Source of the DNA: Saccostrea cucullata
Lineage: Eukaryota
Length of the DNA: 64,000 bases
Assembly: GCF_032062105.1 (NCBI RefSeq)
Contig: NW_026936265.1
Location: 496,001 to 560,000 of the forward strand
Reading direction: 5' to 3'
In this document: one piece after another, positions 1 to 64,000 of the stretch
How positions within the stretch are numbered: the first letter of the stretch is position 1
Layout of the letters: each line of letters starts with the position of its first letter
Program-made: the position numbers and the translations under genes
Notes under the pieces: generated by a model
Databases searched by the model: none
Seen by the model: the letters and a program-made list of their open reading frames with translations, nothing else
What the model was told of the DNA's origin: nothing

Positions 1-1140
1 CATATTTGCGATGGGAAAAAAATCTTTTTATGAGCTTTGATTGAAGCAAAATTGCATTATTGTCGTCTTGTACAATACTAGTAATTGTTTCATATATAAT
101 ACTGTATATTCCATCGTACAGAAATATTTCTTCTGAACCATTTTTAAACTTTATTTTGGTCTTATTGATCATATGGGTTTAAATTACTTAAAAATTAATC
201 ATAATAACACATTTTACCAGCAAAATAAAGTTCTCAAAAATGCAGCTCATATTGCTTTAATCTTAACATTTGTGCAACTTGAAATATCTTTTTAAAATAT
301 CGGTCAAAATGTTTTAATTCCAGAAAGTAAATAACAAAATCTGCAATTTAACAATCTTAGTGTTTCCACCATCGTCCTCATTTTATGATGTAATAATGCT
401 AGGTTTATTTGGTATAAACTGCTCTCTCAAACAAAACAGTTCTGACATTTCATGGGTGTTCTTATGTCTGACTTCTTTTACTGTACTTTTAAATCAATAC
501 AGTTTGTTTGCTTCTCCGAGAGGTAATATCAACTTCGAGTTGGCTGCATTTTAATTGACATGCTTAAAATGGAATTAAGATTAAGTTTGTGTACAAATGA
601 TATGAAATAAGTGTGTTAACTTCAAAATTACCAGACCCTTATATTCATGTGTGGTTTAAATAAGAGCTGTACAAATATAGAAGGTGATGCAATTGTAATT
701 AATTACCTGTATATTGCCCAATTAACCTGCCAAACAAACTAGCTTAAAGGTAGTTTTCCTTTTTATTGGTACACATGAAGCAAAACTACAAGTATCTAAG
801 GGAGTATTGCGATATTTGCAAACATTCATTATATCGGTAACCTGTATGATGATTTTATCTATCCCCGTGTTTGAAGCAATATATTCAAGGACTCCTACTT
901 TATTTTTCGACAAATACAAAGGAATTATCTTTGTATACGTGAAAAATTTCCATTTCATAGAAAATATTGTAAGACGGGGGGTGGGGGAGGGGGGTGGGTT
1001 CAACACGGAACTTTTGTTCCGTGAACGCCTTCTGAGAGGCTCAAATCAAATATCACATATTTTAAGCATTCTGAGAGTATTATTTGATAAACAGTTTTAG
1101 TCCCCTATCGGGAAAAATATAAATGGATATAATTTTATCA

Positions 1141-2780
1141 AAACTTAGATAATCAGAGATTACAGAACTTTTGTCTTTATAGCAAAGTCCCACACTAAAA
1201 TAATAATTTAGTAGTGTACATTCCAAGATGCAATAGATGTAATTTTGATCTGATAAGACTTGCAGTTACTTGGGAATGGATTTATTCTAAAACTTGAAAC
1301 AAGCCACTCATCCAGAAAGGTTTAAAATTGTTCATCCTTTGATGCATCATCCATACAAGTTTGGTTCAATAGCACTCTATAGTTTCTAGCTAATGGACAT
1401 ACGCCTAAAACGTCAATCTGTCATTCATCTGGAAAATAAAGGTCAAATCCAGCATCCAAATTAAGTCCAGAAGTGTGCATCCTAAGATGAAGGATATGGA
1501 GAAAGCGAACAGCATTCAGTATCAAAGTCCATAAAACAATACAAAATAGGAGCAGAGCAAACACGGACCTGAAAAATATCGGAGGTGGGATCAGGTGCCA
1601 TGAACGGCATGGAGTGAGCATCCCCTGCTGACCGGTCACACCCGCCGTGTGCTCTTTGTCGAGAAATAACGGGAAAATCTGTCGTCAATTCAGGTGTGAA
1701 TAATGGACTAACAATGAGTATGAAAAACTTCAGTCAGCATTTGACTCAATGATAAATTGTATTTGCTGACAAGGTCATTGTATCGAACTTACAAAATGAT
1801 GCCTTTAAACGAGATTGCTGCTATTCTTGTTTCATCAACTTGTTTGTCAGTAATATACCCCGTTTAGGAAACTATTCATACGTAGAGTATGCTCTTGCGT
1901 ATCGAATCAACTGAGATTATAAACGCCGTATGCAGGTGATGAAAAAGTAAGGGAAGTTGACGAAAGAAAAGTTAAAGTCATACCGTTTATGATAGAGCTT
2001 GGTTGTTAGATTACCATTAACGTCTTTTTCAAGTAAAATATCCAAGTATGAAACAGATGTGTCAGATTCTGTGGTATCTTTTATTTCAAGTTCACCGGGA
2101 TATATCGTATCAACATGGGAGTGGAAATAACCATTGTTAATTGACAATACGGCATCGATATATCTAAATGTAGAGTTGAAGGCCACAGCAAGTGTTTTCT
2201 TCTTTTCACGCATAAGATTGTGCACAAATTCTGCTTCATATGAATACAAAATAGGTCTGCTAATAACGGAGCCCAATTGGTACCCATTGGAATTCCAATA
2301 GATTGTTGGAAGACCTGGTCTCCAAAAACCACATAGATATTGTCAACCAAAAACTCAAGCATCTTTTTGATGTAAACTTCAAAGTACTTGTGTGTGCAAT
2401 CAGAATGTGTTTTAACAAAATAATTTTGCAAATAATTAATGACCAGGTAAGAAAATTTACGAGTTCCATTTTTATTGAAACAGCTGTCAATGATATAAAA
2501 AAGCCTGGACTTTAATTTATCGTGGGGGATGGTTGTGTATAAAGTTGAAAATCGTAAGTTTTTAAGCTGTTGATTTTGGTAAAATCTTGTGATTTCAAAC
2601 TGTCCAAGAGTTCTTTGGAATTTTTGAGTATCCACATCTGATTCACACCACTTCTTGAATATATTGTTGCACAGTATGTATTATACAAGCTAGTTTGGTC
2701 ATGGTACGACATATAATTATTTTTGAATGAACCTGCTCCCAAAACTTGAACCTTGTCACTTATCTGGAAAATTAAGTCCA
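1141..2780 (+). mobile_element. Truncated Helentron-associated non-autonomous element (HINE, ~141-bp internal unit family), interrupted by a Penelope-like fragment
   Basis: Starts with (a)ataatcagagattacaga, as do the copies at ~51617 and ~62677. Unit motifs (tcatctggaaaat..ggtcaaatccagcatc..gcatcctaagatg / agtttggtc..aatgaacctgctcccaaaactt) match the 141-bp array at 51.8-52.9 kb. Confidence 0.65.
1490..2675 (-). mobile_element. 5'-truncated, frameshifted Penelope-like element reverse transcriptase fragment with its 3' end
   Basis: Three overlapping minus-strand ORFs give YSRSGVNQMWILKNSKELL, DF/STLYTTIPHDKLK, FQQSIGIPMGTNWAPLLADLF, FRYIDA (catalytic YIDD mutated), SVSYLDI and KLYHKRYDFNFSFVNFPY, typical PLE RT motifs. 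Frameshifts and the D>A change indicate a dead copy. Confidence 0.85.
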
Positions 2781-5625
2781 CTCTTTCGTTCCTTGCTTCA
2801 CTCCTTTTAATACTGTCTTTATCATCAGAGTCTTCTGATCTATTCTAGGTAACACCCAGGGTCTTCTGAAACGGTTCCAATGGTCCTCGATCTTGTTTTC
2901 ATTCTCATACTGTCGATCTCTTATAACACAGTAAACTTCATTTTTATAACTTGTATTTGTTTATTTTTTTGACAGTGTATTACGCATATCTTTAAAAAGT
3001 TATTATTCTTTAATTTAAATTAACAGATAAAAAGACGATCAGACAAAACATGCACCTGAATCTTTGATTCAGGGGGTATGAAAAAAGGAAAGTCTGAGAA
3101 TTGTGTTTGCAGTATTTGTTTAACCTATTTTCTGTGTTACAGTTTAGGTACTTGCTTAAATAAATTACATCACATGCAATAAATATCCTTTTTAATTGCA
3201 CTTGAGAACCTCTAAAAGGTCAAAATCATGATTGCTTTCAGGATTTGTTATTGCACTTGTCTTAAATCAAAGCCATGTCGTATAGTATGTTGTTTCTTTA
3301 AAAGTATTTACATTTTGTCATTTTCTACCTAAAAGTGGGAGAGATTAGGGTGGGGGGTATTCCATGTTTGTCCATCAGTCTCCCACCATTTATCGGCATA
3401 GGAACTACACTTTTAGTGCCGTTAAAGATATTCTTCAGCATTTGAATATTAAAAACTATTCTCGATTTCGGGCCTTGTCGCAGATTGACTCTTGAAGAGG
3501 AAAATGAAAAAATGTATACCAATAAATTAAGATCTATTTAATAGGTAGCAAGACTTTATCTATTAAATCTATTGAATAGTTATCCAAACCAATACCTTGG
3601 GAACATTATGAGGCTTGCATTTTCGGAAAAAAATTCTTTTAAAAACTAGGACAATTATTTAGACCAGTTTATGGTACTTAAAGAAACTGACTTTGTTATC
3701 GAACTAGGTCACAACTGACTCACAGAAATATTTTAGCTACTGTGCAAAACGTAACAGTTGTACGTGTTACAATTTTTTTTGTTTTTTTTTGTTTTTGTTT
3801 TGTTAATTAGGTTTTATCACGAAGGGAGAAAATGAAAATTCATGTAATATCATGACCCAATATGGGATACCTTTAGACTTATTTCAAAATATTGATCTTT
3901 CTACTTCGTAAATGTAAGAGGAATTCTTAAAAGCATTTTTGGGAAGAAATATGTCGCTTTCGAAACCCTTCTGTCAATGAAAATTCCGAAAATGTGAGCA
4001 CAACAATCAAATTCCAAGAGTTGATTTGACTATTCCATAAAATGTAAATGAAGTTCTGTGAACCATATTTTTATTGATTTTTTTTACTAGAAGATTTTGA
4101 TAAAATAAAGATGATTATTGCACATGAACAAGACATCATAATCACATTCCAAAAGCTGGACTGATTTATGCTTAAAATATAACTGTAAAATCACATATTT
4201 TCATGGGAGTCAGATTCTGGTGGTTGAGATGGAAGAAAAATCTTAGTTACATTGGGTTTTCATGTTTTAGATGAAGCAGTCCTGAGTTGTTTAAAATTAC
4301 AAAATTTAAAATTTGTGAAGGACACATTAAACTCGATGAAAATCAGTTTTTATTGCAAAATAATGAGAAAAAAAGATCGATTTACGGTATAGGATAAAAA
4401 TATAGTCAATATACCCAAATTTTCTTTAGAATAAACAGGTGTAATTTTAGAACCTCAATGAACAACTTGATTTACTAGTAGTATACAAATTCGTAAAAAA
4501 AATAACATGCTTTATTTATAATGAATATGCTATCAACTGACATGGGGGGAAGGGGGAGGGGGGTTCTGGCCTCAAAAAGACGTTCGATAGCTCTAATCCT
4601 CTAATCCTTTTCTTTTCATTTTAAGTGAACATGCATCTCTTTGTAATCGGTGTTGTCTGGTGGGTTTTGAAGTGTTTTAAGGACAGTACGATTGAACTTA
4701 AATTTAAATGTCTCATAAAGCTACATTATCAATACAAAATGAATTTAAGGACAAAACCAATTGCTTTCATCCTTTTGCCATCGCTGTTAATCCGTGTTAG
4801 TAGATTTCAACTTGATGATGGAGTTTTGTCAGTATTTCAACAGAATTTAGTGCCGCAAACATGTCTTCTTTCTGAGTACCTTAAGCTTTTTCAAGTACAT
4901 TGTTTGGGCTTTGTGTTTCTGATATCAGTTGACATGGGAGAAATTAACTGGATTCTAAGAAAAGATGAAAATATATGTGTTTTAATAATGAATTATTGCT
5001 ATACCTTGCTATTGGAAACATAAAAAGTAAACTGAGTAAAGACATGATATACTGGTAATATTTTCATTAAATCGTGATAATTACTCAGTAGATAAGTGTT
5101 ATAAAATCGAATAAGGATAAGGTAAGAGAGGTATTTTTGACATCACTGCTACGTGTAGATTGGATAGCGTCTTGTGTTTTGGCGAACACATTTTAGATGA
5201 ATAACACTTCTAAATTCGCAATATTGCAATCTTTCCCGTCAATAAATCAAATGACGTTTTCTTTTATCATCAATTGAAAACTTAACCTCTTAAATATTAT
5301 GAATTTTACACGTTGGAGGTATAGAACTAGATCATTTCAAAAAAGTGATCACAGATACTTAGAGGCTTTTTTGTATCAGTCCAAAACGATATATTGTAAC
5401 AGCTTATACAGACAGAGATAAATTAATGTATATTGGAATATAAAAATAGGGAAAAGCTTTGTGGATCTCAGATTTAAAAAAAATTAAAAGGGGTGGGTCC
5501 ATTCCCTAAGTACTTGTGTTCAAAGCGGGTTATACTGAAGCTCCAGAAATTCAGTGCACATAAATGAAACATTGTCTTTCGTCATTTAAAATACCACGCC
5601 TTCTACAAGTTTTTTCAACCTGACA

Positions 5626-5923
5626 ATCACCCGCGTGACGCAGTGGTTAGGGCGTCTGCTCTAGAGTCGCGAAGTAAAGAGTTGATCCTTACGTCGCGGG
5701 TTCGAATCCCACTGTGGGACGTGGAGACCGGTCCTTCGGATGAGACCGTATAAACCGAGGTCCCGTGTCGTAGAGGTGCTGGCCCGAAAAAGATCTCTCC
5801 CTGCACAATGGCCCTAAGTGCCGAGTACAGGACAAAATTTGCAGCTCTCCACCGGCAAGTAGTGGCGTCTCCATATGAGTGAATTTTCTCGAGAGGGGCG
5901 TTAAACAATATACAATCAATCAA
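5626..5923 (+). mobile_element. Full-length tRNA-derived SINE with Deu/Nin-like core and (CAAT)n tail
   Basis: A box tgacgcagtgg, B box ggttcgaatcc, core ccttcggatgagaccgtataaaccgaggtccc, tail caatcaatcaat. TSD is tcaacctgaca (5615-5625) / tcaaccttaca (5924-5934). The empty site is visible in the paralogous copy at ~9340-9350. Confidence 0.88.
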
Positions 5924-6222
5924 TCAACCTTACATATTTCGATGGATGGTCGGGAACTTTTGTGGTCCTGTAGTTTCGGGAAGAAGATCCGTCTAAAACT
6001 GACACCAACATTTTTCTTTGTTCTCCTCGATTTATTTTTCCTCTCGAAAAAGGTTGTGCCTCTTGATTTAATTTAAAAATAACTTGTTATAAATTGACCA
6101 ACGATGCTCTGTTATTATTTGGATTAAAGTGGATCCTTGAATCTGAAGGAAAAAGCCGAAAGTGTTAAAAATACAGCTGTTAACAGTCAGACAACAGGCA
6201 ATTGGTCAGACAAGCCCACTTT

Positions 6223-6395
6223 AAATTGAATTGAATTGAACATATTTTATTGAACAAAGTCAAAAGGATAGGACACAAGTTCAGTTACTTAGATAGTCCT
6301 CTCTCCTAATACAACATTTTGTAAAATTGCCGAAATAAAAACATATATACATATGGTCTACTACATACAAATATAATTGTATGTATTCAATTTAA
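6223..6395 (-). mobile_element. Probable 3' tip of a LINE (aataaa followed by (TTCAA)n tail)
   Basis: Minus strand ends caataaaatatgttcaattcaattcaat. Flanked by tttaaat on both sides and absent from the paralog (gcccacttta|tccataaggtcaggtgagc at ~10440). Confidence 0.55.
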
Positions 6396-7480
6396 ATAGT
6401 CATAGGGTCAGGTGAGCTAAAAAATCAGAAAACTGCTAAAGAGTTTAACTGACGTAAGAATTAGACCATGACAAATTGACATTTTTTGGAATCACTACAA
6501 GTGTGTTTGTTGATTTTTAAAATGATAAATAGATATGAATAAACACCCAATGTAGAAAGAAAAAAATCTGCTGTTAGTACACAGAGATGTTTGAGTTTTG
6601 GATAAGATTCAAAACTGACATAATGTTAAACAACATCAACGTACATTATATACACAGAATTGGGCACCTGTTCGGGATAAAAAATAAATACATGTATGTC
6701 AGTTATTCAGTTATTTTATCATGAAATCTTGGAATTTCTTTCGCTCATTAAGAAATAAGACATTCGTTAATAAGATACGCAAAAATAGTTTTCAGAGTTT
6801 AATTGTTTTGTTTAGCATTGTCCCTAAAAGTCTCTGGGATAGAGAAACCCTAACCCGAATTGTTCCTATAAAATTGGAACTAAATATTTTTTAACAAAGG
6901 AATGTCCAACAAAATGCCTTATATGGAAGTATTAATGTGCTCCCGGTGACCGTACCAGCTACAACTATAAACACTTGCATAAAATGCTTGATAAGATCAT
7001 ACATTCAAACAATTATAGTTTATTCATGATTATCTATCATTGAATGCATGTAGATCTTATCAAACTAAAAATCGCACTTTCACTGAATGTCGTGCTGGTC
7101 ATGACGAATATACCGCGTCCATTCAGAATTTTTTTTCCTCTAAATTGCCTCTGTTCATACACGTTCCATTTTGACTGAATATTACAGTAGTTATTTTGAA
7201 GGAGATATTTAACAGTGAACTGAAATTTAGCCATCTAGATCCTTTTTTATAAATTTCATTTTATTTTTTTTCCTAAGAAAAATAAGAGCTTATACAATAA
7301 CCACCAATTTACTTTGCAAAATATGCCCAAAGAGGAAAAATGCTAAACGCAAAAAATAAAATGATACTTGACAAATACATGTATTGTACCATTATATTTC
7401 CCCAAAATACAAAATATCGAAAATTGACAATACTTAACAATTACTACTTGTATTGCTAAATATAAACATATCTTTCAAAT

Positions 7481-10400
7481 ACTCACAAAAATATTTTACT
7501 ACTGTGCAAATTGTTACAGTTGTACTTGAGAATATACTGTTTTTTTTTGTAGAAAAATGAGGTTTTATCACGAAGGGAGAAAATGAAAACTCACGAAACA
7601 TTATGACCCAATATAGAATGCCACTAATCAAACGATTATTTCAAAAGATGATCTTTCTACTGCGTAAAATGTAAGAGGAATTCTTAAAACCATTTTTGGT
7701 AGAAATATGTCGCTTTCGAATCCCTTCTGTCAATGGAAATTCAGAAAACGTGGACACAACAATCAAATTCCAAGAGTTGACTGGATTACTGCATATGATG
7801 CATGAGATTCTCTGTGAACCAATTTTTATTGGAAAACTTTCTTTTTATCAGAAGATGGAAATGAAAATGCAGAATATTATTCACATGAACACGATACCAT
7901 CATCATATTGATAATTCCAAAAGCTGAATTGAATTATGTTTAAAATATACATGTACTGTAAAATCACATGTTTTCGTGGGGATCAGATTTCGGTGGTTGA
8001 GGTTTAAAAACTTGGTTCCTAGGGTTATAATTTCGTGGATGAAGCAGTGCTGACTTGTACATATTAGAAAAATTACAATTTGTGAAGGACACATTAAACC
8101 CTATGAAACAGTAATAAGAGAAAAAAGGACGACGCACGGTATAGGATAACAATACAATGGATATTATTAAACCTAAACTTTCCTTAGAATTATCATGTGT
8201 AATTGAAGAAGCTCAATTTACACCTTGATCTTGTATATGAATCCGTACAAATTAACCTGCTTTATTTTGATTAAACATGCAATCAACAGATTGGGGGGAG
8301 GGGGGGGGGGCGGTCTGCTCTCAAAAAGATGTTTGATAAATGAAGAGGTTGTAATCTTTTTGTTTTCATTTTAAATGAATATAGTACGTATATCTTTGTA
8401 ATCAGTCTTGTCTAGTGTATTTTGAAGTGTTGAACTCAAACTTAAATGTCTTATAATGGTAAAATATAAATAAAAATAAATTTAAGGACAAAATCAATTG
8501 CTTTCATTTTTTTTGCCACCGCTCTTAATCCGTGCATGTTAGTAGGTTTCCACTTGTGGACATTTCAACAGATTTATAGGTGCAGCAAACATGTCTTCTT
8601 TCTGAGTATCTTAAGCATTTTCAAGTACATTGTTTGGGATATGTTTTTTATTGAATGATTTGACATAGTAGAAGTGTGAATCTAAGAAAAAATGAAAAGC
8701 ATGTTTTCATTTAATGAATTATTGTTACACCTTGCTATTAGAAACAAAAAGAGTACACTGAATAAAGACTTTATACAATATTTTCATTAAACCAGCCAGT
8801 GATAAATAATTAAATAAGTGTTATAAAATCGAATAAGGATAAGGTTATAGAGGCATTATTGACATCGCTGCTACCTATAGATTGGATACTCTCTTTATGT
8901 GTTTTTGCGAACCCATTTTAGATGAAGAACTCTTTTAATTCGCAATATTGCAGTCTTTCCCATCAATTAATCAAGGTTTGTCGTATTTCTTTTATCAATT
9001 GAAGACTTGACCTCTTTGGTCATATAAATTTACACAATGAAGGATGATCACAAACATATGGAGCTTTTTTCTTTACCCCAAGTCAAAAAGGATATATGAA
9101 AAACGCTTACAGAGACAGAGATAAATTGTGTACATCATGTAGTACAGAAAATTAGGGAAAAGGTGTGCCGACCTCAAATTTCAAAAAAAAAAAAAAAAAA
9201 AATTAAAGGTGTGTCTAGTCCCCAAGTGCCTGTGTTCAAAGCGGGTTATATTGAATCTCAAGAAATTTGGTACACATAGATAAAACATTGTTACTTTTTA
9301 TTTAGAATACCAAATACGCCTTGATTTCTATAAGTCTTGTCAATCTGACATATTTCGATGGATGGTCTGAAACAAGTGTAACTATTTGTAGATGCTGACA
9401 TAATGAAACATGATCAACTTCAAACTCTGCCAACTTGATCATGTATTGTGATTTCACCCTGACCAAATCTGCATTAGTCCTTGAGGCTTTTTTAAAATAT
9501 TACTTAAACATGTTCCTGGTATACTGAGAAAATCTTTGCCATGTATTTGTTATAATTTGATCCCCAATAAATGTCCCATACTACAATCGTGGCTTTGAGT
9601 TAAGGTTTCGTCAAAGGTCAATATGTCCAAAAATTTATTTAATTCCGTGCTCTTAGTGAAAACTATTATTGCAGAAACAAAATATGTTTATCAATGAAGG
9701 GCAAGTTGGACTTGGATATAGCCTCTGGAAAGTTGTTTCCCTTGTTTATTTTGTTCAAATGTTAAGACTTGAAAGTGAAAGTATACATTACAAATGGCGG
9801 GTTCTATAGGGGTCTTGTCTTCATACATGTCATGCTTTCAATAACAACCTTTCAGAGACCATTCACGTCCAACTTGCCCTTCAATGATAAACATATATTA
9901 CTTCTGCAATGATTGTTTTTTATAAAAAGGACAGAATTAAGCAGGTGCATTTTTCTTAAATATGCACATTTTCTGATACAATTTTTCTCAAAAAATATCT
10001 TTTTTAAAATATTTGCTATCAAGTGATACTTTCTATCTATGAATCAATGATATATTTATAAACTGTAAACATTTTGACTTTATACCACACATAGTTTTGG
10101 AGCTATTGTAATAATAATTTATTAGACATGTTGACCTTTGACGAAACCTTAAACAAATTTGTATCCATAAATAAAAACTTTCACGAAAGTTTCAACTTTT
10201 GTGGTTCTGTGGTTCCTGGGACTGATTCCACTATAGTCTTTCTCGAATTCCTCGATTTATCTTTCTCTTAAAAAGAGTCATGGCTCTTAATTTGGATAAA
10301 CCTGTGTTAAATTGACCAAAGGTGCTCTGTTCATTATTTCGATCAAAGTGGATCCCTGGATATATAGAAAAAATGCCGAAAGTGTTAGAAAGACAGCTGT

Positions 10401-11578
10401 CAACACTCAGACGACTGACTAATGATCAGACAAGCCCACTTTATCCATAAGGTCAGGTGAGCTAAAAAATCAGAAAATTGCAAAACAGTTTAATTGACGC
10501 AAGAATTAGACCATGACAAATTAGCATGTTTTGGAATCTCTGCAAATGTGTTTCTTGATTTTCAAAATGATAAATAGATATGATAAATTCAATGTTAAAA
10601 AGAAAAAAAAAACGCACAGACTGCTTATAGTACACAGAGATGTTTGAGTTTCCGATACGATTCAAAGCTGACGCAATGTTAAACAACACCAACGTACGTT
10701 ATAAACACAGAATCGGGCACCTGCTAGGGATGAATAAGAACTGCATTTCAGTTATTAAATGTCATAAAGTCTTGGAATTTTTTCGCTCATAAACAAATAT
10801 AAAAAACGAGACTTACTGAATGGAAGTATTTTACGAGTAAAATTGTTTTTGTCGTAATTTTACCAAACATTCGCCTTTTAAAAAATTCTCTGAGATAGAA
10901 AACCCTAAACCTGGTTTGTTCATGAATTGAACTATATGTGATCACAAGTAATTTCATTGGCCAGGCAGCACCCCGCAGAATTTTTGAAAAATATTTTTGG
11001 ACGGAATATTATTGGGTGACAAATTTTAAGGATATTTCCATACTGTTGAATTCCTTTGTTAAGTTTTCCCATTCCAAATGTGGATCATTTTAGAATCAGT
11101 AGCTTTGTTTTCAATTATAGGCCTGCCCCTATACGGTAAAAGTCTTATTGTACATGTTAATATAAAGCAAACAAAACTCAGGTGAAACAAGTTTTATTTT
11201 AAGTGTGACACAGGTGAGTTCAAAGTGAACTATCATGGGATTTAAACCCTACAACTCTATTTAAACAATTGCATGAAATGCTTGATAAGATCACACGTTC
11301 GAACAATTATAGTTTATTCATGATAATCTATCATTGAATGATAATCTTTCATTGAATGCATTAAGATCTTATCAGGCCTATAGTCGCACTCCACTTTCCG
11401 CCGTTTGAATATCGTGCAGGTTGTGACGAATACCGCGTACATTCAGGAAAAGGATTTTTTTTTCTAGATTATCGCTGTTCATACACTTTCCATTTTAATT
11501 TGATTTTACAGTAGTTGTTTTGAAGGAAATATTTAATAATGAACTGAAATATAGCCTTTTTAAAATTTCATTTTATCA
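7481..11578. repeat. Tandem segmental duplication, copy 2 (non-coding)
   Basis: Diverged paralog of 3717-7265. It lacks the SINE and LINE tail of copy 1 and carries its own TTAA MITE. Confidence 0.9.
9604..10148. mobile_element. MITE with TTAA TSD and GG..CC ends (Kolobok-like)
   Basis: TIR ggtttcgtcaaaggtcaa.atgtc / gacatgttgacctttgacgaaacc, with ttaa at 9600-9603 and 10149-10152. It also holds an internal inverted repeat (~9666-9712 vs ~9867-9914). Confidence 0.8.
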
Positions 11579-11909
11579 TTTGAATTTTGCAGACCTTGCA
11601 CCAAGGTGTGACAAAGGCAGTAAGATTTACGTGAAAATATTAACGATAAGACGAATTTGTGCATTTAATTTAGAGAGAAGAAAACATGTTCATAAATAGA
11701 TTATCTTGCATATCTCCGATGCAGTAAAGGTCATGTTTTGACTGCAAGTATATCAACAAAAAAAAACATATACTACAAGTAGAACTTCGGAAAGTGTGTG
11801 CTTGTGAACTAGGTTTAATACTGGATTCTGATGTTCCGGACAACAAAACTTTGATGTTTCCTTTGGCAGCTTGAATTGAGACTCACCATCCCCAGCCTTC
11901 CCATCTCCC

Positions 11910-12260
11910 AGGACTATCCCGAAAATAATATCTTCTTTAAGCAACGGCCTTTTCCTGAAAAATAAACTCCTCCTAGTTTCTTAACTTTGAACAACGGACT
12001 ATTCCAGAAAATAACCAACTATTCCAGAAAAATAAACTCCTCCTAGTCCCTTAGCATTGAACAACGGACTATTCCAGAAAATGACCAACTATTCCAGAAA
12101 ATAAACTCTTCCTAGTCCCTAAACTATGACCCAGGACTATTCCAGAAAATAAACTCTTCCTGATCCTTAAACTTTGAAAAACAGACCATTCCCAAAAATG
12201 AACTCTTCCTAGTCCCTAAACTTAAACAACGGATTTTTCCAAAAAACAAACTCTTACAAT
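11910..12260. repeat. Degenerate minisatellite built on actattccagaaaataaactc(c/t)tcctagtccc
   Basis: About 6-8 imperfect tandem copies of 45-70 bp visible directly. Confidence 0.8.
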
Positions 12261-12316
12261 AAATATTTGAAAAAGATCGATACTTTAATAATTGGTAACC
12301 CATCAGAAGTAGTTAT

Positions 12317-12470
12317 CTCACGGCGGGTGTGACTGGTCGGCAGGGGATGCTCACTCCTCCATGGCACCTGATCCCACCTCCAATGTTTTGGAGGTCCGTG
12401 TTTGCTCTGCTCCTATTTTGTATTGTTTTATGTTTTGATCTTGAATACTGTTCGTTATCTCCTTATGTTT
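12317..12470 (+). mobile_element. Solo 3'-terminal fragment of the same Penelope-like family as 1490-2675
   Basis: cacggcgggtgtgactggtcggcaggggatgctcactcc..atggcacctgatcccacctcc..gtgtttgctctgctcctattttgtattgttttatg matches the reverse complement of ~1490-1650. Confidence 0.8.
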
Positions 12471-25285: not shown

Positions 25286-27181
25286 AAATATAATGTATTT
25301 TCAAAACAAGAGGCCCATGGGCCTTATAGGTCACCTAGTCATCATGCAACAACTTTCCAGTGATTGAATTTGGGTCATGTTTTAAGCTAGATACTATGGC
25401 ATTCACAATTTTGAAAGAGGGACCATTGCTCATCATAACTATACTTTAAGCAATTGCATAGTTTGGTTACTTTAATAATACACATAGGCAGGGTAGGGGA
25501 ACAAAAATGCATTTCAACTAATCAGTAATATTCAGCAATAACCAGTAGTGCCCCTACCACACATAAACCCCTGACCCTTGGTCCACACATTGCACAACTT
25601 TTTAAAAGGCATCCTTGCTTATCAAATTATTGTTTGATTAACACCAAAGAGCAGATTTCAAACAATTAACAGTGGCGGATTGAGGGGGGGGGGCGCACCC
25701 GCCCCCCTAAAATTGTAATAGTTAGCATAAAACAGTTTTGTCGAGAAAATGTTTAAAATGTCTACTCGGTAGACCTCATTTTTACCGTACAAAACCTCTA
25801 GAATCCATAAGCTTCCGGGGGCTTCGCCCCCCTGTGCCCCCACCAGGGGTTCACCCTGGACCCACTGGGGGGCCTCAAGGCAGCCCCCAGATCCCCTGCC
25901 TAAATCTTGCGCCCCCCTAACTTCAATTCCTGGATCCGCCCCTGATTAATTCATTTTCAGTATATAAGTAGAGCCCCCTCTATGGTACCCCTGACCCTTG
26001 GGTCTTGAAATTCACAATTCTGGAAGAAGGGTCATTGCTCATCATAACTAAACAGGTAGTTCATTTGCTTACCGTATAAGTGGAAATTTTAGCGAGACGC
26101 AAATTTAGCGATTTGTCTTTAAAATTTGGTATTTTACTTTTAGCGAGGATATTATCGATTTTGAAATGCTCACTAACGAAACTATCACAACTTTTAAAAA
26201 ACACGAAAGATTTTTAGCGATATTCAATTTTAGCAATCTCGCCACCCTCGTTAATAAATGACAACATTAAATCCCAAAATTAATGCATTTTCACTATATA
26301 ATCAATAGAGCCCCGTCCTAACACCAGAAACCCTGACCGTAAAGCCATAAAATTCACAATTTTAAAAGAGGCATTCTTGCCCGTCATAACTATGCACTTG
26401 GTTAGTCTATTTAATACCTATAGGAGCAGAGAAGAAGCCTATCAAAGAAACAATGAATTTTCACTATATAATCAATAGAGCCCCACCCTAACTCCAGAAA
26501 CCCTGATCCTGGGGCCATAAAATTCACAATTTTGAATGAGGCATTCTTGCTCATCATAACTATGTACTTAATTAGTTATTTAATGTCCATGAGCAGAGAA
26601 GAAGATTTTCAAAGAATTAATGCATTTTAACTACAGTATATAATCAACAGAGCCCTGCCCTAACACCAGAAACCCTGATCCTGGGGCCATAAAATTCACA
26701 ATTTTGAAAGAGGCACTCTTGCTCATCATAACTATGTACCTAGTTAGTCTATTTGATACCTAGGAGCAGAGAAGAAGACTTTCAAAGAATTAATGCATTT
26801 TCACTATATAATCTATTTAGCCCCGCCCTAGTAATAGAACCCCCGACTCTGGGGCCTTGAATTTCACAATTTTGGTAGAGAACTCAATGTTGATTACAAT
26901 CATGCCAACAGTTTCACTGCTTGATGTCCAGGAGTAAAGAAGAATATTTTTAAATATTGTATTAATTTTAGTGGTTTTGGCCCCATCCCTCAAGCCCTAA
27001 GGGAGCAGGGACCATGAAATTCATAATTTTGTTCCCCTTCACCCATAGATACTTTATGCCAGAATTCGTTGAAATTGGTTGAGCGGCTGCAGAAAAGAAC
27101 TGAAAATGTTCAAATGTTAACACACGACAGACGAAAACGCATAGCAATAGGTTGTCTGAGTTTACTCATGTGACCTAAAAA
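25286..27181 (+). mobile_element. HINE carrying a Cg170-like ~167-173 bp satellite array (best units 26282-26960)
   Basis: Start aacaagaggcccatgggcc. Units aatgcattttcactatata..ccctgatcctggggccataaaattcacaattttg..catcataactatg..gagcagagaagaag resemble the oyster Cg170 satellite. End has a gacagacg microsatellite and an aggt..tgagtttactca..gacctaaaa hairpin. Confidence 0.8.
25670..25944. mobile_element. GC-rich MITE, CAG..CTG ends, 5-bp TSD (hAT5-like)
   Basis: TIR cagtggcggat / atccgcccctg, with attaa duplicated at 25665-25669 and 25945-25949 inside a satellite unit. Confidence 0.75.
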
Positions 27182-27741
27182 CCAAACTGTGCCAGCCTTG
27201 AGTATGAGTCTAAAATTTCAGTTTAAATGGTAAAAGGATCATTAGTTACTTAATCATACCAACATTTTTATCAATGAGTAAAGATTTTTGATGACCATGT
27301 TTTTCATGGTATTGACCACATATCCACAAGTGCAGGGGTGTACCTTGAAATAAGAAATGAATTTTCTTCAGCTAATTCAAAACAGTCCTTAAGTGCTACT
27401 TTTTGCTTTAAAAGTTTTCAAATTTAGCAACCTTTGCTTAGTCAATATCACCTATGGCAATTTTCTTCATATCTCTCATAAAATTTAGTTTTTCTTTCAT
27501 AATATTTAAATTTTATACTATAAGAAATGTTTTAAAAACACAAAGAATAAATAACATAACATCTTTATTCTTCAAAATATCCTCAATCTTTTACCATTCT
27601 TTTGATGGCTGGTTTTGAATTATAGGATGCAATGTCCTTTCACAATCAAAACACTTTCTGTTTATAAATAAATTTTTTTTCATTGACTTATTCACTGGTA
27701 AAAACTCAAGGCCTGTGGTCCAAACAAGATCTACAGCACAA

Positions 27742-30700
27742 TCAGAATGTCACGGACCCTGCAGGGAGACTGCTGTTAACGAGTCGGTAATATCTCAAGT
27801 CATTCACAAACCGATGAACACTCTGAGTAAAGGACGGCAAATCCTGGAACAAACAAATGTTCTAAATTAATTTAATTTATACAATTATTATAAACTGTTG
27901 CTGTAATAATTTTTATTTAAAATACATGCAGTAAAGTACTAAACTTTGTGATTGCATGCTTCCCCCCCCCCCAAAAAATAATGTTGTTCACAAGAATATT
28001 ACTAAAATAATAGTGTAACACTACTTACCTTCTCTGCTTTGAAATTGGTCACTAGTATACGTTTTTGGTTGGCATCCAATCCTTCACAGGAGGACAGAAA
28101 TTGGGGTAAAAATTCGGCATAGAAGCGTTCAAAGTCTACGGAAGCCATATTGTACACAGTCACAACTATCTCCTCATGGAGTAAATCGTGGGATTTTTGC
28201 ACCAACACTTGCATAAGAACATGTAAAAACTGTAGAAGCATTCCTTCTCTGAATATTGGCTGAAAAGAGAGCAATTAGCTGCTTAAATAATCTATATGAA
28301 CTGAATAAGTAGTGTTTTAATAACTATTTTGTGTTTTAATAACTTTTTTGTGAATATTCATGAAAATGTAAAACACACAAATAATCTGTATGAACTGAAT
28401 AAGTAGTGTTTTAATAACTATTTTGTGAATATTCATGAAAATTAAAACACACATCAGTGCAACAGTTTCATTTTCAAGTATAACTGTTATTTAAAATACC
28501 AATTCACACACACACACCCAAAATTTTATGCCATTTTAAAGATTCTTTTCCTACTTTACATTCCAGAGGTTATATTTGTGATTGCTTTTCTTAAACAGTA
28601 AATCAAAAGTAAAATGTGCTGCAAGGTGTTTATTTAGAAAACAACTGTAAAAAAAATGTGAATATATACTAATATTATTTCAAAACAGATTTTTCTTTCA
28701 CACACTTTCACACACTTACTTTGTGGTAGAGTTTCCATTTTGTGTTGAGAGTTTCTAAAGATTCCAAATTCTGTTTAAAGACAGCAAGGTCTGGTTGTAG
28801 GAATGACTGGCCATATGACTGAAAATTGAAATTGACATTTAAAAAAAATTGAGAGTACTGCATGTAATCAAAGTCCCCTGCTAACAAGTGCAAGCTTGTT
28901 CCCCGTAAAAACTAAAAAGGCTGTGATTTCATATAAAAATCAAGAAAACTGAATTACACATGTAAGAAATTCAAACTTGATTTCTATCTCATTAATGTAG
29001 ACCATAAGAATCAGCTCATCATCTGCAAAAATTATTTTAAAATGTGCACGTCCTAAAAACAAACTAAATGTCAAATACTGTACGTGTATTCAAAATTTAG
29101 CTCAATCAATGGATATGGAGCTGTTGGCGTAATCATAAATTAGCGCTACACATGTCCGTGCTGTTTATCGTATTTGTAAACAATTTCTTAGCAATATTCA
29201 TGAATTAGTGCATCATTGTCTGTGCCAAAGCCTCTAAAATATGAAGCCCACTATTTTAAGAACACATATCATCTCACCAAAATCTACAGAAAAAGAAGAA
29301 GCCCTGTAATTCCTTCACCTGCATAATGGCAGTAAACTCCTGTGCATTCTGAATCTCTCCGTTTCCATTCTGAGGAGTGTGCTGTACATTCAATGTCTTC
29401 AGTACACTTCCCTTGAAGAAATATCTCCAGTTGTTCATCATTAACTCATGGACTAATCTATACAGACTAATTTTAATGTCAGGTGATGGACGCTATAATA
29501 AGAAATGTAAATATATATATCAATGGAATTTTCTATAGAATAAAATACCATATAAGTGGAAATTTTAGCGAGATGCAATTTTAGCGATTTGCCCTGAAAA
29601 ACTGGTAATTTATTTTTAGCAAGATGTTATTTTAGCAATTTTGAAATGAATGTTAAAGAAGTCATAACAAATAAATTGCCATTAATTTTTAGCTATATTC
29701 AATTTTAGCGACTCGGCACCCTCGCTAATAATGCCAAAATTAAATCCTTGCTAAAAATTCTACTTATACGATAAACTCGTATTACTTGAAAAAAATATGC
29801 AAAAATAAATGAACCAAAATTGCCTATTTTTGAGAGTCAAATTTTGAAATTTAACTTGGACAGCAACAATGAAACATGACATTGTTGACAAAGATACAAT
29901 GACACCTAAAAATTACATGTATATGTATTACAAATGTTGACTTCGAAAAGACATGAGCAAAAGTATTGTGATTCCTCTGAATATAAAACATTTGGGGGTA
30001 TTACAAATTTTATCCCCTTTTTTCTCCCATTAAACAGATAGTTTACCTGTGCTATTATTGGATAAATCTGATCCATACATATAGATATCACATTTGGTAA
30101 GAATGCTTTGAAAGCTGACCCAGGCTCTTGTACAATAAGTTCTAAAATCTTAAGAAACCTGCAAAACAAGAATTCTTATGTAAGACCTCATCCTGTGATT
30201 AGTTTTTTAGAGATTATAAACTTCAACACAAAAATATGTTCTTACTTCTCTACAACTCTGTGGGCAGCAGTGCTTTCGTGACAGATACTTTCTGCTATCT
30301 GCTCTCTGAAAGATTTTTTCAAAATTCAAGATGACCTTAAGTAAAGTGCATCAACAAGAAACGTTCAAATAAAATTACATGTTAAATAAAGATGCTATGC
30401 ATTCAAAAATACATAAATACACACTAAACAAAATATCTCTGAATAGAAGATGTGATAATATTAACTAGCTTTTAATTATCTTACAATATATTTGGATATG
30501 ATATGGACACATACTGTGTAAAGAGGGTCATAAACGTCTGTATAGTTTGTTCTGCAAAGACCACACCCATCTGAACCCTAAGTCCTTGGAACAAGGATAA
30601 GAAGAAGCTCATTAAGGAGTCTACCACATCTAATTATAAATAAGAAAAAAAAATTATATGAGACATCAAACAAGATGAAATAATCTACATAAAAATAACG

Positions 30701-33700
30701 ACCTTTGACCTGTGAATTTTTGGCAGGTAATTCTCACCTGGTTGGTGTAGATAGATGGGGAACACAGAGAGAGCCACATCTATAACCCCCTGTAACGACT
30801 GGTAACAGATCTGTTTACTTTTCACAACCTCCCCAGCAACATTCTCAATCCAATCCTCAAAGATCTGCAAGGTCCTCTTTATCACAGATTTACCTGAAAG
30901 TAGGGCTAAATTTCAAATTTCATTTATACAAGTACATGCACATGCAATTTAACCTACAGCCAACTTTTGACATCATAATATAGAATCATCATGTTTCCTT
31001 GGATTACCTTTATTAACAAATTTACACTGGATTCCCCAGAAACTACAAGTCAACTTTGTCAACTATCAGTTCATTGAATTAACCTAATATGTACTTTGAT
31101 TTGAATAAACTTGAATCTACTCAGCATGGGATGATTGATTATTGGACAACTTTTGGTCCTTCTCTTCTTTAGATGACTTTAAATTTTTAACCATTTACTA
31201 TGGTACCTGGCAAACTAGAATTTACAATGTATTTTTGAAATACCACACCTTCTTCCTGCAAGCCTTTGTTTGCTGTGAGGGCCCTGGTATCTTTAAGCTG
31301 TAGGAAATGTCTGGCCAGCTGTCTAACGAAGGCCTGGTGATCTGCAGCTCTACTGGCCCAGTTCTGGTCAGCGTCACTCTCGATTGGCCAGGGGAGGATC
31401 AGACTGTGTGACAAGGCTCGGTACACCAACAACTGCACCTGGAAGAAACCAGATGAAAGGAATTTACAGATATATAATTTTTATCTCTTTTTTGAAGGAA
31501 AGTTGGTTTTCATTTAAATTTTAATCAAATAAATTCTTTAAAAAATTTGGAAAAATTAGACAAAATTTGATCATCAGAACTCACTTAAGCTAATGGAATC
31601 TAAAAACACACTTATACATTGTATTTTTCTTTTTTAGAAAGAAATATTTGCTATCTATTGTTTACATCCCAATCATTGTGTACATGTGCATACTTCAACA
31701 GTGAGTCCGTCATAAGCTCCTTGACTAGCACGTTTACACAGAGTCTGTGTACTGGACAGGTGTAAGAGGAACTTTGGCCGGACAGTCGTGGTGATGGACA
31801 GTAATAAGTGAGCACTGGAATGAACTATCTTCTCTGGTATCTAACATAAATCAAACAATGCAGTAGAGAAAATTCTACAGATATTAAAGACTTCTCTTTG
31901 TCCTCATACTTTGAAAAGTGAACCTGATCTTAAGATTTTTTTTAGTTTTAGAGAACAGAATCATGGATACAGTAATTATTACAAACAAGCTTTGCCATCA
32001 ATTTCACTGAATCCTTATTAAATACTTTGGCCTCCCAAAGAATGAATGATAAGAATTATTTGCTTCTGTATTAAAGAATCATTTCTGTAGTTATTTTCTT
32101 TGTTTTAATAGCAAGACTACTGTACTAGCTAAATGCAACAAAATATTTTTTTTTATTTCATTGATATCCTCAACTTTACCTCTTTTGAGAACATTGGAAC
32201 AATAGAATCCAGAAGCGTGGATATCAAAGATACAAATTTATCCCTGTCCAAGTTGACTTTCTGTGTTTCACTGTAAAACTGGCACAACCAATGAGCAAAG
32301 GCCTTCACTGACGCAATGGCCTGGGCGTGTCTGTAAATAACCAAGCAGTTATAGTAAAAATTTTCAAAAAACTTTTCAATACTGGTTTTATTGAATCTGA
32401 TTGGTGCATTTTTACTTACACTCCAACAAAATCTGTATGAAGAACATTCTGTATTGTTGATGTAACACTGAACAGCTGTGACTTGGAGCCATAAACAACT
32501 GTATTCACTAATCTACAAAAATTAAAGAAAAAACTGCTCATTTAATTTTGTAAACATTTTAAATTGTAGCATCCAGGTTTTGAATTTTATGTCTTAAAGT
32601 GTACATCTCCTGACATACGGTTTAAACCAAAAAAGTTCAATTTAGATCAAAAACATCATGTAGTTTTCCAAGTAACCAGACTGACCCACTTTAAAACCTT
32701 GCTTTTGTCTGTTTTTGCTTTTTTGTGTGTATGGTTGGTTTTTCCCTATTTTGTGCTTAATATAGGGAATTCTTACTCCTTAAAAATGGGGAATGTAGTT
32801 AAAATCAGGCTTTCTTAATCTATATATTATCGACTGTGGTGCTTTGTTATTTGCAGATGATATTGCCTACTTTATTGACAACAGCATTTAACTAAGAATA
32901 ATAGAGTTATAGTATAGTGTAAAGCTGATCCTGATATTAATAACCATACCATTTACTTTTGTTTTGTCGTACAGCAGCAATAGCATTTTTTTTTTACCTT
33001 TCTAAGAGCATTGTGCCATCATTGAATCGCTCTAAGAATTTTTCTCCTATAAAATGTTCAGCCAATCTTCCCAGAGCTTGCAGCAGTGAGGATAGATCTC
33101 GTAGAGAGCAGTGAAGTTTTCGACATTCATTTTCTGCTGTTATTGTTAGATGTCTGCCTTGTGCATTATTCCTCACAAACTGATCGAGACCAAGATAAAT
33201 ATCTAGATGCTCACGAAATGGTTCATACTAAAGAAAAAATAATAAATTTACAAAATAACTAAACTAACCAGCATTTTAACAAGGTAAATATATTTCTAAT
33301 ATATTTTGCATTGAAATCTGTATAGAATCAAAAGAGAGGCAAATTTTCAATTAAAAATAAGGAGAGCAAAAAATTATAATTTACTGGAATACTAAAATGA
33401 TTTTTATCAATACATGTAATACAGAAGGAAATATGATTCACACATACCAATATTCTGAATGTCTCTGCTGTGTAGATTTCTGCTACTTTGGCAACAATTT
33501 CTAAACTCTGACACAAGAAACTCTGCCACTCTGTTTCATTCTGTTGGGAAAAAAAGCCTCAGCTATTATATTAAGTTTGATATTTAAGTACATGTGTACC
33601 AATGTGCCTGATAAAATTGATGACAAAGATTGTTCCTCCAGAGTCTTAATATAGAGTGAATTATTAAAGTATCAATGATAACAATAACTTTTGATAGTTT

Positions 33701-36700
33701 TCCACTATAATTTCTTCTACAGCATAAAATCACAAAGTTAAATAAGAACATTTAATCAATAATTATAAAAAAAACTTACATCATCATCTAGAACTTCATC
33801 GTCTAGTTCCTCCAGTTGTGACTGGTTATATCGGAACTGTAGTTTATGTAGCATGTTTGACACCAGGGATAAGAGGGCTTCTTGGTACCTGTAACATCAA
33901 TAAACCAAAAACACTCTCCAATAAATTCACTCATTATTGAATTACAACAAAGTACTGGTATATCCAAGCTATCTGTAAGAAATAAGTTTTACATTGTAGA
34001 GCTTCTGTGTCTTATTTACTGTAGATCACTCGATTTTCACGACACTTTATTTTCGCAAGATAGTCATTAACTCATTAACTCTTCATAAACGCCACAAAAT
34101 TTTCACGAAATTGTGCTTATTGCTCTATATAATCTAAAGAAATACTAATATAAACAAGAATAAAATTTACGTGAGTACCTTGTCTCACGTAATTATGCGA
34201 AAATAAAATTCTCACAAATATAAAGTGATTAACAGTACCTTGTAACAATGGCTGAGCTGTCCGTGGATCTCTCTTTTAATTTGTCATCCAGATAATCCAG
34301 GAATGTGTTCCACGTATCCAGACAGTTATAAAATCCCTCATTTGTGGGCTGTTTATATATGAAGAATCAAATTAAATGACAGATCTTTTCTTTTAAACCA
34401 ATGGTCTATAATGACCTCAAAATAAAATTTCAAACCGCTCTGAGAGAGGCTTTTGACAAAAATTTAAACAATACCTGTCTGAAAGTATACTTTAACAACA
34501 GAGCCAAGAATTCTAGCACCGGGAAATGTGGATTTGACTCAAATCTCTTTAAATGGATACCAACAAACAATTTTAGAAAGTCAGTAAACTTTTCCACATA
34601 GCTGTAAAAAAATACATGTAGATGAATGATAGCATTTATATGACTTAAATATTATACACTGTAATACAAAATATGTTTTTAAATATCAACTTAACATACC
34701 TTTCGTCTATTTCTGACAACCTATTTCCTGTTGAATTTGTTCTACTTTCTTTGGTCATTTTTTGAAGCAGGTAAAATGTCTGTTGAAACATTTGAAGGAG
34801 ATAGTCTTCAAATTCTACAGGAACACAATTTTTGGATAGCAGTTCATTGATACAGTTCATGGCTAGATTTCCTAAAACATACGTATTAGTGCTGAAGTTT
34901 GCACTGACATTTGAACTGGATTTCCGCACCTCACATCCAAATCCAGCAAAATGAAATACAGTACTTAATAAGGATGGTGTAATCATTGATGATAGAGGAA
35001 TCCAACTGAAGTATTGAGCTAAACATTTCAAAGCTAGACTACAGAGATTCTGGGATTCAACGTCCAAGGGAGGTAATGCTTCCAGGGGAATCCGACTGCT
35101 GGGGGATTTAAACATGTTGCTGAGCACATTACCTGCTCAAAGAAAAAAAAGTGCCTCTAAAGTATTAAAATTAAACTCCGATTTGTGTATATATGATTTG
35201 ACCAACATAAAACAAGGCACCTTGTGTAAGAGATAAAGAATAAAAAACTACATCATGCACTTAACATCAATTCAATATCTTAATATTTACAAAGTAGACC
35301 AAAATACTGATTAAAACTAATATCTCTCTAAAATTTTCTTTTTTTATTATTGTGTCTTTCCATTACACTGACCAGTGTCATTAGATTCCAGGGGAGAACT
35401 AAACAACATGACTGATGAGGACCGCCGACGGGTGGATCCATCTTCTCCCGAGGTGGGGGAGGGTGGTGGTGTGGCCGCCACCAAGTGTCGATGCTTCTCT
35501 AGCACTGATTCCAGAATATCTGAAGAAGAAAAAAATTGTTTAAGAAAAATGAAAAAAAATATACACAGCCTATTAAGTTACACACTATTTTAATATGCAA
35601 CTTTTAACTGTTTTGAGAATTAATAAGCAGTTATAGAAGCATACTGTTGATCAAGCTGAGAATTGTTGGGACTTGTTCAAGCAAAAGACGATGCAGTTCT
35701 TCTTTTCTGGCCATGCTGAGATCTTCCCTTGGTGAAGCCAGCTCCTCTGAGGCTGTGTGCAGGAGAATCAGCCCTAGAACTGCAGTCTCTGGCTGCTGAG
35801 CAAGCTGTATATAGAAAAGCATAGGTTAGTTCATAATTAATGACCTGCTTATTTGAAGGATGCAGCTGATTCATACAGCTTCATCAGTAAGGTAAATAAT
35901 GATATTACAGGCAGAATACATGCAGTGGGCTGCTGATTGGAGAGATTCTATAAAATCCAGTGTCATTTTTAAGTATCTAAGATGTAGATGCTGTAAGGAA
36001 CAAATTTTCTGCAAACATAAGCAATGCAATATCAAAATCAATTTCAAAAAAAGAAAGAAATGAGCATTGGGCAAAAAGCTATAAACTTAGAGGTAAAAAA
36101 AATTATGCACATCAACATTAAGACATATCATGTACATCAACATTAAGACCTCAGTTTGCATCTACCTGTAGAATACTGGAGAAGAAGTCTGGATAGAAGT
36201 GAGGCCAGTCTATTCTGCCGATGTCCACCACCAGTTTGACTAGTTTGTTCCTGATGTACGTCGGAACCCTGTTGTGGTGGTCCAGCAGGAAGTGGTTTAA
36301 GGTCGAGCGGATTTCTAACTTGTGCTGACCATTGAAGCTGACCCACTGTTTATTGATCAAACTCTATAAAAGGGAAGCAATGACCACATTATAATTTCCT
36401 TCCTCCAATTAAACAATAAGTATTGTGAGCTTCAATAAAATTTTATTTGATATTTGTTTTAAGTAGGCTCTAAAATGAGTTTTACTAAGCTGCAAATAAG
36501 AATTAAGAGTATTTTTTTCTTCTTTTTTAAATTTTGCCATTAGGTTGATAACGAAAATTTGAATTTTTGGGGGTAGGTGTGTTGTACATCCTTAAGAGTA
36601 TTTTTTTCTTCTTTTTTAAATTTTGCCATTAGGTTGAACCTACCTCTATTGCTGTCATACAGAACATCATGACGTACTCATTCTGAGTGTTTGCCAGGTA

Positions 36701-39700
36701 ATATAAACAATGCTGCCAGGCATCTCTGGTTTGTGTGAAATTATTTAGAATTTCCTCTACAACAAATTAAAGATTAAACTGTAAACATGCCTGTAAAGAA
36801 AACTCTCTTCAAGAAACTGAGCTGACATTATCATCTTTCATGTGTCTGTATCATTTGACTCTTGCCCAATGTTACTTCATAATCAAGAGGGGTCACACTT
36901 TCCTTATTTAAGTGCGTACCAAGCTCGATGTATGTCAAATAAAGAATTCTCAAGATATTCAGAGGACAATATCTTCCTTTGTCCAGTTCTACCCTTGAAC
37001 TTTGATATCATGACTTCAAAATCAATATGGGTTGTCAAGAAAAGGTTTGTAAAGATACTAAGTGGTCAGTATCTTCTAATGTCCAGTTAACCACTGTAAA
37101 CCAACTTTTATTTTTGTGCCAGAAACATCCTTGAGTTTCATGACCTACTTGACCTCGCAAAAATTAATCACTGTGAACCATCTATTTGGCTTTGTATTTT
37201 AAGAAAATATTTCCTCAACTGCAAAAATTAATCGTCATGGATTATTGATTTCTTAAAAATTAAAGATGATGTGAATAATAGCTGGTGTACAGTGAGTAAT
37301 CCCTAAATTCATCTTTGATCTATGACCTCAAAATTAATAGGGGTCATCTATATCTTACCACTGTTAGTGTATCAAATTTGTTGTCTGTCAAATTCAGAAC
37401 TGGGTATTCATGATATCGAGTAGTAAAATTTTAGTTTGACCCTAGATCTTTGATTTTCGTGACCTCTGAATCATTTGGGATAATCTAGTGGTAATTCTTG
37501 AGGGAAACCAATGTACCAAGTTAAAAGTCATTCAAGCAGTCCATCACAATAAATCTTTCTTTAAACCTAATAAGACAACTCTAACAAAATTCTTTTGAAT
37601 AATACACTGTAAATTAGTTTTATATCTATATTAATACATTGAACTATTTCAATTTAGATATCAAAGTCTACTCAACTTTTTTTTTTTTTTTTACATATAC
37701 TGCAATACATGTATTCACCTTTCTGTAATTTTAATCACGTTAAAAATACTTCAATATTTTTGTAATAATTGAAATAATTTTATTATATCTTCTTTATTCT
37801 TGTTTTTATTGAGTTATTGGGGGGAAAACTGGGATTCGTTTTTGTCGTTTTCAAGAATGTTCAATTTTATTTTTCTTTATAATAAACTTTGCACTTTTCC
37901 TGAAATCTGATGACTATCTCCTGTCACATGACTTTAAGGACTTAAGTTTGTGTTCATTCTGTATGATTCTGACAGAGTGAGATGTACAATCAGAGTCCAT
38001 CTTAGAAAATTCTGACATAAAATCAGAATAACATGTATGACATTGAAAATCATCAGGTGAACATTAATACACTGTACCTATATTTCTTTTTCTTTCATTG
38101 GACGTTCTTCCATCAAAGAACTCTGTCATCAAGTTCTCTAGAGCTTTAAGTGATGCCTGGTCAGAAGCCTACAATAAAAATAAGATTTGAAGAAATAATG
38201 CAAAAACATATACATGTACATGTATATTTTCTTTCTGTGGTAGACTTTGGATTGACATTACAGCATGCAATAGCTTAATAAATCTTATCATGATTTATAT
38301 AATATGTTTATAAATTGAACTAATAACACATAATGTTCGTACTTCTTAATAATGCTTGCTTTAACATTATATTTAGCATAAATGAGTCCTTATTGACAGC
38401 ATCAAAGCTGACATTCTAGCATCAAAGATAATCAAAAAGTGTCCTACAAATACGATGTCCTCAGAAACACGGCTTGTTCTCCTTCTCCATATACGTAGAC
38501 CTTGTTAAAAACTTAATGACAGAAAAAATATAACAGAAGACCATGAATATGACTCTAAAAGTGCTGTAATTTTAGTTTTAGCTGCTTTCATATGCTACAT
38601 CCAGTGTAATGATTTTGCTTTATCACGCTAATCCCAAAATTATGTATCATAGTTTCAGCTATCCCTAATTATAAGTATATAATGCTGTAATGATACAATA
38701 CTTCAAAGATTAAGACACTCAACTCATCTGAAATCAGAAAGAAAATTCACACTGTCTGCATGCTGAATTCCTTCTCCAATAAGTTAAAGTTCCCAAACCT
38801 TCCATAAATTACATATGGTCATTGGTATCCAATAAAATCTCATGATAACCAAAAAAAGTTTACAAATAAAAATAGATATTGATGATAGATTTAACATTTT
38901 TAAAAAAAATGCATATATATCAGACTTCAAAATGAAAATATTCAATTAACATATAACAATAAATGATGTGACATCATGTCACAGTCTAGATGAAATATCT
39001 GTGATTTGAAGAAGTGGATCTAACAGGAATGCTAACCAATATACATAATTGCCTTACACTGCTAGCTTATAATAGTTACAAGTAACAGCTTTTCAAAAAG
39101 CTTGCCGGACTAATGCCATCACTATCTAGAGAACCTTTCGGTCTCATCCGAAGGACCGATCTCCACGTTCCGCTGTGGATTCGAACCCGCGAATGAAAGA
39201 TGAACACCTCATTCCGCGAGTCTAAAAAATGGTTGTAGTGGATGAAGTAAATAAGGGAAATAAACAAATGTAATTGATTTATGCTGGAAAGCCGTGGCTA
39301 TGTAAAGGTTACATAAATTAGATTCAACTGCATAAAGCATAGGCTATGAGGAAGACATCTGAAAATATGATAACTACAAGAAATTGCAAGGAATCGTAAC
39401 TTTTATGACTGACATGCAGAATAAGTTTACTAGTTTCTTGGGTATGCCAGAGCATCAACGACTGTTGAAAATGTCGTATAAATAAAGCCTGTTATGCATA
39501 AATGACCCAACAAACTTGACAGTGATTTATGCATGGAGACAGGCGCGGATTCAGGAAGTTTTTCCCAGGGATGGGGGTCCACATAAAAAATATTTGTAAA
39601 AGCAAAAAAGTAATAAACTCCCTCAATCCTGAAATGTGAGGGGGTACTTTCCCAAGTCTATATTCTGTTTTTGTAAAATAATGATCAGGGGTATGATCAG

Positions 39701-40788
39701 ATGTATATTTGGCCAGTTCATCCTCTTAAGAAGTTTTTTATTACTTTAAATGATGTAACTTCTAACTCACTTCATAATTTCACCAAAATGTTTCTTCCAA
39801 AGCTCAATCAAGATTGCGACAAAAAAAACACATCTTATATAATTCATGCAGTTTTCATTTCATCCAATAGAATAGTCCAGGAAAAGGGTGCAAAAACTTA
39901 TAAGTGACCTTTTGGCATGAAATGATTGTGTCATCCCTTACCTAGAAGACAAATGGGCTAATCCAGTAGTATAGAAACGCAGAAAAAAAGGTCAAACAGA
40001 CGTCCGTCTAGGAACTCGCATGAAATAAATAGGTGTATGCAAAAAAAACATCATTATATTGTATCAGTAATATGGTTATTTTTCTGATAACTGTTGTTGT
40101 TGAAATGCAGGTAACAAAATCCGATGATAATCAGCATGCACAAAATTTTGCTGGCTAACTGTGACCTCTTAGCTTCGCAACTAGGTAATATTGATCCTTA
40201 GTAGTGCCTGATGCCGTGACGTCAGGCAATTATGACATAGTTACTGAATTTAACAAAAATATCTGGTGTTTGTTTTTTTTATAATGAGGAAATACACTGT
40301 ACATTCTGAAATGTCTTTCAATACTGTTAATCAACTTTTATTCCCTAGTGAGAAATTTTTCCGAGTTTCATGAGAACCTAGACATACTGACATAGCAAAT
40401 ATTTCTCATCACAAATCATATGTCAACTCAATGACTTAGAATTGCAAAAAAGTCAAACACTCTGAATAAATTATGAGATCTTTTTAAGTTTATTCATACT
40501 GCAGTTTCCTCCATACTAGTCTCTACACAGTACACATGTAATGGCTCGGTGTTTCTTTTGGGATTTAGTTTGTGGATCTAATTCGTTAAAACATAACTCT
40601 ACGAATAGTTTAGTATTTTAATATTTATTCTGAAATCAAGAATTAAATCAGCCTCACAAAAAGGTGAAACCAGCGACAGATCAGAATATATTGGATCGTG
40701 ACTCTCATTTCCTGAATTTGATTAAGCAGATACTCTTCACTACAGCCTGATATAGGCGATTTCCAGCTACAAAAGAAGAACTTACCAT
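27742..40788 (-). CDS. XPO6: Exportin-6, ~1147 aa, 24 coding exons
   Basis: Exons (high to low): 40786-40788 (ATG only), 38078-38168, 36644-36756, 36166-36363, 35645-35804, 35373-35519, 34700-35132, 34475-34601, 34239-34348, 33780-33888, 33448-33540, 32998-33227, 32420-32512, 32180-32330, 31694-31840, 31249-31438, 30738-30893, 30515-30629, 30246-30305, 30047-30158, 29319-29492, 28720-28818, 28029-28259, 27742-27843. All introns are GT-AG and the sum is 3444 nt. Recognisable peptides: MASDQASLKALENLMTEFF, IGRIDWPHFYPDFF, TASEELASPREDLSMARKEEL, KLHCSLRDLSSLLQALGRLAE, SHDLLHEEIVVTVYNMASVDF, DLPSFTQSVHRFVNDLRYYRL. Confidence 0.95.
29547..29773. mobile_element. Small TA-flanked MITE (Tc1/mariner-type); a partial copy lies at ~26070-26275
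   Basis: taccatataagtggaaattttagc / gctaaaaattctacttatacgata inverted ends. Confidence 0.65.
34018..34237. mobile_element. Small TA-flanked MITE abutting an XPO6 splice donor
   Basis: tactgtagatcact / agtgattaacagta inverted ends. The right-hand TA overlaps the donor GTA of exon 34239-34348. Confidence 0.65.
39133..39225 (-). mobile_element. Partial copy of the tRNA-derived SINE
   Basis: Reverse complement reads tcgcgggttcgaatccacagcggaacgtggagatcggtccttcggatgagaccg, matching 5694-5748. Confidence 0.75.
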
Positions 40789-41459
40789 GTTTTATTATTT
40801 ACATCAGACTTTTATCCATAAGTTTCTTTTCTTCAATATGAAAATATATCGCCAAGCTTCAAAGAGATGCACAAAACATCATCCCATCCTGTGATCCTGA
40901 CCTGTCAAACGACGAAAGTTGAAAAGTTTCGAGAGATTCCGGGAAAAGGTGCGTTCAATTTTTATTAATGCGAGGTCTCTTATTTCGAGTTAAAATTTTT
41001 CTTACGTTAATCATGATTTTATTTATTTTAAAACATGTGTATCATTCTTTTATTTGAAGTGAAATACAATGTAAATGATTTTTCTAAAATTATGCAATTA
41101 TTCGACAGAAAAATAACTTAAAGTTTTAAAAGTTGAATGTCTAAAAGTTAAAGCAGATAAAGAGGAATGATTTTATTGTTTACGGTAATGTCAATGGGTT
41201 ATAGGTAAAGTCGGAATTATGTACAAATTTAAAGATTAGTTTATTAATATAAACTCACAATCTTCAGAATTCCATTTGTTCAAGTCTAGTTCTCAATTTA
41301 TGATCCACATCAGGAAAGTGTTTGATTACAGGATTAAATAATGGTGAAATGCCAAATACATTATTAACATTGATCAAGGTTAGAGCACGAGTTGGAAAGC
41401 AGTTCAGTTGGAAACACGGGGAAGAAAACAAGAACCCTCATCAAATTCAGTTGCTTGAT
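40789..41459. promoter_or_regulatory. Putative bidirectional promoter / 5' UTR region shared by XPO6 and TOMM22
   Basis: The divergent start codons are only ~670 bp apart. There is a candidate non-coding-exon donor aag|gtgcgt at ~40949 and TTCCGGGAA at 40937-40945. Confidence 0.6.
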
Positions 41460-43076
41460 ATGGATGCAGCTGGTGCAGGAGGCGACCAGAATATGGAACT
41501 TACAGGAGACAAGTTAAAAGAATTGACCAATGCTATTGAGGATGACGATGATGACGAAGTGAGTGTATTGTCTTCTTGATTGAAAACTTAAACTCTGTCA
41601 GGTTGGGCACAACCTACCAAATGGTACTTTCATATCCCCCGTTTGGTAGACAGTCTTTTATATCGGTATTGAATTTTACTGACCATTTGGGGGACAAAAT
41701 TGGTTGTGTAACTGTTTAATTCCATTGAGTGGAGTGGAATTGTGCATAATTTTAAACCATGTGGAATAACATATAGATATTTGACGTGTTCTGAGTGAAA
41801 AAAAATTAAAAATTCTATGTGCAATTTTTTGCGAAGAGTCGTTAAAAAATTTGACAAAAACGTAGATTATGTAAACAAGTGCAATGTTACTCCATTTTTT
41901 TACTCTAAAAGAAAAATTCTCTCCTTCTTCAACGATGCTGCACCTGTCAATCAGGTCCTTTACTTTCTATTTCGATTATCCAGGCAACCAATCAATTAGT
42001 GCAAACAAATCAAAACAATGACCTTTTTTAAACCTGATGCAAAGTCGGATTTAACTACGGCGGCACATTTGTGTTAATTTTCAACTAGGAAATCAGAAGA
42101 AAAAAATAAGTTTTTGCCTTTATTTCGTTTTATTTTGAACACAATGGCTTTGTTCTTCATAAAAATAGTAAATGCAGTTGGAGTATGATATAATTATTGT
42201 TTTAAAATGATGTACTTGGAACAAAAACAAGAACTAGAGGTACTGTGAGCGATGAGCTCACTAAATGATACCCCCCGCCTCCCATATGGTTATAACTGGT
42301 GAAAAAGTCCATGTTTTCCTGTGGCCGGGAAACCCAAAATATGTGTTGTATCAAAAAGTAAAATAGGAGGTGCACAATGACAATATGTAATAAAGGTTCT
42401 GTGAAAGTTGCATCAAATTTCATTCAGTGGTATGAGAGGAGTTGCGGATAAGAGATGGGTACCCCAAAGCGTAACAGACGGACGGACGGACGGACAGACG
42501 TACAGACGGACGGAATTAACGATTACTATATACCCTCCCGCTTTTCAAGCGGGGGCAAAGTCAGTTTGTACATCTTCTTTTGAATATTATTTTTCAAATT
42601 TATTAAATTCACCAGTAATATGCATATTAAACCCCAAAAGGTCACATGGAATCTGCAACTTCATCCTTAAAGAAAAATGACAACAAATATTACATTCAAC
42701 TCTGGAAAAAATTAACTTTATAGCAGGAAGTGCCCACCATACCAGTAAGGCATGAGTAGCTCATGTTTAACAGGATTTCACGGAGATAAACATTAACGAA
42801 GGTCCAAAAAGAGACTGAAAGTTAATTAACTCACCAAGAGTTAAATCACTAGATCAAATTGAATTTTTATCCAACAAGACACAACAAAGATTTTTTTTTT
42901 TGATCGATTGATCAAGAAGTTTGGCTGTTACAGACAACTATGGGTATTGTTTTTACGAAGTTACAGAGAAATTGCACATAGAAATTCGACCGATTTATGT
43001 TAATTGTGCGAGGAATATGTTCACTAAAATCCCCCAATGCCTGAATAAATGCGCTTTTGTTTTATTTTTAGCTCAA

Positions 43077-43110
<34 letters not shown>

Positions 43111-43166
43111 CATTTTGTCCGTCGTCTGTCCGTCCGTCCGTCTGTCTGTAAACTTTTCACATTTTT

Positions 43167-43199
<33 letters not shown>

Positions 43200-45203
43200 C
43201 CAAACTTGGTACAAAGCATCCTTAGCCGAAGGCAATTTTAAATTGTGAAAATAAAGGGCCAAGACCCCTCATAAAAGAAGATAATCAAGAAAATACAAAA
43301 TTAGGTTGGTGTCATTAAAAAATCTTCTTCTCAAGAGCCTCTGGGCCAGAAAAGCTGAAACTTATGTGGAAGCATCCTTGGTTAGTGTAGATTCTAAATT
43401 ATTAAAATCATGACCCCTGGGGGTAGGTAGGGCTGGGACGATATATCGAGATATCGATATATCGTGATATCTGTGAGGACGATACGCATATCGATACATA
43501 AGAAGAAATATCGATCAGGGGTTCAAAATTTTTTTTGTCATGGTCAAGTCCAGGACTTAAAGAGTAAATTTTAGGCTAGTCCAAGGAAGAAATTTCAGAG
43601 TCCATATTTACCTATACATCATTAAATTTATGTTACTTATAATTTATTTTCATTTGTTGCATTGAATGAATAAAGACTATATGTATTAATAATATATGTT
43701 TTATTTTTCCTCCATAAACTGTCATATATCCTTATAAGCCTAGTCATACATGAGTATTTCAACACAATACCAGACTGATAGATTATTGGTACATTACAAT
43801 AACTTTTACAAATACTCACTACTGAATAAATCATCTGTTACAATAAATAGAAATTAGAATGTGCATTACTGCTGGTAAAACCGAAATTTAACAAACTCCT
43901 TGCTGTTTGTCATATAGGAGGAAACATGAGAAATTGCGTAAAAGCAAGAGTCTAACCGCAACGGAAAATAAAAAGACGGATTGTATTTTCAAAACGTTTG
44001 TAATGTTTTATGGGTATTTCAACGCCCACAAACCACATTTTTACTTAATACATTTGAGAATTTGCTTTATTTTTAGCTTTACGATCATTTTTTTAACTTA
44101 AAAAAAAGATAAACAAGAAATATAGCCAAGTCCCAGGACTTTGGCGAATTCTAAATGCCGAGTCCGGATCCGGAATTTGTTAGTCCGGGACGTCGGGCTT
44201 GAGGAATTTTGAACCCCTGATCGATATATCGCCCATGAAAATCTTATTTCTATTTTTCTTTGTTTATTTAACATTTGGGGTTCAATATATAAAATAAATG
44301 AGTTAAATATAAATATAGATATGAAATAAAAAATAATTAACACCATTTGAGTAAAATATTTTTGTTTTACAACATGTAAACAACTATTTTGAACAAATTA
44401 TTCGTATTTGCAAAGAAATAATTTGTTTATTTCAATGCAAAAGAAAGATTTTATAAGCAATTAAACATATCGTGATACATATCGTATCGTGGCCAAAATA
44501 TCGTGATACGTATCGATATAGAAAAAGTTGTATCGTCCCAGCCCTAGGGGTAGGGCGAAGCCACAGTAGGGAATCTGATATTTACATAGAAATATATAGG
44601 AACAACATTTAAAAATCTTCTTCTCAAGAACCACTGGGCCAGAAAAGCTTAAAGTGATGTGGAAGCATCCTGGGGTAGTGTAGATTCTAAATTGTTAAAA
44701 TCATGACCCCGGGGGGTTGAGCGGGGCCACAATATGGAATCCAAGTTTTACATAGAAATATTTAGGAACAAACTTTAAAAATCTTCTTGAGAACCACTGG
44801 GTCATAAAAGCTGAAACTTATGTGGAAGCATCCTGGGGTAGTGTAGATTCTAAATTGTTAAAATTGTGACCCCAGGGGATGGGTGGGGCCACAATAGGGA
44901 ATCAAAGTTTTGCATAGAAATATACACGAACGAACTTTAAAAATCTTCTTCTCAGGAACCACTGGGCCAGAGAAGCTGAAACCTATGTGGAAGCATCCTG
45001 GGGTAGTGTAGATTCTAAATTGTTCAAATCATGACCCCCCGGAGGTTGGACGGGGCCACAATACGGAATCCAAGTTTTACATGGAAATATATAGGAACAA
45101 ACTTTAAAAATCTTCTTCTCAAGAACCACTGGGCCAGAAAAGCTGAAACTTATGTGGAAGCATCCTGGGGTAGTGTAGATTCTAAATTGTTAAGATCATG
45201 ACC

Positions 45204-45237
<34 letters not shown>

Positions 45238-47115
45238 GGTCACACTAGGTATTACAATGGGGAAATTGGGTAAAGAACGGCATCACTAATGCTGCTCAGG
45301 GGGGGGGGGGGGGGGTCACACTAGGTATTACAATGGGGAAATTGGGTAAAGAACGGCATCAGTAATGTTGCTCAGGTGAGCGATGTGGCTCATGGGCCTC
45401 TTGTTATAAAAATTGCAATAGAATAAAAAAAAGTCCCTCATTTGGTTAGTAAAATTTGATTCGGATATGGTAGATTTTCTCCCAATGAGGGATAAAGGAC
45501 CATTTGGTAGGACTAAGGTTGTGCCCAACCTGTCTATTTACATACATGTACTGACTACACCAGATGTACTATTAATGTGTTTTATGATGTGACCGTTGGG
45601 GCGAGTGCAGTCCTTTATACTGCTTACAGTTGATCCGCCCCATTCAAACCAATCAAACGTCAAACCGCACGACACAGTCTAGACTGTGATGTCACATGAC
45701 ATTGGAATTTACGTAGACAGCCGAGAGTCTGGTTATATGAGACAACATGGAGTTCTTGTCTCAAGGATTACATATGTGAAGTATGAAAGCCTAGCCCTTA
45801 CTGTTCAAAAGTTATGGCCAAGGTTAAAGTATTTTAAAAGTAGGTAAAGCTCCAAGGTCAGGGTCAGAAGGTCAAAGTTGTTGGTATCCTATGAAAGATC
45901 TTGTAATAAGGATTACATATGTGAAGGATGAAAGCCCTAGCCCTTACCATTCAAAGGTTATGGCCAAGGTTAAAGTTTTTTAAAAGTAGGTCAAGGTTAA
46001 AAGGTCAAAGTTGTTGGTATCCAATGGAAGTTCTTGTCACAAAGAATACATATGTGAAGTATGAAAGTCCTAGCACCAACCATTCAAAAGTTATGGCCAA
46101 AGTATTAGTTTGAAATTTTGGTGTTAAAGTGGGTCAAACTCCAAGATCAAGGTCAAGAGGTCAAATTTGGTAAAGAAAGGTTTTGTCACAAGAAATGTAC
46201 CTGTGAAATATGAAAGCCATAGATCCACCCAGTCAAAAGTTATGGGTAAGGTTAAAGTTTTTATGGACAAACAGACAGATGGGCAAAAACTATGTATCCC
46301 CGTATTCATTTACGGGGGCATAAGAAGAAGAAAAAAAAGTCAAAAAATTATGTGAAAACTCATTTTTGCACTAAGGACTATTTTAAAAGCAATCCAAATC
46401 AAATATCAAATACATATTTCCATCAATTTGGTACCTGTATACCATTGTTCGTGCAAACAAATGATAAAATAGCCAAATCAAGATATTCTCACTAGCTTAA
46501 TCAAGCTATATAGCTAAATCAAGGTATTGTGCCAGACATGTTGAGTTAAACAAGTAAATAAAATGACACTTTCAATCTGAATTTAGGAATTGGATGAGAC
46601 TTTGGTAGAGCGATTGATTGGATTAACAGAGATGTTTCCAGAGTCTGTCAGAAATGTGGTTTGTAAAGCAGGATCTCTCTCATGGAAAGCCACACAATGG
46701 GGATTTTCCTTCAGCAAGAGTGCATTATGGGTAGCAATGTCTGCTGGGACAATACTGGTTTTACCAGTTATGTTTGAAAATGAAAGAGCGCAAATGCTAG
46801 ATCAACAAAAACAACAGGAAAAACAGGTATCTCACCAAGTTTTTTAAATAATAATTTTTTAAAACTGTAGCGTGTTTAGTACTTACATTTTTTCTTTTTT
46901 TTTTTACAAAGATAACATAAGTTCTTAGATTAGGTTGTTTTTTGGGTTACATGTATCAATATACTTTAGAAAATGTGTCATAACTTCTGTTTCAGATTTT
47001 ACTGGGACCTCACTCTGCAATGTCTGGGACAGGGATGTACAATCAAGGAATGATGCCCCCTGGCATGGTCCCCCCACCCCCAACTATGGCCCCTCCTACT
47101 CCATCCTCATCTTAA
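41460..47115 (+). CDS. TOMM22: Mitochondrial import receptor subunit TOM22, ~152 aa; exons 41460-41558, 46587-46826, 46996-47115
   Basis: Acidic N-terminus EDDDDDEELDETLVERLIGLTEMFPE, TM segment SALWVAMSAGTILVLPVMFENER, then QQKQQEKQILLGP. Introns are GT-AG, phase 0. The start codon is inferred. Confidence 0.93.
42226..42560 (+). mobile_element. Short HINE with (gacg)n microsatellite and terminal hairpin
   Basis: aacaagaactagaggtactgtgagc..gacggacggacggacggacagacg..cccgcttttcaagcggg. Confidence 0.6.
43428..44546. mobile_element. hAT-type MITE, 8-bp TSD
   Basis: TIR tagggctgggacgata / tatcgtcccagcccta, TSD ggggtagg at 43420-43427 and 44547-44554, and atcg-rich subterminal repeats. Confidence 0.9.
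43516..44219. mobile_element. MITE, CAG..CTG ends, 6-bp TSD (hAT6-like)
   Basis: TIR caggggttcaaaatt / aattttgaacccctg, with atcgat duplicated at 43510-43515 and 44220-44225. Confidence 0.85.
45745..46325 (+). mobile_element. HINE remnant with ~130-145 bp tandem units
   Basis: Units cttgtcacaaggaatacatatgtgaagtatgaaagccctag..aaaagttatggccaaggttaaagt, a gacagaca microsatellite, and terminal hairpin ccccgta..tacgggg. Confidence 0.7.
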
Positions 47116-47399
47116 CGGAGAATGTCTGTGATTATTTGTTGTGTAAAGGATCAAACTTTATTGTATATATGTTTAGATTGAGTGTGTTCAAAGTGTGTGA
47201 GTAATCATCGTGATAAAAATATATATAAAATTTAAGATATTGTGTTTTGTACACTTAAATGTATGCTCAGCATCATCAGGCAGATTCATTGCAAATATAT
47301 CATTAAATTTCCTCCAGCATGCTAAGAGGTTGGCAGCATGATACTATGGACTTCTCACGGGATCTCCCCACAACTAAGATATATAAGGAGCATAAGGTC

Positions 47400-47746
47400 T
47401 GTAGCGGTAGATGGGTTCTAATGTTCATGGCCAGATAGTTCAGTTGGTAAAGCACCAGACTGAAGATTTGGTGAGCTTGGGATCAAATCCTGGTCTGGTC
47501 CATTACATTTTCTCCTCTCCCAGTACATTTGAGGCCATGTCATGCCCTGGAAGTGACAGGTGAAAGACCTGCCAAAGAAGAGTCTGGGTTGATGTCTTCA
47601 GGGGGCCATTTTAGGACCATAAGAGGTTCGATCGCCAGTGACCAGATACATTTAGCTAAGGTGGTAGAGCACCTGGCTAGAGAATCATGGGCCAGTATTT
47701 GAATTCTGGTCTTGTCCATCTTATTTTCTTCCTCTCCCATTAAACA
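47400..47746 (+). mobile_element. Miniature non-autonomous LTR-like element whose repeats contain tRNA-like sequence (Cassandra/Ajax-like architecture)
   Basis: Repeat 1 (47400-47526) runs tgta..gtaca and contains ggccagatagttcagttggtaaagcaccagactgaagattt..gggatcaaatcctggtctggtc. It is followed by tttgaggcc (PBS-like) and two hairpins. Repeat 2 (~47620-47746) contains tagctaaggtggtagagcacc..atttgaattctggtcttgtcc..ctctcccattaaaca. Confidence 0.6.
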
Positions 47747-48131
47747 ATCATGATAAAAAGACGATAGAGCTCAGGTTATTCTGTTGACTGTCAGGTTACT
47801 GATTACCAGTAAGTCTCCTTAAACTTGACCAAGTAAAGCAATCCACAAAGATCAATCACATTCCTATCCATGAACAAGAGATGTTTGTGAAACACTTCAC
47901 ACATTCTAAAACAATTAAAGAGATAAAGTAATGTTGTAAAAATATATAGTATTTTATTCAATAATTTATTGCACAAATAAAATGCATAGAATCAACAAAC
48001 ATACAGCAATGTTCACCATTAAAAAAATGTTTTCTGGAACAAAATTAATATGTCGTATGTATAATGGATTCCATGATGAGATCAGTGATTCTGAGTTGTG
48101 TGATAAAGGAGATTCCCTTGGAGGGTTGGTG

Positions 48132-51100
48132 TCATGTCTTCTTGGATTTGGATGACATTGCCTTCAATAAATTCCCCACTTTACTGCTACTCTTAGATTT
48201 TTTCTTTTCTGGTTTTTGTGTTGTTGAAGCATTTGATGCATCTAAAACAAAAATTATTTAATTATTTAAAAATGTTTTCAGCAAAATTTTAAAAGCAACT
48301 ATTAATTAAACAAGAGGTCCAGATTTGAATCCCATGTGGGATGTGGAGACCAGTCCTTCTGATGAGACAGTATAAACCGAAGTCCCGTGTCGCAATAGGT
48401 GCTAGCACAAAAATGATCCCTCACTGCTCAATGGCCCTAAGTGCTGAGTTAGAGTATAGGACAAAATTTGCAGCTCCGACGACAAATGGTGGCATCTTCA
48501 TATAGGAGAATAACTCTCTAGAGGGACATTAAACAACAAACAAACAAACAAGCTTACCTTTGTCATCTTTAACTGCCAGAAGTGTCCTCAAACCCTCTAT
48601 TTCTTTTTTGAGTTTTCTGTATTCCTAAAATAAAAAAAATAATGTTATAAGATTGTGTTCTTTCTTTATATGACTTCACTTTTAACTTTCTCACTGGTTT
48701 TCCTTTATCAAGGTCATCCCACAATATGATTTCACATATACTTGAAAAGGGAGGTCAACATTACCGCTACATTGGGGTAATTTTCAACTCATTAATACCG
48801 CTACATTTATTCAAAATTTCGGGTGATGATTACCACTACATTTTATCAATAAGACTATACTGCCGACTACAAGTCACTACCACTACACATACAATCAACC
48901 AGCATGCAACTGAATATAAGTTTGACTCATTATGTTTTATTATGAGATTTTCAGACATCAGTTCGTCTAGCAAATGGCCTTTAAAGCTCTACCAATCGTG
49001 TAGAGACTGAGTGATTATCCATGAACAAGGCACCGTTTTCAAACTTTCTAAAATGTTTTATTGAATAAAATTAAAAGAGAAAATTGCTCAAATTCAAGAT
49101 GATCAGGGGAAGCAGGTCTTGTAAGTTATGCTATAATTTGTGCAATAATATGTACATATACATGCTTAGGCCGCCGCCTGACGGAATAGGTAATGTAGCG
49201 GTAATGTTACTTTTAAATGTAGCGGTAATGTTACCTTTAAATGTAGTGGTAATGTAACCTTTTTTGTAGTGGTAATGAGTATATAGCAATTTTAAAAATG
49301 TAGCAGTATATCAATGATATGCACCCCTTGCACAGGAATACATATAATCTGATGTTGGATTTTAAACTCTGATACACAGAGGTGATATACAAGTATTTTG
49401 AATTTACTAAATTATGAATACAATTCTGAAACTAATCAAATAACAGTTTTCATCTTCTTGCACTCTTAACCTTGAAAGTCTAAATAAAACAAAATATATT
49501 TTGAGACCAAGCCCCAAAGGCAATCAATCAAAAAGGCACAACATACCTCTGTACATTTTGGTAAGTTATCAAACTCTCCACTCTCTTCCTTCTTCTCACG
49601 TTCCTCGCGCTGAATGGCCTGTTCTGCTAAAAGCTTTTTCTCCTCCAATGGAATGTAATACCCTGCTTTCTCAAATATCTTTCTTAATTGTTTATTATAC
49701 CCCTGCAATGAAAGAAAACAATACTCCAGCAAAAAACACAATTAAAATTCTTTATTTTTCACAATTAAAAAGTGAGACAAAGAACTTTATTCGGTAATAA
49801 CCAATATTTGCCCCCCAAATCAAACTTTGATTGAGATATATTTAATTAAGTTCTTAAACAGGGGAGTATATGCTGACTTCAAAGCACTGAATATTTTCAT
49901 AAGTAATGATGCCATATGTACGTAATGACGTCACAAACATGACGTAAAATTCAGTGTTTAGGAATTTTACAGAAAAATGTACATATTTCGTCGATATTTT
50001 GAGTTCACCGAGCGCATGTGTGTTCAGGATCAATATTTTGATATAATGTGTAGAATGATAATATCAATGAAATATATCAATATTGTTCCTGAACAAACTT
50101 GCGCTCTATAAATTTTAAAGCTAAATTTGTTGAAATTTTGTCCATTTTGTCCTCTTTCTGAAAAAGGATATAAAATCGAACTAGCTTGTGACGTCACAAA
50201 AACAAAAATTGTGAATACACTGCTTTGACGCTATAATATTTTCTGTTAATTTATATTTCTCATACAATTTATTGAATTCAGCACATTTCAGGAAGTTTTC
50301 AAAATTGGACTTTTGTGGGGGCAAATATATGCAATATACCGCATATAGTTCTTTTGTCAAGCTTACCAAAATGATTTATTTAATACTTGCATTATTTTTT
50401 CATTGAAATTTCAACTATGCACTCTGATCCATTGCCAAAGGATTGTCTTACACACCTTTCTAGGCTCTGATTAGAGCAATCATGAAGGAGACTTACTTTT
50501 GGGGTAATTTCCTCCCTATAGAGTTCCCCCTCTAACTGATCCCAGGCCTGCTGAAGCTCCTCACTCAGCGTGGGGTAAACCAACATAGAGTCCCTGTGAC
50601 AGACATAAGGGGAGGTAAAGCTCATGTGGTAGTTACAGGTAGAGGGCTCTGTCACGTTCACAATATCATGCTTGTCTCCACAGCTGAATATTACCTGACA
50701 AACAGAGCTCAGAATCTTAATAAAATCCAAATAAAATTGTCAAGAGCTAGGAATATACCTGTATCATATAACAAATAGTACAACAAATAATACTTTAAAT
50801 TTTCCTTTTCAAAATGAATTCTGCAAAAACTGTGTCTTTACCTTGACAGTTCTGTGGAAATCTCCACATTTTTCTCCTTCTCTCATATTCATAGCAATAA
50901 ATGTGTTATTTTCTATTTCCCATTCTTGCCATACACTGAAAGTTTAACAAACAAAATAGAAATATTAAGGAAATCAATATACAAATATTTTCAGGGATGT
51001 TTTTAAGTTTTGTGTAAGTTATTGGTGTGCTTGTCATGTAGGCATATTTCATAAGTTTATTTCTGTAATTATTATAACAATATACCCGAGTACACCACTG

Positions 51101-54100
51101 AATGGGTTCCACCTGTAGGACTGTTCATGTTGTGTCACATTGAAAAAGGGACAGAACTCATATCTGTATCTGAAATATAAATATTTATATAGCATATTCA
51201 TCTATTTTCCTTTTATCATCCTGTTTAATACTAAACTCAATATAAGGTGTTCTATATGTTCTATGTAAAGAATATATACCAGTAACTTTAATAACAAATT
51301 TGTTTTAAATATAATTTAGGAAAATTAATTATTTCAGGACATGTACATTTAAAATTAGTCAGATTAAAGATTGGAGGAAAAAATGGAAAAACAAAATTAC
51401 TAGTCTTGCATACAAATTAAGCTGTTTATAGTAGTAGGTGCATGTATATAATTAAACTCAATATCAAACTCACTCATTCATCTCTTTAGAGAAGCATCTT
51501 CCATACAGTCTCTTTAGATGTACAGGGCCTGTAAAATTACTGGGCTTTATCCTCATCTTCAGTTTCTTGTCATCGGTTGTGTGACTGGCAAAATTATAAC
51601 TGTTTAGCCTGTAAAAACATAGGTAATCAGAGATTACAGAGCTCACCTCAACGAATGTTGTCTTTAAGTAAGGCAAATTAAGTCACACAATTAACCAACA
51701 AAAAGTGTACATCCAAAAATGCAAAATTTATGCAATTTTAATACTTTTGAATAGACCTATATAAAAACTTAAATCTAGTTCTTCATCATGAAAATGTAAT
51801 TAAAATCCAGCATCTGAAGCAAGATTGAGAGTTTTCATCCCTTGATGCATCATTTGTGCAACTTTGGTTTATATAAGCCTTATAGTTTCTTGGTGATAGA
51901 CCTGCACCCATAACTTTTACGAGGTCTATTATCTGGAAAATGTATGTCGAATTCAGCATCTGAAGCAAGTCCATTAGTGTGCATCCTAAGATGTATCATC
52001 CATGCAAGTTTGTTCAACATAGAGCTCAAAGTTACTTGGAAATGAAACCTGTATAAAAAACTAACCTTTTCACTTATCCGGAAAATGTAGGTCAGATTCA
52101 GCTTCTGAAGCCAGCCTAGTAGAATGCAACCTTAGATGTACCATCCATGCAAGTTTGGTCATTATAGGGCTCAAAGTTACTTGGAAATGAATCCTGCACC
52201 ATAAACTTTAACCTGTTTACTCGTCCAGAAAATGTAGGTCAGATTCAGCATCCGAAGCAAGTCTGGTAGTATGCATCCTAAGATGTACCATCCATGCAAG
52301 TTTAGTCATTATAGGGTTCATAGTACCTTCAGTGGAAATGAAACCTGCACCAAAAATTTTAACCTGTTCACTCAACCGGAAAATGTAGGTCAGATTCAGC
52401 ATCCGAAGCAAGTCTTGTAATATGCATCCTAAGATGTACCATCCATGCAAGTTTGGTCATTATATGTCTCATAGTAACTTGGAAATGAAACCTGCACCAA
52501 AAACTTTAACCTGTTCACTCACCAGAAAATGTAGGTCACATTCAGCATCCGAAGCAAGACTGGTAGTATGCATCCTAAGATGTACCATCCATGCAAGTTT
52601 GGTCATTATATTGTCTCATAGAAACTTGGAAATGAAACCTGCACCAAAAACTTTAACCTGTTCACTCAACCGGAAAATGTAGGTATTCAGCATTCGAAGC
52701 AAGTCTGGTAGAATGCATCCTAAGATGTACCATCCATGCAAGTTTGGTCATTATAGGGATCATAGTATCTTCAAAATGAAACCTGCACCAAAAACTTTAA
52801 CCTGTTCACTCAACCGGAAAATGTAGGTCAGATTCAGCATCCGAAGCAAGTCTGGTAGTATGCATCCTAAGATGTACCATCCATGTAAGTTTGGTCAACA
52901 TAGGGCTTATAGTTACTCGGAAATGAGACCTACACCAAAAACTGCACCAAAAATGTTAACCTGCACCAAAAACATTAACCTGGTCATTCCTTTGCTGAAA
53001 TTGCAGCATCTGAAACTTTGACTGGTACAAGGAAACACACTAGAAACATCTTCCATGCATGTCTAATCAACATAGGACATAGAAGTACTTGAAAAGAAAA
53101 CTGCTCCAAAAAACTTAACCTTAACCCGGGACGCCGATGCCGACGCCGAGGGTATCACATAAGCTCCCCCCAACTTCGTTGAGGTGAGCTAAAAAGTGGT
53201 AACATCAGGAAAAGTTTATATAAAAATACAGTTTAGAGACTAACACACTAACCATACCTCTCACAAGAAATATAAGAAAAAAATTAAATCATGTTCAAAA
53301 TATTGACTATATAGCTATGGTGTTCAATACTGTCTCATATTAAGGCATTCGGATCAAATTAATTGCCTGAGAGTGCAGGCCTGTAGGAAGCAACAATGGC
53401 AAAACATAAATCTCCCAACTGGGAGCCTGTAATTCAATTTTAACAGAGTAGGAGAAAAATGTGACAGATCAGACTGGGTTTCTAACCCAGGTCCCTAAAT
53501 GTTCAGTCAGGTAGTCTATAAACTAAGCTAATCTGGCAACATCTGCTTACGAGTCGCCGGTAAAACTCAGTTTGCGACCGTTAAATCAGCATTAACGGTC
53601 GCAAATACCAAATAAGATAGTTATTCCCTAAATTAAGAGAATGCACGACGGCGCAGCTTGTATCCAGATAACTGTGTTTAAAAGGCAAATACTTTATAAA
53701 TTGTTTGTGATTTATAAGAAAAAAGGTAAAATGATCAGGTATACTGATTTTATAGCTGTGAGTTTTTATTTACTGAAGACAACAAGCCGCAACCTTATGT
53801 AAGCCAAGATTTCCTCTGACAACATCAGAGAATGCAAATATAAGTAATAAACAACGATTATTCAGTGAACATGGCATTATGAATAGCAATAGCTCTGCTG
53901 GCATATTTTCCATGATGCACTAGCGAGCATCATGGAATATGCCAGCAGAGCAATTGCTATTCATAATGCCATGTTCACTGAATAACGTTGTTTATTTCTT
54001 AAATAATTGCAGGGATGTTTGCAAACCAATTTTCATAACATGCAAACACTCGTTACTTTATTTGTTTGCACACACCAATGACAGCATGTATGAGAGTACT

Positions 54101-55977
54101 CAGAGTACTGGACAGGTACATTTTTCATACAATAATAATCCAATGCTTAAATTAATATTTAAAACAAGATGTGTTTGTGAAACACTGATGCCCCCGTATG
54201 GCAGCTTATGGCGACATTGAATTTTCTCGAAAGAAAAGCACATCAAACTCCAAATGTCAAGGTCAGAAGTGTTGGTACCCAATTGAAGGATTGTTACAAG
54301 AGATACACCTATGAAATATGAAAGCCTTAGTTTTAACTATGTTTTTAAATATGAGTCTAACTCTAAGGATAAAAATATTTATACCCACTGAAAGGTCTTG
54401 TGACACAATGAATATACATGTGACAGTCTATGCGAAAGTCACCGGACCGTCTGTTTTTACTGGTAAAATTTAGGTCGGGTCGGTAAAAAATTTCAGTATA
54501 CAGGACCAGATGTCCGATAAAAAAATAAGGCCAAATAAATCTAAATTAAGAGGTACACATGGTCCAATTCCCCACAAATATCCTTTATTTGACCAATTTA
54601 GCAGTAATACCTGATTAATTTTTATGTATTACAACCCTGTCATGATCGTTTTTATATCTAATTCGAATTTCCTCTGTCAGGGGTTAAGAGATCCATAGAT
54701 AGCTCATACGTAGATTTGGTTGGGAAAATATTTAGATAGCTTTGTATAATTGGGTTGGGAAGTTATTTTCAAATGATCACTGAACTTGAGTAACCATAAT
54801 GAGTTGTTTCAGGAAAAATAAATATGAATTGAAAGTGCATATTAAATTTAAGAAAATCTTTGATACAGTGTATGTTGTATACATGCAAGTCAAATATGAA
54901 GAAAAAAATGCATGCAATATTGCATAAATTGAGAACTTTTACAAAGGAAAATTATAAATAGTTAACTTGTCCATTTCACTCTGAATTTATTCAAGGATAA
55001 ATTTCAAAATGAAAATTAACCCAATCCCACCCACCCTCTCAATTTCAGTATCATAATGATGTATGGATTTAAAGGAAAAAAGTCGGTCTGGTAAGAAATT
55101 GCTTGGTCTGGTAAAAATTTTATTTTTACCAGACATTTTGTCCTGTAAATATTTTAAACTTTCGCGTAGACTGATGTGAAGTATAAAAGCCCTTGGTATC
55201 CAACTTCTGACTTCAAAAGTTATGGCCAAGGTTAAAGTATATTTTGTAAAAGTAGGTCAAACTCCAAGGTCATGGTCAAGAAGTCAAATTTGGTGGTACC
55301 CAAAGAAAAGTCTTGTCACAAGGAATACACCTGTGAATATGAAAGCCATAGCCCCATCCACTCAAAAGTTATGGGCAAGATTATGTTTTTGCAGACAAAC
55401 AGACAGACAGATGGACAGACAGGGCAAAAACTGAACTTTGTTTACGGGATCATAAAAATAAATTGTTATCGCCATTTGTTTACCTCTTATTGACATGCAT
55501 GTTTTAAAAGTAACAATTAATCAGAGAACATACCCGTAACTTGAAGGCTCCTCCACAATTTTCATGCTAACCATTTCTGAAACTATTATGCAACAATAGT
55601 CAGACAGTAACAAATCATTAACATATCCTGAAATATGTTTTCTGCTAAATTCTTATCAAGGTAAACAGAGCAGTTTAAAGGAATTTTCAGGAATATATCA
55701 CTTCTGAATAAGTTACGTGTGATTCGCCAATATTTAAATATAGGTTATTAAAAAATACGATGACTTCTTAGTTCTTACGATTACAAAAGCACTTTGATTG
55801 ATAAATTTAAACGGAGGAAATTCTAGTTAAAACGTAACCGCGTTCAAAAGACTATATTGTAGAAAAGCATTCATATATACCCGCAGTTTTAAAAATCAGC
55901 AAAAGAAAGAACGGTAGAATTAATATGCATTGACAAACAGCACATATATCATGCATGTGATTGCTTCGTCGAGGCAT
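48132..55977 (-). CDS. GNPTG: N-acetylglucosamine-1-phosphotransferase subunit gamma, ~327 aa, 9 coding exons
   Basis: Exons (high to low): 55881-55977, 55534-55576, 51474-51608, 51086-51169, 50842-50935, 50497-50694, 49547-49702, 48558-48624, 48132-48241; the sum is 984 nt. Peptides [85 protein letters not shown] and IFEKAGY match the GNPTG MRH domain and C-terminus. Exon 1 (signal peptide [15 protein letters not shown]) and the exact ATG are inferred. Confidence 0.92.
48314..48551 (+). mobile_element. 5'-truncated copy of the tRNA-derived SINE in the last GNPTG intron
   Basis: tttgaatccc..gtggagaccagtccttctgatgagacagtataaaccgaagtcccgtgtcg..aatggccctaagtgc..(caaa)n tail. Confidence 0.8.
48750..49326. 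mobile_element. Probable MITE with inverted subterminal cattaccgctacatt repeats
   Basis: cattaccgctacatt-like motifs at 48760-48890 and their reverse complements aatgtagcggtaatg at 49190-49310. The termini are uncertain. Confidence 0.5.
51617..53195 (+). mobile_element. HINE with ~141-bp tandem array (about 8 units, 51780-52940)
   Basis: Unit ggaaaatgtaggtcagattcagcatccgaagcaagtctggtagtatgcatcctaagatgtaccatccatgcaagtttggtc..ggaaatgaaacctgcaccaaaaactttaacctg. End has (gacgcc)n and the agctc..cttcgttgaggtgagctaaaa hairpin. Confidence 0.85.
53441..53540 (-). mobile_element. Degraded solo copy of the tRNA-containing repeat seen at 47400
   Basis: Reverse complement gccagattagcttagtttatagactacctgactgaacatttagggacctgggttagaaacccagtctgatc..catttttctcct..gttaa. 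Confidence 0.5.
53841..54001. repeat. ~160-bp near-perfect palindrome (fold-back element)
   Basis: aataaacaacg.ttattcagtgaacatggcattatgaatagcaat.gctctgctggcata..ttccatgatgc-loop-gcatcatggaatatgccagcagagc.attgctattcataatgccatgttcactgaataacgttgtttatt. Confidence 0.9.
54161..55458 (+). mobile_element. HINE (same unit family as 45745-46325) interrupted by a MITE
   Basis: aaaacaagatgtgtttgtgaaacac start, caaggtca..gttatggccaaggttaaagt units, and (gaca)n. Confidence 0.7.
54424..55173. mobile_element. MITE, CAG..CTG ends, 6-bp TSD (hAT6-like)
   Basis: TIR cagtctatgcgaaagt / actttcgcgtagactg, with atgtga duplicated at 54418-54423 and 55174-55179. Confidence 0.85.
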
Positions 55978-56739
55978 CCTTCTTTAGGCTTCCAAGCAGA
56001 CATGCATATGCATTCATTGGCCAGTGAGTCACATGGTGTAGGGTGGTTTCGCGCCGATTACGTGTTCGCACTGAGTGGTATCGCGCCGAGTGGTTTCGCC
56101 CCATTTATCTACAGGTAAGGTATGGGTAGTATGTAGGCCTATACAGTATGGCTTCCCCCCGATTACCTGTTATTATATAACTTAGTAGCTTGTAATTAAT
56201 GAACCCAAAGCGTTAATGTCGTGTTATGTCGGATAATTATTCCATTTTGTATCTATTCTTATAGTGAGGCTATTTTAGCCAAATTATGACTATATTTGAA
56301 TAAATTTGATCGTCTAATTTGGAATAATTTAAGATGTTAAAATAAATATTTATTTCACAAATCTCGTTGACTTTTCAATGAAGGTTGTCATTGTTTTTCA
56401 TTTGATTTACAATTATATTAAATTATGTAGAACAAGGATTCTTCTGCATGAATTAAGACAATTATTCTTAAAGACTTCTCATTTCATTGCAATTACCTTT
56501 TCTTTATAATATCTTATTATATATAATAATCAAACGACTATCCGATGAGCGGTATCTTCAGTTATACAGTAGAAACCAATGGGGGCGAATCCACTCGGCG
56601 CGAACAAGTGATAGGAGCGAAACCACTCGGCGCGAACACGTAATCGGAGCGAAACCACCCGCATTCCGTCACATGACCTACAATATGGCTGCGCCCATTG
56701 GAAATGCTTGTTCTTATTGAAAACACGTACAATTGAAAA
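55978..56739. promoter_or_regulatory. Bidirectional GNPTG/TSR3 promoter region
   Basis: Lies between the divergent ATGs. Contains attgg (CCAAT, reverse) at ~56016 and ~56697, tgagtca 56025-56031, E-boxes gtcacatg 56028-56035 and gtcacatgac 56668-56677, and YY1-like aatatggctgc 56682-56692. Confidence 0.7.
56035..56666. mobile_element. MITE with 8-bp TSD inserted in the GNPTG/TSR3 promoter
   Basis: Inverted ends gggtggtttcgc.ccgattacgtgttcgc / gcgaacacgtaatcgg.gcgaaaccaccc, with TSD agtcacat (56027-56034) / cgtcacat (56667-56674). A solo left end recurs at 58264-58330. Confidence 0.85.
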
Positions 56740-59700
56740 ATGGGCAAAAGTAACAAACAAACTGGAGGAAAAAAGAAGTTTCACGATAGGAGACGACAGA
56801 GGGATGAGAAGTTTGATGTTGAAAAATGTAGCAGTAACATGGCAGCATGTCAAATTGGTGAGACAGCTCTAAATTTGTTGATGTTAATATAACATTTTTC
56901 CAGTCTAGAGTTAAAAGACGTCTGTACGGTGTAAATCCTTTTCTGACAATGATATGTTGCATATTTCAGATGTTAACCTGTAACATTTGCTTTTCCATCC
57001 TAGCTGCAGATCTGTAGCTCTCTTAAAAATATTTTGATAGACCGGAGAGCTACAGTGCCACCCATTGAAAAAACTGTATATTTAGGCCATAATAAATAAA
57101 TTGCTAGATTCTCATCCGACTTTTTTTAAAAATCGGGGCGGGCGGGCTGCTTTTATTTTATATTTTTTATTTTTTCAATTTTGCAGAATTTTTATTGACC
57201 TAGTCAGTCGGTGTAATTTTATCTATAAAACCAGAATAAAAGTCATAGTAAAGGTTCCATTAACTCTTACTATACATCATCACCAATCTTTTTCAACCAA
57301 TGACACTTGTTTAAAATATATATGCATGTATTACAGCAGTTACAATCTTTTCAGCTGTCAAAATCATGTTGACATTTGCGGGATTTAAAACGAAAGTAGA
57401 ATGGTATAGATGAATACCGATCCTGATCAGAATAAAGACGAAGAAAAACAGAAATAAAAAAATCGAGGCGGGGGTTTAAAATCGGGGCGGGCGGGGATAT
57501 ATCTAGGAATATTTTTATTATAGCCTTATTGCGCACAAAAAAGTGCGCTCGGTTCTTCATTAATTCTTTCAAATTCTTACCTCAATTGCAAATAAGGAAA
57601 GATTTCAAAAATTCCTTTATCTTCTAATAATCAAGTACTTCGTAGTTGACATCCGAACGAAGCATATTGGACCGTTTTTTGAAACCAAAATGGCAGTATT
57701 AAGCAAAATGTTCGATGATTACAATATCAGGGTCAGGAGGACTATTAACAACAATTATGAGAAAAGTTTGGTTGTGGAAACAGCGAAAGAATATGCTAAG
57801 GAACACACGGTTAGAAATATTTTGAGATTACATTTTTAAAAACATGGAGAAATAAATCGAGAACCGAGCGCACTTTTTTGTGCGCAATAAATATACAGTT
57901 TTTTCAATGGGTGGCACTCTAGCTCTCCTGTCTATCAATATATTTTTTTCAGAGAGCTACAGATCTGCAGCTATTTCCATCCATGAACTTGCAGGTTGAA
58001 ATCCTGCCTAGCCTATATGACTGATTGAGTGTGGGCTATATATGCACGTGTCTTCTGTTCAGGCAATAATTTATTAATCATCAAAGGAGGGAGGAATGAG
58101 GCTGTTAGACAGGGTTGATTCCTAGTGGCAGATAGCTTATAATCTGTAAAACATTGCCTGTGTAACACATGTAGTGCCTCATTATTGATTCAAATCCTTG
58201 TATATATGGTATTTTCTCAATTGTTTACATTTACTTCTATATTGACCACCAGTGAACTTGAACGGTAATGGGTGGGTTCGCCCCGATTACGTGTTCAAGC
58301 TGAATGTGTTTGCGCTGAGTGGTTTCGCCACTTGAACCTTAAAGTCCGCCCAGCAGGGGCAAATTAGGTATCAGAGGCCTGTTCTGAATAGACCCTTTTC
58401 CTATGACATATTTTGTCTAAGAGTTATTCCCCTTAGCCACCATATTGTAGGGCAACATTACATTCCCAGATCCCTTCATTATTCAACCAAGTTCAATTTG
58501 TTATACTGCCTATTGAGGTAAAGATAATGTTATTTTTCTTATGTATAAGTCATTCACTCTTTATATATAATTGTGGTATATAATTTTCTATTATATGAAA
58601 TTTTATACGTAATTGAATAAAAAGTGATTTACAGTATACGTTTGTTAAAGTCTCTATTAATTCATGATTATAAGATTGTGAATATTTTCCCCCATATATT
58701 TCTTGCATGCATGTTTAAAATTGGTTGCTCAAAGAGGTAAATTCACTACTTTGCCCTACAAGATGACGGCTAAGAGGAATAACTCCTAGGCAAAATATGT
58801 GGTTATATGTCACAGGAAAAGGGTCTATAGCATTAACATTTGCGAGCGCTTGTCAAAATTCTGTATAACTCCTAAAGAATTAATGTTAGCAAGCACTTGC
58901 TTTGTTGAACAGGCCTCAGATTTGGTGTTTTCAAGGGTTGATGTAAACATTATTGAAGAGAGGAATGCTCGCAGTAGTTGAACTAGCTGGTATATTTTCT
59001 GGTGGCTTAGTCGGTAGAGCATGTGGTAGACAGACATCTTGGCCATGACAGTTGACACCTCGGCCCTAACAGGACCTGGACGGCCCAAAATTATTGACAC
59101 GTTGGCCCATATAAAAGACACCTCGGCCCAAGCAAAATTTTTTGATAGAAAAAATTAATCTAGACTAGTGTCTGAATTTACATTATTGTGTAATTAGTTT
59201 GTCCTTCTGTCAAGTTTCTGATGATTAATTATTCTTCTTTCTAAAAATCAAATTAAGAAGGGGAGGGGACTATGATCATATCATTTTATTCACAGTATCT
59301 CTCTCTCTCTCATGGCAATGTGCAATGTAAATGCCAACAGAGACATATAAGAGAGGGACCCTCTCTTATAGATCTCTGATGCCAAGCAAATAGGCAATAC
59401 TTTATTTCATTAAAGTAGAAACATTCCTTTCCTATATGCATTTTTTCAGCATGAGAGATAGAAAGCGAGAATTTTAAAAAAATATCTGCATAAATTTTTT
59501 TAACGTATATTATGGTTGAAACCATTAATTAACTCATGACTGTTTTCATAAGAATCATTGGATACAATATTCAATGGGGCCTGCTTGTAATTAACCAAGG
59601 ACAATGCATCGGACACTCTAAAGAATATGCCGCGGATTTTGTTTGTTTAGCAATTAACTGATTGAACACCTTCATTATGTCTTCTCGTTCCCTAATTAAA

Positions 59701-62347
59701 GTTATGTTATATGCTTTGGGAAGTTTCTTTAGGCCTATAATTAAGAAAAAAATGATCTTTTTTTGGTTTATTTTTTTCCATAAATATTTTTTTAAATGTC
59801 GCAAATTCAGAAATCGGAAACATATGAAATATTTATCATTGAAATTCTAATTTGGACGAGGTGTCATAGATTGGCCGACCTGTCTTTGATCTTGGGCCGA
59901 CCTGTCAGAGCCAAGGTGTCATTGGGCTGAGGTGTCTGACATTCGAGCATGTACAGTGTGTGTAGAGTTAAGAAAGCTGCAGTCGAATCGTGACATGGTA
60001 CATGTACTTTCTTTTTTTCAGTTCCTGTTACAGTGTTATTACATGTATTGATTAGGTTACAGTAATTTACATATGTTGTGTTTTCCATGGCAAAGACAAA
60101 TAAAGAAGGGAGGAATTAAATGGTTTTGGATTTGGATTTCAGGATAAATGTTAGCTCAGTTGATAGAGCACCTGACTAGTTATGCAGTGATCATGTCAGT
60201 TTTATTTCTGAAAATTGCACAAGTACATGTAATGTTATGTAAAATTACTGGTATGTACAATTTAATACTTCAGTGACTTATTTTGAAATATTTTTATTAA
60301 CCTGCAACATAGTATTAAGTGGATTTATGTTAATTTGTTGTAGACAGTGATGAGGAATCTCCGTCCTATGCCCCTGAGAATTTCCCCTGTCCTTTAGGTA
60401 TGTGGGACTTAGAGCACTGTGATCCGAGGAAGTGCAGTGGTAGGAAGCTGGGACGGTTAGGGTACGTTAGAACCCTGAGGCTCCAGCAGAGGTTTAGTGG
60501 GCTGATACTGTCACCCATGGGAATCAAATGTGTGTCTCCAGAGGACAGGTGAATGTTGAAATAAAACATTGAAAATGTCACCTGAACTTGTAATGGAATT
60601 AAATACCACCTTGAAAAGAAGAGAATTTATTATTTATGTATATATTATCAATTAATTAGATATTTATATTTATAAAGGAAAGTCAGAGAAACTGCATTTG
60701 GAAGTAAAAATTATTTCTTTATTCCAAGCTTTTACAGGCATTTTAAGTTTATCCTGTTCTGACATGAAATAAGAAAAGAGCTAATTCCTAGAGCTGTTGT
60801 GACTCTATATAGTATATAATTATATATCGTTAACTTTTGTTATTAAGGGAAATTGTGGCTCAAAATGGAGTGGCAGTCATAGATTGTTCCTGGGCCCGTT
60901 TGGAGGACACCCCCTTCTCCAGAATGAGGGGAGGTCATCCACGACTGCTCCCCTACCTGGTGGCTACAAACCCCATCAACTACGGAAAGCCATGTAAACT
61001 GTCTTGTGTGGAGGCGTACGCTGCAGCATTTTATATCACAGGTTATTAAGATCAACAGTAACAGTTTTGCAATTTTCCTCTCCTCATGAAAATAATGAAC
61101 AGATGATAGCTGCATGGAAAGGTAAAGTTGATTTACTTTATTTTGAAGTGCTTACTAATAGTTGTAATACTAAATAGTAGGTTATACAGTACAAGCAATC
61201 CTTGTTCTCTCAAACTCAACAAGGTTGGGGAAAACTTTGGGATATTTAACAATTTCTGACTTGATTACACATATATCTTTGGTATTTCAGATATTGATAT
61301 CTGAGAAACAAAAGTTCATCTATATTTTGTATGGTTCATGCATGAACAGCTTTAGGGTCTCTGAGTTACAACCTTATGAATATATTACAATGGATATTGT
61401 AGGATACAAAGAACTTGGTGATATTTTGTTAAAGAAGTTCAAATGGGGGCACACCTTTTATGAAGTAAATCAAGAATTGCTGGAGAAATATGCTAAATGT
61501 AAAGATAGCACAGAGGTTGTGGCAGCACAGAAAGAGTACCTAGAGCAGTTAGAGGAAGAACACAGCCAACCAAAGCAAGGTAGAAACTTTAATTGTCAAG
61601 AAGTTTTTCCTGTCCTTCTGTGAAATACATGCAATATATAAAGTTCTGCAATTTAATACGTTCAAATTGGTACAAATTTGATTTAATACTGGATAAATAC
61701 ATACCTGTATATACTATTAAATAATAAATTGATGTGTTGGAGTTGGTAAAAATTGGAAATATTTCAAATGCAGAAAGATCAGGAAAAATTGGCTTCTTTT
61801 TCAAATGCATTTATTTACATAATCAATTATATATACTTTTCCCCCACAAGATCTGACAGACATTGATATGGATCTGGAATTCTGTAATCCCAACAGGAGG
61901 GTGGGGGAGATGCCACCTACAGACAGGTATGACACTACACAAGGCTGGAATTACACACCTTGATCTATCTCTTTATCATACAGTGACATACACTCTATAT
62001 GCTGCTGTTGTATACTGTATATGCTGCTATTGTATACTGTAGATGCTGCTATAGCAAATGCTGTGCAATGAACAGAATTATTACTCTTGAAGAAAATCAT
62101 TGAATTAAAGAGAATTTCTTCAGTAGAAAAATTTCATTTCAAAACATTTTTAATGTAACATTTCAGTTCAGAGGAGAGTGAAGAGGAGAGTGAAGAGGAA
62201 GAAGACAAGGATTCTGATGAAGACTGCAGTAAAGGTGATGATGCGTCGAGGGGCATGAAGGGGAGGGAATCCCCTGGATCACAGTCTCAAATGCCGCTAA
62301 AGACAGAATCTCCCCAAACTGACAATGACACAAACGAAACAGGTTAA
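56740..62347 (+). CDS. TSR3: 18S rRNA aminocarboxypropyltransferase TSR3, ~316 aa; exons 56740-56857, 60344-60548, 60848-61041, 61403-61579, 61851-61926, 62167-62347
   Basis: Peptides [77 protein letters not shown] and an acidic tail. Introns are GT-AG and the sum is 951 nt. aataaa at 62396. Confidence 0.95.
57001..57973. mobile_element. MITE with long TIR, TAG..CTA ends and 9-bp TSD (AcademH- or MULE-like)
   Basis: TIR tagctgcagatctgtagctctc.. of ~110 bp, and TSD tttccatcc at 56992-57000 and 57974-57982. Confidence 0.88.
57085..57525. mobile_element. PIF/Harbinger-like MITE (TTA TSD) nested in the left TIR of 57001-57973
   Basis: ggccataataaa / tttattatagcc ends with tta on both sides. Removing it restores ctgtatatttattgcgcacaaaa, the mirror of the right TIR. 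Confidence 0.8.
59025..59944. mobile_element. MITE with 8-bp TSD and gacacctcggccc subterminal repeats
   Basis: TSD gagcatgt at 59017-59024 and 59945-59952, with gacacctcggccc / gggccgaggtgtc-like repeats inverted at the two ends. Confidence 0.8.
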
Positions 62348-62676
62348 TGTCCAAAGTGAACATTTCTGTTTTTATGTAAATGTTATGTTTATGTAAATAA
62401 AATTTGTTGGTAACTTTGTATAGTTTTCACCTTCTTAATCCCCAGAATGATAAAAAACAGCTTTGATAAATGATGTACATGTTAGTACAGGAAATTATCT
62501 TTCGTAATGTAGTTGTAGTATAAATTAAAACTAGAAATACGTCAATAGGACATGGATGCCCCCAATATACTATTAGTAATTGTATATTAGTAATGCAACA
62601 TGAAAATTTGTATTAGTTTGTGAAGTTTGATAAGAATGTCTTGAATAGTTTCTTTAAAATTCAAATTGAAATTAAA

Positions 62677-64000: not shown

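What the first reader, a model, noticed from the sequence alone, without database searches (positions are those of the whole stretch)
56027..56700. A MITE landed in the central E-box of the bidirectional promoter, and its TSD duplicated the motif
Seen: the 632-bp element is flanked by agtcacat/cgtcacat and begins with G, so GTCACATG now exists on both sides, one copy next to each gene. The reconstructed empty site is cattggccagtgagtcacatgacctacaatatggctgcgcccattgg (CCAAT, AP-1/E-box, YY1-like, CCAAT). Established: GTCACGTGAC is the TFEB CLEAR motif and CATGTG-core boxes bind MiT/TFE proteins. Inference: the insertion was tolerated because it turned one shared site into two, potentially uncoupling the genes. 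The YY1-like motif now lies only on the TSR3 side.
Basis: partly seen in the sequence, partly recalled or inferred. Interest (0 to 1): 0.7.

Follow-up and report, generated by a model that had tools for sequence, protein, structure and literature searches.

The report
Transposon splits ancient shared oyster promoter
A 632-base jumping element sits in the tiny promoter shared by two back-to-back oyster genes (GNPTG and TSR3), at a control motif that a related oyster carries as a single copy; it left the full motif beside TSR3 and an 8-of-10 copy beside GNPTG, which likely lets both genes keep working, but any effect on their regulation is untested.

Summary
A 632-bp non-autonomous DNA transposon (56035-56666; 86 left and 101 right ends in the genome; 8-bp target duplications in 50 of 62 paired copies) lies between head-to-head GNPTG (-) and TSR3 (+) in a Saccostrea oyster. 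One contig of a relative shows the empty site with a single GTCACATGAC. Over-extended GNPTG gene models of Crassostrea/Magallana read through the same single motif, so it is conserved across oyster genera. A head-to-head GNPTG pair is reported in human, chicken and Fugu (partner = TSR3 by recalled alias). Corrections: the duplication is unequal. TSR3 keeps all 10 bases plus the YY1-like motif; GNPTG, the lysosomal-pathway gene, gets 8 of 10 (one MiT flanking base lost) plus AP-1. The motif is M-box-type, not the CLEAR palindrome. Both CCAAT boxes are missing in the relative. The doubling is mechanical (target copy plus the element's first G; seen at 3 of 55 insertions). 'Tolerated because duplicated' and 'uncoupled' are untested; whether the allele is fixed is unknown. 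A clean natural experiment, of a known kind.

The parts
48135..55977 (-). [quoted passage not shown]
   Evidence: PDB 7s69 E 9.4e-17; 94% to named Saccostrea and Ostrea GNPTG over one exon; exons located by tblastn; N-terminus agrees with P0001/P0028
55881..55977 (-). GNPTG coding exon 1 (signal-peptide-like), followed by a 298-bp GT-AG intron 55880-55583
   Evidence: translation; splice joint in X12 contig and 4 X21 reads
56004..56021 (.). 18-bp segment holding the left CCAAT box (ATTGG 56016-56020); replaced by one base in organism A
56025..56031 (.). AP-1 consensus TGAGTCA, overlapping the E-box; present at the empty site, now only on the GNPTG side
56027..56034 (.). left target-site copy agtcacat (same as the pre-insertion sequence in organism A)
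56028..56035 (.). GNPTG-side E-box GTCACATG, completed by the element's first G; 8 of 10 bases, one of two MiT flanking bases kept
56035..56666 (+). non-autonomous DNA transposon (MITE), imperfect inverted ends, no coding capacity
56041..56087 (+). left arm of the sub-terminal inverted repeat (47 nt, 89% to 56614-56660), GC- and CpG-rich, E2F-like TTTCGCGC at 56047
   Evidence: motif label recalled
56614..56660 (-). right arm of the sub-terminal inverted repeat
56667..56674 (.). right target-site copy cgtcacat (first base changed A to C, by comparison with organism A)
56668..56677 (.). TSR3-side full motif GTCACATGAC (TCATGTGA on the minus strand, both flanks)
   Evidence: conserved in organism A and, by peptide read-through, in Crassostrea/Magallana
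56681..56692 (+). YY1-like motif (label recalled); TSR3 read 5' ends of organism B fall at about 56679-56695
   Evidence: unchanged in organisms A and B
56697..56701 (.). right CCAAT box (ATTGG); broken in organism A, intact in organism B
56740..56857 (+). TSR3 coding exon 1; the gene continues from about 60344 to about 62300
   Evidence: spliced loose ends; Pfam Fer4_RLI and Ribo_biogen_C; PDB 5apg TSR3 E 2.2e-13

Best explanation
A non-coding cut-and-paste-type transposon sits in the conserved core of the compact head-to-head GNPTG-TSR3 promoter, and its 8-base target duplication plus its own first G left the full GTCACATGAC and the YY1-like motif with TSR3 and an 8-of-10 copy plus AP-1 with GNPTG, a likely weaker but likely still usable MiT/TFE-type site that would let the allele persist nearly neutrally. 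Shown: element, duplication, empty site in a relative, conservation of one motif across oyster genera, start codons 122 bp apart without the element and 762 bp with it. Inferred: the motif binds a MiT/TFE (or USF) dimer; GNPTG now starts in the ~55 bp left of the element using the residual site; its lysosomal induction is somewhat blunted while TSR3 is unchanged. The doubling is a mechanical by-product, and survival of the allele a passive filter rather than an adaptation.
For: Family ends and duplications. Empty allele in organism A. C. virginica model P0024 aligns to the antisense TSR3 start (56777-56739) and to 56697-56668 in the window's frame (sum E 3.4e-7); C. gigas P0013, C. angulata P0012 and 6 Logan proteins carry MGAAILWSCD, the minus-strand reading of the same core with a one-base shift. 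No change over 56668-56698 in A and 56676-56709 in B while flanks vary. 2 of 2 V-ATPase genes tested have a full 8-bp site 16 and 35 nt before the ATG against 16 of 2281 background 100-nt windows. MITF prefers 5'T and/or 3'A and ChIP peaks fall with departures from the 8-mer (PMC6672050, PMC7427332). Doubling of CAYRTG at 3 of 55 insertions, two without a GNPTG-like host context. The allele is not brand new: one duplication base changed, nearest copy 96.1% identical. Fugu keeps the pair with coding starts 1170 bp apart (PMC1487180 supplement).
Against: No binding, reporter or allele-specific expression data. The empty allele in a close relative rests on one contig. The in-vitro cost of losing one flank may be small (KD 0.9 to 2.6 nM across CLEAR, E- and M-box in PMC6355916; 11-fold for an M-box in PMC7427332), so 'weaker' may be negligible. 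PMC12314853 lists Nagpa, Gnptab, M6pr and Igf2r, not Gnptg, as TFEB-bound; none of my searches gave a passage naming GNPTG a CLEAR target. GTCACRTGAC is common in this genome (13,656 strand hits, 5.4 times the reversed control). In Magallana the GNPTG reading frame runs through the motif on spliced-looking contigs, so some GNPTG starts may have been cut off by the insertion, which would make it less neutral.
Confidence: 0.55

Rival explanations
1. One reading: both copies are fully functional, and the insertion turned one shared site into two separately evolving promoters, uncoupling GNPTG from TSR3.
For: The left copy still meets the published 5'T and/or 3'A rule (PMC6672050); it keeps AP-1; the window lineage has an 18-bp segment with a CCAAT consensus on the GNPTG side that organism A lacks; spliced contigs identical to the window's exons exist for both genes in organism C.
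Against: The copies are unequal; the V-ATPase sites have both flanks; gain or loss of the 18-bp segment cannot be polarised; the allele state of organism C is unknown; PMC1487180 lists no expression data and no shared function for the human pair, so coupling itself is not shown.
Confidence: 0.2
2. A mildly harmful, low-frequency insertion allele carried by the sequenced animal: GNPTG loses its main start region and is under-expressed from this haplotype.
For: The flanks are single-copy in the assembly, so no second haplotype was seen; no run holds half of the stretch's words; GNPTG read-through contigs in Magallana cover the motif; the element adds 8 upstream ATGs and a poly(A)-like signal on the GNPTG strand.
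Against: One changed duplication base and 4% distance to the nearest copy suggest persistence; no reads of the window's own species span either junction, for or against.
Confidence: 0.17
3. The element's GC-rich left end supplies a new promoter for GNPTG, and the duplicated E-box is incidental.
For: Left end 57% GC with 9 CpG in 76 bp and an E2F-like 8-mer.
Against: Starts inside the element would put up to five upstream ATGs (56003-56034) before the GNPTG start; no read evidence.
Confidence: 0.08

Closest known systems
Miniature inverted-repeat transposable elements with 8-9-bp target duplications (hAT, P, Merlin, Mutator, Zisupton classes; class features recalled)
   Same: Short, non-coding, inverted ends, fixed duplication length, tens of dispersed copies.
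   Different: The outer six bases of the two ends pair only at the terminal G/C; no transposase was found in the long copies examined (nested LINE-type and other inserts), so the superfamily is unassigned.
Maize Adh1-3F1124, where a Mutator insertion duplicated the TATA box (recalled; the paper was not held)
   Same: A target duplication copies a promoter element to both sides of a transposon and expression survives.
   Different: Here the element is an E-box in a two-gene promoter, the copy is partial, the allele is natural, and no expression change has been measured.
M-box (TCATGTGA) and CLEAR (TCACGTGA) sites of MiT/TFE factors (PMC6672050, PMC7427332, PMC6355916)
   Same: The empty site and the TSR3-side copy are a two-flank CATGTG site; same 8-mer class before two V-ATPase genes of this genome.
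   Different: Not the CLEAR palindrome; the GNPTG-side copy has one flank; binding untested, and USF is an equally plausible binder (recalled).
Vertebrate head-to-head pair GNPTG/MGC24381 (PMC1487180; MGC24381, GeneID 115939, = TSR3 is recalled)
   Same: Same orientation and similar spacing: coding starts 162 bp (human), 75 bp (chicken) apart, against 122 bp here without the element and about 103 bp in C. virginica.
   Different: Reported for vertebrates only; the vertebrate promoter sequence was not examined here.

Membership tests
MITE | short and without coding capacity | tested here: met
   632 bp; longest ATG-led frame 44 aa
MITE | terminal inverted repeats | tested here: met
   47-nt arms 89% complementary, starting 6 bp inside each end; terminal G/C pair
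MITE | target-site duplication of fixed length | tested here: met
   8 bp in 50 and 9 bp in 5 of 62 paired copies
MITE | many dispersed copies of similar size | tested here: met
   86 left and 101 right ends at up to 2 mismatches, control 0; 39 of 55 copies 560-740 bp
A named transposon superfamily (hAT, P, Merlin, Mutator, Zisupton) | autonomous partner with the superfamily's transposase and the same ends | tested here: inconclusive
   long copies hold RT/endonuclease or no long frame; a Transposase_21 gene in L106 lies beside a different 2-kb family
CLEAR element | palindromic GTCACGTGAC / TCACGTGA | tested here: not met
   central base is A in the window and in organism A
M-box | CATGTG core with 5'T and/or 3'A | tested here: met
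   TSR3-side copy has both flanks, GNPTG-side copy only the 3'A (rule from PMC6672050)
M-box / CLEAR | bound and activated by a MiT/TFE factor | not testable with these tools
   indirect only: V-ATPase promoters; bivalve Mitf activates a CATGTG-containing promoter in a reporter (PMC8173187)
Head-to-head (bidirectional) gene pair | divergent genes with starts within 1 kb | tested here: met
   start codons 762 bp apart, 122 without the element; 5' read ends within tens of bases of the motif in organism B
Head-to-head (bidirectional) gene pair | shared element drives both directions | not testable with these tools
   needs a dual reporter

The most novel reading that the evidence does not exclude
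GNPTG and TSR3 have shared one ~100-bp promoter since the common ancestor of molluscs and vertebrates, centred on a single MiT/TFE-type site that ties lysosomal-enzyme tagging to ribosome maturation; in this oyster lineage a transposon's own target duplication rescued the site for both genes and split the ancient unit into two independently evolving promoters, with the GNPTG half already gaining a new CCAAT box.
Probability: 0.17. Interest if true: 0.68.

Novelty: new member of a known kind. Interest (0 to 1): 0.45.

Why it matters
It is a ready-made natural experiment: the same tiny two-gene promoter exists with and without a 640-bp spacer in close oysters, with one transcription-factor site either shared or split unequally. 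That makes two standing questions testable at one locus: whether head-to-head pairs are kept for co-regulation or only because insertions usually destroy the shared core, and whether target duplications let transposons survive in promoters. It also extends the GNPTG-TSR3 pair from vertebrates to molluscs and gives a first sequence hint of a MiT/TFE-type lysosomal regulon in oysters. Without expression data it remains one insertion allele.

Tried and rejected
Empty haplotype in the own assembly: both flanks are single-copy. Organism B at the site: the X2 contig starts at 56675 with 18 loose letters that I recognise as a library adapter (recalled), so it says nothing on the allele; my first reading, that long unlaid parts lay left of the site, was a strand mistake. 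Autonomous partner: not found in about a dozen long copies and 20 regions behind unpaired right ends; four of those ends are remnants inside another 2-kb family. Targeting of E-boxes by the family: a second copy (L062) sits in a perfect GTCACGTGAC (expected 0.005-0.02 among 54), but 0 of 52 unpaired ends have CAYRTG at the target (some of these ends are not independent sites), CAYRTG 2 of 54 against 0.38 expected gives p 0.057, and promoter motifs are not enriched within 100 bp (YY1 3 of 51 vs 4.0%, CCAAT 5 of 51 vs 6.4%): not established. 'The left copy is dead': rejected, the published rule is T and/or A. Motif-compatible peptide GHMT in an abalone model (P0038): 1 of 93 non-oyster proteins, 0.11 expected by chance: not used. 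Papers asked for but not held. Earlier findings of the scan: nothing relevant.

Full report
1. Observation. The window shows an element at 56035-56666 (632 bp) flanked by agtcacat (56027-56034) and cgtcacat (56667-56674); it begins with G, so GTCACATG stands at 56028 and 56668. Its inverted arms (56041-56087 and 56614-56660) are 89% complementary over 47 nt; the outer six bases pair only at the terminal G/C. A search of the own genome gave 133 matches from 40 scored candidates; end patterns gave 62 and 60 exact hits and 86 and 101 hits at up to two mismatches, reversed controls 0. Of 62 copies with both ends in fetched loci, 42 have a perfect 8-bp duplication, 8 a 7/8 one, 5 a 9-bp one, 2 a 7-bp one and 5 none. 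The ends are the same in all and the flanks differ, so the 8-mers are host sequence. The family prefers T two bases before and A two bases after the target (32 and 27 of 55); this site has both. The longest ATG-led frame is 44 aa; the nearest copy is 96.1% identical. No transposase partner was found, so it is a MITE of unassigned superfamily.

2. The genes. The right gene is TSR3 (Pfam Fer4_RLI, Ribo_biogen_C; PDB 5apg; ATG 56740). The left gene, unnamed in the finding, is GNPTG, the gamma subunit of the enzyme that tags lysosomal hydrolases with mannose 6-phosphate (PDB 7s69, E 9.4e-17; 94% to named Saccostrea echinata and Ostrea edulis proteins over one exon; role from passages of PMC12645810 and PMC8167872). 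Its start at 55977 agrees with the closest named proteins, both Saccostrea; its first intron is seen as a splice joint. The start codons are 762 bp apart, 122 bp without the element and one target copy.

3. The empty site. Both flanks are single-copy in the assembly. I laid 6 different runs of the 24 listed (X1 and X2 twice). One contig of organism A (X1, 603 nt, depth 8.3; 14 substitutions and 10 gap letters over 56668-56968) runs from the right flank straight into the left flank: 16 of 16 letters match 55988-56003, one letter replaces 56004-56021, 6 of 6 match 56022-56027. So the pre-insertion site had one GTCACATGAC overlapped by AP-1, the left target copy is the ancestral one, and the right copy changed A to C later. 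Organism A carries the family at high depth, so the insertion here is lineage- or allele-specific. Both CCAAT boxes are missing in A (left segment absent, right T56699A). The motif and the YY1-like stretch are unchanged in A (56668-56698) and in B (56676-56709). B is uninformative at the junction.

4. Wider conservation, read from proteins. Several oyster GNPTG models are extended at the N-terminus and so record the promoter on the GNPTG strand. C. virginica P0024 has FFLPPACLLFLPI, matching the antisense of the TSR3 start (56777-56739), and WAQPYLKSCD, matching 56697-56668 in the same frame as the window (sum E 3.4e-7 in the 64-kb window), then goes on into GNPTG: head-to-head, one motif, no element, coding starts about 103 bp apart if MSVSV is the true start. 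C. gigas P0013, C. angulata P0012 and six Logan proteins (contigs 1840-2564 nt) carry MGAAILWSCD; the window's minus strand reads MGAAIL at 56698-56681 (E 0.038 on its own) and SCD one base out of frame. SCD is compatible with TCA TGT GAC but the codons themselves were not seen. 9 of the 10 motif-compatible N-termini among 108 proteins examined are these oysters. Because the Logan contigs hold the whole 352-357-aa frame in under 2.6 kb, they are probably transcripts, so RNA covers the motif in Magallana: some GNPTG starts lie beyond it, or the two 5' ends overlap (inference). PMC1487180 (abstract, one passage, supplement rows) lists GNPTG/MGC24381 as head-to-head in human, chicken and Fugu, coding starts 162, 75 and 1170 bp apart. 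That MGC24381 is TSR3 is recalled; a gene list in PMC8756499 (one passage) has GNPTG and TSR3 side by side on chromosome 16, and one search found no paper joining the aliases. Searches for GNPTG with TSR3, C16orf42, bidirectional or head-to-head listed nothing on molluscs.

5. Transcript ends. In raw oligo-dT reads of organism B (allele unknown; 30 reads laid) mean depth is 0 at 56663-56673, 0.6 at 56674-56684, 5.1 at 56685-56695 and 10 at 56696-56706: TSR3 5' ends sit on the YY1-like motif, just right of the E-box. GNPTG-side depth falls from 4.7 (55917-55967) to 1.4 (55968-56018). These are fragment ends, not caps, but they place both starts within tens of bases of the motif. Contigs of organism C, identical to the window over 47 and 121 exon bases, are spliced for both genes; whether those animals carry the element is unknown.

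6. What the motif is. It is TCATGTGA on the minus strand, an M-box-type site, not the CLEAR palindrome. MITF prefers 5'T and/or 3'A around the core (PMC6672050, passages); ChIP peak height falls with departures from the 8-mer and an M-box bound 11-fold less well than CLEAR (PMC7427332, passages and section 8), while another study found KD 0.9, 1.5 and 2.6 nM and a contact between I212 and the flanking T (PMC6355916, passages). A bivalve Mitf activates a CATGTG-containing promoter (PMC8173187, passages). In this genome both V-ATPase genes I tested have a full 8-mer before the ATG: subunit G TCACATGA 16 nt upstream, subunit D TCACGTGA 35 nt upstream of the ATG I read as the start, plus a one-flank site, against 16 of 2281 background windows. 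Against: the 10-mer is common genome-wide (6808 + 6848 strand hits), PMC12314853 (passages) names four mannose-6-phosphate pathway genes as TFEB-bound and not Gnptg, and USF binds the same GTCA-flanked sites (recalled).

7. What the insertion did. The TSR3 side keeps 10 of 10 bases, both flanks, the YY1-like motif and its start region. The GNPTG side has GTCACATG followed by element sequence: the core and one flank, plus AP-1 and an 18-bp CCAAT-bearing segment absent in organism A. This is a partition with a partial copy, and the weaker copy went to the gene one would expect to need it. The other orientation of the element would have restored the second flank as well, since its other end reads GAA inward. 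The doubling needs no selection: CAYRTG is regenerated at both junctions in 3 of 55 insertions (this one, L004, L062). Whether such doubling helped this allele survive is the open step. My best reading (0.55) is near-neutral persistence on a weaker residual site; rivals are true uncoupling (0.2), a mildly harmful rare allele (0.17) and a promoter supplied by the element's end (0.08).

8. A side lead that did not hold up. A second copy (L062) lies in a perfect GTCACGTGAC with a 9-bp duplication, next to an SGNH frame between retroelement-like sequences; chance expectation 0.005-0.02 among 54 copies (using my estimate of about 10,000 sites from the first 100 rows). But 0 of 52 unpaired ends show an E-box at the target and promoter motifs are not enriched around insertions. 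E-box targeting is not established.

9. Novelty. Transposons in promoters are common, and duplication of a promoter element by a target duplication has a precedent in maize Adh1 (recalled, paper not held). Searches on target duplication with MITE insertion and on bidirectional promoters with transposon insertion (listings and abstract starts only) showed no case like this in their titles or abstract starts, which is not proof of absence. The new parts are the mollusc extension of the GNPTG-TSR3 pair, the conserved MiT-type core and a documented empty allele. Verdict: real, well-anchored, a new member of a known kind; interest 0.45, higher if allele-specific or reporter data show rescue or uncoupling. 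Supplements of bioRxiv papers were not consulted; the main CLEAR gene lists (Sardiello 2009, Palmieri 2011) were not seen and bear on whether GNPTG is a TFEB target.

Noticed in passing
window 58264-58329: 66-bp one-ended relative of the element, flanked by an exact 8-bp repeat (58256-58263, 58330-58337), in TSR3 intron 1; perhaps an aborted-repair remnant.
   Followed up: partly
window about 57002-57970: A second, unrelated inverted-repeat element in TSR3 intron 1 with another element nested at about 57081-57527; very high read depth in organisms A and B.
   Followed up: no
L062:1492-2502 (G000:C10999): Copy of the same family inside a perfect GTCACGTGAC with a 9-bp duplication, beside an SGNH-hydrolase frame and between two retroelement-like regions with RT and tyrosine-recombinase matches.
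   Followed up: partly
L130:1471-1478 and L132:2451-2444: V-ATPase G and D genes carry full 8-bp MiT-type sites 16 and 35 nt before the ATG: hint of a lysosomal regulon in oysters.
   Followed up: partly
proteins P0012, P0013, P0024, P0002: Public oyster GNPTG models seem over-extended at the N-terminus, reading through the shared promoter (P0024 even through the antisense TSR3 start); likely annotation errors. The O. edulis model starts MWP at a position compatible with the ATG inside a one-flank E-box, unverified.
   Followed up: partly
window 56685-56720: The ATG inside the YY1-like motif opens an 11-codon upstream frame out of frame with TSR3; read ends suggest it lies at the very 5' end.
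   Followed up: no
window 46587-46847: Tom22 exon on the + strand, tail-to-tail with GNPTG.
   Followed up: no
L124:137-2113 (G000:C13844) and L125-L127: A separate 2-kb repeat family carries an internal 40-bp remnant of this element's right end; one copy sits next to a broken Transposase_21 gene in L106.
   Followed up: partly
L063 (G000:C17886:1011-1193): An 11-kb copy has its left end three times in tandem at 81-bp spacing and a nested LINE-type insert.
   Followed up: no
L097 (G000:C5900:117738-119838): A 2.1-kb copy with left-type ends on both sides.
   Followed up: no
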